This document shows positions 1-64,000 of a stretch of 64,000 nt of DNA, piece after piece. The notes under the pieces are model-generated. The model was not told the DNA's origin, made no database searches, and saw nothing but the letters and a program-made list of their open reading frames with translations. Each line of letters begins with the position of its first letter. Position 1 is the first letter of the stretch. The stretch spans positions 29,174 to 93,173 of the forward strand of contig JAWLBL010000032.1 of NCBI GenBank assembly GCA_041687695.1, given 5' to 3'. The position numbers were made by a program, and so were the translations under genes. Source of the stretch: Myxococcota bacterium. GTDB lineage: Bacteria; Myxococcota_A; UBA9042; PHBI01; JAWLBL01.

Positions 1-316
1 GCTCGGCCTCGCGCGGCGTCACCTGGCCATCGGCCCACGCGAGGGTGGCCTCGACGCCGTCGCCCCACTGTGGCATCGGCACCTGCACGGATCCCTCGAG
101 CTCCAACCCCTGTGGGAAGGCGGCCTCGAGCGCGCCGGCGGCGTCCAGCGCCGCGACGGCCACCGCCTCGGGCCCGACCACGACCACCAGGCCGTTGGGC
201 ACGGGCGCCACCGGCGCGGGCGGGTCGCTGCCGAGTCCGCCGCCCCAGGGCAGCCCCGAGCAGGCCCCCAGCGTGGCGGCCGCGAGCGCCGCCAGGCCCA
301 TCGTGACGCGCCTCAT
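1..316 (-). CDS. Putative lipoprotein, 5' part only (runs off the left edge)
   Basis: Not in the ORF track. ATG at 316 overlaps the TGA of the upstream gene (ATGA). Reads MRRVTMGLAALAAATLGAC-SGLPW..., a signal peptide with lipobox, and stays open to the edge. Confidence 0.7.
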   Translation of the reverse strand, partial: MRRVTMGLAALAAATLGACSGLPWGGGLGSDPPAPVAPVPNGLVVVVGPEAVAVAALDAAGALEAAFPQGLELEGSVQVPMPQWGDGVEATLAWADGQVTPREAE

Positions 317-1626
317 GGCGAGGTCCCCCCAGTCAGCACGAACGGGACCAGGCGCGTGCGCGGCGCCTCGCCCTCGACGAAGGCGCCGTAGGCCCCCCGC
401 AGCGAGCCGTCGGCCGCGATCCCGAAGTCGACGTACACCCCCGGCGGCAGCCCCTCGAGGTCGCCGCCCGGCGTGACCAGGCCGCCCGCGACGGTCGCCC
501 GCTCGAGCACGTTGCGCGTCGCGTCCAGGTACAGGAGCACGGCGCGTCCTTGTGCGTCGAAGCGCATCGCGACGTGCTGGCCGACCACGGCGCGCCGCGT
601 CGCGCCCGTCGCCGGATCGAGGTAGACCCCGTCGTCGACGGTCAGCGGCTTGGGGGAGGGGCCGCCGGGCGACAGGTAGCGCAGGGCGCCGCGCGTCGCG
701 TCGAAGTAGGCGATGGCGACCCGCCGCTTGAGGTCGACGGCCACGCGCGCGAAGCGGCCCACGTCGCCCGTGTCGAGGTCGGTGGCGGGGTCGCGGCCGT
801 CCAGGGTGGTGACGGTCCAGGCGCCGCCGTCGCCGCGTTCGGCCATCTTGAGGTCGCCGCGCAGGCGGTCATAGAAGGCGATGCGCGGCCGGCCGGCCAC
901 GACGGCGAGGGCGGCCCACTCGCCGTAGTCCTCTTCGCCGGCGCGTGGGCAGTCGGCCTCGCCGGCGCAGACCGGCAGGGTCGAGGCGCGCCAGGTGCCG
1001 TCGCTCTGGCGCTCGGCGTGGCGGAGGGCGCGGGCGGTGTCGTCGCGGTAGGCGAGGTGCACGGTGCCGTCCTCGGCGAGCGCCAGGCTGGCGTGTCGGC
1101 CGCGGTCGGCCGCCCCGACGCCGTCGGCCACTTCGAAGGGGGCCGAGGATGGGAAGCGCGTGTAGCGCAGCTCTCCCTGGTCGGCGTCGTACCAGGCCAC
1201 GTGGACCGGCGCGTCCTGGCCCTGGGCGTCGGCCGGCTCGGGCTCGAGGGCGACGGTCGCGAACTGGCCGCTGTCGGTCTCGACCAGGGCGTGCGCCTCG
1301 ACGCGCCAGCCGTCGACGAGGCGCTCCTCGAAGGTGCCGTCGGCGCGCTCGAGGCTCAGGACCAGGTTGCCGTAGGTGGTGTCGTAGGTCGCGATGACGC
1401 GCCGGCCGTCGGGTCGCAGGGCGACCGACGTGTAGCGGCCCAGGTCGCCGGTCGTGCGCGGCGGCTCGATGGGCACGCAGCCGCCCTCGCCACAGACCTG
1501 ACCCGCGGGGCAGGCCTCGTCGACGCAGGTGACCTCGATGCCTTCGCCGCAGGCCGTGGCCTGGGCGCCGAGGACGAGGAGCAGGGGAGCTATGAGCCAT
1601 CGGCGGCCGGCAGCGGTGCGCATCAC
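313..1626 (-). CDS. Secreted lipoprotein with a short Cys-rich segment and beta-propeller-like repeats
   Basis: Signal peptide with lipobox-like ATAC; CVDEACPAGQVCGEGGC; recurring G-x-(Y/F/H)-x-S-x-A...(I/L)AYYD...L-x-Y blades. Confidence 0.75.
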   Translation of the reverse strand: MMRTAAGRRWLIAPLLLVLGAQATACGEGIEVTCVDEACPAGQVCGEGGCVPIEPPRTTGDLGRYTSVALRPDGRRVIATYDTTYGNLVLSLERADGTFEERLVDGWRVEAHALVETDSGQFATVALEPEPADAQGQDAPVHVAWYDADQGELRYTRFPSSAPFEVADGVGAADRGRHASLALAEDGTVHLAYRDDTARALRHAERQSDGTWRASTLPVCAGEADCPRAGEEDYGEWAALAVVAGRPRIAFYDRLRGDLKMAERGDGGAWTVTTLDGRDPATDLDTGDVGRFARVAVDLKRRVAIAYFDATRGALRYLSPGGPSPKPLTVDDGVYLDPATGATRRAVVGQHVAMRFDAQGRAVLLYLDATRNVLERATVAGGLVTPGGDLEGLPPGVYVDFGIAADGSLRGAYGAFVEGEAPRTRLVPFVLTGGTSP

Positions 1627-1717
1627 CGCGCAAGGCTATGCAGGCGGCGGCGGCGGATCAACAAACCGAGTCGCGGACGCGTCCGGCGGCGCGGGGTCCG
1701 AGCGCCTGGCGGCGTCG

Positions 1718-1747
1718 TTGACCCTCGGGGGCTGCGGCCCGTACAGT
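1718..1747 (+). promoter_or_regulatory. Candidate sigma-70 promoter of the kinase gene
   Basis: TTGACC-N18-TACAGT just upstream of ATG 1755. Confidence 0.4.
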
Positions 1748-1754
1748 GGCGCCC

Positions 1755-3644
1755 ATGTCCGAGCGCGCCCCCGACCGCCAGCCCGAACCTGCCGTGACCC
1801 CGCCGCCCGAACCCGAGGGCGTCGCCGGGCGGGACGCCGCCGAGGCGGGCCGCGAGACGCGCCACGAGCTGGATCCGCAGGAGCGGCCGACGGCGCTGCA
1901 GGCCAAGGACGGCGAGGCGACGGCCGTGTCCGGGCGCGCGGCGGCGACGAACCACGGGCTCGAGGACCCGGGGCGAGAGGATCTGGGCCGCCGCATCCTG
2001 CAGCGCATGGAGGCCGCCGACGCCAGCGGTCCGGCGCGGGACCCGCTCATCGGGCAGGAGATCGCCGGGCGCTTCCTGGTCGAGAGCAAGATCGGCGAGG
2101 GCGGCATGGGCGCGGTCTACAAGGCCCGCCAGCGCAACATGGACCGGCACGTGGCCATCAAGGTCCTGCTGCGCGGCATGTCGACCAACGACACGGTCAT
2201 CCGCCGCTTCCAGCTCGAGGCGTTGGCCGTCTCGAAGCTCAAGCACCCCAACACCATCCAGATCTTCGACTTCGGCGAGACGCCCGACGGGCAGCTCTAC
2301 ATCGCGATGGAGTTCCTGGAGGGCACGCCCCTCCAGAAGGTGCTGTCGACCGAGCGCCTGGTCCCGGCCAAGCGCGCCCTGCGCATCGGCGCCCAGATCG
2401 CCAAGAGCCTGCGCGAGGCGCACGGCAAGGGGATCATCCACCGCGACCTCAAGCCGGACAACGTCTTTCTGTGCACGGTCGGCGAGCAGACCGACTTCGT
2501 GAAGGTGCTGGACTTCGGCGTCGCCAAGATCAAGGAGGGCGACGAGAAGCAGGCCACCCTGACCAAGGCCGGCGCCATCTTCGGCACGCCGCGCTACATG
2601 TCGCCCGAGCAGTCGGTCTCGGCCAACGTCGACCACCGGTCGGATCTCTACGCCATCGGCGTCATCCTCTACGAGATGATGCTGGGCAAGCCGCCGTTCG
2701 ACGCGGACACGGCGGTGGGCATCCTCATCAAGCACATGCAGGAGGAGGCGCCCAGCTTCGTGCAGGCCCGCCCCGACGTCGTCCTGCCCGACGAGGTCGA
2801 GGCGCTGGTCATGCGCCTGCTCTCCAAGTCGCCCGACGACCGCCCGCAGTCGGCCGAGGCGCTCATCCGCGAGCTCGAGACCGTCGAGGCCGCCCTCGAC
2901 GACACCTGGCGCAAGGTCGTCACCCTCGACAACGCCGAGGCGCTGGGGCTCGACCCCAACCGACCGGCGCGCACCCAGCACAACACGCGCCTCACCGCCG
3001 CCCAGACCGCCCTCGGGCAGACCATGCCCGGCGCGGCCGGCGACACCCTCTTCGCCGAGCCGAAGAAGCGAAAGCCCTGGCTGGGGCTGACCCTGGGCCT
3101 GCTCGGCCTCGCGGGCGGGGGCGCCGCCTTCACCTGGGTCAGCATCGAGCCCTTGCCCGAGGCGTGGCGCGGCTTCGGTCGCCTCGCCGACGCGCAGGCC
3201 CCGCTGGCCATCGTGGGCGAGGTGCCCGAGCTGCAGGTCGCCGAGGTCATGCTGACCATCGCAAGCGATCCCTCCGAGGCCGAGGTCTGGCGGGACGGCA
3301 AGCTCGTCCAGCAGACGCCGCTCGTGCTGCGCGAGCGCCGCGGCGCGGTCCCGGTCTCGCTGACCTTCAAGAAGGAAGGCTTCCGCGACTACACGCGGAC
3401 CTTCGAGCTGACCGCCGACCTGACGACCACCATCAAGCTCGACCCCATCCCCGCCCCGCCGAAGGACCCGCCGCCCGAGCCGCGGGACGCCACCATCAAG
3501 AAGCCGCCGGTGGTCAAGCCCAAGGTCGAGGAGCCCAAGGCCGTCACGCCGCCCACGCCGGTCAAGCCGACGCCGGTCAAGGACCCCAAGCCCAACCCCT
3601 ACGACACCCCGCGCAAGGTCCGCGACACCAAGTCGCCCTACTGA
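1755..3644 (+). CDS. Membrane Hanks-type Ser/Thr protein kinase with PEGA domain and Pro/Lys-rich tail
   Basis: GEGGMGAVY, VAIKVL, HRDLKPDN, DFG and GTPRYMSPEQ motifs; one TM helix; PEGA-like IASDPSEAEVWRDG...TPL. Confidence 0.95.
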   Translation: MSERAPDRQPEPAVTPPPEPEGVAGRDAAEAGRETRHELDPQERPTALQAKDGEATAVSGRAAATNHGLEDPGREDLGRRILQRMEAADASGPARDPLIGQEIAGRFLVESKIGEGGMGAVYKARQRNMDRHVAIKVLLRGMSTNDTVIRRFQLEALAVSKLKHPNTIQIFDFGETPDGQLYIAMEFLEGTPLQKVLSTERLVPAKRALRIGAQIAKSLREAHGKGIIHRDLKPDNVFLCTVGEQTDFVKVLDFGVAKIKEGDEKQATLTKAGAIFGTPRYMSPEQSVSANVDHRSDLYAIGVILYEMMLGKPPFDADTAVGILIKHMQEEAPSFVQARPDVVLPDEVEALVMRLLSKSPDDRPQSAEALIRELETVEAALDDTWRKVVTLDNAEALGLDPNRPARTQHNTRLTAAQTALGQTMPGAAGDTLFAEPKKRKPWLGLTLGLLGLAGGGAAFTWVSIEPLPEAWRGFGRLADAQAPLAIVGEVPELQVAEVMLTIASDPSEAEVWRDGKLVQQTPLVLRERRGAVPVSLTFKKEGFRDYTRTFELTADLTTTIKLDPIPAPPKDPPPEPRDATIKKPPVVKPKVEEPKAVTPPTPVKPTPVKDPKPNPYDTPRKVRDTKSPY

Positions 3645-3723
3645 GGGTGACACCGAGTCGCCCTACTGAGGGTGACACCGAGTCGCCCTACTGAGGGCGG
3701 CACCAGGTCGCCCTACTGAGGGC
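3624..3723. repeat. Four tandem 25-bp repeats, each with an internal hairpin, starting inside the kinase 3' end
   Basis: Unit GACACCRAGTCGCCCTACTGAGGGY at 3624, 3649, 3674 and 3699 (fourth copy diverged); core CCCT-ACTG-AGGG. Confidence 0.9.
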
Positions 3724-3765
3724 GGCGCCAAGAAGACACCCCACTGAAGGGGCCCTTGGCGCCGC
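3722..3765. terminator. Hairpin between convergent genes (possible terminator)
   Basis: GCGGCGCCAAG...CTTGGCGCCGC is a perfect 11-bp inverted repeat with an inner CCCC-ACTGAA-GGGG; no U-tract. Confidence 0.5.
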
Positions 3766-3779
3766 GGTGAGCCGGCGGG

Positions 3780-4940
3780 CTACTCGGCGGGGGCCGGGGC
3801 GGTGTCGGACGCGCAGCGGAACCCGACGTGCGAGAAGCTCTGGGTCGGGTCGGCCTTGTCGCGCGCGCCGCTGGGGAAGCGGCAGACCGCCTTGGCGTCG
3901 TCGCGCACGCTGGCGCCGCGGATGACGCGCTCGGTCCCCAGGACGTCCGCCGTCAGCTGCGCGATGGTCAGCGGCTGCGCGCTGGCGGCGTACTGCACAC
4001 ACCCCACCGAGGTGTTGAAGGCGTCCTGCGGGCAGGCGTAGAAGCAGGCCTGGCCTTCGGGCAGCGTGTCGCAAGCGTCGCAGTCGCGGCAGGCGGTCAG
4101 GCACGCCTGGTCCGACGTCGAGCACTCCCAGCACGGCGTGCAGGGCGGCGTCGGGTCGGCGCAGGTCACCCGCCGCTCGAAGGGCTCGGCCACCCACTCG
4201 GCGGCGTTGCCGAACAGGTTGTAGACGCGCCCGCCGGGCTCGACCACGAAGTCCTTGCTGGTCGACGTCAGCTGGCCGTCCTCGCCAACGATGGGCGCGC
4301 GCTCGAGGTCCTGCAGGTCGGAGCAGAACTTGGTGCGCAGCTCGGCCTCGCGGCACTGCGCCCGGGTGGTGATGTCCTGCGCCGGGAACGGCCGCGGGTT
4401 CGCGAGATCCGGCCCCTTGGCGACCCGCTCCCACTCGACCTCGCTGGGCAGCCGCCGCCCCAGGAACTCGCAGTACTCCTGCGCCTGGCGCCACGTCACG
4501 TTCACCACCGGGTGATCGTGCCAGCGCTCGACGTCGTAGTACTCCTCCTGCGACGCCGACAGCGCGTTCACGAAGCGCGGCGCCGTGCAGCCGCCCGCCG
4601 CCACGCAGTAGGCGTACTGCTCGTTGGTGACCTCGTGGGCGTCGATCCAGAAGTCCGGCACCGTGACCAGCACCTTGGGGAACCAGTCCTGCAGCGTCTC
4701 GGGGCTACCCACCCCGCACACGTCGGCGTTCTCGTTGTCGTCGAAGCAGGGCTCCTCCATCCCGAACGGGAAGGCGCCGCTGGTCTGGATCGGCACCATC
4801 GGCGTCGGCGCGGGCGGCTCGAGCCCCTCGGCGCAGCCGCCGACGAGGGCCAGTCCGGCCCCCGCGACCCCCACCATCACCCGAGCCATCACAGTCCTCA
4901 CGCTCATCGGAACCCCTGCTTTCACGCGCGCCGTCGTCAT
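3780..4940 (-). CDS. Formylglycine-generating enzyme (FGE/SUMF1)-family domain lipoprotein with a Cys-rich insert
   Basis: FWIDAHEVTNEQY, HPVVNVTWRQAQEYC, RRLPSEVEWE, NLFGNAAEW and VGFRCA motifs; lipobox VGGC. Start uncertain (4940 or 4907); the upstream part of the track ORF is a shadow frame. Confidence 0.85.
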   Translation of the reverse strand: MTTARVKAGVPMSVRTVMARVMVGVAGAGLALVGGCAEGLEPPAPTPMVPIQTSGAFPFGMEEPCFDDNENADVCGVGSPETLQDWFPKVLVTVPDFWIDAHEVTNEQYAYCVAAGGCTAPRFVNALSASQEEYYDVERWHDHPVVNVTWRQAQEYCEFLGRRLPSEVEWERVAKGPDLANPRPFPAQDITTRAQCREAELRTKFCSDLQDLERAPIVGEDGQLTSTSKDFVVEPGGRVYNLFGNAAEWVAEPFERRVTCADPTPPCTPCWECSTSDQACLTACRDCDACDTLPEGQACFYACPQDAFNTSVGCVQYAASAQPLTIAQLTADVLGTERVIRGASVRDDAKAVCRFPSGARDKADPTQSFSHVGFRCASDTAPAPAE

Positions 4941-4954
4941 CCGTCGGGCCCCGC

Positions 4955-6130
4955 TCAGAACCGCACGTCCAGCATGGCCCCGTTCGGGGCCGCCACGACC
5001 GACGCCCGCGCCTTCTTCGGCGCGAGGCCCTCGGCGATGGCGTCGGCCGGCTTGACCGCCTGATCGTCGAGCCCCTCGAGGATGAGCAGCAGGATGCCCA
5101 GCCCGCCGGCGACGCCGCCGCCGATGTAGCCGATGTCCTGCAGCTGCTCGAGATCCTCGAAGTCCTGCGTGCCGCGGTACTCCTTGTCGGCCTGCCAGCT
5201 GGCGATGCCGCCGCCGACGCCCAGCAGCACGCCCGTCGCCACCAGCGTCCAGCCGGTCGCCGACTTCCATGTGCTGGGCGGGTCGCGCAGCCACAGCTCG
5301 GCGTCCAGCTCGTGCACGCCGTCGCGCGCGACCTGCACCGCGTGCGAGACCTCCTCGTAGTCGTCCTTGGTCACCAGGATCTGGTGCCGGCCCTCTTGCA
5401 GCACGATGTCGTCCTGATAGGGCGTGATGCCGATGTTGCGCCCGTCGACGAAGATGTTGGCGCCCTTGATGTTCGACCGCAGCTTGACCACACCCACGTT
5501 GCGGACGGGCTCGAGCTTGAAGACGAACTTGCGCGCCTCGCCCTGGCGCACCTGGAAGTCGGTCTCGAAGGGCTGGTAGCCCTTGGCCTCGAGGTACAGC
5601 TTGTAGGTGCCGGGCTCGCGGCGCGTCACGAACGGCGTCTGCCCCAGCAGCGTGTTCTTGTCGTCGAGGTAGATGTTGGCGCCCGGCGGCTCGGACTCGA
5701 TGGTCAGCTCGAGGGCCGTGCCGAGTCGGCACTTGGCGATGCTGTTCTTGATGTCGACGATGTCCGGCGGCTCGCGGTCATTGGCCTTGCGGTACAGGTC
5801 GACGTAGTCCTCGTACCACTTGATGCACTGCTCGGCCTCGCCGAGCCGCTCGTAGGCCTTGGCGATGTTGTAGACGTTGACCGGCGCGGGCCAGATCTCA
5901 TGGGCCTTCATCCACGCCCGGATGGCCGCCTGGTACAGCTCGCGGTCGTAGAGGTCCTGGCCCTCCATGTAGTACTGACCGGCCTGGGACTTGCGCTCGG
6001 CGTCAGGGTCGACCTGCTCGGTCTCCTCGGGAGGGGTCTGCGGCAGGGCGGCGCGCGGCCAGCTCGCGGCGACCACGACGGCGCCCGCGAGGACCAGCGG
6101 ACCCAGGCGTTGCAGGGGGGCGATGCGCAT
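4955..6130 (-). CDS. TPR + double PEGA domain protein
   Basis: Signal peptide; TPR (YNIAKAYERLG); two PEGA repeats (IESEPPGANIYLD, LRSNIKGANIFVDG); two C-terminal hydrophobic Gly-rich helices; terminal Phe. Confidence 0.85.
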   Translation of the reverse strand: MRIAPLQRLGPLVLAGAVVVAASWPRAALPQTPPEETEQVDPDAERKSQAGQYYMEGQDLYDRELYQAAIRAWMKAHEIWPAPVNVYNIAKAYERLGEAEQCIKWYEDYVDLYRKANDREPPDIVDIKNSIAKCRLGTALELTIESEPPGANIYLDDKNTLLGQTPFVTRREPGTYKLYLEAKGYQPFETDFQVRQGEARKFVFKLEPVRNVGVVKLRSNIKGANIFVDGRNIGITPYQDDIVLQEGRHQILVTKDDYEEVSHAVQVARDGVHELDAELWLRDPPSTWKSATGWTLVATGVLLGVGGGIASWQADKEYRGTQDFEDLEQLQDIGYIGGGVAGGLGILLLILEGLDDQAVKPADAIAEGLAPKKARASVVAAPNGAMLDVRF

Positions 6131-6210
6131 CTACGTCTCCGGCTCCAGGCTTGGGCCGGAACCTAGCCAGCACACCATCCCCTGTCAACGTCGCCCCGGC
6201 CGCGGAACGA

Positions 6211-6732
6211 CTACTTACCTGCCGAGGTGGCCTCGATCGCCAGGACCAGGATGCCGTCGCCGTGCTTGCGTCCGGCCTGGAAGAACAGCCCGCCGTCCTT
6301 GACCTTGATGGTGGTCTTCAGGCCGTCGAGCGACATCGCCAGCCGCACGAAGCCCTGCTCGACCCCCAGGTGCTTGAGCGACAGCTCGAGCCCGTCGGGC
6401 AGCTTCACGGTGGCCGTCCCGTCGAGCGTCACCGACCGCTGGTGCTCGCCCAGCTGCTTGAAGCGCTTGAAGTCCTTGAACGAACGCTCGAAGTAGCGCG
6501 ACAGGCGCGACAGCTCGCGGTCGACGCCGCCCTCGCCTCGGCTGGCCTCGATGATCGTCACCTTGAGCTGGACCGCGCCGCGCTCGGCCTGCGCCGCCAC
6601 CCGGTCGCCGCCCGGCGGCGCCGCCACCGCGGAACCCACCGGCAGCGCGACGAGCGTCACGGCCAAGAGGGCCAGCGCCAGCGCCCGCCACGGGGCTCGG
6701 AGGCTCTCACGATCGGTTCGATGCGTTGCCAC
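6211..6732 (-). CDS. Exported hypothetical protein, third gene of the ECF sigma/anti-sigma operon
   Basis: GTG start after GAGGGAG; signal peptide; coherent globular region with GC3-biased codons. Confidence 0.75.
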   Translation of the reverse strand: MATHRTDRESLRAPWRALALALLAVTLVALPVGSAVAAPPGGDRVAAQAERGAVQLKVTIIEASRGEGGVDRELSRLSRYFERSFKDFKRFKQLGEHQRSVTLDGTATVKLPDGLELSLKHLGVEQGFVRLAMSLDGLKTTIKVKDGGLFFQAGRKHGDGILVLAIEATSAGK

Positions 6733-6776
6733 GGTGCGCTCTCCCTCGGTCCTGTGGGTCGCCGCCAGCGTCCGCG

Positions 6777-7475
6777 TCACAGCCCCTGCTCGGGCCCCGC
6801 CGCGTCCGGCGCCGGCGCCGGCTCGCCCTCTTCGGTCAGGTGCCACACGACGGTCGGCTGCTCGCCGTCCTCGTCGACGTCGATGACCACCCGGCCCTCG
6901 GCGACCTCGAACGACTCGACGAACGCCTGGTTGCGCCCGGCGACGCTGTTCTCGGTCTCCATCCCGCGCCGCTCGCCCATCGGGCCGCCCTTGGGCTGAC
7001 CCTTTTCGGCGTCCACCAGCTGCGGACCCGTCACGCCGCCAGGCTCGCCGCCGTTGGCCCCCTGCTGCGCGTACCACAGCGCGCCGACCGCCAGCGCCAT
7101 CGCGAAGGCCACGCCGGCCGCCGCCATGGGCCGCTCGAAGCGGACCAGCTCGCCCAGCCAGGCCGACAGCCGCTGCATCAAGCCCGGCGCCTCGTCACGC
7201 GCGGCCGGAGCCTTGGCCTCGGCGGCGTCCTCGGCCGCGATGCGCGCCATCACGCCGTCATAGAACCCGGCCAGGTCGACGTCGGCCGCCGGGGCGTTGA
7301 CCGCCTCGTGGGCCAGCGCCATCACCGCCCGCAGCTCCGTCAGCTCGGCCTTGCAGTCCGGGCAGCCCTCGATGTCCCGCTCGAGCTCCCGCGCGGCCTT
7401 GGGCTCCAGCTCGCCGTCTGCGAACGCATGGAGCTGCTCCCGAATCTCACTGCACTGCTTCTGCACGTGTGCCAT
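6777..7475 (-). CDS. Zinc-finger (zf-HC2-like) transmembrane anti-sigma factor
   Basis: CSEIREQLHAFADGEL...DIEGCPDC plus a TM helix; directly downstream of an ECF sigma. Confidence 0.85.
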   Translation of the reverse strand: MAHVQKQCSEIREQLHAFADGELEPKAARELERDIEGCPDCKAELTELRAVMALAHEAVNAPAADVDLAGFYDGVMARIAAEDAAEAKAPAARDEAPGLMQRLSAWLGELVRFERPMAAAGVAFAMALAVGALWYAQQGANGGEPGGVTGPQLVDAEKGQPKGGPMGERRGMETENSVAGRNQAFVESFEVAEGRVVIDVDEDGEQPTVVWHLTEEGEPAPAPDAAGPEQGL

Positions 7476-7489
7476 GACTCACCCCCGCG

Positions 7490-8104
7490 TCACTGGGTCA
7501 GGTAGCGACCCAGCGCTTTCTGGAAGTTCTTCCTCGCGTGGAACAGGCGACTCATCACCGTCCCCTTGGCGATGCCCAGGGTGTCGGCCAGCTCCTCGTA
7601 GGACAGGCCGTCCACCTCGCGCAGCACCAGGATCTCCCGGTGGTCCTCGCTCAGCTTGCTCAACGCGCGCTCCATGTGTTCCGCCAACTCTTTTCGGGCC
7701 AGCGCCTTGCTGGGTCCCTCGATGTGGATCGACGCCAGGGTCGGTCCGTCCGTGAAGCGGTCGCCGTGGTGGGCCAGGGTGTCGTCGTAGTCGACCTCCC
7801 TCGCCCGGGCCGCGCGCCGCTTTCTGTCGATGCACAGGTTGACGACGATCCGATAGAGCCAGGTGTAGAAGCTCGAGTTTCCTTTGAAGTCGGGCAGGTG
7901 GCGGTGCACCTTGACGAACGCGTCCTGGGCGACGTCCAGGGCGTCGTCCTGGTTGCGCAGGATGCCGAAGGCGATCGTGAAGACCTTGCGCTGATAGCGC
8001 TCGACCAGCACCTTGAACGCTCTCGGGTCACCCTCGACGCACCGCTGCACCAGCTCGGCATCGTCGTCACGCTCTTGCAATCTGCTCTCCGCATCGTCAC
8101 GCAC
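7490..8104 (-). CDS. ECF RNA polymerase sigma factor (RpoE-like)
   Basis: Region 2 DALDVAQDAF...FYTWLYRIVVN; region 4 [25 protein letters not shown]. Confidence 0.95.
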   Translation of the reverse strand: MRDDAESRLQERDDDAELVQRCVEGDPRAFKVLVERYQRKVFTIAFGILRNQDDALDVAQDAFVKVHRHLPDFKGNSSFYTWLYRIVVNLCIDRKRRAARAREVDYDDTLAHHGDRFTDGPTLASIHIEGPSKALARKELAEHMERALSKLSEDHREILVLREVDGLSYEELADTLGIAKGTVMSRLFHARKNFQKALGRYLTQ

Positions 8105-8450
8105 CGGTTGACGCCTCCGTCATCGGCTTATTCACCCGGGCGGACGAAATGTTCCGGGCGGGGGACGAGACGCCCGCCATACCATCATACGTGGGCCCCT
8201 CGAACAAGCGGCGACGGGCGCCCGGCCGTCCCGGAACCCGCCGTGGCCGCCGGACATGCCGCCGCAGGACCCGCCAGGCTCCTCTGTTGACCGGATCCGG
8301 GCCCCGCCGGATGATGCGACGCCACCCACGCCGCCACGCGCCGGCGCTGGGGAATGCCCCCCGGGCCCGCCCGTTGTACCAGCCGGCTTCGGCCCTGGTC
8401 GCACCGACCGGCCCCACCGCCCCGGTCCAGCCCTCCGAGGTCCCCCTCCC

Positions 8451-11400
8451 TTGACCCCCGCGCCAACCCCCGACGGCTCCATCGAGCGCATCGAACGCTA
8501 CCTGGCGCGGCTCCGCCGCCGCTGGGGGCTGGTGTCGGCCGCCGAGGCCGCCTGCGGCGCGCTGGTCGTGCTGCTCGCGACGACCGCCGTGGCGCTGGCG
8601 CTCGCCTCGGCGCTGGGGGTCGGCACCGGACGCTGGGCGTGGACCGTCCTCGGCGTGGGCGCCGGCCTCGCAGGCGCGCTGGCCTGGCGTCTGTACGGCC
8701 GCCCCCTGCGCGTGCGCCGCACCGACGAGCGGCTCGCCCTCTGGGTCGAGGGCCGCGTCGCCGACCTCCACTCGGGCGTCGTCACCAGCGTCCAGACCGC
8801 CTCGCACCTGCGCGCCGGCGCGGCGGCCGACCCGGGCCTCGGCTTCTCGCCGGCCCTCGCGCGGGCCGCCGCGCACCGGACCGCGCGGACCCTGTCGCGC
8901 ACCCCCGCCGAGTCGCTGGTCTCGACCGCCCGCCTGCGGCGCCTCGGCCTGGCCAGCGCCGGGGCCGTGGCCGCCTGGGCCCTGCTGGCCCTCACCGCGC
9001 CCGAGCTGGTGGCCGACGGCTGGCGCGCCTTGTCGGGCGGCCCGGCGCTGGCCGCCGCGCGGGACGACGGACGCGTGGTCGACGTGGCGGTGGGCGACCT
9101 CGGCTTCCGCCTGAACTACCCGCCCTACCTGAACCTGCAGCCGCGCACGCTCGAGCGGGCCACCGGCGATCTGTCGGCCGTGGCCGGGACCGAGGTGCAG
9201 TTCACCGGCGTCACGCTGTTCCCCGCGCGCGAGGTCGTCCTGGTCCTCGAGAGCGATCCCGAGGCGCGCTGGCCGCTCGAGCTGTCGAGCGACGGCGTGG
9301 TCCGCGGCGCCATGCGCGTCGGGGCGCCCGACCGCTACCAGTTCGTCCTGTCGGACGCCCGGGGGCGCATCGTCCGCGAGCGCACGTGGCGCACCATCGA
9401 CGCGCGGCCCGACGCGACGCCCGAGGTGCGGCTGATGCTGCCCGAGTCCGATCTCGAGGTGCACGCGGGCGACGAGATCCCGATGGTCTACGAGGCCTCG
9501 GACGACTACGGCCTCGACCGGGTCGACCTGGCCTTCGCCGTCGAGGGCGGCGAGCCGCAGCGGCGCGCCATCAAGCACCCCAAGGGCGAGCGCTCGTCGC
9601 GGGGCAGCGAGAACCTGTCGGTCGCGACCCTGGGGCTCGAGCCGGGGCAGTCGGCCGACGTGTGGTTCGAGGCGGTCGACCAGAACTCGGTGACCGGCCC
9701 CGGCGTCGGCGCGTCGGTGAAGCGGCGCGTGACCCTGTACAGCCCCGAGGCCGAGCACGAGGCGCTGCTGACGGCGCTCGACCAGCTCATCCAGCAGATG
9801 ATCGACGTGCTGGCCGAGCGGCTCGAGAGCCCGGTCGAGGCCAAGAACCCGCTGCAGCTGGGCACCTACCTGAGCGTGCAGGGCGCCATCGCCGACGCGA
9901 GCGACGCGATGATGCGCCGCTTCGAGCGGGTCATCGCCGCGGCCAGCACCGACCCCTTGGCGGGCGACCCGCTGCGCGAGGGACTGCGCAAGGGCTACGA
10001 TCGCCTCGACGAGGTCCACGGGCAGGAGCGGGCGCAGCTGACGAAGGCGGCGGCGCGCGACTTCGGCGGGCCGCGGCCCGAGGTGACGGTGTCGCTGCTG
10101 GCGGGCGTGAACGACGAGGTGGCCGTCGAGCTCGAGACGACCATCCTGGCGCTCAAGGCGCTGCTCGACCGGGGCCGGCAGGACAAGATCCTGGACAAGG
10201 GCCGCGAGCTGCTCGAGGCGCAGAACGACCTGATGAAGCTGCTCGAGGAGCTGCGGGACAAGGGCGGCGACGAGCTGGCGGCCGCGGCGAACGAGAAGCT
10301 CGACCAGCTCGAGCGCAGCCTGAAGAAGATGGAGCAGGAGATGGCCAAGCTGGCCGACCGCGTGCCCTACGACAACCAGAACGCCAGCCAGCGGTCGGGG
10401 GACGTCGAGGGGGACATGCAGTCGATCCAGTCGCAGCTCGACCAGGTGCGGCAGCTCATCAAGGAGGGGCGCATCGAAGAGGCCCTGAAGATGATGGAGG
10501 CGATGAACCGGGCGAGCCAGGAGATGATGGCGAGCCTGCAGGACGGCTTCGGCGGCGGGCAGCGCATGAGCGCGCAGGCGCAGCAGGCGATGAACCAGCT
10601 GCAGAACCAGCTGGGGCAGGTGCGCGACGGGCAGCAGGGCGTGCACGACGAGACGAGCGAGCTGGAGCAGCGGGCGCGCGAGCAGCAGACCGAGCAGCTC
10701 AAGGAGGCCATGCAGGGGCTGCGCGAGCAGGCGCGGCAGGTCGAGGAGCGGATCGGGGGGGCCGACGGCGAGCCGCTGCATCCGGCGGATCGCAAGGCGC
10801 TCGAGCAGCTGAAGCAGGCCGCGGGCGAGCTGGGCGAGCGGCTCGAGGCGGGCGACCCGCGGGGGGCGCTGGAGGCGGCCAAGCGGCTGTCGCAGGGCGC
10901 GCCGGCGCTGGGTGAGGAGATCGGCCACGGCGAGCAGCGCGAGATGGACGTGGACCGGGCCGAGGCGATGCGGGACGCGGCGCAGCGGCTGGGGCAGGGC
11001 GGGCGGACGGCCGGGGAGATCGCCGGCCAGCTCGAGAAGATGCAGCCGCAGCCGGGGCAGGGCGCGTCGCCGCGGGAGGCCCAGGAGATGCAGCGGCTCG
11101 GCAAGCGGCAGGGGCAGCTCGAGCAGCAGCTGGGCGAGGCGGGCAAGATGCTCGAGCAGCTCGACGAAGGGCAGCTGCCCGGGGTGCGCGAGCGGCTGCA
11201 GCAAATGCTCGACCAGGCGGGCAAGGCGATGAAGGACGCCAAGGGCGACCTCGACGGCAAGCAGCTGCCGGGCGCGCGCGAGAACCAGCAGAAGGCGCTG
11301 GAGCAGCTGGGCGAGGCGATGGACGACATCGACGAGCACATGAAGCCGTCCGACGACCGGGGCGCCGGTGGCGTCGGGACCAGCGGGCCGCGCCAGAAGG

Positions 11401-11534
11401 TCGAGATCCCCGACGCGGACGCCTACAAGGTGCCGGCCGAGTTCCGCGAGGAGCTGCTGCGGGCGATGAAGGAGCGGGCGCCCGAGAAGTTCAAGCAGGA
11501 CATCGAGCGGTACTACGAGGAGCTGGTGAAGTGA
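8451..11534 (+). CDS. DUF4175-like membrane protein with Ig-like middle region and long Gln/Met-rich coiled coil
   Basis: N-terminal TM helices; YEASDDYGL motif; long QQ/EQL coiled coil; C-terminal PEKFKQDIERYYEELVK. Start uncertain (TTG 8451 preferred, ATG 8256 possible). Confidence 0.8.
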   Translation: MTPAPTPDGSIERIERYLARLRRRWGLVSAAEAACGALVVLLATTAVALALASALGVGTGRWAWTVLGVGAGLAGALAWRLYGRPLRVRRTDERLALWVEGRVADLHSGVVTSVQTASHLRAGAAADPGLGFSPALARAAAHRTARTLSRTPAESLVSTARLRRLGLASAGAVAAWALLALTAPELVADGWRALSGGPALAAARDDGRVVDVAVGDLGFRLNYPPYLNLQPRTLERATGDLSAVAGTEVQFTGVTLFPAREVVLVLESDPEARWPLELSSDGVVRGAMRVGAPDRYQFVLSDARGRIVRERTWRTIDARPDATPEVRLMLPESDLEVHAGDEIPMVYEASDDYGLDRVDLAFAVEGGEPQRRAIKHPKGERSSRGSENLSVATLGLEPGQSADVWFEAVDQNSVTGPGVGASVKRRVTLYSPEAEHEALLTALDQLIQQMIDVLAERLESPVEAKNPLQLGTYLSVQGAIADASDAMMRRFERVIAAASTDPLAGDPLREGLRKGYDRLDEVHGQERAQLTKAAARDFGGPRPEVTVSLLAGVNDEVAVELETTILALKALLDRGRQDKILDKGRELLEAQNDLMKLLEELRDKGGDELAAAANEKLDQLERSLKKMEQEMAKLADRVPYDNQNASQRSGDVEGDMQSIQSQLDQVRQLIKEGRIEEALKMMEAMNRASQEMMASLQDGFGGGQRMSAQAQQAMNQLQNQLGQVRDGQQGVHDETSELEQRAREQQTEQLKEAMQGLREQARQVEERIGGADGEPLHPADRKALEQLKQAAGELGERLEAGDPRGALEAAKRLSQGAPALGEEIGHGEQREMDVDRAEAMRDAAQRLGQGGRTAGEIAGQLEKMQPQPGQGASPREAQEMQRLGKRQGQLEQQLGEAGKMLEQLDEGQLPGVRERLQQMLDQAGKAMKDAKGDLDGKQLPGARENQQKALEQLGEAMDDIDEHMKPSDDRGAGGVGTSGPRQKVEIPDADAYKVPAEFREELLRAMKERAPEKFKQDIERYYEELVK

Positions 11535-13111
11535 GGCGTGGTGGCGTGAGGGTGAGGTCCCTGGGGGCGTTGACCGCGCTGGCGGTGACGTTGACGGCCG
11601 GGGTGACGGTCGCGAGGGCCGACGCGGACGTCGAGGCGGCGGTCGAGGCGATCCACGCGTGGGACATGGCCGGCGCGCGGGCGGCGGTGCGGCGGCTCGA
11701 GGCGCAGCGGCCGAGCGACGGGCGGACGGCGCTGCTGGCCGGGCAGCTGGCGCTGCACGAGGGGCGGTACGACGACGCCACGCAGCTGCTGCAGCGGGCG
11801 GTCGAGGCGGGCGCGGGCGAGCTGGGGGCGCACTACCTCGAGATCGCGCGCAACACGGCGCTCGAGACGCGGGGCTACGCCGAGCACCGGACGCGGGACG
11901 GCCACTTCGTCATCCGGCACGAGCCGGGGGTCGACGAGGTGCTGGTCCCGTACGCCGAGGAGGTCCTCGAGCAGGCGTGGCGCGAGCTGACGGTCCTGTT
12001 CGGGCACGTGCCCGAGGGGCCGCTGCGGGTCGAGATCTACCCGCGGGTCGAGACCCTGGGGGCGGTGAGCCCGCTGACGGTCAAGGAGATCCGGACCTCG
12101 GGCACCATCGCGCTGTGCAAGTACAACCGGCTGATGATCGTGTCGCCGCGCGACCTGGTCTACGGCTACGAGTGGGCGGACACGCTGGCGCACGAGCTCA
12201 TCCACCTGCTGATCACGCAGAAGAGCCGCAACCGGGTGCCGATCTGGCTGCACGAGGGGCTGGCGAAGTACTACGAGGCCAAGTGGAAGGCCGGGCAGAA
12301 GCCGAAGCTCGGGCGGCCCAGCGAGGATCTGCTGGCGCGGGCGGTCGCGGCGGACCAGCTCATCAGCTTCGAGGCGATGAGCCCGTCGATGGCCAAGCTG
12401 CCCAGCCAGGAGGCGACCGCGACGGCGTTCGCCGAGGTGTTCACGGTCATCGAGTTCCTGGCGAGCCGGGGCGGCGACCAGGTCGCCGAGGCGCTGGTGC
12501 GGCTGATGGGCGAGGGCAAGAGCGACCGGGACGCGGTGGCCGAGGTGGCGCAGCTGCCGTGGGAGCGGTTCGAGCCGGCGTGGAAGCAGTACCTCAAGCA
12601 GAAGGGGCTGCGGAGGCTCGAGGGCGCGGCCGACGACAAGCTGCTGTTCCGAGGGGCGGACGCCGAGGCGGCCGAGCTCGAGGGCATCGACGGCGAGCAG
12701 GCGCGCAAGCACACGTGGCTGGGCGACCAGCTGCGGCTGCGCGAGCGGTTCAAGGCGGCCGCCAAGCAGTACCGCAAGGCGTCGGCGGTGGCCGGCGACC
12801 TGAACGCGGTCATCCAGGCCAAGCTCGGCGGGGCGCTGCTGAAGCTGGGCGAGGTCGACCAGGCGATCGCCGAGCTGCAGCGCCCGCTCGACGTCCACGA
12901 CGGCTACGTGCTGCTGCACCTGCACCTCGGGCGGGCGCGGATGCTGCGCAGCGAGTGGGCGGCGGCCCGCGTCCACTTCGAGACGGCCCTGCACATCAAC
13001 CCCTTCGACCGCGAGCTGCACGGCCACCTGGCCAAGGTCTACGAGCAGCTCGATCTCCCCGATCTGGCCGCCCGCGAGCGGCGCGCGCACCGCCTGGTGA
13101 ACGGCGAGTGA
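11531..13111 (+). CDS. Exported TPR-containing zinc metallopeptidase (peptidase MA-like)
   Basis: Signal peptide; AHELIH (HExxH) followed by PIWLHEGLA; TPR-like helices at both ends. Confidence 0.85.
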   Translation: MRRGGVRVRSLGALTALAVTLTAGVTVARADADVEAAVEAIHAWDMAGARAAVRRLEAQRPSDGRTALLAGQLALHEGRYDDATQLLQRAVEAGAGELGAHYLEIARNTALETRGYAEHRTRDGHFVIRHEPGVDEVLVPYAEEVLEQAWRELTVLFGHVPEGPLRVEIYPRVETLGAVSPLTVKEIRTSGTIALCKYNRLMIVSPRDLVYGYEWADTLAHELIHLLITQKSRNRVPIWLHEGLAKYYEAKWKAGQKPKLGRPSEDLLARAVAADQLISFEAMSPSMAKLPSQEATATAFAEVFTVIEFLASRGGDQVAEALVRLMGEGKSDRDAVAEVAQLPWERFEPAWKQYLKQKGLRRLEGAADDKLLFRGADAEAAELEGIDGEQARKHTWLGDQLRLRERFKAAAKQYRKASAVAGDLNAVIQAKLGGALLKLGEVDQAIAELQRPLDVHDGYVLLHLHLGRARMLRSEWAAARVHFETALHINPFDRELHGHLAKVYEQLDLPDLAARERRAHRLVNGE

Positions 13112-13130
13112 CCTCAGGAGCCCCCACCCG

Positions 13131-14168
13131 ATGACAGCCTCTCCCCCCTCGCTCCCCACGGCCGACGATTCGCGCATCGGCCCCGAAGACGTCGAGGCCC
13201 TCGCCGCCGCCCGCGAGCGCGTCCTGGGCGAGCTGCGCAAGCGCATCATCGGCCAGGAGGACGTCGTCGATCTCCTGCTGACCGCCCTGTTCGCGCGCGG
13301 CCACGGCCTGTTCATCGGCGTGCCGGGCCTCGCCAAGACGCTGCTCATCTCGACCCTGGCCGAGACCCTGAGCCTGCGCTTCAACCGCATCCAGTTCACG
13401 CCGGACCTCATGCCGTCCGACATCACCGGCACCGACATCCTCGAGCAGGACCACGCGACCGGAAAGCGCTTCTTCAAGTTCATCCAGGGCCCGATCTTCT
13501 GCAACATCCTGCTGGCCGACGAGGTCAACCGCACGCCGCCCAAGACGCAGGCCGCGCTGCTGCAGGCCATGCAGGAGGGACGCGTCACGGCCGGCGGGGC
13601 GACCTATCCGCTCGAGCCGCCGTTCCTGGTCTTCGCGACGCAGAACCCCATCGAGCAAGAGGGCACCTACCCGCTGCCCGAGGCGCAGCTCGACCGGTTC
13701 ATGTTCTCGATCCGCGTGGGTTACCCGTCGTTCGACGAGGAGGTCGCCATCGTCACGCGCACCACGGGCGCGCGGCAGGAGCCCATCACGCCGGTGCTCA
13801 GCCACGAGGAGCTGCTGCGCTTCCAGAGGGTGGTGCTCGGCGTGGTCGCGGCGCCCGACATCGTGCGGTACGCGGTCGAGCTGACGACGCGGACGCGCCC
13901 CGACGCCGAGCGGGCGCCCAAGGCGGTCAAGGAGTTCGTCTCGTGGGGCGCCGGCCCGCGCGCCAGCCAGTACCTGGTGCTGGGGGCCAAGGCGCGCGCC
14001 GCGCTGCACGGGCGGCCGCAGGCCTCGCGCGAGGACGTGCGCGCCCTGGCCGCGTCGGTGCTGGGCCACCGCGTGCTGCTGAACTTCCAGGCCGAGGCCG
14101 AGCGCGTCGGCGTGCAGGATCTCATCGGCGAGATCGTGCGCTCCGTGCCCACGTCGGGTCCGGTGTGA
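13131..14168 (+). CDS. moxR: MoxR-family AAA+ ATPase
   Basis: GVPGLAKT, RIQFTPDLMPSDITG, LLADEVNRTPPKTQAALL and ATQNPIEQEGTYPLPEAQLDRF. Confidence 0.95.
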   Translation: MTASPPSLPTADDSRIGPEDVEALAAARERVLGELRKRIIGQEDVVDLLLTALFARGHGLFIGVPGLAKTLLISTLAETLSLRFNRIQFTPDLMPSDITGTDILEQDHATGKRFFKFIQGPIFCNILLADEVNRTPPKTQAALLQAMQEGRVTAGGATYPLEPPFLVFATQNPIEQEGTYPLPEAQLDRFMFSIRVGYPSFDEEVAIVTRTTGARQEPITPVLSHEELLRFQRVVLGVVAAPDIVRYAVELTTRTRPDAERAPKAVKEFVSWGAGPRASQYLVLGAKARAALHGRPQASREDVRALAASVLGHRVLLNFQAEAERVGVQDLIGEIVRSVPTSGPV

Positions 14169-15136
14169 GCGCGGGCGCCTTCCACAGCCAGCTGCTCGAC
14201 CCCCGCGCGCTCGCGCAGCTCGCCGGGCTGCAGGCCCGGGCGCGCAAGGTCGTCGACGGTCTGCTGCAGGGCATCCACAAGAGCCCGCACCACGGCAGCT
14301 CCATCGAGTTCTCCGAGCACAAGGAGTACTCGCCGGGCGACGAGATCCGCCACATCGACTGGAAGGCGTTCGGCCGCCTCGACAAGTACTACGTCAAGCG
14401 CTTCGAGCAGGAGAGCAACCTGACCGCCTGGTTCGTCGTCGACCGCTCGGCGTCGATGGCCTACGGGCGCGCCCAGGAGGGCGACGGGGCGCTGACCAAG
14501 TTCGAGTACGCCTCCGTGCTGGCGGTCAGCCTGGCGCACCTGCTGCTGCAACAGCAGGACGCGGTGGGCCTGGTCACCTTCGGCGACGACGACCCGGCGC
14601 TGCTGCCGCCCCGCGGGCGGACCAGCCACCTGCCGCACATGTGCAAGGTGCTCGAGGAGACGAAGGTCCGCGGCGGGACGTCCATCGAGACGGGCCTCAC
14701 GGCCATCCTCGAGCGCGCCCGCAAGCGCGGCTTCGTCTACGTGCTCTCGGACTTCTTCGGCGAGACCGAGGCCGCCTTCAAGGCGATGCGCCAGCTGGTG
14801 GGGCGCGGGCACCAGGTCACGGCCTTCCAGGTCCTCGACGGCGACGAGCTGTCCTTCCCCTTCGGCGAGATGACCCTGTTCGAGGGCATGGAGAGCAAGC
14901 AGCGCCTGCTGGTCGAGCCGCGCCTCGTGCGCGACGCGTACATGAAGCGTCTCGAGGCCCACCTGCAGCAGGTGCGCGCCCAATGCTTGCGCGCTCAGGT
15001 CGCCTACGCGCTGGCCGACACCCGCGAGGCGCCCGGCAGGCTGCTGCTCAAGTACCTGACCGGCCACGACGTCTCGTCGCCAGGCGCCTCCCTCGACCCG
15101 GACGGCGCGCGCGACGGCGCCCGCGAGGCCCGCTGA
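14165..15136 (+). CDS. DUF58 domain protein
   Basis: GSSIEFSEHKEYSPGDEIRHIDWK and VDRSASM; GTG start overlaps the moxR stop. Confidence 0.92.
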   Translation: MSAGAFHSQLLDPRALAQLAGLQARARKVVDGLLQGIHKSPHHGSSIEFSEHKEYSPGDEIRHIDWKAFGRLDKYYVKRFEQESNLTAWFVVDRSASMAYGRAQEGDGALTKFEYASVLAVSLAHLLLQQQDAVGLVTFGDDDPALLPPRGRTSHLPHMCKVLEETKVRGGTSIETGLTAILERARKRGFVYVLSDFFGETEAAFKAMRQLVGRGHQVTAFQVLDGDELSFPFGEMTLFEGMESKQRLLVEPRLVRDAYMKRLEAHLQQVRAQCLRAQVAYALADTREAPGRLLLKYLTGHDVSSPGASLDPDGARDGAREAR

Positions 15137-17256
15137 TGCGGTTCGAGAACCCCTGGCTGCTCGCCGGCATGGCGGCCGCGGCCATCCCCGTCATCATCCA
15201 CCTCATCAACCGTCGTCGCGCGCGCCTGCGCCCCTTCGCCGCGATGGAGTTCCTGCTCCTGAGCGACAAGCGCATCGCCCGCCGCCTCAAGCTGCGCCAG
15301 CTGCTCGTCCTGGCCCTGCGCGTCCTGCTCCTCGTCGCCATCCCCTTCGCCCTGGCCAAGCCCTACCTCGCCCCCGACGCCACCTCCCGCGTCGCCCTGT
15401 CCGCCCCCGGGTCCGTGGTCCTGGTCGTCGACGACTCGATGTCCATGTCGGCCCGCGGCGAGGACGGCCGCCCTCTGCTCGAGGCCGCCGTCGCCGAGGC
15501 TCGCCGCCTGGTCGCCTCGGGTGGCAGCCGCACCAGCTTCGCCGTCGTGGCCGCTGGCGCCCCCGCGCGCCTGCTCACCCCGGCCCTGACCTACGACCGC
15601 ACCACCCTCGAGCGCGCCCTGACCCGCCTCACCCCCGGCCCCCGCGCCAGCGACCTGCCCGGCGCCCTGCGCGAGGCCGAGCGGCTCCTCGCCAGCAGCG
15701 CCGAGGCCCGCCGGCAGGTCGTCGTCCTGGGCGACCAGGCCCGCCACGCCTGGAGCGACGTCGCCGAGCCCTGGGCCCTGGCCCGCATCCCCGCCGCCGA
15801 GGTCATCGACGTCCGCGGTGGCCGCCCCATCGACAACCTGGCCATCACCCAGGTCGCCCTGCGCCCCGCGCTCGAGGCTGGCCCCGGCCAGGTCCAGGTC
15901 GAGGTCAGCGTCGCCAACCACGGCCTCGCCGCGGCCGAGACCCAGGTCACGGTCGACCTCGCCGGCCAGCAGGTCGTCGGCACCGCCCGCGTCCCGCCCG
16001 CCGCCACCGAGAAGGTCGCCTTCACCCTGCGCCTCGACCCGGGCAGCGCCGGCGACCGCGGCACCGCGCGCCTGTCCGGTGACGCGCTGCCCGACGACGA
16101 CGTCTGGTACTTCGCCGCCGACTTCGGCGGGCAGGCCAACGTGCTGGTGGTCAACGGCTCACCCAGCAACGTCCCTTATCAGGACGAGCTCTTCTTCCTG
16201 CGGCCCGCCCTGCAGCCGGGCGACGAACCCGCGCGCGGCATCGTGCCGACCTTCGTCGGGACCAGCGAGCTGACCCGCCGCCCGCTCGAGGCCTACGACG
16301 TCGTCGTCCTGGCCAACGTCGGCTCGCTGACCAGCACCCAGCGCGCGCTGCTCGAGGGCTTCGTCGAAGCCGGCGGCGGTCTGCTGGTGACCGGCGGCGA
16401 CCAGCTGACCCCCGACTCCAGCGCCACCTTCGGCGCCCTGCTGCCCTTCCCGGTGCGCGACATCAAGACCGTCGCGCGCCGCGACGACCCGGCCGCCGCC
16501 GTGCAGACCCTGGCCATCGCCAACGTCGACTTCGAGCACCCGGTCATGGCCGAGTTCGAGCACCTCGAGGACGCCAGCCTCTTCCGCAGCCGGATCTACA
16601 GCTACGCCCTGCTCGACACGCGCCACCGCGAGGGCGCGCGCGTCCTGGCCAGCTTCTCGGGCGGCATCCCGGCGCTGGTCGAAGCCCCACACGGCCGCGG
16701 CCGGGTCATGATGCTGACCACCACGGCCGATCGCGACTGGTCCGACCTGTGCATCCGCACCAGCTACCTGCCGCTCATGCAGCAGCTGGTCCGCTACCTG
16801 GGCGGCACCCTCGAGCGCGAAGGCCGTCTGGCCAACACCGTCGGCGACGTGGTCACCGTCGCCGTCCCCGAGGGCACCGGCCCGCTGGTGCTCGACCGCC
16901 CCGACGGCGCCGAGGTCCCGCTGGGCGAGCCCGAGGCGGCCGATGCCCGCGAGCTGCCCATCCCCGACGTCGACGTCGCCGGCCACTACACCGTCCGGCG
17001 CGCCGGCTCGGCCCACGGCGCCCGCACCATCGCCGTCAACGGCCCGCGCACCGAGAGCGACCTGTCCCTGGCCGACCTGCCGCGCGTCCACGCCGCCCTC
17101 GAGCGCCCTGGCTCGGCGGTCGCCCCGCCGGAGGCCGAGGCCATCGCCGAGGCGACCCCCGCCGAGGACCCGAGCCGCACGCGCCTGTGGCCGGCCGTCC
17201 TGGTGGCCCTGTTCGGGCTGCTCGCCTCCGAGGCGTGGCTGGTGGTCCGCGGCTGA
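15136..17256 (+). CDS. BatA N-terminal / vWA domain membrane protein with a glutamine-amidotransferase-like region
   Basis: MRFENPWLL...IPVIIHLINRRR (BatA); MIDAS DDSMSM; YDVVVLAN...FVEAGGGLL; C-terminal TM ending EAWL. Confidence 0.9.
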   Translation: MRFENPWLLAGMAAAAIPVIIHLINRRRARLRPFAAMEFLLLSDKRIARRLKLRQLLVLALRVLLLVAIPFALAKPYLAPDATSRVALSAPGSVVLVVDDSMSMSARGEDGRPLLEAAVAEARRLVASGGSRTSFAVVAAGAPARLLTPALTYDRTTLERALTRLTPGPRASDLPGALREAERLLASSAEARRQVVVLGDQARHAWSDVAEPWALARIPAAEVIDVRGGRPIDNLAITQVALRPALEAGPGQVQVEVSVANHGLAAAETQVTVDLAGQQVVGTARVPPAATEKVAFTLRLDPGSAGDRGTARLSGDALPDDDVWYFAADFGGQANVLVVNGSPSNVPYQDELFFLRPALQPGDEPARGIVPTFVGTSELTRRPLEAYDVVVLANVGSLTSTQRALLEGFVEAGGGLLVTGGDQLTPDSSATFGALLPFPVRDIKTVARRDDPAAAVQTLAIANVDFEHPVMAEFEHLEDASLFRSRIYSYALLDTRHREGARVLASFSGGIPALVEAPHGRGRVMMLTTTADRDWSDLCIRTSYLPLMQQLVRYLGGTLEREGRLANTVGDVVTVAVPEGTGPLVLDRPDGAEVPLGEPEAADARELPIPDVDVAGHYTVRRAGSAHGARTIAVNGPRTESDLSLADLPRVHAALERPGSAVAPPEAEAIAEATPAEDPSRTRLWPAVLVALFGLLASEAWLVVRG

Positions 17257-17319
17257 CAGGCGGCTGAGCGGTCGGTCGGTAGCCGGACCGTCCCTCCGCC
17301 GGGTATAACCACTCGCGGT

Positions 17320-17895
17320 ATGCCAGCCCCCGAACAGGACCCGCTCGCCGCCATCGACGGCATCTTCGAGGTGCCGGGCCGCGCGGCGGCCGCCCCGCTC
17401 GCCCCCTCGGACGTGGCGGTGCCCTGCGCCGAGTGCGGGGCCGCCGGGCGCGCCGAGCTCCGCTTCTGCGAGGCCTGCGGCGCCGCCCTGCGTGACGCCG
17501 ACCCCCTGCTCACCATGGAGATCTTGCCCGCCCTGCGCCGCGGTCGGCGTTGGATCCTGGCGCTGGCGCTGCTCCAGGCGGTGGTGGGCGGCCTGCTGCT
17601 GCTGCTCGGCGACCGCCTGCCCGTCGAGGCCCTGGACCCGGCCCTCGCCGCCTGCGTCGCCTTCGCGCTGGCCGTCACGAACCTCGGCCTGTGGCTCTGG
17701 GCTCGCCGAGCCCCGCTGGCCGCCGCCGTGACGGCCCTGCTGGTCTTCGTCGCGCCGATCTTCGTCGACGCCATCGCGCGGCCGGGCAGCCTGTTGGAGC
17801 CGGTCCCCCTGGCGCTTCGTGTCCTGTTCATCCTGGGCCTGCTCGACGCCGTGCGCGCCGGCATCGAGGTCCGTCGGCTCCGGCGGCGCCCTTGA
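17320..17895 (+). CDS. Zinc-ribbon membrane protein
   Basis: CAECG...FCEACG followed by about four hydrophobic helices. Confidence 0.7.
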   Translation: MPAPEQDPLAAIDGIFEVPGRAAAAPLAPSDVAVPCAECGAAGRAELRFCEACGAALRDADPLLTMEILPALRRGRRWILALALLQAVVGGLLLLLGDRLPVEALDPALAACVAFALAVTNLGLWLWARRAPLAAAVTALLVFVAPIFVDAIARPGSLLEPVPLALRVLFILGLLDAVRAGIEVRRLRRRP

Positions 17896-18674
17896 CCCAT
17901 GGGTCGCCCCACGCCTGTCTCCGGTGCGGCCACGCCCTCGGCGCCCGGGCGAACTTCTGCGGCGCGTGCGGCGCCGACCGCGACGGCGCCCCCCCGACCA
18001 GCCGCCGCTCCGACTCCTTCATGGCCGCCGTGCTGCGCGAGGCGGACGCCGGCGGCTCCGTCCAGCAGGCGGTCGCGGGCCTGCTCGTCGCGGTCGGCGC
18101 CTTCGTGGCGCTCCTGTTCATCCTGGGGGTCGCCAACCTGAACGCCGACGGCGGCCTCGCCGCCATGCGCCTGGGCGACGCGGCCATCCTGGGCGTCGGC
18201 CTCGTGGGCGCGGCGCTCCGGTGGCGCCAGGTGCGTCCGACGCTCAGCCTGCCGCGGATCACCGGCGGCGGCCTCGCGCTCGCCTCGGGGGGGCTGGCGC
18301 TGGTGTGGCTGACCTCGCAGCTGCTGACCCGGATCGCCCCGACCACCGACGGCGCCCTGGTCGGCCTCTACCACGCCGAGGAGCTCCCCCTGTGGGTGGC
18401 GCTGGTCGACCTGGCGGTGCTGCCGGCCGTCACCGAGGAGCTGGTCTTCCGCGGGGTCATCCTGGGCGGCCTGCTGCAGGTCTTCCGGCCTCAGGCCGCC
18501 ATCGTGACGACCGCGGTGCTCTTCGGGGCGGTGCACCTGTCGCCGCTGTCGATGGTGCACCTGACCATGATGGGCCTGGTGCTCGGCGCGGTCCGCGTCG
18601 GCTCGGGCAGCCTCTACCCGTGCATCCTGCTGCACGCCCTGTACAACGCGGTCATCGTCCTCGGCGTCTGGTAG
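17892..18674 (+). CDS. CPBP (Abi/CAAX) intramembrane metalloprotease with an N-terminal zinc ribbon
   Basis: CLRCG...FCGACG; EELVFRG, FGAVH and HALYN motifs; TTG start overlaps the upstream TGA. Confidence 0.88.
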   Translation: MTHGSPHACLRCGHALGARANFCGACGADRDGAPPTSRRSDSFMAAVLREADAGGSVQQAVAGLLVAVGAFVALLFILGVANLNADGGLAAMRLGDAAILGVGLVGAALRWRQVRPTLSLPRITGGGLALASGGLALVWLTSQLLTRIAPTTDGALVGLYHAEELPLWVALVDLAVLPAVTEELVFRGVILGGLLQVFRPQAAIVTTAVLFGAVHLSPLSMVHLTMMGLVLGAVRVGSGSLYPCILLHALYNAVIVLGVW

Positions 18675-18680
18675 CGCGCC

Positions 18681-19784
18681 TCAGGCCTGGCCGAGCCGCT
18701 GCAGCAACAGCCGCGCCTCGGCGGCCAGCGGGATCTCGCCCGCCCAGGGGCGCCCCGCGTGATCGGCCGCCGCCCCCCGCAGCCGCGCGACCCGCGCCCG
18801 GGCCCGCACCACCGCCTGCCGCGCCTCGGCCGAGCGCTCGACCGCACGCACCAGCGCCTCGCGCACCGCCTCGGCGCGCTCGAGATCCCGGCACGGCAAC
18901 AGCACGTCCACGGTCGCGGCCAAGGCCCCCTCGGCCATCTCCTCGGGCGAGAAGCGCTCGGCCACCGCCGCCATGTCCAGGTCGTCCGAGAACACGACGC
19001 CGTCGTAGGCCAGCTCGCCCCGCAGCAGCCGCGGCAGGATGTGCGGCGACAGCGTGGCCGGCCGCGTCGGGTCCAGCGCCGGGAACAGGACGTGCGCGCT
19101 CATCAGCGAGGGGATCCCGGCCCGCGCCGCGGCCTCGAAGGGGACGAGCTCGACCGCGCGCAGGCGCGCGAGGTCGTGGGGCAGGCTCGGCGCCGCCACG
19201 TGGCTGTCCTCGGAGGTGTCGCCGTGGCCCGGGAAGTGCTTGCCGCAGGCCAGGACCTGCGCGTCGGCCAGCCCTGCGGCCAGGGCCAGCCCGTGGCGCG
19301 CCACCTCGTCGGGCGTCGTCGCGAACGCGCGCGCGCCGATGATGGGGTTGGCGGGGTTCGAGTCGACGTCGAGCACCGGGGCGAAGTCCAGGTTGAACCC
19401 CAAGGCCGCGATCTGGGCGCCCATGATGCGCCCGACGGCTCGCGTCAGCGCGGGATCGGCGGCGCGCCCCACGGCCCGCATGGCCGGCATGCGGGCCACG
19501 TCCGGGCAGGTGGGCGCCCGCAGGCGCTGCACCGGCCCACCCTCTTGATCGACGGTGATCAGCGGGGTCGGCGCCTCGCGCGGCCACAGCGCGCGCAGCT
19601 GCCGCGTCAGGGCCGCCGCCTGGGCCGTGTCGACCACGTTGCGCCCGAACAGGATGACCCCGGCCGGCCGCCCCGCCGCGAAGAAGCGGCGCAGCGTGTC
19701 CGAGGGCTCGGTCCCATCGAACCCGACGACGAACAGCTCGGAGACCTCGGCGGTGGTGGGGGTCATGGGCTCGACCTTAGCCAC
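18681..19784 (-). CDS. nagZ: Beta-N-acetylhexosaminidase (GH3)
   Basis: DQEGGPVQR, FAPVLDV, KHFPGHGDT...DSH and SDDLDM. Confidence 0.92.
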   Translation of the reverse strand: MAKVEPMTPTTAEVSELFVVGFDGTEPSDTLRRFFAAGRPAGVILFGRNVVDTAQAAALTRQLRALWPREAPTPLITVDQEGGPVQRLRAPTCPDVARMPAMRAVGRAADPALTRAVGRIMGAQIAALGFNLDFAPVLDVDSNPANPIIGARAFATTPDEVARHGLALAAGLADAQVLACGKHFPGHGDTSEDSHVAAPSLPHDLARLRAVELVPFEAAARAGIPSLMSAHVLFPALDPTRPATLSPHILPRLLRGELAYDGVVFSDDLDMAAVAERFSPEEMAEGALAATVDVLLPCRDLERAEAVREALVRAVERSAEARQAVVRARARVARLRGAAADHAGRPWAGEIPLAAEARLLLQRLGQA

Positions 19785-19802
19785 GCCGCCGCGGCCGTCA
19801 CC

Positions 19803-21674
19803 TCAGGGGGTGCCACCGAGGCGGATGATGGCGTCGCGGATGGCCTCGGCGTCCGGGGCGCTGGGCATCAGCGACGTGTACTTCTTGTAGGCCGTGACCG
19901 CGCCCTTGGTGTCGCCCTGCACCTGCTTCAGCTGCCCGATGAGCTTCCAGGCGGGGGCGTAACCCTTGCTGGCGGCCTGCTGATAGAGCTGCAGCGCCTG
20001 CGAGGGGTTGCTGTTGTGGACGGAGCGGCCCTCGCGGTACAGGTCCTTGGCGGACTTGCCCGAGTCGGCGGCGGGCTTGTCCTCGACCGGCGGCTTGGGC
20101 TTGTCGGGCGGCTTGGGCTTGTCGTCTTTTTTGACCACCGGCTCCTTGCCCTCGACATCCGCGGCCTGCTGACCGCGCCGTGCCTGAGCCTTGAGCGACT
20201 TGGCCGCCTGGTGCTCGGGGTCGATGGCCAGCGCCTTGTCGGCGTAGTCGATGGCGCGGGTCCAGCCCTTCGAGCGCAGCTCGGAGGTGCCCTTGGCCAC
20301 GAGGTCGTTCAGGTAGTTCAGCCGGACGGCCTTCTTGAGCTCCGCCAGCCGGTTGTAGTACTTGCTGTCCTCGCTGACGTCGGACGCCTCCTGGTACAGC
20401 CCCCAGGCCGTCTCGAAGTCGCCCTCTTTGGCCGCCGCGTCGATCTTGGCCAGCAGATCCTGGTTGGCCTTCTCGCTGGCCACCTTGGCCACGCCGCCCT
20501 TGGCGTCCGGATGGTCCGGGAACTTCCCGGCCAGCTCCGTGTAGGCGGCCGTCGCCTCGTCCCAGCGCTCGTTCTTGAGGTGCTCGCGCGCCAGCTGCGC
20601 CAGCGGGGCGGGGTCGTCGGCGGTGGCCGGCTTGGGATCGACCAGGGCCTCGCGCGGCGCCTCGTCGGGCTGCTTGGCCTCGACCTTGGGGTCCTCGGCG
20701 CCCGCCTGGGCGCTCGCCTGCCCCCCGTTGTCGTTGGAGGGCTCGACGGTCTCGTTGCCGGCCTGCTTGCCGCCGCCGAGCACGACGTTGTCGTTCTGCG
20801 AGTACCACCAGAAGCCGCCGACGCCGCCGGCCGCGAGCAGCAGCACCACGAAGATCACCAGCGGCGCCTTGCTCTTCTTCTTTTCGCCCGGCTCGAGCGA
20901 CGGGTCGGTGTCCTCGGGCGTGTAGACGAAGGTCTCGCCCGCGTCGACGTAGCGCAGCCGGACGTGACCGAGCTCGATGATGTCGCCGCGGCGCAGCACC
21001 GACTGGTTGTAGTACTCGTCGTTGACCTTGAGCCCGTTGGCGCTCTCGAGGTCGTACAGGACGTACCGGCCGCCCTCGCTCACGATCTTGGCGTGGTTGC
21101 GGCTGATGGACCGGTGGTCGACCACGACGTCGTTGTCGCTGGTGCGGCCGATGGTCAGGGAGTCGCCGACCAGCGGGTACTGCGTGCCCGCGAGGTTGGT
21201 CGAGATCGCGACCAGCGACGGGTGCTCGGAGCCGAGGCGCTTTTTCGTGCGCGCGGCCTCGCGCGCCTGCAGCTCGGCCACGTTGACGATCGACGTCTCG
21301 CCGCCGCCGCCCTTGGGCCGGGCCGACTTCTTGGCCGGCTTGGCCTTGGCCTCGGCGGTCGCGGGGGCGGCCTTGGCCGAAGCGTCCCCGGCCGCCAGGA
21401 CCTCGATCTCGTAGTCGCCGATCTGGACGATGTCGCCGCCGGCGAGGGGCCGCACCTCGGTCATGCGCTGGCCGTTCACGCGCGTGCCGTAGCGGCTCAT
21501 GTCCTCGAGGAAGACCTTCTCGCCGTTGGTCAGGAACCTGGCGTGGGAGCGCGACACGTTCCGCTCGGTCAGGCGGATCGTGTTGCCCTCCTTGCGACCG
21601 ATGGTCAGCTCGTCGCGCGTGAGGGGGACGACCGTCGTCTTCCCCTCGTCATCTCGGATTTGCAGCTTGTACAT
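19803..21674 (-). CDS. Double FHA domain, single-pass membrane protein with periplasmic TPR repeats
   Basis: Two FHA motifs (IGRK...VSRSHA...GTRVNG; IGRT...ISRNHA...NGLKVN), one TM helix, TPR-like C-terminus. Confidence 0.88.
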   Translation of the reverse strand: MYKLQIRDDEGKTTVVPLTRDELTIGRKEGNTIRLTERNVSRSHARFLTNGEKVFLEDMSRYGTRVNGQRMTEVRPLAGGDIVQIGDYEIEVLAAGDASAKAAPATAEAKAKPAKKSARPKGGGGETSIVNVAELQAREAARTKKRLGSEHPSLVAISTNLAGTQYPLVGDSLTIGRTSDNDVVVDHRSISRNHAKIVSEGGRYVLYDLESANGLKVNDEYYNQSVLRRGDIIELGHVRLRYVDAGETFVYTPEDTDPSLEPGEKKKSKAPLVIFVVLLLAAGGVGGFWWYSQNDNVVLGGGKQAGNETVEPSNDNGGQASAQAGAEDPKVEAKQPDEAPREALVDPKPATADDPAPLAQLAREHLKNERWDEATAAYTELAGKFPDHPDAKGGVAKVASEKANQDLLAKIDAAAKEGDFETAWGLYQEASDVSEDSKYYNRLAELKKAVRLNYLNDLVAKGTSELRSKGWTRAIDYADKALAIDPEHQAAKSLKAQARRGQQAADVEGKEPVVKKDDKPKPPDKPKPPVEDKPAADSGKSAKDLYREGRSVHNSNPSQALQLYQQAASKGYAPAWKLIGQLKQVQGDTKGAVTAYKKYTSLMPSAPDAEAIRDAIIRLGGTP

Positions 21675-22238
21675 GGTGTTCCCGACGACTCGAAGCTGAA
21701 GCCGACCGACCCACGAGATTCGCGCGTCCAGCGAGACATGACGGCGCAACCTCACGACTCGTTAGCAGATTGCCGGCTCGATGACAAGGCGACGGGGAGC
21801 GCTCCGGACGTGGTCGTCGCTCCCCGTCCGAGGCCCGCCGACGTGGCCTGCTCGGCGCCGGACCGCCACGAAACGTGACAACGCGGCACGGAGGGCCCCT
21901 CGGCCCGACGCGGGCGCGACAGATTGGCAAACGGCGCCCGAGCGCCCCGACTTTTCGGCAACTTGCTCGGCAGGGTGGCGACTCGGCGCGCTCGCACAGC
22001 CCCGGCGACGCCGCGGAGTCGCCGCGCAGATCGGTACGCGGGCTGGTGCGTCCCACGGCCCATGAACGCGCGCCCTGCACGTCCCGCGAGCCGCTCCGGG
22101 AACCTGTCCCACGCCGTGTCGTCCGTGACACACGTGGGTCGTCCCATGACGCGGCCCGGCTGCGTCCGCTGCGGCGCCGACGGGGACGCGGGGCGCAGCC
22201 CCTGTGAGATCGGAGCGCGCGCGCGCGACGAGGACGTC

Positions 22239-22254
22239 TGGCACGGAAATTGAA
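22239..22254 (+). promoter_or_regulatory. Candidate sigma-54 (-24/-12) promoter
   Basis: TGGCACG-GAAA-TTGAA; -24 box perfect, -12 box TTGA instead of TTGC; upstream of the ECF sigma gene. Confidence 0.55.
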
Positions 22255-22307
22255 TTTCCTGGCAGCGAGGAAGCATCCAAGGCACCGCCCCAACGCGGAG
22301 AGGAACC

Positions 22308-22895
22308 ATGGCCGGAACCACGACTGAGAACACGACGCGCAAGGCCTTCGAGCGTGAAGCCCTCGTGCACCTCGACGACCTCTACGGGGCGGCCCTCCGC
22401 ATGACGCGCAACGCCGCCGAGGCCGAGGACCTCGTTCAGGAGGCGCTGTTGCGCGGCTGGAAGAGCTGGGACCGCTTCCGCGAGGGCACCAACTGCCGCG
22501 CCTGGATCTTCCGCATCCTGGTCAACACCTTCATCAACGGCTACCGCCGACGCCGCACCGAGCGCGACTTCCTCGACCAGAAGAGCGACAACACGCTGGC
22601 CGACGGCGAGTGGCTGCGGCAGTCCAACCGGACCTGGTCGGACCCCGAGGTCAGCTACGAGGCGACCCACCTGTCGCCCACGGTCGAGCAGGCGCTCGAG
22701 AGCCTGCGCCCCGAGTTCCGCGTCGTCGTGGTCCTCTCGGATCTGCAGGACTTCTCGTACAAGGAGATCGCCGAGATCGTCGGCTGCCCCATCGGCACCG
22801 TGATGTCGCGCCTGTTCCGCGCCCGCCGCGCGCTACGCGAGATGCTGACCGAGCACGCCCGGGCCCAGGGGCTGCACCTGCGCGCCGTCGGCTGA
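22308..22895 (+). CDS. ECF RNA polymerase sigma factor (SigH/SigR-like), no adjacent anti-sigma
   Basis: AEDLVQE...[42 protein letters not shown]. Confidence 0.95.
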
Positions 22896-22930
22896 CCCCC
22901 GCGCTCGTCGACGCCGGCCTCTGAACGACG

Positions 22931-22964
22931 AAGGGGCGGGATCCAAAGCGGGTCCCGCCCCTTT
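22931..22964. terminator. Intrinsic terminator, probably bidirectional
   Basis: AAGGGGCGGGATCC-AAAGC-GGGTCCCGCCCCTTT between convergent genes. Confidence 0.75.
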
Positions 22965-23015
22965 CGCGTCCGTGGAGGCCCTGCGTAGCTCGCTACGCCG
23001 AGCGCGACATCTGGA

Positions 23016-26000
23016 TCACGCCCGCGCTCGGCGTCTCCGAGCCAGCGCCAGCAGCGAAAGCGCCGCCAGCCAGGCCACCGGCGTCGCGTCGCCGCCCTCG
23101 CAGCCGCCGCCCTTGGGCTTGGGCTTGGGCTCGGGCGCCGTGTCCCCGCCGACCGTCTCGGCGGGGCCGGTGGTGTCGTCGCCCACATCGTCGGTCGGGC
23201 CGGCGTCCGGCTGGCCGCCCGCGTCGGGCTCGGGGTCGGGCTGGGGCTTGGTCCCGCCGCCGGTCCACGTCTTGTAGGGCGTCGGGCTGGTCTCGTAGTT
23301 GTTGGTGTTGTGCGGGTCGTGCCCGAACCCGTTCCACTCGAAGATGCTGCCGGTCTCGCCCTCGGTGTTCCACGCGAAGAGCCAGCCGTCGCGCGTGGTC
23401 ACGGCCGCCTCGAACTTGCCGTCGCCGTCGAGCTCGCCGACCGCCACCGAGGCGATGATCCAGCCGCCGGTCTGCTTGGGCCAGCCCTCCGGCTCGGTGC
23501 CCTCGTAGTTCCAGGCGCGGACCAGGTAGCCACCCGAGCCGACGATCACCTCGGGGTCGCGGTCGTTGTCGATGTCGACGATGGTCGGCGTGTTGAAGAA
23601 CTGCCAGTCGTCGTGCTTGCGCGGGAAGCCCACCATCATCTTGCCGGTGTCGGTGTCCCAGCCCGACAGGTGGTGGTCGAACTCGCCGCGCTCGCCGCCG
23701 CCCGCGAAGGCCAGCGCGAAGTTGAAGCCGGCCGTGCCCTTGACGAAGTCCAGGCCGCCGTCCGGGTCGATGTAGCCGATGGCGCCGTTGTTCATCAGGA
23801 TGTAGGCCGGCGAGTCGGTCGAGTCGCTCTTGGCGCCGTAGTTGGCGTTGTCCATCTTCTTCCAGATCGACCCGTCGTGGTTGAAGAACCAGCCCTGGGT
23901 CGAGATGGTGTCGAAGCTGATCTCGAGGTCGCCGTCGTAGTCGAGGTCGGCCATGATCGGGCTCGAGACGACGCCGCGGCCGACGATGGGCAGCACGTTG
24001 ACCATCAGGCCGTAGATGGGCTGCGGCCAGCCGGGCAGGATCTGGCCGGTCTTGCCGTCGAGCAGGTAGACGCGGGCCTCGTTCTGGGCGTCCGAGGCGC
24101 CGAAGGCCTCGCTGGTGCCGACGGCGATCTCGACGTCGCCGTCGCCGTCCACGTCGCCCACGGCCGGCGTGCAGACGATGCGATCGCCCAGCTCGGCCGC
24201 CGGCTTGGAGCCGACGCGGACGGGGTAGGGGGCCATCGGCTCGCCGTTGGCGTGCCAGACGTACAGGTGCTGGTCCATGGCGGCGACCAGGATCTCGAGG
24301 CCGGGCTGTCCGTCGAGATCGACCAGCACCGGCGCGGCCATGAAGCCGCTGTCGGTCACGAAGTTCTTGCCCTTGTTGGTGTTCAGGCTCCAGTCGATCG
24401 CCTGGGGCCAGCCCTCCTTCAGCACGCCGTCGTTGCCGTAGACGTAGACCCATCCGTCTATGGTCGCGCTGACGATCTCGAGGGTGCCGTCGCCGTCGAG
24501 GTCGCCCACCGCCGGGCCGAACATCAGCGTCTGGCCCACCTCGACGTCGACCGTGCCGACCTGGGCGATGCACCCGGTCTTGTCGGTGCGGAAGGCGCAC
24601 GAGTTGCGGACGTTGGTCGCGTTGGACGGGCTGACCGAGCGGCGGACGTCGACCTTGACCGGGAAGCCCGGCGCCTCGGAGCCGTCGGCGTTGAAGGCGT
24701 GGATGGTGCCGTCGGCCAGGGCGACGACCAGCTCCTCGTCGTCGTCGCCGTCCAGGTTGGCGAAGACGGGTGACGCCTCGCCCGAGCCGCCGAGGTCGAT
24801 GGGGAAGCCCGGGAGCAGCGTGGGGTCGCGCTCGAGCAGGAAGCCCTTGCGGTGCTCGGCGGTGACCGCGGTGCCGTCGGCGAGCTTGCCCGTCGCGCGC
24901 AGCCGCAGCGTCACCGCGTTCTGGTGCGGGTCTTCGAGCTTGCGGTCGAGGTCGAGGGCGATCTCGGTCAGGTCCCAGCTGGCCAGCGTGCCCTCGACGC
25001 CCTCGGTCGTGCCCTTGGCGATCTCGACGAAGCCGTCGTTGGGCGCGACGCCCAGGGCGTACTCGAGCACCCAGGTGACCTCGTCGTAGCGGGCCGGCTT
25101 GCCGTCACGGCGCACGTTGATGCGCCCGGTGACGTCCACGGTGGGGGTCTTGTCCGGGTAGAGGACCTCGAACCACGACGGCGTCAGGATGTCGACCTCG
25201 GGCGGGATGCGCCCCTCCATCACCGCGTCGACCGTCATGCGGGCGTTGTTGCGGCCGTAGCCGAAGTGCCAGTCCCAGCCGGGCCCCGAGGGGAACTTGG
25301 TCGGGTCGTCGTCGAGCGGGTTCACGTCGATGTCGTCGACGTTCATGATGAGGATCTGCTTGAGCTCCTCGGCCGACAGCGGCGGGTCCAGGTTCGCCTT
25401 CAGGCCGGCGGCGTAGACGAGGCCGGCGTGGCCCGAGGTGATGCCGGTCGCCTCGGACGAGCAGCCGAGGCCCGGGGTCGACAGCAGCAGCTGCATGCCG
25501 AAGTTGGTGCAGTTGTTGAAGTTCAGGAAGGTCGTCGACTGGTCGGCGCTGGCCTTGTCGTACTGGATGGCGTGCACGTAGACCGTGTGGTTGTTCGTGC
25601 CCGGGAAGTTGTGGTGGTAGCTCAGCTCGTCGGCCGCCGACGCGATGACGACGACGTTGTTGTCGTAGGCGTAGTCGATGGCCTGCTTCGAGAACGGCGT
25701 GTTGTTGACCGAGCCGAGCGCCTCCTGGATGACGCTGGCGCCCGAGTCGACGCCGAAGATGACGCCGTGGCCGAAGTCGTTGGCGTCGGCGACGAAGCTG
25801 TCACCGACGCGGACCATGAGCGCCGTGCAGTCGGGGCACACGCCGATGTCGCCGGCGCCGTTGTTGCCCTCGGCGACCGAGTCGCGGGCCTCGCCGTTGC
25901 CGTGGCCGAAGCGGTTGTCGTCGTAGGCGTCGTTGTCGTCGTGGAAGAAGTCCCAGCCGCTGACGTCGTCGGTGTAGCCGTTGCCGTCGTCGTCGACGCC

Positions 26001-26603
26001 GTCCGAGCACTTCAGGATGAGGTCCTGGGGCTCGAACATGCCGTTGCCGTTCACGTCCCAGTCCGGGTGGGCGGCCAGGAAGGCGTCGTCGGCCTGGCGG
26101 TGCTGGGCGATGAGGGTCGCGTCGCCGGGGTCGGCCGGCCAGTAGCGCGCCAGGTAGTCGCGGATGTCGAACCAGCCGCTGCCGTCGACGTCGAAGTCCG
26201 TCGCGCCGGGCGGCGGGTCGTCGAGGGGCTCGGGCTTGCAGCCGGCCAGCTCGCCCGCGTTCAGGTAGTACTTGGCGACGAGGTCCTCGTTGTCCCAGTA
26301 GGCGCCCGAGTCCAGGACGGCGACGATGACGCGGCGGTCGCCGGTGGTGACCTGCCAGGCGCGGTCGGCGTGGATGCCGGTGCCCAGGGCGATCTCCTCG
26401 GTGCGGAACCCCGGCGTGTCGGTCCAGGCCTCGGGCACGTACGACCATAGGTTCCACTGACCGCCGTAGCCGGGATCGTTGGGCGGCGCGAGGCGCGGAT
26501 CCTCGTCCGGGGCGTTGGGCCAGGCGTGGGCGCCGGACGGAGCCAGCGCGATCGCCGACGCCGCGAGGGCGCCGAGCAGCGGGGTCAGCAGGCGGAGGCG
26601 CAT
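23016..26603 (-). CDS. Secreted S8 (subtilisin-like) peptidase with FG-GAP/VCBS repeats and a MYXO-CTERM-like tail
   Basis: Signal peptide; VAVLDSG, HGNGEA and GCSSEATG triad regions; DDDGNGYTDD insert; repeated GDLDGDG-x-EI; C-terminal GGGC...hydrophobic helix...RRRR. Confidence 0.88.
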   Translation of the reverse strand: MRLRLLTPLLGALAASAIALAPSGAHAWPNAPDEDPRLAPPNDPGYGGQWNLWSYVPEAWTDTPGFRTEEIALGTGIHADRAWQVTTGDRRVIVAVLDSGAYWDNEDLVAKYYLNAGELAGCKPEPLDDPPPGATDFDVDGSGWFDIRDYLARYWPADPGDATLIAQHRQADDAFLAAHPDWDVNGNGMFEPQDLILKCSDGVDDDGNGYTDDVSGWDFFHDDNDAYDDNRFGHGNGEARDSVAEGNNGAGDIGVCPDCTALMVRVGDSFVADANDFGHGVIFGVDSGASVIQEALGSVNNTPFSKQAIDYAYDNNVVVIASAADELSYHHNFPGTNNHTVYVHAIQYDKASADQSTTFLNFNNCTNFGMQLLLSTPGLGCSSEATGITSGHAGLVYAAGLKANLDPPLSAEELKQILIMNVDDIDVNPLDDDPTKFPSGPGWDWHFGYGRNNARMTVDAVMEGRIPPEVDILTPSWFEVLYPDKTPTVDVTGRINVRRDGKPARYDEVTWVLEYALGVAPNDGFVEIAKGTTEGVEGTLASWDLTEIALDLDRKLEDPHQNAVTLRLRATGKLADGTAVTAEHRKGFLLERDPTLLPGFPIDLGGSGEASPVFANLDGDDDEELVVALADGTIHAFNADGSEAPGFPVKVDVRRSVSPSNATNVRNSCAFRTDKTGCIAQVGTVDVEVGQTLMFGPAVGDLDGDGTLEIVSATIDGWVYVYGNDGVLKEGWPQAIDWSLNTNKGKNFVTDSGFMAAPVLVDLDGQPGLEILVAAMDQHLYVWHANGEPMAPYPVRVGSKPAAELGDRIVCTPAVGDVDGDGDVEIAVGTSEAFGASDAQNEARVYLLDGKTGQILPGWPQPIYGLMVNVLPIVGRGVVSSPIMADLDYDGDLEISFDTISTQGWFFNHDGSIWKKMDNANYGAKSDSTDSPAYILMNNGAIGYIDPDGGLDFVKGTAGFNFALAFAGGGERGEFDHHLSGWDTDTGKMMVGFPRKHDDWQFFNTPTIVDIDNDRDPEVIVGSGGYLVRAWNYEGTEPEGWPKQTGGWIIASVAVGELDGDGKFEAAVTTRDGWLFAWNTEGETGSIFEWNGFGHDPHNTNNYETSPTPYKTWTGGGTKPQPDPEPDAGGQPDAGPTDDVGDDTTGPAETVGGDTAPEPKPKPKGGGCEGGDATPVAWLAALSLLALARRRRARA

Positions 26604-26683
26604 CGTGGCTCCCGGGTCGGGGGGGACGGCCGACAATCAACAGGAAAGGCGCCCCTGGCGCAAGCCGACTTCCGCCCGATCCG

Positions 26684-26709
26684 GGAACAAACGCAACGTA
26701 CGTTTCGTT
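26684..26709 (+). promoter_or_regulatory. Candidate ECF-sigma promoter upstream of the cyclophilin
   Basis: GGAAC-N17-CGTT. Confidence 0.5.
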
Positions 26710-26788
26710 CGGCGACGCCCGGCGGCGACCGGACGACGGGCGGGGCGTCAGCCGTCGGCGGCCTGGACGATCGAAGCGGGGCCGCGCA

Positions 26789-26817
26789 TTGACGCGATGG
26801 GAGCCCGCCCCTATACA
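26789..26817 (+). promoter_or_regulatory. Candidate sigma-70 promoter upstream of the cyclophilin
   Basis: TTGACG-N17-TATACA. Confidence 0.5.
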
Positions 26818-26855
26818 CCCCGCTCCACCGAACCCGAACCGCGAGAGACCTACCG

Positions 26856-27419
26856 ATGTTCTCAGGCTCGAACCTCAAGCAGATCACGCCGCGCGAGACG
26901 GCCAGCGCCGTCTACGCCGACTTCCAGACCAACCAGGGCTCGTTCCGCATCAAGCTGTTCCACGACAAGGCGCCCAAGACGGTCCAGAACTTCATCGACC
27001 TGGCCGAGGGCACGACCGAGTGGACGCACCCGAAGACCGGGTCCAAGAAGAAGAACACGCCGTTCTACGACGGGATCGTCTTCCACCGGATCATCGAGGG
27101 CTTCATGATCCAGGGCGGCGACCCCAAGGGCGAGGGGACCGGCGGGCCCGGCTACAAGTTCGCCGACGAGTTCCACCCCGAGCTGCGCCACTCGAAGGCG
27201 GGCATCCTGTCGATGGCCAACGCCGGCCCGAACACCAACGGCTCGCAGTTCTTCATCACCCTCGACGCCACGCCGCACCTCGACAACCGCCACTCGGTCT
27301 TCGGCGAGGTCGTCGACGGGATGGACGTGGTCCGCAAGATCGGCAGCGTCGCGACCGGCCCGGGCGATCGCCCCAAGCAGCCGGTCGTCATCGAGAAGCT
27401 GACGATCGTCCGCGAGTAG
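26856..27419 (+). CDS. Cyclophilin-type peptidyl-prolyl cis-trans isomerase
   Basis: FHRIIEGFMIQGGDP, LSMANAGPNTNGSQFFIT and HLDNRHSVFGEV. Confidence 0.97.
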   Translation: MFSGSNLKQITPRETASAVYADFQTNQGSFRIKLFHDKAPKTVQNFIDLAEGTTEWTHPKTGSKKKNTPFYDGIVFHRIIEGFMIQGGDPKGEGTGGPGYKFADEFHPELRHSKAGILSMANAGPNTNGSQFFITLDATPHLDNRHSVFGEVVDGMDVVRKIGSVATGPGDRPKQPVVIEKLTIVRE

Positions 27420-27424
27420 CCGCA

Positions 27425-28075
27425 GTGTCCCCGGGTGAGCTCGCCGCCGCGTCGTCGCGCCGCCGGCCGTTCGTGGTCGGCGCGCTGCTCGCCCTGGCTT
27501 GGCTCGCCTGGGGCTGCGGGCCGCGCGCCAACGAGGGCGCCGACGCGCGCCCCGAGCCGGACGCCACCGACCGGCGCCCCGACGACCGCGGCGAGGTGCA
27601 CTACCACGACACCCGCCTGCCGGTCGGGCCGTTCGTGGCCCACGAGGCGCGCATGGACCTGCACGTGGCCTGCCGCCTCAAGCGCGACGCGGCCCGCGCG
27701 GCCAAGCAGCCCGAGCCCCCGCTGTGTTACGGCGAGGTGACCGACCGCGTGGTGGCCACCGTGCGGGTCGAGCACCGGCCTGGGCTGTCCATGCCGGCCT
27801 TCATGCGGACGCTATCGGCGCGCGACGAGGGGGCCCACTTCGCCATCGAGCCGTCCGGCAGCCTCTACCAGCTGATGGATCTGCGCTTCGCCCCGCGCCG
27901 CGAGGGGGCGATTCGACCCGGCGAAGTCCGTATCCTAAGCGGCAATGCGGCGGTCCACGACCGCCTGGTCGAGGCGCTGCGGCGCCACTTCCCGGGGGTC
28001 GAGGTGCAGATCGTGCCGTTCGAGCCGCCGTCCTCGGCGCCCCCGTCCCCCACCCCCGGAGCGACGACCCCATGA
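27425..28075 (+). CDS. Hypothetical lipoprotein with a fragmentary Amidase_2-like motif
   Basis: GTG start, signal peptide ending AWGC; GAHFAIEPSGSLYQLMD. Confidence 0.6.
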   Translation: MSPGELAAASSRRRPFVVGALLALAWLAWGCGPRANEGADARPEPDATDRRPDDRGEVHYHDTRLPVGPFVAHEARMDLHVACRLKRDAARAAKQPEPPLCYGEVTDRVVATVRVEHRPGLSMPAFMRTLSARDEGAHFAIEPSGSLYQLMDLRFAPRREGAIRPGEVRILSGNAAVHDRLVEALRRHFPGVEVQIVPFEPPSSAPPSPTPGATTP

Positions 28076-28593
28076 CCCCGATCCGCTCCATCCTCGTGGC
28101 CCTGGCCCTGGGCGTCGGCGCCTGCGACGCCTCGACCGTCGCGCCGACCGGCGAGGATCCCTTCCCCGCGGCGACCGTCAACGACTGTGAAGGCCAGCCG
28201 GTCGACCTCCGCGCCTACATCGCCGAGCACGACGTCACGTACGTGACCTTCGGCGCCAAGTGGTGCACGGCCTGTCAGAAGGAGGCGCCGATCATCAACA
28301 GCCAGGTCGTCGACGCGTTCGCGGACCAGTCGGTCGGGGCCGTTCAGATCCTCATCGAGAGCGACCCGGGCGAGGCCCCGCCCCAGGCCTTGTGCGGTGC
28401 CTGGCGCGACGAGCTCGGCGCGCGCTTCGACATCGTCGTCGACGTCGAGCAGGTGACGCTCGAGCCCTTCTTCGGCACCGGCGTGTCGACCCTCCCGCTC
28501 CACCTCGTCGTCACGCGGGACGGCCAGATCCGCCACCGGAACCTGGGCGACATCCCCGCCAACCTGACCACCCTCATCTCGGACTGGCTGTAG
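28072..28593 (+). CDS. Thioredoxin-fold (TlpA/redoxin-like) lipoprotein
   Basis: Lipobox VGAC; AKWCTACQKE; TLPLHLVVTRDGQI. Confidence 0.85.
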   Translation: MTPIRSILVALALGVGACDASTVAPTGEDPFPAATVNDCEGQPVDLRAYIAEHDVTYVTFGAKWCTACQKEAPIINSQVVDAFADQSVGAVQILIESDPGEAPPQALCGAWRDELGARFDIVVDVEQVTLEPFFGTGVSTLPLHLVVTRDGQIRHRNLGDIPANLTTLISDWL

Positions 28594-28598
28594 ACCCC

Positions 28599-29510
28599 AT
28601 GGCCTCGCCCCGCCCCGACCAGTCGATCCTCGTCCTCGGCTGCGGCTTCACCGGCCTCGTCCTGGCGCAGCGCCTCGCCTTCAAGGGCCGCCCCGTCTTC
28701 GGCACCACCCGCAGCGAGGCCCAGGCGAACGTCATCCGCACCCGCGGCGCCGAGCCCGTCCTGTGGGACGCCTCGGATCTCGGCCCGCTCGACAAGCTCC
28801 GCGGCCGCGTCGGCGCCGTCGTCAGCCTGGTCCCCCCCACGATGACCGCCGACGGCTTCGACGACCCGCACGCGCGCCTGCTCGAGCTGTTCGCCGACCA
28901 GCCCCTCGCCGCCTTCGTCTACGTCTCGTCCACCAGCGTCTGGGGCGACCACGGCGGCGCCGTCGTGACCGAGGCGACGCCCGCCGACCCCGACAGCCCA
29001 CGCGGCGAGGCCCGCCTGGCCATCGAGCGCCAGATCCTGGCCAGCGGGCTGCCCGCCATGGTCGTCCGCCCGTCCGGCATCTACGGCCCGGGCCGCTCGC
29101 AGCTGCACCGCATCGCCCGCGGCGACTACAAGCTGGTCGGCGACGGGCAGGCCATCAGCAACCGCGTCCACGTCCGCGATCTCGTCGCCATCCTCGAGGC
29201 CGCCATCGAGCGCGGCACCCCGGGCTCGGTCTACCTGGCCACCGACCAACGCCCCGCCTCGCAGCGCGAGGTGGTCGACCACATCGTCTCGACCTACGGC
29301 CTGCCGGCGCCGCCGGCCATGTCGCTCGACGAGGCGCGGGTCCGCCTGTCCAAGGACGCCTTCCGCATGATCACCGGGTCCAAGCGCCTCGACCCGACCG
29401 CCACGCTCGACGCCCTGCGCGTCCGCCTGCGCTACCCGGACTACCAGAGCGGCCTCGCCGCCATCTGGCAGCAGGAGGCCGCCGAGCTCCGAGGCCTGCC
29501 GACGCGATGA
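28599..29510 (+). CDS. NAD-dependent epimerase/dehydratase (atypical SDR)
   Basis: ILVLGCGFTG, YVSSTSVWGD, RPSGIYGPGR and NRVHVRDL. Confidence 0.9.
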   Translation: MASPRPDQSILVLGCGFTGLVLAQRLAFKGRPVFGTTRSEAQANVIRTRGAEPVLWDASDLGPLDKLRGRVGAVVSLVPPTMTADGFDDPHARLLELFADQPLAAFVYVSSTSVWGDHGGAVVTEATPADPDSPRGEARLAIERQILASGLPAMVVRPSGIYGPGRSQLHRIARGDYKLVGDGQAISNRVHVRDLVAILEAAIERGTPGSVYLATDQRPASQREVVDHIVSTYGLPAPPAMSLDEARVRLSKDAFRMITGSKRLDPTATLDALRVRLRYPDYQSGLAAIWQQEAAELRGLPTR

Positions 29511-31879
29511 CGCCTGCGCCGCCCTCGCTCCAAGCCTGGTCGGCCCGCCCCCGCTGGCAGCGAGTGCTGTACTGGGCGGCGGTGGCGCTGGTCTTCGCCG
29601 CCTTCCTGGCCGCCTGCCTGCACGCCATCGCCAACGTCTGGCAGTGGGGCCACAACGGCTTCAACGGCGCCGCCTTCTCGCAGGCCGCCCGCAACTCCCT
29701 GCGCTTCGACATGGTCGCGCAGGCCCAGTACTACTTCGACCTCGCGCCGCCGGCCCCAGAGCGCTTCTACACCCACCACCCGATGCTGCTGCACTTCCAC
29801 CTGATGGGCAGCTACGCGCTCTTCGGCGACCACGAGTGGGCCGGCCGGCTGGTCCCCGCGCTCTACAGCTTCGGCGCCCTGGTCATGCTGTTCCTCGTGA
29901 CGCGCCGCTTCCTCGGCCACGCCGTCGCCCTGATCGCCATCGCCCTGTGGGCGCTCACGCCCATCAACCTCATCTTCGCCAACATGATCAACCACGAGCA
30001 GGGCTCGCTCTTCTGGTGCCTCGCCTTCGTGGGCGCCTACCTCGCCTGGCTCGACACCGCGCGCACCCGCTGGCTCGTCGCCGCCTGCGCCGCCACCACG
30101 ATGGCCGTGCAGTTCGACTGGCCGGGTTACTACATCGCCTTCTTCGTCGCCGTGCACGCCCTCTCCGTCGGCCTACGCCGCGTCCCGGGCCTGCTGCGCT
30201 GGCGCCGCGAGTACACCTTCGTCGTCGTCTACTCGGTCGTCGTGCTGGCCAACTTCATCGGCTTCTTCGGCTGGATCGCCAGCGTCCGCGGCGATCTGCA
30301 GGAGATGGGGCACGCCTTCCTCTGGCGCGCCGCCGGCTTCGACGGCTACCTGGGCCTGCTCTGGATGCGCAGCCAGGATCTGCACGGCAACCTCCTGCTG
30401 GTCCTGCTCGCCCTCTGGGTCGCCTGGTACGCCGTCCGCCTGCCGCGCGGCCGCACCCGCCGCGGCGAGCTGGTCCCGCTGTTCTTCCTGCTGGCCCAGC
30501 TCATCCACAGCGCCGTCTTCAGCTCGGCCGGCGCCATCCACGCCTACTGGGTCTGGCACCTCAGCCCCGCCCTCGCCGTCGGCGGCGCCGTCGTCGCCGT
30601 CGACGCCGCGCGCTGGGCCCTGCCGCGCTTTCGCGCCCTGGTCGCCGACCTGGGCGCCCACCACGCCCGCCGCCTCGCCGCCGCCCTCGCCGTCGTCGTC
30701 GCCCTGCCGCTGCTCCACCACCAGACGGCCTTCGCCTGGGATCGCCTCCGCTGGGGCTTCCAGACCGGCAGCGCCTCCTACGTCTACCCCTACGACGACC
30801 AATACCTGCAGATCCAATGGGCCCGCGACCTCGCCCGCCGCTACCACCGCGAGGACACGCGCTTCCTGGTCCACCCCTCGCTCTCCGAGCGCATCGAGTT
30901 CCGCTGGTACCTCGACACCCCCATCCGCGAGCACTACGCCCTGGCCTTCGCGACCTCGGACCTCGAGGGGCCCCGCCCGGTGCTGCTGCTCGATCTCCGG
31001 AACATGGGCGCCTCGACGTCCCTGAGCCTGCTGGTCGAGCGCTACGGCGCGACCGTGTGGGCCGGCCGCTTCGTCGCCATCGACCCCCTGGCCGCCCGCA
31101 AGGGCAGACCCGAGCTGGTGTCGTACGCCGCGCGCCGCCAGCCGGCCGGCTGGACCTGGCGCTGGCTCGTCAACCCCGACCGCCCGCCCATCACCTGGGT
31201 CTCCGAGCCGGTCCCCGAGACCGTCCGCGAGCTGCTGCTCCCCGGCGACGTGACCCCGTGGCGGGGCCTCGCCGGCGGCCCCCGCGGCGCCCCGCGCCAG
31301 TTCACCTGCCCCGAAGGCCAGGTCGTCGCCGAGCTGTCGGTGCGCGTCGGCTCTCTGCAGGCCGATCGCGTCGTCGGCGCCGTGCAGCCGCGCTGCCGGG
31401 GTATCGAGCGCCCCAGGGAGGCGCCCCGCGATGCCCCCGTCCAGCCCGCCGCCCTGGCCGACGTGATCCCCGGCCCCTGGTTCGGCGGCCGCAGCCACCA
31501 GGGCGACCTGAAGCTGGCCTGTCGCGCGAGCGAGCTGCCGGTGGGCCTGCACGGCCGCTCGGGGCTGTACGTCGACGCCCTGGGGCTGCTCTGCATGACC
31601 CGCGGCGCGCTGCGCGCCCAGCGTCCCCCCGACCCGGCCGCCGACGGCCAGCCGCCCGCCCGCCCCCGGCAGCCGGCGCACGCCCGCGCCACCCGCACCG
31701 AAGGCGGCCCCCTGGGCCGGCCCTTCGATCTGCAGTGCCCGCCCGGCGCGGTCCTGACCGGCGTCCGCCTGCGCAGCGGGGCCGTGGTCGACGCCGTCGG
31801 CATCGAGTGCAAGCCCTTGGCCGAGACCTATGCTAAGGGACAGCGCCCGACCCCGCCGCCCGAAGGCCCCTCCCCATGA
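29507..31879 (+). CDS. GT-C (ArnT/PMT-like) membrane glycosyltransferase with a C-terminal three-repeat beta-prism lectin-like domain
   Basis: Many TM helices with YTHHPML and FGDHEWAGRL motifs; three GG...C-x-x-x...G-x-x-V-x-A...C repeats at the C-terminus. Confidence 0.8.
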   Translation: MTPAPPSLQAWSARPRWQRVLYWAAVALVFAAFLAACLHAIANVWQWGHNGFNGAAFSQAARNSLRFDMVAQAQYYFDLAPPAPERFYTHHPMLLHFHLMGSYALFGDHEWAGRLVPALYSFGALVMLFLVTRRFLGHAVALIAIALWALTPINLIFANMINHEQGSLFWCLAFVGAYLAWLDTARTRWLVAACAATTMAVQFDWPGYYIAFFVAVHALSVGLRRVPGLLRWRREYTFVVVYSVVVLANFIGFFGWIASVRGDLQEMGHAFLWRAAGFDGYLGLLWMRSQDLHGNLLLVLLALWVAWYAVRLPRGRTRRGELVPLFFLLAQLIHSAVFSSAGAIHAYWVWHLSPALAVGGAVVAVDAARWALPRFRALVADLGAHHARRLAAALAVVVALPLLHHQTAFAWDRLRWGFQTGSASYVYPYDDQYLQIQWARDLARRYHREDTRFLVHPSLSERIEFRWYLDTPIREHYALAFATSDLEGPRPVLLLDLRNMGASTSLSLLVERYGATVWAGRFVAIDPLAARKGRPELVSYAARRQPAGWTWRWLVNPDRPPITWVSEPVPETVRELLLPGDVTPWRGLAGGPRGAPRQFTCPEGQVVAELSVRVGSLQADRVVGAVQPRCRGIERPREAPRDAPVQPAALADVIPGPWFGGRSHQGDLKLACRASELPVGLHGRSGLYVDALGLLCMTRGALRAQRPPDPAADGQPPARPRQPAHARATRTEGGPLGRPFDLQCPPGAVLTGVRLRSGAVVDAVGIECKPLAETYAKGQRPTPPPEGPSP

Positions 31880-32658
31880 ACGCGCGCTCCGCCGCCGCCG
31901 GCGGCCCCGACATCTCCATCGTCATCCCGGCCTACAACGAGGCGCGTCGCCTGCCCGCCACCCTCGAGGCCGTCACCGCCTGGTTGGACGGCAGCGCCCT
32001 GGGCGCCCGCGCCGAGCTGGTCGTGGTCGACGACGGCAGCGCCGACGCTACCGCCCAGGTCATCACCCAGGCCGCCACCGCCCACTCGCGCGTCCGCGCC
32101 GTGGTCCGGCCCGACAACCGCGGCAAGGGCGCCGCCGTCCGCGAGGGGGTGCGCCAGGCCGCCGGCCGCGTCGTCGTCTTCTTCGACGCCGACCTGCCGT
32201 ACCCGCTCGACACCATCGACGAGGCCTGGCGCCGCCTCGAGGCCGGGGCGCAGGTCGTCCTCGGCGCCCGCGATCTCTCCGGGGCCCAGGGCCTGCAGCA
32301 GTACTCGCCGCTGCGCAAGGCCGCCACGCGCGCCTTCAACCTGCTGGTCGAGCAGGCGCTCGACCTCGGCATCCCCGACACTCAGTGCGGCTTCAAGGCC
32401 TTCACCGCCGAGGTCGCCCGCCCGCTGTTCGAGGCCCTCACCATCGAGCGCTTCGGCTTCGACGTCGAGCTGCTCTTCCTGGCCCGCCGCTGGGACCTGC
32501 GCCTCGAGCGCGTCCCGGTCCGCATGGCCCACGGCGGCGACAGCTCCGTCCGCGTCGTCCGCGACAGCCTGCAGATGGCCCGCGACGTCCTGCACATCCG
32601 CGCCCGCGCCCGCCGCGGCGCCTACCCGACCCGTGAGGTCGCCCTCCAGACCCCCTGA
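31876..32658 (+). CDS. GT2 polyprenyl-phosphate glycosyltransferase (dolichyl-phosphate beta-glucosyltransferase-like)
   Basis: SIVIPAYNE, VDDGSAD, NRGKGAAV, DAD, DTQCGFKAF and FGFDVELL. Confidence 0.92.
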   Translation: MNARSAAAGGPDISIVIPAYNEARRLPATLEAVTAWLDGSALGARAELVVVDDGSADATAQVITQAATAHSRVRAVVRPDNRGKGAAVREGVRQAAGRVVVFFDADLPYPLDTIDEAWRRLEAGAQVVLGARDLSGAQGLQQYSPLRKAATRAFNLLVEQALDLGIPDTQCGFKAFTAEVARPLFEALTIERFGFDVELLFLARRWDLRLERVPVRMAHGGDSSVRVVRDSLQMARDVLHIRARARRGAYPTREVALQTP

Positions 32659-32675
32659 CCGCCTCCGGAACCGCC

Positions 32676-33428
32676 ATGCTCCGCCTCCTCCTCGTCCTCT
32701 CGCTCCTGCCCCTGGCCGCCTGCGGCGACGACGCCACGTCCTCGGGCGCCGACGTCGCGCCGGACGCCCCGGCCGACGTCGCCGACGCCCACCAGGACGC
32801 CACCGAGGACTCGTCGGACGCGCCCGAGCCGCCGAGTGACGCATCCGAAGACTCGTCGGACGCGCCCGAGCCGCCGAGTGACGCATCCGGAGACTCGTCG
32901 GACGCGCCCGAGCCGCCGAGTGACACGTCCGGAGACTCGTCGGACGCGCCCGAGCCGCCGAGTGACACGTCCGGAGACTCGTCGGACGCGCCCGAGCCGC
33001 CGAGTGACGCGTCCGGAGACTCGTCGGACGCGCCCGAGCCGCCGAGTGACGCATCCGGAGACTCGTCGGACGCGCCCGAGCCGCCGAGTGACGCATCCGG
33101 AGACTCAGCCACCAGCGCCGACGCCGTCGTCGAGGCCGACGCCGACCCCGGCCCGGCCCCCATCACCACCAAGACCCCGTGCGCCAGCAACTACGACTGC
33201 AAGGCCACCTACTGCTCGGGCTGGATCTGCAACGATCTCACCAAGCTCTGCGAGAACGTCTGGGGCGCCGCCGACTGCTGCAGCGACGCCGACGAGTGCG
33301 ACGACGGCAACCCCTGCACCAAGGACACCTGCTACAAGGCGCTCGGCGCCTGCATCCACAACGCCATCGAGTGCCCGGACGGCGAGACCTGCGACCCCTG
33401 GACCGGCGCCTGCGTGTCCGCGCCTTGA
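32676..33428 (+). CDS. Lipoprotein with a Ser/Asp/Pro tandem-repeat stalk and Cys-rich C-terminal domain
   Basis: Lipobox LAAC; seven copies of DSSDAPEPPSD(A/T)S(G/E); CDDGNPCTKDTC-type Cys-rich domain. Confidence 0.85.
   Translation: MLRLLLVLSLLPLAACGDDATSSGADVAPDAPADVADAHQDATEDSSDAPEPPSDASEDSSDAPEPPSDASGDSSDAPEPPSDTSGDSSDAPEPPSDTSGDSSDAPEPPSDASGDSSDAPEPPSDASGDSSDAPEPPSDASGDSATSADAVVEADADPGPAPITTKTPCASNYDCKATYCSGWICNDLTKLCENVWGAADCCSDADECDDGNPCTKDTCYKALGACIHNAIECPDGETCDPWTGACVSAP
32808..33101 (+). repeat. Intragenic VNTR, 7 x 42 bp
   Basis: Unit GACTCGTCGGACGCGCCCGAGCCGCCGAGTGACRCRTCCGRA, near-identical copies. Confidence 0.95.
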
Positions 33429-33451
33429 ACTTTTCTCCCTCGCCTCGCGTT
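33427..33451 (+). promoter_or_regulatory. Candidate autoregulatory ECF promoter
   Basis: GAAC-N17-CGTT (GAACTT at -35) about 70 bp upstream of the ECF sigma gene. Confidence 0.6.
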
Positions 33452-33522
33452 TCCAACCGTGCGACGCCGCCGAGCCGCCCCCCAGCCGCCGGCGACGCGC
33501 CCATCCCCTCAAGGAGTCTCGT

Positions 33523-34107
33523 TTGGTGGTCTGGTCCGGCGCCAGGAAGAGAGCCCAGATCGAACGCGAGTTCATGGCCCACGTGTTCGTGCACGCCGAG
33601 GGGCTCTACCGCTACGCGCTGCGCCTGACCGGCCAGCCGCAGTCGGCCGAGGACCTCGTGCAGGACGCGCTGGCTCGGGCCTTCGACGCCTTCGAGCGGC
33701 TGCGTCCGAACACCAACCATCGCGCCTGGGTGTTCACCATCCTGCGCAACGCGTTCATCTCGACCCAGCGTCGCCTCGGGCGCGAGCAAGAGCTCGAGGA
33801 CCCGACGATCCTGCCCGACGACGACGCGCCGACGGCGCTCGATCGGCTGGCCCACGCGGGCGACGGCTACCGCCACGGGTTCGAGGACGAGGTGCTGGCC
33901 GCCCTACAGGCGCTGTCCGAGCAGCAGCGCACGGCGGTCGTCCTGTGTGACGTCGAGGGGATGAGCTACGAGGACATCGCCGCGGTCATGGCCTGCCCGG
34001 TGGGCACCGTCCGCAGCCGCATCCACCACGCGCGGCGCCGCCTGCGCGAGGTGCTCGACGCCTACGCCCGCGGCAAGGGCTACGGGAGGCTCGATGAAGC
34101 CGTGTGA
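33523..34107 (+). CDS. ECF RNA polymerase sigma factor
   Basis: RBS AAGGAG then TTG/GTG start; AEDLVQD...AWVFTILRN; MSYEDIAAVMACPVGTVRSRIHHAR. Confidence 0.93.
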   Translation: MVVWSGARKRAQIEREFMAHVFVHAEGLYRYALRLTGQPQSAEDLVQDALARAFDAFERLRPNTNHRAWVFTILRNAFISTQRRLGREQELEDPTILPDDDAPTALDRLAHAGDGYRHGFEDEVLAALQALSEQQRTAVVLCDVEGMSYEDIAAVMACPVGTVRSRIHHARRRLREVLDAYARGKGYGRLDEAV

Positions 34108-34846
34108 CACCGTCCGCTCGCTCCTGTCGGCCCTGGTCGACGGAGAGCTGGCCCCCCTCGAGTCCATCGCCATCCGGCGCCACCTCAGCCAGTGCGAGGC
34201 TTGCCACGCCGAGCTGCGCGCGACCGAGCGCCTCAAGGTGGCGCTGCACGTCGCCGGCACCTCCGAGCCCTTGCCCGACGAGACCGCCGGCCGCCTCGAG
34301 GCCGCCATGCAGGCCCGCTTCGCCGCCGCGCGCGCCGAGGCCCGCGCCTCCCGCCGTTGGCTGCCCCTGGCCGCCGCCGCCGTCCTCACGGCGGGTGTCT
34401 GGGCCGCCTGGCCGGGCGAGCACGCCCGCGGCTCGGCCCCGCTCGCGATCGCTCCGGCGCCGCTGACCCTCGACGACGCGGTGCTCGCGCGCCTGGTCGC
34501 CGTCCACCAGGGCGGCCCGTCCAAGGCGGGCCCCGCCCGCGCGGCCCTGCGCGACGCGCTGGTCGCCTTCGAGCGCCTGCCCGGCAGCTTCATCACCCCC
34601 GAGGGCGAGCGCCCGCGCGTCGTGCAGGTCAGCTACGCCGACTGCGACGGCCCCGGCAACGGCTCCAGCCTGGCCGTCTTCAGCGCCGATCGCGTCCGCC
34701 TGTCCTCCAGCGTCGACGCGGCCCTGGACACCAAGGGCGTCTTCCTCGAGGTCGTAGACGGCGTCGAGGTCCGCGTCAGCCTGAGCGGCGACAAGGTCTT
34801 CGTCCTGCTCAGCGACATCGACCCCATCGACCCCTCCTCGATCTGA
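34094..34846 (+). CDS. zf-HC2 transmembrane anti-sigma factor
   Basis: CDTVRSLLSALVDGEL...HLSQCEAC (HxxxCxxC) plus a TM helix. Confidence 0.88.
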   Translation: MKPCDTVRSLLSALVDGELAPLESIAIRRHLSQCEACHAELRATERLKVALHVAGTSEPLPDETAGRLEAAMQARFAAARAEARASRRWLPLAAAAVLTAGVWAAWPGEHARGSAPLAIAPAPLTLDDAVLARLVAVHQGGPSKAGPARAALRDALVAFERLPGSFITPEGERPRVVQVSYADCDGPGNGSSLAVFSADRVRLSSSVDAALDTKGVFLEVVDGVEVRVSLSGDKVFVLLSDIDPIDPSSI

Positions 34847-35286
34847 TGCCCGATTCGCCCGAACCTCGGCTGGTCGTCGCCCCCGGCGCGGCCGAGCTCG
34901 AGGCCGCCTTCGCCCTGCGTCACCAGGTCTTCGTCGCCGAGCAGGGCGTCCCGCTCGAGCTCGAGCGCGACGACTACGATCTCACGGCGCGCCATGTCGT
35001 GCTGATGGTCGGCCCCCGGGCCGTCGCCACCGGCCGCCTGCTGACCGACCGCGCGCCCGCCAAGATCCAGCGCGTCGCGGTCGACGCCGACCACCGAGGC
35101 GCGCGCCTTGGGGCCCGCGTGATGCAGGCGCTCGAAGACCTGGCGCGTCAGGCCGGCGCCCCGGCGGTCACCCTGGCCAGCCAACTCGACGCGTGCGGCT
35201 TCTACCAGCGCCTCGGCTACGTCGCCCACGGCGAGACGTTCGAGGACGCCGGCATCGAGCACGTGCAGATGACCAAGCTGCTCTGA
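34846..35286 (+). CDS. GNAT N-acetyltransferase (ElaA/YjcF-like)
   Basis: LRHQVFVAEQGVP, RVAVDADHRGARLG and FYQRLGY...FEDAGIEHVQM. Confidence 0.92.
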   Translation: MPDSPEPRLVVAPGAAELEAAFALRHQVFVAEQGVPLELERDDYDLTARHVVLMVGPRAVATGRLLTDRAPAKIQRVAVDADHRGARLGARVMQALEDLARQAGAPAVTLASQLDACGFYQRLGYVAHGETFEDAGIEHVQMTKLL

Positions 35287-35324
35287 CGGCCCCCACTCGG
35301 CCGACCTGGGTGGGCCTCGCGACC

Positions 35325-35550
35325 GATCGCCGGCTTCCAGCCGTCCCGCCGCCCCGCCCCTCCCAGCGCCCACGGTCCTGGGATCGCCGGCTTCCAGCCG
35401 TCCGGCCGTTCCGCCCCTCCCAGCGCCCACCGTCCTGGGATCGCCGGCTTCCAGCCGTCCCGCCGCCCCGCCCCTCCCAGCGCCCACGGTCCTGGGATCG
35501 CCGACTTCCAGCCGGCCGGCCGTCCTGGGATCGCCGGCTTCCAGCCGGCC
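35325..35550. repeat. Cluster of five REP-like palindromic units (57-bp period)
   Basis: (CCTGG)GATCGCCGGCTTCCAGCCG with the GATCG core at 35325, 35382, 35439, 35496 and 35529; hairpin CGGCT-TCC-AGCCG; near-identical spacers. Confidence 0.85.
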
Positions 35551-35609
35551 TGCCGCCCCGCCGATCGCAGCGTCCGCCTGGGACGCTCCGGCTTCCCTCG
35601 GGCCCGCGA

Positions 35610-35962
35610 TGCGACCGGCCGGCGGCTTCGCGGCAGCCTTCGCACAGGCCTCTGACGGGCCTCGTCAGACCTCGAGAGGCCTCGCGGCCGGTCTCGGCAG
35701 ACCTCGCGAGAGGGTCGAGACGGCGCCCGCCCGGTTTGCAGGGATCCGGCTCACCGGGACAGCCTTGGGGACCGATGTCGGGGTTCATCGTCCGCCTGCC
35801 GCCCTGCCGGCCTGGAAGCTCGGTGCGTGGCGCCTCTCGGGGTTCGACATGCCGGTGGGGAGTCCGGCATCGTCCCGGTGATCCGAGCTCGGGGAGGGGC
35901 TCGGCCGCCGGTTCGCGAGGTCTGCTTGTCAACCGCGGTCGGGGAGCAGCCGCGTGCGACGT
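35610..35962 (-). ncRNA. Candidate structured sRNA with repeated C-rich hairpin loops
   Basis: Three hairpins with CUCCCC loops (35934-35954, 35883-35904, 35849-35870); perfect 10-bp long-range stem 35751-35760/35872-35881; sigma-54 promoter directly upstream; no credible CDS. Ends and strand are inferred. Confidence 0.45.
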
Positions 35963-35972
35963 GTTCCAACGA

Positions 35973-35988
35973 AGCATCTTCCGTGCCA
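35973..35988 (-). promoter_or_regulatory. Candidate sigma-54 (-24/-12) promoter
   Basis: Minus strand TGGCACG-GAAG-ATGCT with canonical GG-N10-GC spacing. Confidence 0.6.
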
Positions 35989-36129
35989 ACGCCCGAGGAG
36001 GCCGGCGAAGCCCAGCGTTCATGCGGTCAGTCGCGGACACGCCTCGCATCCACCGACCCGCCGGCCTGCCGATACGGTGGCAAGTGCGCAAAAAATCCCC
36101 ACCCGCCGAGCGGAGGCTTCCCCGCCGCG

Positions 36130-36356
36130 TCGGTGGCCGTGGTCCGTGGCCGGGTCGGAGGCCGTGGGCCGTAGCCGGGTCGGTGGCCGCGCCGGTGGCC
36201 GTGCTCCGTGGCCGAGCGCCGTGGCCGGGTCGGTGGCCGTGGGCCGTGGCCGCGCCGGTGGCCGTGCTCCGTGGCCGAGCGCCGTGGCCGGGTCGGTGGC
36301 CGTGGGCCGTGGCCCGGTGGCCGTGCTCCGTGGCCGTGGTCCGTGGTCCGTGGCCG
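36130..36356. repeat. Degenerate (CCGTGG)n low-complexity tract containing a 63-bp tandem duplication
   Basis: Many GTGGCC/CCGTGG hexamers; 36183-36245 is repeated at 36246-36308. Confidence 0.85.
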
Positions 36357-36476
36357 AGTGCTCAGCCGCCGTGACCGTCGCCGCGCCGGCCACCGGACTG
36401 CACGAGCTCGCTCGTGCTCCGGCGTCGCGCAGCTCGCTGCGCGGAGGGCGGAGGTTCCAAGCTCGGGTTCAGGACT

Positions 36477-37502
<1,026 letters not shown>

Positions 37503-37518
37503 GAGTCCGGTCGACTCC

Positions 37519-38118
37519 TCAGCGCTTGAGCAGGTTCAGGGCGGCGCGCAGCAGCGCGTCGAACTCGGCGTCGGGCAGCTCCTGTCCCAGCTGGGCCAGG
37601 GCGGCGTCGACCTCCTTGGGGCGATACTGCAGGTTCTCGAGGGCGCTGCGGAGGTCCCGCCAGACGCCGCCGACGCGAGGGGCCGGCGCGGTCGCCGCGG
37701 CGCCGATCGCCTCGGGCGCGACGTCCAGCTTGCCCTTCAGCTCGACCGGCAGCCGCTCGGCCAGGCGCTTGCCGACGCCCGGCAGGGCCTTGAGCCGCGC
37801 GTGGTCGGCCGTCTCGATGGCCGCCGCCAGCCCGCCGGGCGTGATGGCGCCCAGGATGCCGACGGCCAGCTTGGGGCCGACGCCCGAGACCGAGATCAGG
37901 GTCTCGAAGGTGGCCAGCTGCTCCATGGTCTCGAAGCCGAACAGGGCCAGCAGATCCTCGCGCACCTGGGTGTGCACGTGCAACTCGACCTCGGCGCCCA
38001 ACGCCTTGTCGGCCGCCACGCTGAGCGGGACCTGCACCAGGTAGCCGACGCCGCCGACGTCGACCAGCAGCGCGTCGTCGCGGCGCGCGCGCAGCTTGCC
38101 CTTGAGCCAGCCGATCAT
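37519..38118 (-). CDS. ruvA: Holliday junction branch migration protein RuvA
   Basis: [33 protein letters not shown] and [11 protein letters not shown]. Confidence 0.97.
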
Positions 38119-38627
38119 CGCCAGCCCCCAGGTCCGGCGGCGCGGGCCAGGGCGGCCCGGGCGCGGCGGCCGTGGGCGTGGCAGATCGCCGCCGCCAGCG
38201 CGTCCGAGGCGTCGGCCTGCGCGGCGGCCTCGAGCCGCAGGAGCACGCGCACCATCTCGGCCACCTGGGTCTTTTCGGCGCGGCCGCTGCCGGTCACGGC
38301 GCTCTTGATCTCGCTGGGCGCGTACTCGGCGACGTCGAGGCCGCGGCAGGCCACCATGATGGCGCCGCGCGTGTGCCCCAGCTTCAGGGCCGAGTCGACG
38401 TTCTTGGACACGAAGCAGCGCTCGAGCGACAGGGTGCCGGGGGACCACTCGGCGACGACGGCGGCGATCGCCTGGTGGATGACGCCGATGCGCTCCCACA
38501 GCGGGTCGGCCGCGCGCGTCCGCACGACCCCGTGGGTCAGGTGCCGGACGGCGCCGGAGCGGTCGTCCACCTCGACCAGGCCATAGCCGGTCACGTGGGT
38601 GCCTGGGTCGACGCCGAGGATGCGCAT
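38115..38627 (-). CDS. ruvC: Crossover junction endodeoxyribonuclease RuvC
   Basis: MRILGVDPG, IKSAVTGSGRAEKTQV and DASDALAAAICH. Confidence 0.97.
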   Translation of the reverse strand: MRILGVDPGTHVTGYGLVEVDDRSGAVRHLTHGVVRTRAADPLWERIGVIHQAIAAVVAEWSPGTLSLERCFVSKNVDSALKLGHTRGAIMVACRGLDVAEYAPSEIKSAVTGSGRAEKTQVAEMVRVLLRLEAAAQADASDALAAAICHAHGRRARAALARAAGPGGWR

Positions 38628-38776
38628 GGCTCGGCAGACTACTCGCGGCGCGGTCCGCTCGCCACCTCAACCGGCGCGGGAAAAATCCGCCGCTGGCGCG
38701 GTGCTCCATGCTGGCGTTATTGAGTACCCGCTTCTATAACCTCCGTCCGACCTTTGTTCGCCAGGAGTGCCGTTTC

Positions 38777-39469
38777 ATGCTGACCGAGGCTCTGTCCGAC
38801 TTCTTCGACTCGCTCGGCGCCGAGTGGGTGCTGTGGCTGCTCGTCATCCTGAGCGCGGTGTCGGTCCTGGTCATCGTCGAGCGGGCGCTGTACTTCCGGC
38901 GCAACAGCGTCGACATGGAGTCGCTGCGCAAGCGGACGGTCGACGCGCTGCGGCGCGGCGGCAAGGACGAGGCGCGCAAGGTGGTCGCGGGCGTGCCGGG
39001 GATGGCCGGCGGTGTGCTGGACGCGGCGCTCGAGGCCTACGACGACGGCGTCGAGTCGATGGAGGAGGTCATCGCCGCCTCGATCACGCTGCAGCGCAGC
39101 CGCTACGACCGCTTCCTGGGCATCCTGGGCACCCTGGGCAACAACGCGCCCTTCATCGGGCTGCTGGGCACGGTCATCGGCATCATCAACGCCTTCGGGC
39201 AGCTCGCGGGCGCGCTCGAGGGCTCGGCGCGCACCCAGCAGGTGATGCACAGCATCTCCGAGGCGCTGGTCGCGACCGGCGTCGGCCTCGCGGTCGCCAT
39301 CCCGGCCGTCATCGCCTTCAACGTCTTCAAGAACCGCATCCGCCGCATGGCCGCCGACTCCGAGTGGCTGGCGCGGCACCTGCTGGCCTACCTCAAGGCG
39401 ACGCCGAACCGCGCGCAGGGCCCGGCGTTGGTCGACGGCGCGGCGGCCGCCGGCGCCAAGGAGGCGTGA
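38777..39469 (+). CDS. exbB: MotA/TolQ/ExbB proton channel protein
   Basis: LGTLGNNAPFIGLLGTVIGII and ISEALVATGVGLAVAIPAV; RBS AGGAG. Confidence 0.92.
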   Translation: MLTEALSDFFDSLGAEWVLWLLVILSAVSVLVIVERALYFRRNSVDMESLRKRTVDALRRGGKDEARKVVAGVPGMAGGVLDAALEAYDDGVESMEEVIAASITLQRSRYDRFLGILGTLGNNAPFIGLLGTVIGIINAFGQLAGALEGSARTQQVMHSISEALVATGVGLAVAIPAVIAFNVFKNRIRRMAADSEWLARHLLAYLKATPNRAQGPALVDGAAAAGAKEA

Positions 39470-39470
39470 G

Positions 39471-39914
39471 ATGGCCGGTGGCGCCAAGCTCGGCGGCGAC
39501 GACGACGAGGGCATCAGCGAGATCAACGTCGTCCCGCTGGTCGACATCATGATGGTGCTGCTCGTCATCTTCATGGTGACGACGCAGTTCGTGCAGGACG
39601 AGCTGAAGAACCGAACGCCGCCCAACGTGCCCATCGAGCTGCCCAAGGCAGCCAGCGCCCAGGAGACCAACCCGCAGCTGCTGTCGCTGGTCATCAACCG
39701 AGAGGGCGCGCTGTTCCTCAACGGGAAGGAGTCGACCCTCGACGACGTCAAGGCCTTCGTGGGCGACATGAAGGCGAAGGGCGCGAAGATGGAGGCGATG
39801 GTGGCGGCGGACGAGCGGCTCAGCCACGGGCAGGTGATCGAGGTGGTCGACGCGCTGCGCCTGCTGGGCGTCGGCGATGTCGGCATCAACACCAAGAAGC
39901 AGGAGATCGAGTAG
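39471..39914 (+). CDS. exbD: ExbD/TolR biopolymer transport protein
   Basis: EINVVPLVDIMMVLLVIFMV. Confidence 0.93.
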   Translation: MAGGAKLGGDDDEGISEINVVPLVDIMMVLLVIFMVTTQFVQDELKNRTPPNVPIELPKAASAQETNPQLLSLVINREGALFLNGKESTLDDVKAFVGDMKAKGAKMEAMVAADERLSHGQVIEVVDALRLLGVGDVGINTKKQEIE

Positions 39915-41024
39915 ATGGCGGGGGGCGCGCAGGGGGGCGCGCGCTGGGGCGGGGCGCTGGCGGCTGCGCTGGTGGTGCACGCCGCGGTCGGCGTCGTCGT
40001 CTGGCGGTCGATGACCCCGCTGCGGCCGACCCTCGAGTGCGTGCAGCCCAACGCCGACGGCAGCTTCACCGCCATCTTCGGCTATCTGAACGAGGACGAG
40101 GCGCCCATCGAGATCCCGGTGGGCGCCGACAACGGCTTTCGGGTGGGCGAGGTCGACCGGGGGCAGCCGCGCACGCTCCTGCCCGGCCGTCACCGCAAGG
40201 CCTTCGAGGTGCGCTTCCGCGAGGGCGAGCTGGTCTGGCGCCTCGACAAGCGCGAGGCGCGTGCCACCACCGAGTCGCCGGCCTGCGAGAAGCCCCCACC
40301 CAAGATGGTCGCCAGCTACGACGTGGGCGAGCTGGTCAAGCTCAAGCCCATCGAGCCGCCGCCTGAGCCGCCGCCGGAGCCACCGCCCGAGCCTCCGCCC
40401 GAGGAGCCCAAGCCGCCGACGCAGGACGAGGCCAAGCCGAACGACCAACCCGAGCCGACGCGCAAGCCCAAGAACCACATCCAAAAGCGCGGCCAGCCCA
40501 AGAAGACCAAAGAGTCGACCAAGAAGCCCGCGGCCGACCAGCCCAAGAGCGAGCCGGCGCCGCTGGTGCTCGAGAACGTCAACCTGACGGGCGGCATCAA
40601 CGTCCAGAAGGGGGATCAGGACCTCTTCGGCGACCCGTCGGTGGCCGCCAACGACCGCAACACCAACGTCGAGAAGGTCGACGACCCGGACGCCGTGCCG
40701 GACAAGGTCGGGACCGGAGGCGGCAGCCCGGGCGGGACCGGCAAGGCGCCGGTCTGGAAGAAGCCGCGCGTGAAGGTCTCGGTCGAGGGCAAGTACCCCG
40801 AGGACGCGCCGCGCCTCGGGCGCACCGTGCGCGTGCGGCTCAGCGTGCTGGTCGGGCCGGACGGGCGGGTCAAGCAGGTCAAGTACGTCGAGCGCGCCGG
40901 CGGCGCCTTCGACCGCGAGGCGCGGCGGGTCGCGATGCAGCTGGTATTCGAGCCGGCCACCAAGGACGGCGAGCCGGCCGAGATGTGGATCCCCTGGCCG
41001 GTCGAGTTCCAGCCCGAAGGTTGA
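39915..41024 (+). CDS. TonB-family energy transducer with an extra Cys-bounded periplasmic domain
   Basis: N-terminal TM with His (ALVVHAAV); (EPPP)n linker; TonB_C-like YPEDA...VRLSVLVGPDGRV...FDREA...FEPATKDGEP. Confidence 0.88.
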   Translation: MAGGAQGGARWGGALAAALVVHAAVGVVVWRSMTPLRPTLECVQPNADGSFTAIFGYLNEDEAPIEIPVGADNGFRVGEVDRGQPRTLLPGRHRKAFEVRFREGELVWRLDKREARATTESPACEKPPPKMVASYDVGELVKLKPIEPPPEPPPEPPPEPPPEEPKPPTQDEAKPNDQPEPTRKPKNHIQKRGQPKKTKESTKKPAADQPKSEPAPLVLENVNLTGGINVQKGDQDLFGDPSVAANDRNTNVEKVDDPDAVPDKVGTGGGSPGGTGKAPVWKKPRVKVSVEGKYPEDAPRLGRTVRVRLSVLVGPDGRVKQVKYVERAGGAFDREARRVAMQLVFEPATKDGEPAEMWIPWPVEFQPEG

Positions 41025-41110
41025 CAGCGTCTCGGTAAGGGTTGCCCGGGCAGGCCCTGGCCGCATACAGTCCGGCGCATGCCTCGCCCGACCGGGACCC
41101 CGAGCGCGCC

Positions 41111-42934
41111 TTGAGGCGCCGCGCCGCGCAGCTCCTCGCGACCTTCGCGGTCGCGCTCGCCGTGTTGGCGGCCGACGACGCGCCGGCGCGGGCGGCGTTG
41201 GTCTGGGAGCAGAGCGGCCCGGCCGCCGCCGAGGCCCTGACGGCGGTGACCACCGACCCCGGCGACCCGCGCGTGGTCTGGGTGGCGGGCGGCCGCAACG
41301 TCTGGGTCAGCGACGACGCCGGCGACTCGTGGAATCTGGTGCTGCTCATCGCGCAGGGCACGCGCGAGCGGGTCGAGGAGGTCGACGACGGCCTCGCGCT
41401 CGATGACGGGGACCGCCGCGACGACGGCGACGACGAGGACGAGGAGGGCTTCGAGGACGGCGACTCCTTCGACGACGAGGCGCTGCTCGAGGCCGGACGG
41501 GACACCCTGGAGGGCCAGGTCGGCGAAGGCGGCGAGGACGGGGAGGAGGGCCTGGGGTCCGACGCGGCCGAGTCGCTCGAGGAGGCCATGGCGCGGGCCG
41601 ACGCGCCCGGGGTCCTCGAGGCGCGGCTGGGGAGCGAGATCGTCCGGCTCCGGGTCATCGGCGACAGCGTGTACGTCGCCGCCGGGCGCGGGCTGTGGGT
41701 CATCGATCGGGCGGCGCGCACCTTGGGCAGCGGACAGGAGGTGCGCTTCGGGCGGCAGGTGGCGGTGCTGGACGTGGCGCCTCGCGTCGAGGGCGGCCTG
41801 TGGCTCGCGACCACGCGCGGGCTGCTGGTCGTCGAGCCCAACGGCATGGCCGTCCCGGCGCAGGGGCAGCTGGGCAACGACCCCATCCGCGCCCTGCTGC
41901 CGCTGCCGGACGGCCTGCGGGTGGCGGCGCCGGACGACGTGTGGACATCGAGCGACAGCGGCTTCGTCCCGTCCGGCCTGACCCTGTCGTCGGGCGCCGT
42001 GGTCGACATGGTCCCGGCGCCCGGGGCCGACTACGCGGCCGCGGCGACGACCGAGGTCTTCGTGGTCGCGCGCACCGAGGCCGGCGCGCCGACGGTCGCC
42101 GCGTCCTGGCCGGTGCCGCCGGTCGCGCGTGTGGGCGTCGGGCGTGACGGGGATCTGTGGGCGGTCGGCAGCTCGGGCGTGTGGCGTCGCACCGCCGAGG
42201 GGGCCGGCTGGGAGCCGCGGATGGAGGGCCTGCCCCAGGGGCAGCTGGCGGACGTCGCGGTCGCGCGCGAGGGCGTCGCCTGGATGTGGGTGGTCGGGGC
42301 CCGCGGGGCCTATCGGCTCATCACCGAGCGGGACCGCGTCTGGAGCCGCCGCGCCCGCGCGCTGGCCGGTCAGGCCGTCAAGGGCGTCCCCACGGTCACC
42401 GACGTCTTCGAGGCGGCGGCGCGCCACCGACGGGTCGATCTAGAGGGGGTGGGCGCCTTTCGCATCCAAAAAGGCCTGTCCTTCCTGCTGCCGGACGTCC
42501 AGCTGCGCGTCCGGGAGGTGCGGATGCGCGATGAGAGCCGGCCGTTCGCCCTGGTGCTGGGCTCGCGCATCACCCAGGAGGTGCGCATCGTCCCGCTGCG
42601 CGACGAGGTCCGGATCGAGGCCGAGTGGGATCTCTACCCAGCCCTGACCGCGCTGATGGGGCTCGAGCCGGAAGGCGGCCTGGAGTTCACCCGCGAGTAC
42701 GATAGACGCAGGCGGGCGCGCGAGCGCCTGCGCGAGAGCTTGGCCCCGCTGTACAACGAGTGGCTGCGGCTGCGTGTGCTCGCGTCCGTGAGCGCCAGCG
42801 CCGAAGGGCGCCAGGCCGTGCGCGAGCGCCTCATCCTCGAGCAGCTCGAGGCCGATCTCTACGCCATCACCGGCGGCTGGTTCTCACCGCCGCCGCTCGA
42901 CTCCGCTCCCGACGACCCAGGAGACGCTCCATGA
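41111..42934 (+). CDS. Exported protein: beta-propeller with acidic insert plus a C-terminal single OEP/TolC-like repeat
   Basis: Signal peptide from TTG 41111 (track start 41042); SDDAGDSW Asp-box; LWLATTRGL-type blades; C-terminal LLP...WDL...LY...ADLYAITGGWFS. Confidence 0.7.
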   Translation: MRRRAAQLLATFAVALAVLAADDAPARAALVWEQSGPAAAEALTAVTTDPGDPRVVWVAGGRNVWVSDDAGDSWNLVLLIAQGTRERVEEVDDGLALDDGDRRDDGDDEDEEGFEDGDSFDDEALLEAGRDTLEGQVGEGGEDGEEGLGSDAAESLEEAMARADAPGVLEARLGSEIVRLRVIGDSVYVAAGRGLWVIDRAARTLGSGQEVRFGRQVAVLDVAPRVEGGLWLATTRGLLVVEPNGMAVPAQGQLGNDPIRALLPLPDGLRVAAPDDVWTSSDSGFVPSGLTLSSGAVVDMVPAPGADYAAAATTEVFVVARTEAGAPTVAASWPVPPVARVGVGRDGDLWAVGSSGVWRRTAEGAGWEPRMEGLPQGQLADVAVAREGVAWMWVVGARGAYRLITERDRVWSRRARALAGQAVKGVPTVTDVFEAAARHRRVDLEGVGAFRIQKGLSFLLPDVQLRVREVRMRDESRPFALVLGSRITQEVRIVPLRDEVRIEAEWDLYPALTALMGLEPEGGLEFTREYDRRRRARERLRESLAPLYNEWLRLRVLASVSASAEGRQAVRERLILEQLEADLYAITGGWFSPPPLDSAPDDPGDAP

Positions 42935-43608
42935 AGACCCTCGCCCTCGCCAGCCTCCTCGCGCTCGGCGTCCCGACGATCGCCGCGGCTCAGGACGGCG
43001 GCAACGTGCGCGTCCGCGTCGACCAGGCGCTGGCCCAGTTCCGCGGCGAGCCCGACGTGCGCGCCGTGCAGGAGGCCGCCGTCCGCTTCGCGCGCGCCAA
43101 CCCCGAGGTCTACGACGGCTGGTTGAGCTCGGCGCGCTGGGCCAACCTGCTGCCCCACCAGCTGCGTGGCAAGATCGTGCGGCTCACGCGTGACGAGACC
43201 GACGTCCGCGTGACCCTCGGCACCGACGTGCGGGTCGACCTCGTCACCTTCGACGAGCACGTCCGCTACGAGGGGCAGGTCGAGTGGGACCTGTCGCGCC
43301 TGGTCTTCAACACCGACCAGCTGCGCGTCGCCAGCGAGACCACCAAGCTGACCGAGCACGCGACCGACGTGATGACGACCGTCAACAAGCTGTACTTCGC
43401 CCGCCGCGAGCTGCAGCTCGAGCTGACGCTGAACCCGCCGAACGACGTCCGCAACGCCCTGCGCATCGAGCTGCGGATCGCCAGCCTGACGGCCGACCTC
43501 GACGCCCTGACCGGCGGCTGGTTCTCGCAGCAGCTGGGCCCGCGGACGGGCGCCGCCCCTCGGCCCGGCGCCTCGTCGAGCGTCGCCGCGAGCCCCCTCG
43601 CCCCCTGA
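42931..43608 (+). CDS. Exported protein made of a single OEP/TolC-like repeat, paralogue of the upstream gene's C-terminal domain
   Basis: ATGA overlap, RBS AGGAG, signal peptide; LLP...WDL...LYF...ADLDALTGGWFS. Confidence 0.75.
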   Translation: MKTLALASLLALGVPTIAAAQDGGNVRVRVDQALAQFRGEPDVRAVQEAAVRFARANPEVYDGWLSSARWANLLPHQLRGKIVRLTRDETDVRVTLGTDVRVDLVTFDEHVRYEGQVEWDLSRLVFNTDQLRVASETTKLTEHATDVMTTVNKLYFARRELQLELTLNPPNDVRNALRIELRIASLTADLDALTGGWFSQQLGPRTGAAPRPGASSSVAASPLAP

Positions 43609-43630
43609 GGGCGGGCGGGCGGGCGGCCTA

Positions 43631-44704
43631 CTACCCTTCCTGGCCCTTGAGCAGCTCGGCGTTGAAGTACGCCGTGCACGCGCCGATGAGCTCCTCGAGG
43701 TCGCCCTCGATGATGGCGTCGAGCTTGTACAGGGTCAGGTTGATGCGGTGGTCGGTCAGCCGGTTCTGCGGGAAGTTGTAGGTCCGGATGCGCTCGGAGC
43801 GGTCGCCGGAGCCGACCATGGCCTTGCGCGCCTCGGACTCCTGAGCGTGGGCCTTGCTGCGCTCGATCTCGAGCATGCGCGAGGCCAGCACCTTGAGGGC
43901 CTTGGCCTTGTTCTTGTGCTGGGACTTCTCGTCCTGGCAGATGACCACGAGCCCGGTCGGGATGTGGGTCACGCGAACGGCGCTGTCGGTCGTGTTGACG
44001 CTCTGGCCGCCCGAGCCGGACGAGCGGTAGACGTCGATGCGGAGGTCCTTGTCCTGGATGTCCACCTCGACCTCGTCGGCCTCGGCCATGACGGCGACCG
44101 TGCAGGTCGAGGTGTGGATGCGGCCCTGGCTCTCGGTCGCGGGCACGCGCTGGACGCGGTGGACGCCCGACTCGAACTTGAGGCGCGCGTACACGCGGTC
44201 ACCGGCGATGCGGGCGATGACCTCTTTGTAGCCGCCGACCTCGCTCTCGCTGGCGCTGATGAGCTCGACCTGCCAGCGCTGCGTCTCGGCGTAGCGCATG
44301 TACATGCGCAGCAGATCCGCGGCGAACAGCGACGCCTCGTCCCCTCCGGTCCCGGCGCGGACCTCGAGGAAGATGTCCCGGTCGTCGTTGGGATCCTTGG
44401 GCAGCAGCAGGAACTTGAGCTGCTGCTCGAGCTCGACGAGGCGTGGCTCGAGCGCGTCGATCTCGGCCCGGGCCATGTCGCGCATGTCCGGGTCGGAGTC
44501 GGCGAGCAGCTCGCGCGCGCTGGCCAGATCGGCGCGCGCCTGCTTGTAGTCGCGCCAGACCTGGACGGTCTCCTCGATCGCGCTCTGCTCGCGGGCGACC
44601 TCGGCGTAGGCCTTGGGATCGCCCGCGATGGCAGGGTCGCCCATCCGGGAGGTCAGCTCCTCGTAGCGTCTCTCGACGCTGTCGAGCTGCGAGAACTGAG
44701 GCAT
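43631..44704 (-). CDS. prfA: Peptide chain release factor 1
   Basis: [12 protein letters not shown] (PxT motif), [13 protein letters not shown] and RTYNFPQNR. Confidence 0.98.
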
Positions 44705-44879
44705 GGGTGCGTCCTGGCGTCACGCGCGGGGAGGCCTCGCCGCGCCTGACGGCGTCAGGGCGAGGCCCGGTGCTCGAACCAGCGGCCAAAGCCGAAGCGC
44801 CGCGCCGCATGCCGGGAGCGCTTGGCAGCACACCCGGGTGGCAGGTCGCGGCGCCGGCCGAAGGCAGGGACGCGTGAGG

Positions 44880-45131
44880 CTACTTGCCTTCGATCTTCGC
44901 GTACTTGCGGCGGAACCGGTCGATGCGCCCCTCGGTGTCCATGAGCTTCTGCTTGCCCGTGTAGAAGGGGTGCGTGAACGACGTGATGTCGCAAGGGATG
45001 ACGTAGTGCGTCACGCCGTCGATCTCGCGGGTCTCGCGGCTGGTGACCGTCGAGCGGGTGACGATCTCGTTGCCCGTGGACACGTCCACGAAGATGACGG
45101 GGTTGTACTTCGGGTGGATTTCAGGCTTCAC
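44880..45131 (-). CDS. rpmE: 50S ribosomal protein L31, type B (no CxxC pairs)
   Basis: MKPEIHPKY...HPFYTGKQK...[10 protein letters not shown]. Confidence 0.95.
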
Positions 45132-45239
45132 GGTGGTCTCCGACGTGGCTCGTCACGCTGCGAGAGGCGGTGCTTGTAGCCGAGGTCGACCGCCGGCGCA
45201 AGCGATAAGCCGGCGCACGGTTGGCCGGCGTCACGGTCC

Positions 45240-46487
45240 CTACTGGCTCATCGAGTCCAGGAACTCTCGGTTGCTCTCGAACTGCGAGAGCTTGTCGAGC
45301 AGGAACTCCATCGTGTCGACCGGATTCAGCGGGTGCAGCAGCTGCCGCAGGATCCACACGCGGTTCATCGTCACCGGATCGGTCAACAGCTCCTCCTTGC
45401 GCGTGCCGGACTTGTTGATGTCCAGGGTGGGGAAGATGCGCTTTTCCATCAGCTTGCGGTCGAGGTGCATCTCGCAGTTGCCGGTGCCCTTGAACTCCTC
45501 GAAGATCACCTCGTCCATGCGGCTGCCGGTGTCGACCAGGGCCGTGGCGATGATGGTCAGGCTGCCGCCGTCCTCGATGTTGCGGGCCGCGCCGAAGAAG
45601 CGCTTGGGCTTGTGCAGCGCGTTGGCGTCGACGCCGCCCGACAGGATCTTGCCCGACGGCGGCACGACGGTGTTGTAGGCGCGCGCGAGGCGGGTGATGG
45701 AGTCGAGCAGGATGACGACGTCGCGCTTGTGCTCGACCAGGCGCTTGGCCTTCTCGATGACCATCTCGGCGACCTGCACGTGCCGCTGCGCCGGCTCGTC
45801 GAAGGTCGAGCTGATGACCTCGCCCTTCACCGAGCGCTGCATGTCGGTGACCTCCTCGGGCCGCTCGTCGATGAGCAGGACGATGAGGTAGACCTCCTTG
45901 TGGTTGCGCGAGATGGCGTTGGCGATGTCCTGCATCAGGACGGTCTTGCCGGTGCGCGGGGGCGCCACGATGAGGGCGCGCTGGCCTTTGCCGAGCGGCG
46001 TCAGGAGATCGATGATGCGGGTCGAGTAGTTCTCGGGATCGTTCTCGAGGACGAGGCGGCTCTCCGGGTACAGCGGCGTCAGGTTGTCGAAGAGCGTCTT
46101 GGTCCGCGCGACCTCGGGGTCCTCGTAGTTGATCGCCTCGACCTTGAGCAGCGCGAAGTAGCGCTCGCCCTCCTTGGGCGGCCGGATCTGGCCCGAGACC
46201 GTGTCGCCGGTCTTCAGGTTGAAGCGGCGGATCTGGCTGGGCGAGACGTAGATGTCGTCCGAGCCCGGGAAGTAGTTGTAGTCGGGGGCGCGCAGGAAGC
46301 CGAACCCGTCCGACAGGGTCTGCAGCACGCCCTCGCCATAGATGAGGCCGCTCTTCTCGGTCTGCGCCTGCAGGATGGCGAAGATCAGCTCGTGCTTGCG
46401 CATCCCGCGCGCGCCCTCGACCCCGAGGTCGGTCGCGAGCTTGAGCAGGTCGTTGATCTTCATTTGCTTGAGGTCGCGCAGGTGCAT
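45240..46487 (-). CDS. rho: Transcription termination factor Rho
   Basis: [38 protein letters not shown] and FEEFKGTGN. Confidence 0.98.
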
Positions 46488-46647
46488 CGTGGGGCCTCGG
46501 AGGGCGGAGCGGAGCGGTGGGGTGGGGACCCGTGGGCGCGGGGGAGGTGCGCTGGTGGGGCGAGGAGGGAGCGAGGGAGGCGAGGTGCGTCGGCCTGAAA
46601 ACCGACGCACCTGCACAAAAGCTAGGCTAAATCCTGAGGTCCGGCTG

Positions 46648-48156
<1,509 letters not shown>

Positions 48157-48367
48157 GGCTCCCTCCTGCTGCAGGCCGTCCGGGCGGACTGTCATCCGAC
48201 GCCCTCCGGCTGTCAATCCGAGGGGTTGCCAGCGCGCCGCAAGCGGCGCCCGCCCGCCCGCCTGCTCGGCTCGTCGGTCGCCTCCGCCGCTCCCGGTCCC
48301 TCGCCGCCGCCCGCCCGCCGCCACCCTTGACGCCGACCACGTCGATCGGCCGCGCCCCAGGCCGATC

Positions 48368-48542
48368 TGCGACACCTCGTGGCCGCCGATGGGACACTCT
48401 GGAACACCTCGAACCAGGCTCTGAGACACTCCCACGCCCAACTGACACACCTCCCCTGTCCCACCGCGGCCCCCAGGAGACCATCGGGTGGTGCGAACGG
48501 TCGTCTGATCAATGGGTTACGGCGCCTGGCACGGCGCGTGCG
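48368..48542 (+). promoter_or_regulatory. Sigma-54 promoter with IHF-like site and phased upstream repeats
   Basis: TGGCACG-GCGC-GTGC at 48527; ATCAA-N4-TTA at 48508-48519; TG-NN-ACAC repeats at 48368, 48390, 48400 and 48422. Confidence 0.6.
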
Positions 48543-48612
48543 ATGGCCGCGCTCCGTCCGCGCCGCGGCGGCCGGCCGGACGCTCCCTGTCCCGCCGCCT
48601 CAGGAGTGAGCC

Positions 48613-49059
48613 ATGTCGACCTTCGCCAATCCCTCCCTGTCCGTGAACACCACCCCCAGCCGTCGCATCGTCCGGGCGGCGCTGACCGCCCTGACCCTGC
48701 TGGCGCTCTCGTTCGGCGCCGGCCAGGCGGCGCTCGCCGCCGCTCCGGGCCCCGACGAGGTCAAGCCCGCCGCCGAGGGCGTGGTCAACATCAACACGGC
48801 CACGCCCGACCAGCTGGGTTACCTGCCCGGCATCGGGCCGGCCAAGGCGCAGCGCATCGTCGAGTACCGCGCCAAGCGGCCCTTCGCGCGGCCGGTCGAG
48901 CTGGCCCGCGTCCGCGGCATCGGCCTCAAGACCGTGCGCAAGCTGCAGCCCTGGCTGACCGTCAAGGGCCAGACCACGCTCGAGGCCCCCGTCGGCGGCA
49001 AGAAGAAGAAGGCGCGCGGCGACAAGCCCCGTACGGCCAAGGCGCCCGGCCACGGGTGA
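48613..49059 (+). CDS. comEA: ComEA-family helix-hairpin-helix DNA-binding protein, exported
   Basis: Signal peptide; VNINTAT...LPGIGPAKAQRIVEYR...VRGIG; basic tail. Confidence 0.9.
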   Translation: MSTFANPSLSVNTTPSRRIVRAALTALTLLALSFGAGQAALAAAPGPDEVKPAAEGVVNINTATPDQLGYLPGIGPAKAQRIVEYRAKRPFARPVELARVRGIGLKTVRKLQPWLTVKGQTTLEAPVGGKKKKARGDKPRTAKAPGHG

Positions 49060-49176
49060 CGGCCGCGTCGGGCGGGCGGCGCTCGGGCATCCGGCCCGCG
49101 CGTCCGCCCGGCTCCCGCGACGCGCGGGCGTGTGCTTCGCCTTCGCCTGCGTCTTCCCGCGTGCTAGCGTGCGCGC

Positions 49177-49992
49177 GTGACCCGGACGCGACGCGCCATC
49201 CTGACGAGCCTCCTCGTGGCCGTGACCTCGCTGGCCCTGCCGCCATTGCAGGGGCGGGCCCGCGCCGCTTGGCTCCAGCCCTGGGACCTGACCTACAACA
49301 CGGCCTACACGCTGGACCCGGGGCAGCTCGAGTTCGGCTTGGTCGCGCCCCTGCAGTACGGCGCCACGGACCGGCTGCAGCTGGCCATCCACCCCATCCT
49401 CTTCCTGCTCGGGGCGCCCAGCATCGCGACCCGCTGGCGGTTCACCCGCAACCGGGCGCTCACCTTCGCGTTGAACGTCGGCATCAACCTGTCGGTGCTC
49501 GAGCGGCAGAACACCAACGGGAGCGTGTGCAACGCGGGCCAGGTGGTGGACGCCGACGGCGACGGAGAGCCCGACCCGTGCGGGTTCCCGGGAACCCTGG
49601 GCGCCAACGTCACCGGCAGCTGGGCCATCAGCGAGCGCTTCGTCGTCTCGGCCGGGCTGGGGCCCGCCGCCGACTTCCTGGCTTCCGACTTCACCGACCT
49701 CGAGCACGTGCGGCTGCTGGTGTCCGGCCACGCGAACGCGCTGTGGCTGCTCGACACCCACATGCTGCTCATGCTGCAGCTCTCTGGCAACCTGAATACG
49801 AGCAGCCAAGGGGACCGCCTGCTCCGCAGCGCCGCCCAGCTGATGTTCGCCTACGCGTGGGACACCACCGGCTGGGGAACGCTCCATGCGGCGGCCGGCG
49901 TCGCGGTCGGCAGCTTCCCCATCCGCACCAGCGACAACGAGGAGACCACGTGGCCCGTGTTCCCCGTCGTCGACCTCTGGCTGCGGCTCTGA
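49177..49992 (+). CDS. Exported hypothetical protein, possible outer-membrane beta-barrel
   Basis: Signal peptide; TAYTLDPGQLEFG; alternating hydrophobic beta-strand pattern to the C-terminus. Confidence 0.65.
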   Translation: MTRTRRAILTSLLVAVTSLALPPLQGRARAAWLQPWDLTYNTAYTLDPGQLEFGLVAPLQYGATDRLQLAIHPILFLLGAPSIATRWRFTRNRALTFALNVGINLSVLERQNTNGSVCNAGQVVDADGDGEPDPCGFPGTLGANVTGSWAISERFVVSAGLGPAADFLASDFTDLEHVRLLVSGHANALWLLDTHMLLMLQLSGNLNTSSQGDRLLRSAAQLMFAYAWDTTGWGTLHAAAGVAVGSFPIRTSDNEETTWPVFPVVDLWLRL

Positions 49993-50137
49993 GGGGGGCT
50001 CGCGCGGCCCGATCGCTCGCGTCTTCCGGGGCTTCCGCTTGACAGCGGCGTTCGGGCTGTCGCCATATATGGCAAGATCGGGCTCGGGGTAAGACGCACC
50101 GGGCCTGCAGGACGCCTTCCCGTCCGTGGAGGTCTCG

Positions 50138-51214
50138 ATGTCCGGTCAGCAGGCCACGTGCTCGGTGTGCAGCGCCGAGTTCACGGTCACCTTCAGCTAT
50201 CAGCGCCAGCGTCGGGCCGCCGGCGAGACCTACTTCTGCAGCCAGGCCTGCCACGAGCGAGCGCTGTTCGCGCAGGCCAGCAAGACCTGCTCGGTCTGCG
50301 AGAGCCCGTTCGAGCTGCGCTTCGCCTACCAGCAGGCCTTCGTCGGCGGGTCGCAGACCTTCTTCTGCACCCCCGAGTGCCGGGAGAAGCCCGTCCGGCA
50401 AGAGCAGCGCCAGCGCCGAGGCGCCCGCCGCATCGCCGTGATGAACCAGAAGGGCGGCACCGGCAAGACCACGACGACGGTCAGCCTGGCGCACGGGTTG
50501 GCCGAGGCCGGCTACAAGACGCTCATCGTGGACGTCGACTCGCAGGGCAACGTGGGCGTGTGCCTGGGCGCCGAGGGTCAGAAGAACCTCTACCACGTCA
50601 TCGTCGAGGGCGTGGAGCCGCGTGACGCCATCATCCCGGTGCGGCCGAACCTGGATCTGCTGCCGTCCGACAGCCTGCTCGCCAAGGTCGAGGTGCACCT
50701 CGCCCACATCCGCCAGCCGGCGCGGGTGATGAAGAGCCGCTTCAAGGACATCGACGACTACGACTACATCATCCTGGACTGCGGCCCCAGCCTCAGCCTG
50801 CTGAACCAGAACGCGCTGTACTTCGCCGAGCACGTCCTCATCCCGGTGGCCTGCGATTACCTGTCGCTGGTCGGCGTCAAGCAGATCCTCAAGACGCTCA
50901 AGACCATCCAGGAGGAGCTGCGGCACCCCATCACGGTGCTGGGCGTGCTCCCGACGTTCTACGACGTGCGTAACCGCATCTCCCACGAGGTCCTGCGCAC
51001 CCTCGAGCGCTACTTCAAGGAGAAGGTCCTGCCGCCCATCCGCATCAACACCAAGCTCAAGGAGGCGCCCTCGAAGCAGCGCAGCATCTTCGAGTACGCC
51101 CCCGACAGCGGCGCCGCCGACGACTACAAGGCGCTGGTGCACAAGGTGGTCGAGGCCGCCAAGTCCGCCCCCAGCCAGGCCCTGCCCGGCCTCTTCCTGG
51201 TGGGCGCCGCCTAG
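50138..51214 (+). CDS. ParA/Soj-family ATPase with two N-terminal TRASH-like Cys repeats
   Basis: NQKGGTGKTTT, DVDSQGN and ILDCGPSL; two CSVC...(Y/F)FC-x3-C repeats. Confidence 0.9.
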   Translation: MSGQQATCSVCSAEFTVTFSYQRQRRAAGETYFCSQACHERALFAQASKTCSVCESPFELRFAYQQAFVGGSQTFFCTPECREKPVRQEQRQRRGARRIAVMNQKGGTGKTTTTVSLAHGLAEAGYKTLIVDVDSQGNVGVCLGAEGQKNLYHVIVEGVEPRDAIIPVRPNLDLLPSDSLLAKVEVHLAHIRQPARVMKSRFKDIDDYDYIILDCGPSLSLLNQNALYFAEHVLIPVACDYLSLVGVKQILKTLKTIQEELRHPITVLGVLPTFYDVRNRISHEVLRTLERYFKEKVLPPIRINTKLKEAPSKQRSIFEYAPDSGAADDYKALVHKVVEAAKSAPSQALPGLFLVGAA

Positions 51215-51215
51215 G

Positions 51216-51381
51216 GGAGCCTGTAGTGAACAAGCTGATTGGCCGCCTCCGGCCGATCTCGGGCAGCTCCGGCCCCGGGAGACGCTGCGGAGAACCGCCC
51301 GGTTCACCTCGGTCTCCCGGAACCGGATCTGCTCCGACCTCGACTCGGATCCGACCAATCCCATTGTCCACTACAGGCTCC
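51216..51381 (-). ncRNA. 166-nt rod-like inverted repeat (structured RNA or MITE/REPIN-like element)
   Basis: Perfect 13-bp terminal IR GGAGCCTGTAGTG/CACTACAGGCTCC with nested stems. The structure is clear; identity and strand are inferred. Confidence 0.5.
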
Positions 51382-51416
51382 GAGCAGGCGGTCCCCCGGC
51401 GCTGCTACTCCAACCG

Positions 51417-51878
51417 ATGAACATCGTCCTGGTCACGCCACAGATCCCGCAGAACACGGGCAGCATCTCGCGGCTGTGCGCGGCCACCGACACGGTCCTG
51501 CACCTGGTCGGCGAGCTCGGGTTCTCGCTCGAGGACCGATACCTCAAGCGTGCGGGGCTGGACTACTGGCCCCACGTGCAGCTGCGGCGACACGAGACGC
51601 TCGAGGACGCGTTGGCCGGCGCCGATCCGGGTCAGGTGGCCTTCTACAGCAGCCACGCCACGAAGCTGTACACCGAGTTTCCCGCCGGGCCCGACGCCTG
51701 GTTCGTCTTCGGCCGAGAGGCCGACGGCCTGCCACCCGAGGTGCTCGACGCCAACCGCGAGCGCAGCTACCTCATCCCCATCACCGGCAACGTGCGCAGC
51801 CTGAACCTGTCGAACGCGGTCTCCATCGTCCTGTACGAGGCGCTGCGCGTGAACGGCTTCCCGCACGTCGCCAGGTAG
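51417..51878 (+). CDS. trmL: tRNA (cytidine/uridine(34)-2'-O)-methyltransferase
   Basis: PQIPQNTG, KRAGLDYW, FGREADGLP and RSLNLSN. Confidence 0.95.
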   Translation: MNIVLVTPQIPQNTGSISRLCAATDTVLHLVGELGFSLEDRYLKRAGLDYWPHVQLRRHETLEDALAGADPGQVAFYSSHATKLYTEFPAGPDAWFVFGREADGLPPEVLDANRERSYLIPITGNVRSLNLSNAVSIVLYEALRVNGFPHVAR

Positions 51879-51931
51879 GTCGTCGCAAGACGCGCACGGG
51901 CCGCGCGGGTCAGGGGGGGCGGCAGGGGCCG

Positions 51932-53587
51932 TCAGGGCGCCGCGGGCTTGCCGTGGCCAGGCACCATCAGCTTCTTCTTGTAGGTGTCGAAGTCGAAGCC
52001 GGGCGAGTGGTGCTTGTTGTGGCAGGTCGTGCAGGTGGCCTCGGTGGGCGAGCGCACGATGTGCTCGGCGTCGCCGCCCTCTTCGACGTGCAACGAACCG
52101 GGGCCGTGGCAGGACTCGCACTGCACGTTCTCGCGGCCCGCGGTCTTGCCCAGGATGGAGCCGCCGGCCTTCCCGTAGCCGGTCACGTGGCAGCTCACGC
52201 ATTCGGCGTCGAAGGTCTTGTCCTGCTTCTCGAGGGTGGCCCAGGCGTGCGCGTGGCGGTCGTCCTTCCAGAAGGCCTCCGTCTCGGTGTGGCATCCCAG
52301 GCAGGTCTCGGCGCCGACGTAGACGGCCTCACCCGGCTTGGGCTCCGGGAGGGTGCCAGCGTGCTTCAGGTTGATCTGCGCGAGCTCGGTATCGAACGCC
52401 TTCATGAGCGCCAGGATCTCGGGATCCTGAGGCAGGTCCCAGGGCAGCGGCATCATCCGGAACGAGAAGCTGCTCCGGCCCTGCGGCGTCTTCACCTCGA
52501 GCTTGCCCAGGCGCTCGCGCTCGGCCTCGAGCGAGGCCAGGTGGTGGCGCGCCGACTTGAGGGAGCCCTCGTCGCGGCTCGGATCCCCCGCCTGCTTGAC
52601 CTCCCACTGCGCGAGACCGTCGCGGAGCTGGCCGATCCGCTGGTCGAGCAAGGCCAGCTCCGCCTCGCTGGGCGCGCTGGCGTCGACGAAGTCGGTCGAG
52701 CCCTCGACCATGCGCACGGTCAGGCGTCCCATGAAGCGGCCCTCGCGATGGAACTGCATGACCCGCGCGCCGGACACGTCCTCGGCCTCGTCCGTGACGA
52801 CCGGGTGTTCGCCCAGGCCGCCAGCCACGACGAAGTGGATGCCAGGGACCGCGCGGACCAGGCGCTTGGTGTCGCGCAGACCCAGCGCGCTGAGGAGGAC
52901 CACGACGTCGGCCTGCTGGCCCAGCTCGGGGACGACGCGTCGGGCGGCCTCGACGGGATCGGTGATCTTCGCGTCCTCGGCCGCGCCCTCGACCTCGTCC
53001 GGCGAGGCCAGGGCGAACAGCCCCACGCGCAGGCCGCCGATGCGGCGCACCTCGAAGGGCGTCAGCGGCACGGCGCCCTTGCCGGTCAGCTGGAGGTTGG
53101 CGGCCGTCACCTTGAGCTTGGCCCGCTCGAGCAAGTCTCCGTAGGCCCCGCCGGCGGCGATGGCGTCGGTCGCGGTGGCGCCGGCCACGTCGACGCCGAC
53201 CCGCCCGACGAGATCGGCCACCAGCTTGGACTGGACCTCGCGCTGGGCCTGCTTGAGTGGGTCGACCGAGGCGTCCTCGAAGAACAGCGGCCCGGCGTGC
53301 AGCAGCGCCGCGCCAGGGTGATCGGCGCGCTCGCGCGCCAGGAAGGGCGCGAGGCGGTCGAAGCCGCCCTTCTGCAGCTCGACCGTGCAGCCGCAGGGGC
53401 GCAGGACGCCCCGGATGTCGGCCATCAGCATCAGCGTAGCCTCGCCGGTGGCCTTGCGCGGCACCGGAGGCTCGACCAGCCCCGACGGCTCGCTGGGCGC
53501 GACCTCGACCGGGTCGGGCACGCGCGGGCTACAGCCCCCCACCAGACCGGCGACGGCCACCCAGGCGATCCATCCATGCTTCGTCAC
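51932..53587 (-). CDS. Lipoprotein: 5'-nucleotidase/UshA-like domain fused to a tetraheme cytochrome c (c554-like)
   Basis: Lipobox VGGC; PCGC...GGFDR; heme motifs CLGCH, CVSCH, CESCH and CTTCH. Confidence 0.85.
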   Translation of the reverse strand: MTKHGWIAWVAVAGLVGGCSPRVPDPVEVAPSEPSGLVEPPVPRKATGEATLMLMADIRGVLRPCGCTVELQKGGFDRLAPFLARERADHPGAALLHAGPLFFEDASVDPLKQAQREVQSKLVADLVGRVGVDVAGATATDAIAAGGAYGDLLERAKLKVTAANLQLTGKGAVPLTPFEVRRIGGLRVGLFALASPDEVEGAAEDAKITDPVEAARRVVPELGQQADVVVLLSALGLRDTKRLVRAVPGIHFVVAGGLGEHPVVTDEAEDVSGARVMQFHREGRFMGRLTVRMVEGSTDFVDASAPSEAELALLDQRIGQLRDGLAQWEVKQAGDPSRDEGSLKSARHHLASLEAERERLGKLEVKTPQGRSSFSFRMMPLPWDLPQDPEILALMKAFDTELAQINLKHAGTLPEPKPGEAVYVGAETCLGCHTETEAFWKDDRHAHAWATLEKQDKTFDAECVSCHVTGYGKAGGSILGKTAGRENVQCESCHGPGSLHVEEGGDAEHIVRSPTEATCTTCHNKHHSPGFDFDTYKKKLMVPGHGKPAAP

Positions 53588-53776
53588 GGCACCCTCCGAG
53601 CTGCCCGGGCCGGGCTCGAGCTTCGGCGGGAACGGTAAGGGGGACCGGGCGAGGTGGTCAATTCACAGTCCGGGCCGCCGAGACGCGGCGGTGGGGGCGC
53701 CCGAGGCGGCGCCCCTGGCCAGGTCGCCGTGGGCGGCGGTCGAGTCGCCAGCGACGGCGACGGCGTCGGAGCGGCG

Positions 53777-53886
53777 AGGGCCATCGACCCCTCGTGGCCA
53801 ACGGAGGCGCTCGGGGCTGCGACGGCGTCAGGGGCGGAGCCGCAAGGGCCATCGACCACTCGTGGCCAACGGAGGCGCTTGGGGCT
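53777..53886. repeat. Intergenic 42-bp direct repeat, two copies 68 bp apart
   Basis: AGGGCCATCGACC(C/A)CTCGTGGCCAACGGAGGCGCT(C/T)GGGGCT at 53777 and 53845. Confidence 0.85.
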
Positions 53887-53927
53887 ATGCTCCCTCGTCG
53901 AACGGACTCGCAGGACCGCTCCACAGC

Positions 53928-54914
53928 ATGCGTCGCCTCTCGCTCTCGCTCCTCGCACTCGCCACCTCGGGGTTGCTGCTGGGCGGCTGCGCGCGCTGCG
54001 GTTCCGAGACGGGAACCGACGCCGAGGGGTCGGAGCGGTCCGCCGAGCCGGACGTAGCCAAGGGGCCCAGCGCCGACCCCATGCGACCCAGGCTGGGCGT
54101 CCTGATGGTCAGCGACCTGACCCATCCGGGCGAGCGACCTGTCGACCTGTCCATCGAGCTCGACGCGATGGTGCGGGCCGCCTTCACCGCCGGTGGCAGC
54201 TTCACCTCGGCGGCCGAGGACGACCCGACGGCCTGCAAGGCCGAGGTCTCGGTCTTCTATGCGGCCATCGAGAATGGCCTCGTGGCCCCCAGGGCCGAGG
54301 CCGGAGAGGTCCGGGCGGCCATCGGCGGCAACCTCTTTTGCCCTCGGGACGGAGAGGTCGAGGTCTTCAAGACGGAGTTCACGGGCGAGGAGCGCTTCGG
54401 GGGCGACCACGGAGGGGACGCGCCGACTCGGGCCCGAGCCCTGGTCGCCAAGCTCGGCGAGCGCACGGCCAGCGGGCTCGCCGGGCAGCTGATGATGCGC
54501 CACGCCAGCGACGACGAGGTCATCGGCGCGCTCGCCTCGTCCAAGGCGGTGGGTATCCTCATGGAAGCGGCCGGCGAGGCGGGCGAGCGCAAGCTCTCCC
54601 AGGCCGTGGGCCACCTGAGCCGGCTCGCCCACCACGACGAGAGCGCCGTCGCCCTGCGCGCCGGCGCCGCCCTGGGCCTGCTCGGCGCCCGCGAGCCCGA
54701 CGTCCTGCGCGCGCTCGCCAAGATGACCGAAGGCCCGGACCAAGAGCGCCACCTCGTGGCCATCCACGCGCTCGGCGACATCGGCGGCCCCGAGGCCGCC
54801 CGCTACCTGGACGCCATCGGCGTCGGCCACCCCGAGCCGGTCCTGCGCGACCTGGCCCGCGAGGCCGCCCGCCGCGCCCGCGCCGCCGACGAAGCCGCCG
54901 CGCCCGCGCCCTGA
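53928..54914 (+). CDS. HEAT-repeat lipoprotein
   Basis: Lipobox LGGC; C-terminal HEAT-like repeats (AALGLLG, AIHALGDIGGPEA). Confidence 0.75.
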   Translation: MRRLSLSLLALATSGLLLGGCARCGSETGTDAEGSERSAEPDVAKGPSADPMRPRLGVLMVSDLTHPGERPVDLSIELDAMVRAAFTAGGSFTSAAEDDPTACKAEVSVFYAAIENGLVAPRAEAGEVRAAIGGNLFCPRDGEVEVFKTEFTGEERFGGDHGGDAPTRARALVAKLGERTASGLAGQLMMRHASDDEVIGALASSKAVGILMEAAGEAGERKLSQAVGHLSRLAHHDESAVALRAGAALGLLGAREPDVLRALAKMTEGPDQERHLVAIHALGDIGGPEAARYLDAIGVGHPEPVLRDLAREAARRARAADEAAAPAP

Positions 54915-55049
54915 CGGCCGCCCGGCTCCTCCGAGGAACTTGCGCTCGGCCGGTTTGGCGCGATGCTGCCCCCGCCGGCGCCCAGGCGCCCCTCGACATC
55001 GCGACGACACCCGTGAAGGCGGCCGCGCGCCGCCAGGAGAAGGCAGGAC

Positions 55050-56429
55050 ATGCTCGACGACATCCGCCGCGTGCACCTCATCGGCATTGGTGGCATCGGC
55101 GTCTCGGGCGTCGCCCGGGCGCTGCTCGGGCTCGGCTACGAGGTCAGCGGCTCCGACGTCCGCGAGTCGCAGATCACGACGGCGCTGAGGCACGAGGGTG
55201 CGACGGTCCACATCGGGCACAGCGCGGACCACGTCCGGGGCGTCGACCTGGTCGTCTTCTCGACCGCCGTGCCCGAGACCAACCCGGAGCTGGTCGCCGC
55301 CCGCGAGCAGGGCGTCCCGGTGCGCCACCGCGCCGAGGTCCTCGGCGCCATCCTGGACCTCCACGAGACCGCCGTCGGGGTCATCGGTACCCACGGCAAG
55401 GGCACCGTCTCGGCCGCCATCGCCTGGATCCTCGAGCAGGCCGGCGCCCGCCCCGGCTTCATCATCGGCGGCATGCTCGAGAACTTCGCCAAGCTCAACG
55501 CCCGGCTCGACCCGGCTCGGCGTCTGGTCGTCGCCGAGGTCGACGAGTCCGACGGCTCGCTCAAGCACGTCCACCCGACGGTCGTCGTCGTCAACAACCT
55601 CGAGGCCGACCACCTCAACTACTACAAGGACCTCGACCACGTCCTCGAGACGGTCGTCGCCTGCCTCAACGACAACCCGCGCCTCGAGCGCGTCATCGTC
55701 AACGCCGACGACGCGGGCGCGCGCAGCATCATCCCGCGCCTGAAGGCGCCGGTGACCACCTTCGGCCGCGAGTGGGAGGCCGACCTGGTCGGCTTCGAGC
55801 CCGAGGTCGGTCCGATGGACAGCCACTTCCGCGTGCGCCACGGCGGGCAGACCCTGGGCGAGGTCGCGCTGGCGGTGCCGGGCCTGTACAACATCGACAA
55901 CGCCCTCGCCGCCATCACGGCCACCCTGCAGCTGGGTGTGTCCTTCGACGCCATCCAGGCCGCGCTGGCCACCTACCACGGCCTCGAGAACCGCTTCACG
56001 GTCGTCGACGTCGGGGGCCGCCGCGTCATCAAGGACTACATCAGCCACCCCACGGGCATCCGCCGCGTCCTGGCCGCCGCCAAGCAGGACGGCCGTCCCA
56101 TCGTCGCGGTCTTCAAGCCCTACCGCTTCACGATGGTGAACTACCACCAGGACAACTACGCCGAGGCCTTCCACGACGCCGACCGCACGCTCGTCACCGA
56201 GCTGTACACGGCCGGCGAGGTGCCCATCCCGGGCATCGACACCGAGTTCCTGTGCGACAAGATCCGCAGCCGCGGGCCGCTGGTCGAGTTCATCCCGGAG
56301 ATGAACGACATCGTCCCCTGGCTGCACGCCAACGTCGGCGACCGCGAGCAGGTCATCTTCTTCGGAGGCGACGACCTCTTCGCGCTGGCCGACCGTTACG
56401 CCACCGAGCTGCGCGAGGGTCGCTCATGA
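55050..56429 (+). CDS. murC: MurC-like UDP-N-acetylmuramate--amino acid ligase with divergent motifs
   Basis: HLIGIGGIGVSG, SGSD, EVDESDGS and NLEADHLNYY; atypical GTHGKGT, KDYISHP and FKPYRFTM. Confidence 0.8.
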   Translation: MLDDIRRVHLIGIGGIGVSGVARALLGLGYEVSGSDVRESQITTALRHEGATVHIGHSADHVRGVDLVVFSTAVPETNPELVAAREQGVPVRHRAEVLGAILDLHETAVGVIGTHGKGTVSAAIAWILEQAGARPGFIIGGMLENFAKLNARLDPARRLVVAEVDESDGSLKHVHPTVVVVNNLEADHLNYYKDLDHVLETVVACLNDNPRLERVIVNADDAGARSIIPRLKAPVTTFGREWEADLVGFEPEVGPMDSHFRVRHGGQTLGEVALAVPGLYNIDNALAAITATLQLGVSFDAIQAALATYHGLENRFTVVDVGGRRVIKDYISHPTGIRRVLAAAKQDGRPIVAVFKPYRFTMVNYHQDNYAEAFHDADRTLVTELYTAGEVPIPGIDTEFLCDKIRSRGPLVEFIPEMNDIVPWLHANVGDREQVIFFGGDDLFALADRYATELREGRS

Positions 56430-57763
56430 TCATCGAGGGTAAGTGCTTCACCGTGGTCGGCGCCGGGCGCAGCGGCGTCGCGGCCGCCAACGTGCTGGCC
56501 CGCCGCGGCGGCGACGTCGTCCTCGTCGAGGCCAACCCCGACGCCCAGCGCCCCGACGGCCTCGACCCGCGCGTCGCCTTCGAGCCGGGCACCAACCGCG
56601 TCCGCCCGGCCGACATCGCCGTCCTCAGCCCCGGCATCGCCGAGGTCTCGCCCGTCCGCGGCCAGATCGCGGTCGCCGCCAGCGAGACCATCGGCGAGGT
56701 CGAGCTGTTCCATCGCCTGTGCCCCGCGCCCATCCTGGCCATCACCGGCACTGACGGCAAGAGCACCGTCACGACCATGTTGGGCGCCATCTGCGAGGCC
56801 TCGGGCCGCCCCACCTTCGTCGGCGGCAACCTGGGCAACCCGCTGTGCGAGGGGCTGGACGCGCTGACCCCCGAGCACGTCGTCGTCGCCGAGATCAGCT
56901 GCTTCCAGCTGACGACCTGCCACCAGTTCCGCCCACGCGTCGCGGTGGTGACCAACATCGCCGAGGACCACACCGACTACCACGGCAGCTTCGAGGGCTA
57001 CCAGGCGGCCAAGCGTCGCATCTGGATGAACATGGGGCCCGCCGACACCCTCATCGTCAACGCCGACGACCCCTACATCGCCCAGTGGAAGCTGCCCGAC
57101 GCGCCGAGGGTCCAGCGCTTCTCGGTCGGCGGCCGGCCCGCCGAGGCGCGCCTCGAGGGGGGGCTGCTCCGGCTGCTCGTCGACGGCGAGATCGTCGACT
57201 TGATGCGACGCGACGAGCTCAACCTGTTGGGTCTACACAACGTCGCCAACGCGCTGGCCGCGGCCAGCGCCGCGGTCGCCTTCGGCATCGACCCCCAGGT
57301 GGCCCGGCGAGCCCTGCTGGCCTATCAGCCGCTGCCGCACCGCATGGCGCTGGTCGGCTCCTTCGGCGGGGTGCGCTGGATCGACGACAGCAAGGCGACC
57401 AACCCGAACGCCGCGTCGGCCGCCCTGCGCGCGGTCGAAGGCGACCTCGTCCTGCTGGCCGGCGGCTCCAGCAAGGACACCGACTTCAGCGAGTTCGGCG
57501 CCCTGGTCCGCGATAAGACGAGGGCGGCGGTCCTGTTCGGGCAGACCCGCCATCAGCTGGCCGCCGCCATCGGCGACGAGCACCCTCTGGCCGTGGTCGA
57601 GACGCTTGGCGAGGCCGTGGCCATGGCCCAGACCATCGCCAAACCGGGCGACACGGTCCTGCTCAGCCCGGCCTGCGCCTCCTTCGACCAGTTCAAGAGC
57701 TACGCTCACCGCGGCGACGTCTTCGCCGGCCTGGTCCGCGCCCTGATGACCCCGGACAACTGA
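56426..57763 (+). CDS. murD: UDP-N-acetylmuramoyl-L-alanine--D-glutamate ligase
   Basis: GAGRSG, ITGTDGKSTVT, GGNLG, DDSKATN and LLSPACASFDQF. Confidence 0.93.
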   Translation: MIIEGKCFTVVGAGRSGVAAANVLARRGGDVVLVEANPDAQRPDGLDPRVAFEPGTNRVRPADIAVLSPGIAEVSPVRGQIAVAASETIGEVELFHRLCPAPILAITGTDGKSTVTTMLGAICEASGRPTFVGGNLGNPLCEGLDALTPEHVVVAEISCFQLTTCHQFRPRVAVVTNIAEDHTDYHGSFEGYQAAKRRIWMNMGPADTLIVNADDPYIAQWKLPDAPRVQRFSVGGRPAEARLEGGLLRLLVDGEIVDLMRRDELNLLGLHNVANALAAASAAVAFGIDPQVARRALLAYQPLPHRMALVGSFGGVRWIDDSKATNPNAASAALRAVEGDLVLLAGGSSKDTDFSEFGALVRDKTRAAVLFGQTRHQLAAAIGDEHPLAVVETLGEAVAMAQTIAKPGDTVLLSPACASFDQFKSYAHRGDVFAGLVRALMTPDN

Positions 57764-57893
57764 TAAGGCACGGCTGGCGGGTCGGCCGACGCGCCAGCCT
57801 GCCGTGACGAGCCGCTGGTCCCGCGGCTTTTACCTCGACGCTCGCGGCGCCCTTGACTATCTTCCCGCGCTCGCGACCGAGGGAGAACCCGCC

Positions 57894-58928
57894 ATGCTGG
57901 ACCAGCTCGAGGCCCTGCTCGCCGAGGCCCAAGCCGCGCTCGCCGACGCCGACTCCGAGGAGCGCCTGCGCGAGCTCGAGGTGCACTATCTGGGCAAGAA
58001 GGGCGCCGTGACGGGCATCCTGAAGGGCATGGGCAAGCTGCCGCCCGAGCAGCGCCCGGCCCTGGGCCAGAAGGCCAACGAGGTCCGCGCGGTCGTCGCC
58101 GCCCAGGTCGACGCGCGCCGCGCCGCCCTCGAGGGCGCACGCATCGCCGCCCTGTGCGAGGACCCGACCTTCGACGCGACGCTGCCGGCGCCGCGTCCGC
58201 GCGTCGGCGCCTTGAACCCGGTGACCCTGGTCACCTACCACATCGAGGACGTGTTCCGGGCGATGGGCTTCTACCTGCTGGACTACCCGCAGGCCGAGTC
58301 CGAGTTCTACAACTTCGACGCCCTGAACATCCCGCCCGAGCACCCGGCGCGGGACATGCAGGACACGTTCTGGCTCAAGTCCGGGCCGGGTCAGCTCCTC
58401 CGCACGCACACGTCGCCCGGCCAGGTCCGCGCGATGCGCGCCTTCGGGCCGCCGTTCCGCGCCATCTTCCCGGGGCGGGTGTTCCGCTACGAGGCGGTCG
58501 ACGCCTCGCACGAGCACACCTTCCATCAGGTCGAGGGGCTGATGATCGACCGGGACATCTCGGTCGCCAACCTCATCCACTCGATGAAGACGCTGCTCAC
58601 CGAGATCCTCGAGCGCGAGGTCACCATCCGCCTGCGCCCGGGTTACTTCCCGTTCGTCGAGCCGGGCTTCGAACTCGACATCCAGTGCCAGGTCTGCGGC
58701 GGCTCCGGCTGCTCGGTCTGCAAGCACTCGGGCTGGGTCGAGCTGCTGCCCTGTGGCCTGGTCCACCCGAACGTCCTCCGCCATGGCGGCCTCGACCCCG
58801 AGGAGTGGTCCGGGTGGGCGTTCGGGCTCGGCCTGTCGCGCCTCGTGATGATGAAGTACCAGATCGAGGACATCCGCCACATCATGTCCGGCGATCTCCG
58901 CTTCGTCGGCCAGTTCCGCCAAGGGTGA
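57894..58928 (+). CDS. pheS: Phenylalanine--tRNA ligase alpha subunit
   Basis: NFDALNIPPEHPARDMQDTF, LRTHTSP, FHQVEGL and YFPFVEP. Confidence 0.98.
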   Translation: MLDQLEALLAEAQAALADADSEERLRELEVHYLGKKGAVTGILKGMGKLPPEQRPALGQKANEVRAVVAAQVDARRAALEGARIAALCEDPTFDATLPAPRPRVGALNPVTLVTYHIEDVFRAMGFYLLDYPQAESEFYNFDALNIPPEHPARDMQDTFWLKSGPGQLLRTHTSPGQVRAMRAFGPPFRAIFPGRVFRYEAVDASHEHTFHQVEGLMIDRDISVANLIHSMKTLLTEILEREVTIRLRPGYFPFVEPGFELDIQCQVCGGSGCSVCKHSGWVELLPCGLVHPNVLRHGGLDPEEWSGWAFGLGLSRLVMMKYQIEDIRHIMSGDLRFVGQFRQG

Positions 58929-58932
58929 CGCG

Positions 58933-61323
58933 ATGCTGATCTCGACCCGGTGGCTGTCGCGCCACGTGGATCTCACCGGCGTGGACCTCCAAGAGCTCGC
59001 CAACCGCTTCACCCTCAACGTCGCCGAGCTCGAGGGCGTGCACGAGGTCGGGACGGGCCTCGACGGCGTCGTCGTCGGCCACGTGCTCGAGGTGCACCCC
59101 ATCGAGGGCGCGCGCGTGCAACGCACGGTCGTCGACACCGGCCCGCACGGGCGACGGCAGATCGTCTGCGGCGCCCCCAACGTCGCCGCCGGCCAGTACG
59201 TCCCGGTGGTGTTGCCCGGACACAAGATCGGCGACCTCGAGATCCGCGAGGCCGAGGTCCGCGGCGTGCTGTCGAGCGGCATGATCGCCAGCGAGAAGGA
59301 GCTCGGGCTGAGCGAGGAGCACGAGGGCATCATGGTCCTCGACGGGACGCCCGAGCCTGGCGCTCCGCTCGCGCAGGCGGTGGACGTCCACGACGTGCTC
59401 TTCGAGATCGACAACAAGTCGCTGACCCACCGGCCCGACTGCTGGGGCCACCGCGGCGTCGCCCGCGAGGTGGCGGCCATCCTCGGTCGCGAGCTGAAGC
59501 CGCTCGATCTCGAGGTCGCCTTCACGAGTGATCGTCCGCTGGCCATCACCGTCGAGGATCAGAAGGCGTGTCCGCGCTACACCGCGGTCACCCTGGACGG
59601 CGTGACGGTCCGTCGATCGCCGCTGTGGATGCGCCTGCTCCTTGGCCGCGTGGGCACGCGCGCCATCAACAACGTGGTCGACGCGACGAACTTCGTGATG
59701 CTCGATCTGGGCAACCCGCTGCACGCCTTCGACGGCCGTCAGATCGGCGGCGGGCAGATCGTGGTCCGCCGCGCGCGCCCCGGCGAGAGCTTCGTGACCC
59801 TCGACGGGCAACGGCGCGCCCTGGAGCCACGGGATCTGCTCATCGCCGACGCCGAGCGGGGCGTCGCCCTGGCCGGCATCATGGGGGGCCTCGACTCCGA
59901 GATTCAGGACGACACCACCTCGGTCGTGCTCGAGTCGGCCAACTTCGACGCGGGCGTCGTCCGCGCGACCGCCCAGCGCCTGGGCCTGCGCACCGAGAGC
60001 TCGGCCCGCTTCGAGAAGAGCCTGGATCCGCGCCTCAGCGAGGACGCCTCGCGAGCCTTCTGCAGGTTGCTCCAGCAGCTCGACGCGAACGTCCGCGTCA
60101 CCTCGGCGCTGATGGACGTCGCGGCGCCTCTTCCCGAGCCGCCGGTCATCGAGCTGCGCGTGCAGCGCGTCGAGGCCCGCCTGGGCGTGAAGCTGGGCGA
60201 AGAGCGGATCGCCGACTATCTGCGCCGCCTGACCTTCGGCGTCGAGCAGGTCGGCGAGGGCGTCCTGCGCGTGGCGGTCCCCAGCTTCCGCGCCACCAAG
60301 GACATCGCCATCGAAGCCGACCTCATCGAGGAGGTGGGGCGCAGTTTCGGTTACGACCACATCACGCCCGCGCCGCCGACCATCCAGCTGGCGCGCCCGC
60401 ATCCCAACGCGCACAAGCGCTTCGAGCGCGCCGCCCGCGCCTACCTGACGCTGACCGGCGGCTTCGACGAGGTCGTGACCTACTCGTTCGCCTTCGACCC
60501 GCTGCTCGAGCGCCTCGGCGCCCGCCCCGAGCGCCGCATCGAGGTCGCCAACCCCATCAGCGCCGAGATGCCGGCCTTGCGGACGGATCTGGGCCCCAAC
60601 CTGCTGGGCGTGCTCGAGAAGAACGCGCGGGAAGTGGACTCGATCCGCGTGTTCGAACTCGAGCGCGTCTTCCGCTGCCCCGCCGATCCAGCCGGCCTGC
60701 CCGTCCAGCCGGTCACGCTCGGGGGCCTCGTCGCCGAGACCCGGGCGCCCGAAGGGGCGGACCTGTTCTTTGCGCTCAAGGGCTACGTCCTGGGCCTGTC
60801 GCGGGCCGTCGAGCGCGCGCCCCTGCGCCTGGTCCAGGGCGGCGTCGGCCATCCCTGGGCGCACCCGGTCCGGCAGGCGCGGCTGTTCGCCGGTGAGCGA
60901 GAGGTCGGCTACATGGCCGAAGCTCACCCGCTGACCCTGCACCAGCTGGACGTCGGGCACCGCGCCGCGCTGTTCGAGATCGATCTCGACGCCTGGCGCG
61001 ACACGCCCGTCGCCGCCCCCGGCTACAAGCCGTTGCCGCGCTTCCCGGCCGTCTTCCGCGACTTCGCCGTCGTCGTGCCGGGCGACGCGCCCGCCGAAGT
61101 GGTCCGCGAGGCCATCATCTCCGCGGCGCCCGAGCTTGTCCGCGACGTGGTGTTCCAGTCGGTCTACCGAGGCCAGGGCGTGCCTGAGGGGCACAAGTCG
61201 ATGGCCTGGTCGGTCACGCTCCGGCGCGACGACCGCACGCTGACCGAGCCCGAGGTCCGCGCCACCGAGGAGGCGATCTGGCGCGCCCTCACCGAGCGCG
61301 TCGGCGGCCGCCCGCGGTCCTGA
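58933..61323 (+). CDS. pheT: Phenylalanine--tRNA ligase beta subunit
   Basis: QIVCGAPNV, INNVVDATN...PLHAFD, SARFEK, DLIEEVGR and RFPAVFRDFA. Confidence 0.97.
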   Translation: MLISTRWLSRHVDLTGVDLQELANRFTLNVAELEGVHEVGTGLDGVVVGHVLEVHPIEGARVQRTVVDTGPHGRRQIVCGAPNVAAGQYVPVVLPGHKIGDLEIREAEVRGVLSSGMIASEKELGLSEEHEGIMVLDGTPEPGAPLAQAVDVHDVLFEIDNKSLTHRPDCWGHRGVAREVAAILGRELKPLDLEVAFTSDRPLAITVEDQKACPRYTAVTLDGVTVRRSPLWMRLLLGRVGTRAINNVVDATNFVMLDLGNPLHAFDGRQIGGGQIVVRRARPGESFVTLDGQRRALEPRDLLIADAERGVALAGIMGGLDSEIQDDTTSVVLESANFDAGVVRATAQRLGLRTESSARFEKSLDPRLSEDASRAFCRLLQQLDANVRVTSALMDVAAPLPEPPVIELRVQRVEARLGVKLGEERIADYLRRLTFGVEQVGEGVLRVAVPSFRATKDIAIEADLIEEVGRSFGYDHITPAPPTIQLARPHPNAHKRFERAARAYLTLTGGFDEVVTYSFAFDPLLERLGARPERRIEVANPISAEMPALRTDLGPNLLGVLEKNAREVDSIRVFELERVFRCPADPAGLPVQPVTLGGLVAETRAPEGADLFFALKGYVLGLSRAVERAPLRLVQGGVGHPWAHPVRQARLFAGEREVGYMAEAHPLTLHQLDVGHRAALFEIDLDAWRDTPVAAPGYKPLPRFPAVFRDFAVVVPGDAPAEVVREAIISAAPELVRDVVFQSVYRGQGVPEGHKSMAWSVTLRRDDRTLTEPEVRATEEAIWRALTERVGGRPRS

Positions 61324-61325
61324 GC

Positions 61326-62522
61326 ATGCGGTCGGCCCCCGGCGCGAACCTCCCCGCGGTGCTCCGCCCGGCACGCCGCGTCGACGCGCCGGCGCAGGTC
61401 CTGCTGGTCTCGCCGCCGGTGTCGCCACCTTGGATCAACGCCAGCGCCATCCTGGCCCGCGATCTGGCGGTGATGGGGCAGGCCTATCGCTACCGCGTGT
61501 TGGGCACCCGCGATCAGGCCTCGCCCGGCGGCGCCGCCAGGGTCGAGCCGCTCTACTCCGACGCCGCCCCCGGCGCTTTCGGCACGACCCGTGTCGACCA
61601 GCTGCGGCTCGCCGCCCGCCTGGTCCGCCCCGACGCCTGCGCCGTCCACCACTTCATCTTCACCCCCAGCGCGCGCTCGGCCCGCGTCGCCCGGCTCGCC
61701 CTGCGCGTCAGCCGCAAGCGCTCGGTCCAGACGATCCCCAGCCAGCCGACCCTGACCGCCGCGCTGCCCGAGCTGGTCTTCGCCTCGCGCGTCGTCGCCG
61801 TCTCGGACGCCACGGCCCTGCTGCTGCGCTCGGCGGGCGTCCCCGACGTCCGCGTCATCCGTCCGTCCGTCGCCCTGCCCCCCGCGCCGCCCACCCGCGC
61901 CGAGGCGCGCGCCCACCTCGGCGGGCCCTTCGTGGGCGCGGCCGCCGACGCCCCGACCTTCCTGTACGCCGGCGACCTCGAGCACTCCGACGGCGCGACC
62001 GTCTTCGTCGACGCCGCCTCGCGCGTCCGCCAGCAACACCCGGACGCCCGCTTCATCGTCGCCTGCCGCCCCAAGACCGCCGCGCACGCCCACGCCCTGG
62101 CCATCCTGCGCCGCCGCGCCGCCGCGGCCGGCCTCGAGGACCACCTCGCCTTCCTGGGCCAGGTCCCCGACATCGGCACCCTGCTCTCGGCCGTCGACGC
62201 CGTCGTCATGACCCCGGACACCCTGTACGCCAAGCTCGACCTCCCGCTGGTCCTGCTCGAGGCCATGGCGCGCGCCCGCCCCCTGGTCGTCAGCGATCTG
62301 CCCGCGCTGGGCGAGCTGGCCGGCCTCGGTCAGGGCACCCGCGTCGTCCGCCGCAGCGACCCCGACGCCCTCGCCGCCGCGCTCGCGCCCCTGGCCGCCG
62401 ATCCCGCCCTCGCGGACCGCCTCGGCCGCGCCGCCCGTCAGACCGCCGCGGCCTGCTTTGCGCCCGAGCGCATGGTCCTCGCCTACGAGGCCCTCTACGA
62501 TGAGCTCCTCGATGGCCGATAA
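61326..62522 (+). CDS. GT4-family (GT-B) glycosyltransferase
   Basis: FLGQVPD and PLVLLEAMARARPLVVSD. Confidence 0.85.
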   Translation: MRSAPGANLPAVLRPARRVDAPAQVLLVSPPVSPPWINASAILARDLAVMGQAYRYRVLGTRDQASPGGAARVEPLYSDAAPGAFGTTRVDQLRLAARLVRPDACAVHHFIFTPSARSARVARLALRVSRKRSVQTIPSQPTLTAALPELVFASRVVAVSDATALLLRSAGVPDVRVIRPSVALPPAPPTRAEARAHLGGPFVGAAADAPTFLYAGDLEHSDGATVFVDAASRVRQQHPDARFIVACRPKTAAHAHALAILRRRAAAAGLEDHLAFLGQVPDIGTLLSAVDAVVMTPDTLYAKLDLPLVLLEAMARARPLVVSDLPALGELAGLGQGTRVVRRSDPDALAAALAPLAADPALADRLGRAARQTAAACFAPERMVLAYEALYDELLDGR

Positions 62523-63219
62523 CCGCACCTACTACGACGCCTTCGCCGCGACCTACGAGGCGAGACGCCACGAGCCGTACCACCGCTTCCTCGACGACTC
62601 CGAGCTGGCCGTGGTCGCCCCGCTCGCCGCCGGCCGCGACGTGCTCGAGGTCGGCTGCGGCACCGGCCTCGTCCTCGAGCGCCTGGCCGACGTCGCCCGC
62701 CACGCGACTGGGGTCGACCTCTCCCCTGGGATGCTGGCCAAGGCCCACGCCCGCGGCCTGGACGTGCGCGAAGGCGACGCCACGGCCCTGCCCTTCCCGG
62801 ACGCCAGCTTCGACGTGACCTGCAGCTTCAAGGTGCTGGCCCACGTCCCCGATCTGGCCCGCGCCCTGGCCGAGATGGCGCGCGTCACCCGGCCAGGCGG
62901 CTTCGTCGTCGCCGAGCTGTACAACGCCCACAGCGTCCGCGCCCTGGTCAAGCATCTCAAGCCGGCCTCCCGCGTCTCGGCCGTCCACACCGACGAGGAC
63001 GTCTACACCCGCTACGATCGCCTGGCCGAGGTGCGCACTCAGCTGCCCGTGGGCACCCGCCTCGTCTCCGTCGACGGCGTCCGCGTGCTGTCGCCGGCCG
63101 CGCTGCCGTTCAACCTGCCGCTGGTCGGCCCCGCGTGGGCTCGCGCCGAGCGTCTGGCAGCCCGCACTCCGCTCAGACGTTACGCGGGCTTCCTCATCCT
63201 CACCCTCGAGCGCCTCTGA
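62512..63219 (+). CDS. Class I SAM-dependent methyltransferase
   Basis: VLEVGCGTG, GVDLSPGML, LPFPDASFD and RVTRPGG. Confidence 0.92.
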   Translation: MADNRTYYDAFAATYEARRHEPYHRFLDDSELAVVAPLAAGRDVLEVGCGTGLVLERLADVARHATGVDLSPGMLAKAHARGLDVREGDATALPFPDASFDVTCSFKVLAHVPDLARALAEMARVTRPGGFVVAELYNAHSVRALVKHLKPASRVSAVHTDEDVYTRYDRLAEVRTQLPVGTRLVSVDGVRVLSPAALPFNLPLVGPAWARAERLAARTPLRRYAGFLILTLERL

Positions 63220-63832
63220 CGCGCTTCATCAGCCGGCCGTACTTGCCCTCGGTCTGCTCGTGGAGCTCCACCCCGGCCCGTCGCGCCACCTCCAACACCA
63301 GCTCACGGGCCCCCTCCGCGTCGTCGGTCTCGACCTCGACCTCGGCCTCGACGGTCCCGTCGGGAAAGCGCGTCTCGTCGACCTCCAGCACGAACCCGGA
63401 CAGGTGCACCCGGCGTCGCCGGTTGATCATCACCGCGTGCTCGCGTAGCTCGCGCACCCCACAGGCCTCGCGCAGCCAGGCGGTCTCTTCGGCCTGCAGC
63501 GACAGCAGATCGGTCCGTCCGGCCTGGACGGCCTCCCAGAGCTCCGACGGGACCTCGCACTCGCGCTCCTCGGACGCGAACACTCCGCCCTCCTTGCTGT
63601 GCCGCCGCTTGAGCGTCAGCACGATCGCCTGGGGCGACGTCGCGCCGCCCGGCGCGTCGACCCGCTCTTCGCGCCGCACGCGCACCATGACCTTGGCCTC
63701 GGCGAGCCGTCCCTCGGGGTCGCCGAAGTAGTGGTTGTGCTGATCGACGACCGCTTCGGGCGTCGGCAGCTCGGCCAGCAACGCGTCCAGCTCCTCGGGG
63801 CGCGCAAGCGCCAGCTTCAGCTCGACCTCCAC
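63200..63832 (-). CDS. CYTH domain protein
   Basis: EVELK (ExExK), NHYF, VRVR and EVEVE. Confidence 0.88.
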   Translation of the reverse strand: MEVELKLALARPEELDALLAELPTPEAVVDQHNHYFGDPEGRLAEAKVMVRVRREERVDAPGGATSPQAIVLTLKRRHSKEGGVFASEERECEVPSELWEAVQAGRTDLLSLQAEETAWLREACGVRELREHAVMINRRRRVHLSGFVLEVDETRFPDGTVEAEVEVETDDAEGARELVLEVARRAGVELHEQTEGKYGRLMKRVRGARG

Positions 63833-63906
63833 CCGGCACCTCCGTCATGACGCGGCGAGGGCGCAGCATACACCGGTGACCAGCCGCTGACCCGTCGCCA
63901 ACCTCC

Positions 63907-64000
63907 TAGATGACCTCGGCGGGAATGGCGATCCGGTTATGCGCACAACGGCTTCCCTGCGTAGGTCCACTTGAAGGGCTTGGCGAGGACGGCGTTGAAG
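63907..64000 (-). mobile_element. Right end of an IS630-family insertion sequence (transposase C-terminus 63937-64000)
   Basis: Minus strand reads ...FNAVLAKPFKWTYAGKPLCA*, typical of IS630 transposase ends, then about 28 bp ending in CTAG (TA target). Confidence 0.75.

Follow-up and report, generated by a model that had tools for sequence, protein, structure and literature searches.

The CsrB, RsmY and RsmZ sponges present a repeated motif in hairpin loops on scaffolds of variable length, and they need GGA loops and CsrA. Other bacterial RNAs with repeated motifs or several gene copies also resemble the family described here, and we compare them as they appear in the accessible portions of the papers cited. 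LhrC1-5 of Listeria monocytogenes are five nearly identical copies of 111-114 nt with one activator (they are LisRK-driven) and three CU-rich sites each, and they act without Hfq and block translation (PMC4132741). The cuckoo RNAs of alphaproteobacteria are built of several hairpins whose stems vary and in which a C-rich, anti-Shine-Dalgarno-like loop (CCUCCUCCC) recurs; the hairpins are described as 2-4 adjacent units without a multiloop, under an RpoH promoter and, in Rhodobacter, with a co-transcribed upstream gene (PMC4615179). Two further groups are controlled through sigma-54: the homologous sRNA genes Qrr1-4 of Vibrio cholerae, all driven by one activator, whose products need Hfq (PMC2632942), and the multicopy, activator-driven CrcZ/CrcY of Pseudomonadaceae, whose repeated single-stranded motifs are A-rich and sequester Hfq-Crc (PMC6292655). 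Finally, Pxr of Myxococcus and its relatives is a multi-stem-loop RNA of ~108 nt with a sigma-54 promoter and paralogues in some species; it adjoins the activator gene nla19/pxrR, its host lacks hfq, and its targets are given as unconfirmed (PMC5568312, PMC5684412, PMC11928866).

The window analysed here is a whole stretch of 64,000 nt from a bacterial genome of 7.97 Mb that is 73% G+C and 99.3% complete. One locus in it (35610-36102), inside the gap between a convergent GNAT gene (end 35286) and ruvB (end 36477), belongs to a family that resembles the LhrC and cuckoo RNAs in its loops and Qrr, CrcZ and Pxr in its control, and that departs from each of them in a defining feature. As in the LhrC/RNAIII-like class, UCCC-type motifs are exposed in several loops (unpaired probabilities 0.98-1.0), but the copies are 265-610 nt long, 55-93% identical and sigma-54-led, they carry a rod, and no sequence relationship with LhrC was detected. 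Unlike the cuckoo RNAs, the family has CUCCCC loops inside a multiloop, together with a sigma-54 box and the rod. Unlike for Pxr, no activator gene was seen adjacent to its copies. Hfq, on which Qrr depends and which CrcZ/CrcY sequester, was not found in the host genome; no Rfam match links the family to Qrr, and its motifs are C-rich where those of CrcZ/CrcY are A-rich. The repeated loop motif is shared with the CsrB-type sponges, but the transcribed strand here is C-rich and CsrA was not found.

No catalogued family matched the window region in the Rfam scan that an earlier, first-pass annotation of this DNA had proposed. The best hit in Rfam 15 had 16.6 bits and an E of at least 4.4, below its gathering score, and best E values were 0.44 at the four paralogue loci and 1.5 at two further loci, C8 and C9 (see below). 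Pxr (RF01812) gave 0 matches at E <= 0.1 in the host genome, with 150 of 2,576 candidates scored. Neither CsrA (PF02599) nor Hfq (PF17209) had a match there, while the control found them in 3/14 and 5/14 genomes, respectively, and DUF1127 (PF06568), reportedly a partner gene of the cuckoo RNAs, also had 0 matches in the host genome. The single 6S RNA (RF00013) match, at C6:268078-268262, lies away from the family, and the RNase P and tmRNA genes are elsewhere in the genome. The literature searched, in its accessible parts, held no description of the family; most subscription papers were outside its scope, and supplementary RNA catalogues could list it. The family is uncatalogued and lineage-restricted, and consists of sigma-54-led structured RNAs.

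The first-pass annotation had proposed a minus-strand, sigma-54-led non-coding RNA with exposed C-rich loops, and every motif that it named was recovered where it had been placed. That proposal now finds support in paralogues, covariation, a conserved upstream dyad, the presence of rpoN and ~30 strong activator matches; the RNA, the promoter and the enhancer guess stood, while one long-range stem and a CsrA-sponge alternative on the plus strand did not. The annotation contained neither the multicopy family nor the conserved 3' rod, both of which were found here. The predicted RNA spans ~265 nt (35698-35962, minus strand), its start placed from promoter spacing and its end from the homology boundary. 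It would begin downstream of a -24/-12 box of the form TGGCACG-N5-TGCT (35973-35988, minus strand), noted at first pass, with predicted sigma-54 activity; the consensus box is kept in all six family members, with differing spacers. When both strands of 35610-35962 were folded, as had been suggested, the minus strand was the better (z of -4.55, with 0 of 100 shuffles as good, versus -1.99 for the plus strand), and the promoter strand also folds better in 4 of the 5 clear copies, the exception being C7a (z of -4.6 for the other strand versus -3.3). The plus-strand CsrA sponge is rejected, both for want of a CsrA match in the genome and because promoter, folding and loop bias favour the minus strand; GGGAG has 0 occurrences on the promoter strand of the five copies, and their loops are C-rich and without GGA. 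ARAGORN found no gene within the window, and a terminator scan found no site at the predicted 3' end (35698), where there is no U-tail.

From its 5' end, the predicted RNA consists of hairpin 1, a UGACA linker and a 12-bp outer helix that encloses hairpins 2 and 3 and a 124-nt rod. Hairpin 1 (35934-35954, minus strand, as are all features of the RNA) carries CUCCCC in a loop that is C-rich at the same place in 5/5 paralogues; hairpin 2 (35883-35904) has the loop CUCCCC and hairpin 3 (35849-35870) the loop ACUCCCCA. These three hairpins had been recognised at first pass, and their CUCCC words are exposed, with unpaired probabilities of 0.98, 0.98 and 1.0, respectively. Loops without CUCC occur in hairpin 3 of C7a and of C35. 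The linker UGACA(A/U) (35926-35931) is invariant in 5/5 paralogues and out of register in the sixth member; a pattern joining the promoter box to TGACAW finds exactly the five paralogue places in the genome and nothing in a reversed control. As a sigma-70 -35 element UGACA was rejected: no -10 follows it, and a promoter scan found 0 such promoters. The arms of the outer helix (35913-35924 and 35698-35709) pair with probabilities of 0.90-1.0, and homology to C7a ends at the 3' arm, the predicted 3' end. This helix is identical in C7a, and an equivalent helix of changed sequence was recognised by eye in C7b, C12 and C35. Two GAACCCCGA repeats, likewise noted earlier, were recovered at 35837-35845 and 35778-35786; the first forms the C-rich junction into the rod and is conserved less than the copy at the rod apex. 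A 10-bp long-range stem (35751-60/35872-81) fared differently: its complementarity is perfect as sequence, but its pairing probability in the ensemble is 0.0, and we discarded it as absent from the other four paralogues, with 3 of 10 bases changed in sequencing run X6. Further stems proposed within 35610-35697 lie beyond the end of homology, occur once in the genome and are outside the family.

A blastn and profile search identified four other copies in the host genome, C7a, C7b, C12 and C35 (C7:257603-257911, C7:261668-261984, C12:52980-52695 and C35:25491-25209), which with the window copy make five clear paralogues that are 55-93% identical. All five begin TGGCACG-N5-TGC, with different spacers, and none overlaps a coding base according to our own rough gene caller (5,660 genes, 86% coding). 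No reading frame is kept across the five. The 21-codon frame of the window copy was rejected as a small protein: its ATG is absent in C7a, it stops early in C7b, and it is shifted in C12 and C35. In the 1,352 nt of the five paralogues, CTCCC occurs 19 times versus 2.4 expected and GGGG once versus 14 expected, counts whose significance is overstated since the copies are related and not independent trials. Computation shows the number of copies, the conserved promoter, the lack of coding capacity, the exposure of the loops and the covariation in the rod, and we consider it very probable that this is a real functional RNA family.

A probable sixth member, likewise intergenic, lies at C8:32186 (~610 nt; the 611-nt C8 copy). 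It was found with a matrix that was built from the upstream dyads and run over 122 intergenic sigma-54-like boxes, among which it ranked near the top; this matrix is circular for the five sites on which it was trained, and a score of at least 14.5 was also reached by 4 of 400 random windows. The C8 locus has no same-strand gene downstream and comprises ~480 nt of C-rich hairpins, with 37 CCCC and 0 GGGG in the copy, followed by the same rod. Its model score (22.9 bits, E of 0.96 genome-wide) is similar to that of three chance matches, and its 5' half does not align with those of the other copies (7.8 bits). We count it as probable because box, dyad, strand, position and 50 invariant columns coincide. 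A separate intergenic sigma-54 box at C9:79380 (minus strand, L054) faces a convergent gene and leads pyrimidine-rich hairpins with CUCCCC/CUUCCCC loops; it has neither rod nor Rfam match and may be an unrelated C-rich small RNA.

Upstream of the promoter, an imperfect dyad with an AT-rich centre (36084-36102, minus strand), ~130 bp from the predicted start, is a candidate activator site. The first-pass annotation had taken it for an enhancer, a guess strengthened by the finding that the dyad keeps its position upstream of all copies (-103 to -117 relative to the box in 5/5 paralogues and -104 in the sixth member). In 4 of 5 copies the AT-richest upstream 9-mer is located at -98 to -111 relative to the box; in C7a a near-perfect palindrome at -113 takes its place. 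The kept position supports one shared activator for the copies, the binding itself being predicted. The host genome encodes rpoN and has 37 matches to the activator domain PF00158, 30 of them at E below 1e-28; no PF00158 match in this genome adjoins any family copy. A "divergent box" at C7:257385 was set aside as lying within a repeat and probably due to chance. Six other sigma-54-like boxes (C6:33327, C16:117132, C29:95889, C20:68655, C6:169393 and C7:3596) carry family-like dyads; the genes downstream of them appear by eye to encode exported lipoproteins, and these boxes may share the activator of the RNA family. Two divergent boxes with one common dyad (C22:75709 and C22:75852) sit between genes that look cytochrome-c-like and CBS-like by eye.

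The most conserved part of the molecule is the 3' rod (35716-35839), 124 nt long, with internal loops and 43 pairs. In it, 94.9% of 215 cells are paired and 13 of the 43 pairs are changed on both sides; 0 of 500 shuffles came as high, and slid controls gave 34-46%. Because the five sequences that were counted had also served to derive the structure, these figures are supportive rather than proof. Compensatory changes in the rod include 7 G-U cells on the minus strand, and 50 columns are invariant across the six members. An invariant asymmetric internal loop is formed by CCGGYAGGGC on its 5' side (35801-35810, invariant in 6/6 except at Y) and GG(U/C)(G/C)AGC(C/U)GG on its 3' side (35746-35755). 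The apex loop, GA(A/CU)CCCCGAC (35778-35786), is kept in 6/6 and has an unpaired probability of 1.0. The most invariant loop is ACCCCGAC. It does not qualify as an anti-Shine-Dalgarno word, given that CGGGG shows no enrichment ahead of starts (187 versus 176).

The neighbours of the copies are ruvB, PGA_cap, TetR and malic enzyme genes and a small unassigned ORF. The next gene is convergent in 4/6 copies, the window copy included, and the unit is therefore free-standing there and not a leader. Two genes follow on the same strand, a methyltransferase gene after C7a and a cytochrome c gene after C35, and they are mutually unrelated. By eye, the former has a GGGAGG site inside a CCUCC/GGAGG hairpin (L016:7925-7950). 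A convergent GNAT-containing gene accompanies 2/6 copies (window 34845-35286; L017:4784-6673); pxrA, the gene directly downstream of Pxr, is also a GNAT gene (PMC11928866), probably a coincidence. The window and C7a copies have a common upstream flank that extends to ~36203. Around the window copy, a 57-bp tandem repeat 3' of the GNAT gene (35325-35560) has blast matches at ~64 genome loci, and the region 3' of ruvB (36116-36470) holds a GTGGCC-rich tandem repeat (~74 loci) with an adjoining palindromic element (~70 loci), a pair that also flanks C7a. Further away, the window encodes a lipoprotein-like ORF (32676-33428) that has acidic repeats of 13 residues and a C-terminus rich in cysteine; an ECF sigma/zinc-finger anti-sigma pair lies downstream of it.

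Out of 17 sequencing runs listed, four were examined, each from a different study, and all four contained family pieces; X1 and X2 are DNA runs and X6 and X7 are RNA libraries. The substitutions listed for one X1 contig all fall upstream of 35992; its dyad arms are fully complementary, while 19 letters differ in the 171-nt piece. A further X1 record (record 1, window 35779-35813) matches the rod core only, with divergent but similar-looking flanks, and is possibly a distant member. The match in run X2 breaks off at 35992, where the box has its upstream edge, and the two loop changes leave CUCCCC intact. Run X6 yielded a 151-nt contig within the predicted RNA, and in this single contig the outer pair of hairpin 3 changes from A-U to G-C (at 35870 and 35849). 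The X7 contig, whose four listed changes equal those of C7a, departs from the reference at 35715, the base of the rod, with an A/G-rich stretch of ~25 letters on the minus-strand 3' side. The letters beyond this stretch resemble the start of an adapter. In the accessible part of a study in G+C-rich Streptomyces, PNPase is described as extending the 3' ends of RNAs with heteropolymeric tails, notably where stems are stable (PMC5872136). If the X7 stretch were such a tail, it would show an RNA, its strand and a halt of decay at the rod; this weak indication comes from a single contig at a depth of 4.6 without a matched DNA run, and the stretch could be genomic or an artefact. Evidence of expression consists of these two low-depth RNA-library contigs, and such libraries may hold DNA.

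Searches of related genomes gave no further members. Blastn against 40 relatives returned short, weak matches only, in 11 genomes, and 0 of 13 loci scored with model R1; the same model found none in three whole relatives (150 of thousands of candidates scored in each). Among the 17 other genomes of the order, 7 contained the box plus TGACAW pattern, with 9 matches in total and a best R1 score of 7.6 bits. Scans of larger collections gave 7 viral, 5 metagenome and 7 GTDB matches, none of which extended past the seed, with patterns so strict that they would have missed the C8 member; a Myxococcales match (L046) was discarded as lying in an ORF. A looser rod pattern matched 13 times in 12 of 106 other genomes of the class, versus 32 times in a reversed control, and 7 times in the viral collection, and no class or viral match passed model R2. 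The box with two CTCCCC words matched 9 times in 7 of 400 other genomes of the phylum, with the rod in none. Since the host genome has no family-level relative in the set, the range of the RNA family is either narrow, or its members have diverged beyond these tests.

Transcription, activator, partner and effect are steps that we infer. The leading reading, for which our confidence stays tentative and somewhat short of even, is an Hfq-independent, multicopy anti-Shine-Dalgarno regulator that acts by predicted pairing. One enhancer-binding activator on the AT-centred dyad would induce sigma-54 transcription of all copies together. The 5' module would then present CUCCC(C) words, two to three as a rule and more of them in the long copy, each in a short loop held by a very stable stem. 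If they act as LhrC and RNAIII do, these loops would nucleate pairing with Shine-Dalgarno sites of the GGGAG/GGGGAG type and block 30S loading without Hfq. The 3' rod may protect the RNA from decay at its 3' end and would probably also be a docking place for a protein. We favour pairing because GGGAG marks Shine-Dalgarno zones (385 of 4,198 ATG genes versus 58 in a control zone; for GGGGAG, 102 versus 14), because the CUCCCC/GGGGAG duplex reaches -10.3 kcal/mol, compared with -12.9 for the 16S tail, and because LhrC, in the accessible account, provides a precedent (PMC4132741). A GGGAG site occurs in 3 of 91 leaders with CTCCCC versus 234 of 2,201, a scarcity that composition could also cause. 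Several observations count against pairing. The duplex with GGAGG, the commonest word, has only -5.8 kcal/mol; among the 5,660 called genes, at least 60 carry a match to the 6-nt seed, with no theme evident by eye, and we dropped the naming of targets from these 60 matches. Furthermore, stiff G+C stems would resist extension of the duplex, CUCC is missing from some loops, and the loop that varies least is not an anti-Shine-Dalgarno word.

With their 265-610 nt and variable loop number, the RNAs resemble sponges more than pairing sRNAs. A protein sponge, in which the C-rich loops titrate a C-rich-RNA-binding protein as the mirror image of CsrB/RsmZ, organised like CrcZ/CrcY and with the rod serving stability or as a second binding site, is possible though on the doubtful side taken by itself; as a predicted role we hold it to be nearly as likely as pairing. 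It would account for a motif number that varies with length (the 611-nt C8 copy with its 37 CCCC and 0 GGGG) and for loops whose common denominator is CCC(C) rather than CUCC, with no shared long seed. The host genome has five RRM-domain genes and one KhpA/B-type KH gene, CsrA and Hfq were not found in it, and CrcZ/Y set a precedent as sigma-54/CbrB-driven multi-motif sponges, according to the part of the account available (PMC6292655). However, CUCCC occurs in mRNA leaders at the expected level (172 versus 170.2) with no mRNA target code seen, a raw peak at -30 to -20 having gone after composition correction, and most 5' loops retain, ahead of CCC, the U that anti-Shine-Dalgarno pairing requires. 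The two readings need not exclude each other, because in the FopS circuit of Bacteroides, as far as its accessible description goes, paralogous pairing sRNAs and an RRM protein can form one circuit (PMC11697453). By one route or the other, the RNA most likely lowers protein synthesis.

The conservation of the rod, with its 50 invariant columns across six members and the unaligned 5' halves of C8 and the other copies, would also suit a ribonucleoprotein centred on it, in which the internal loop and apex are recognised by one enzyme or RNA polymerase and the C-rich hairpins are accessory. We consider this improbable: there is no Rfam match, the 6S, RNase P and tmRNA genes are elsewhere, and the strong CUCCC bias is left unexplained. 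It is quite improbable that the unit is a dispersed DNA repeat or non-autonomous mobile element without RNA function, even in a genome where intergenic repeats abound, where both flanks belong to families of 64-74 loci, where the window and C7a copies share their upstream flank to ~36203, and for a family that is lineage-restricted. Conservation is confined to promoter boxes and paired or loop motifs while spacers are free, and compensatory changes, the 7 minus-strand G-U cells and an extreme C-over-G strand bias argue against it; although promoter and dyad fall outside the transcript, no copy has lost them, and no terminal inverted repeat among those listed bounds the unit. The same-strand methyltransferase and cytochrome c genes after C7a and C35, and the failure to find a U-tailed terminator, would be expected of a cis-acting 5' leader or attenuator of the downstream gene, but the convergent next gene in 4/6 copies and the lack of relation between those two genes make this the reading in which we place very little belief.

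Very few regulatory RNAs have been characterised in myxobacteria-like organisms, and for Pxr no confirmed target is given in the accessible part of a recent account (PMC11928866). The family joins features that have so far been separate, namely sigma-54 multicopy control in the style of Qrr and CrcZ, C-rich loops in the style of the LhrC and cuckoo RNAs, and an uncatalogued rod; the narrow distribution seen to date lessens its weight. It offers a defined system for translation regulation in G+C-rich Gram-negatives without Hfq or CsrA. A sponge arm of an undescribed circuit, in which one sigma-54 activator drives six modular RNAs, their variable arrays of C-rich loops sequester a protein of RRM or KH type, and the invariant rod forms a new RNA domain for protein docking, is something we regard as possible and, at present, rather unlikely. 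If true, the sponge reading would be a C-rich mirror image of Csr/Rsm and an undescribed post-transcriptional circuit.
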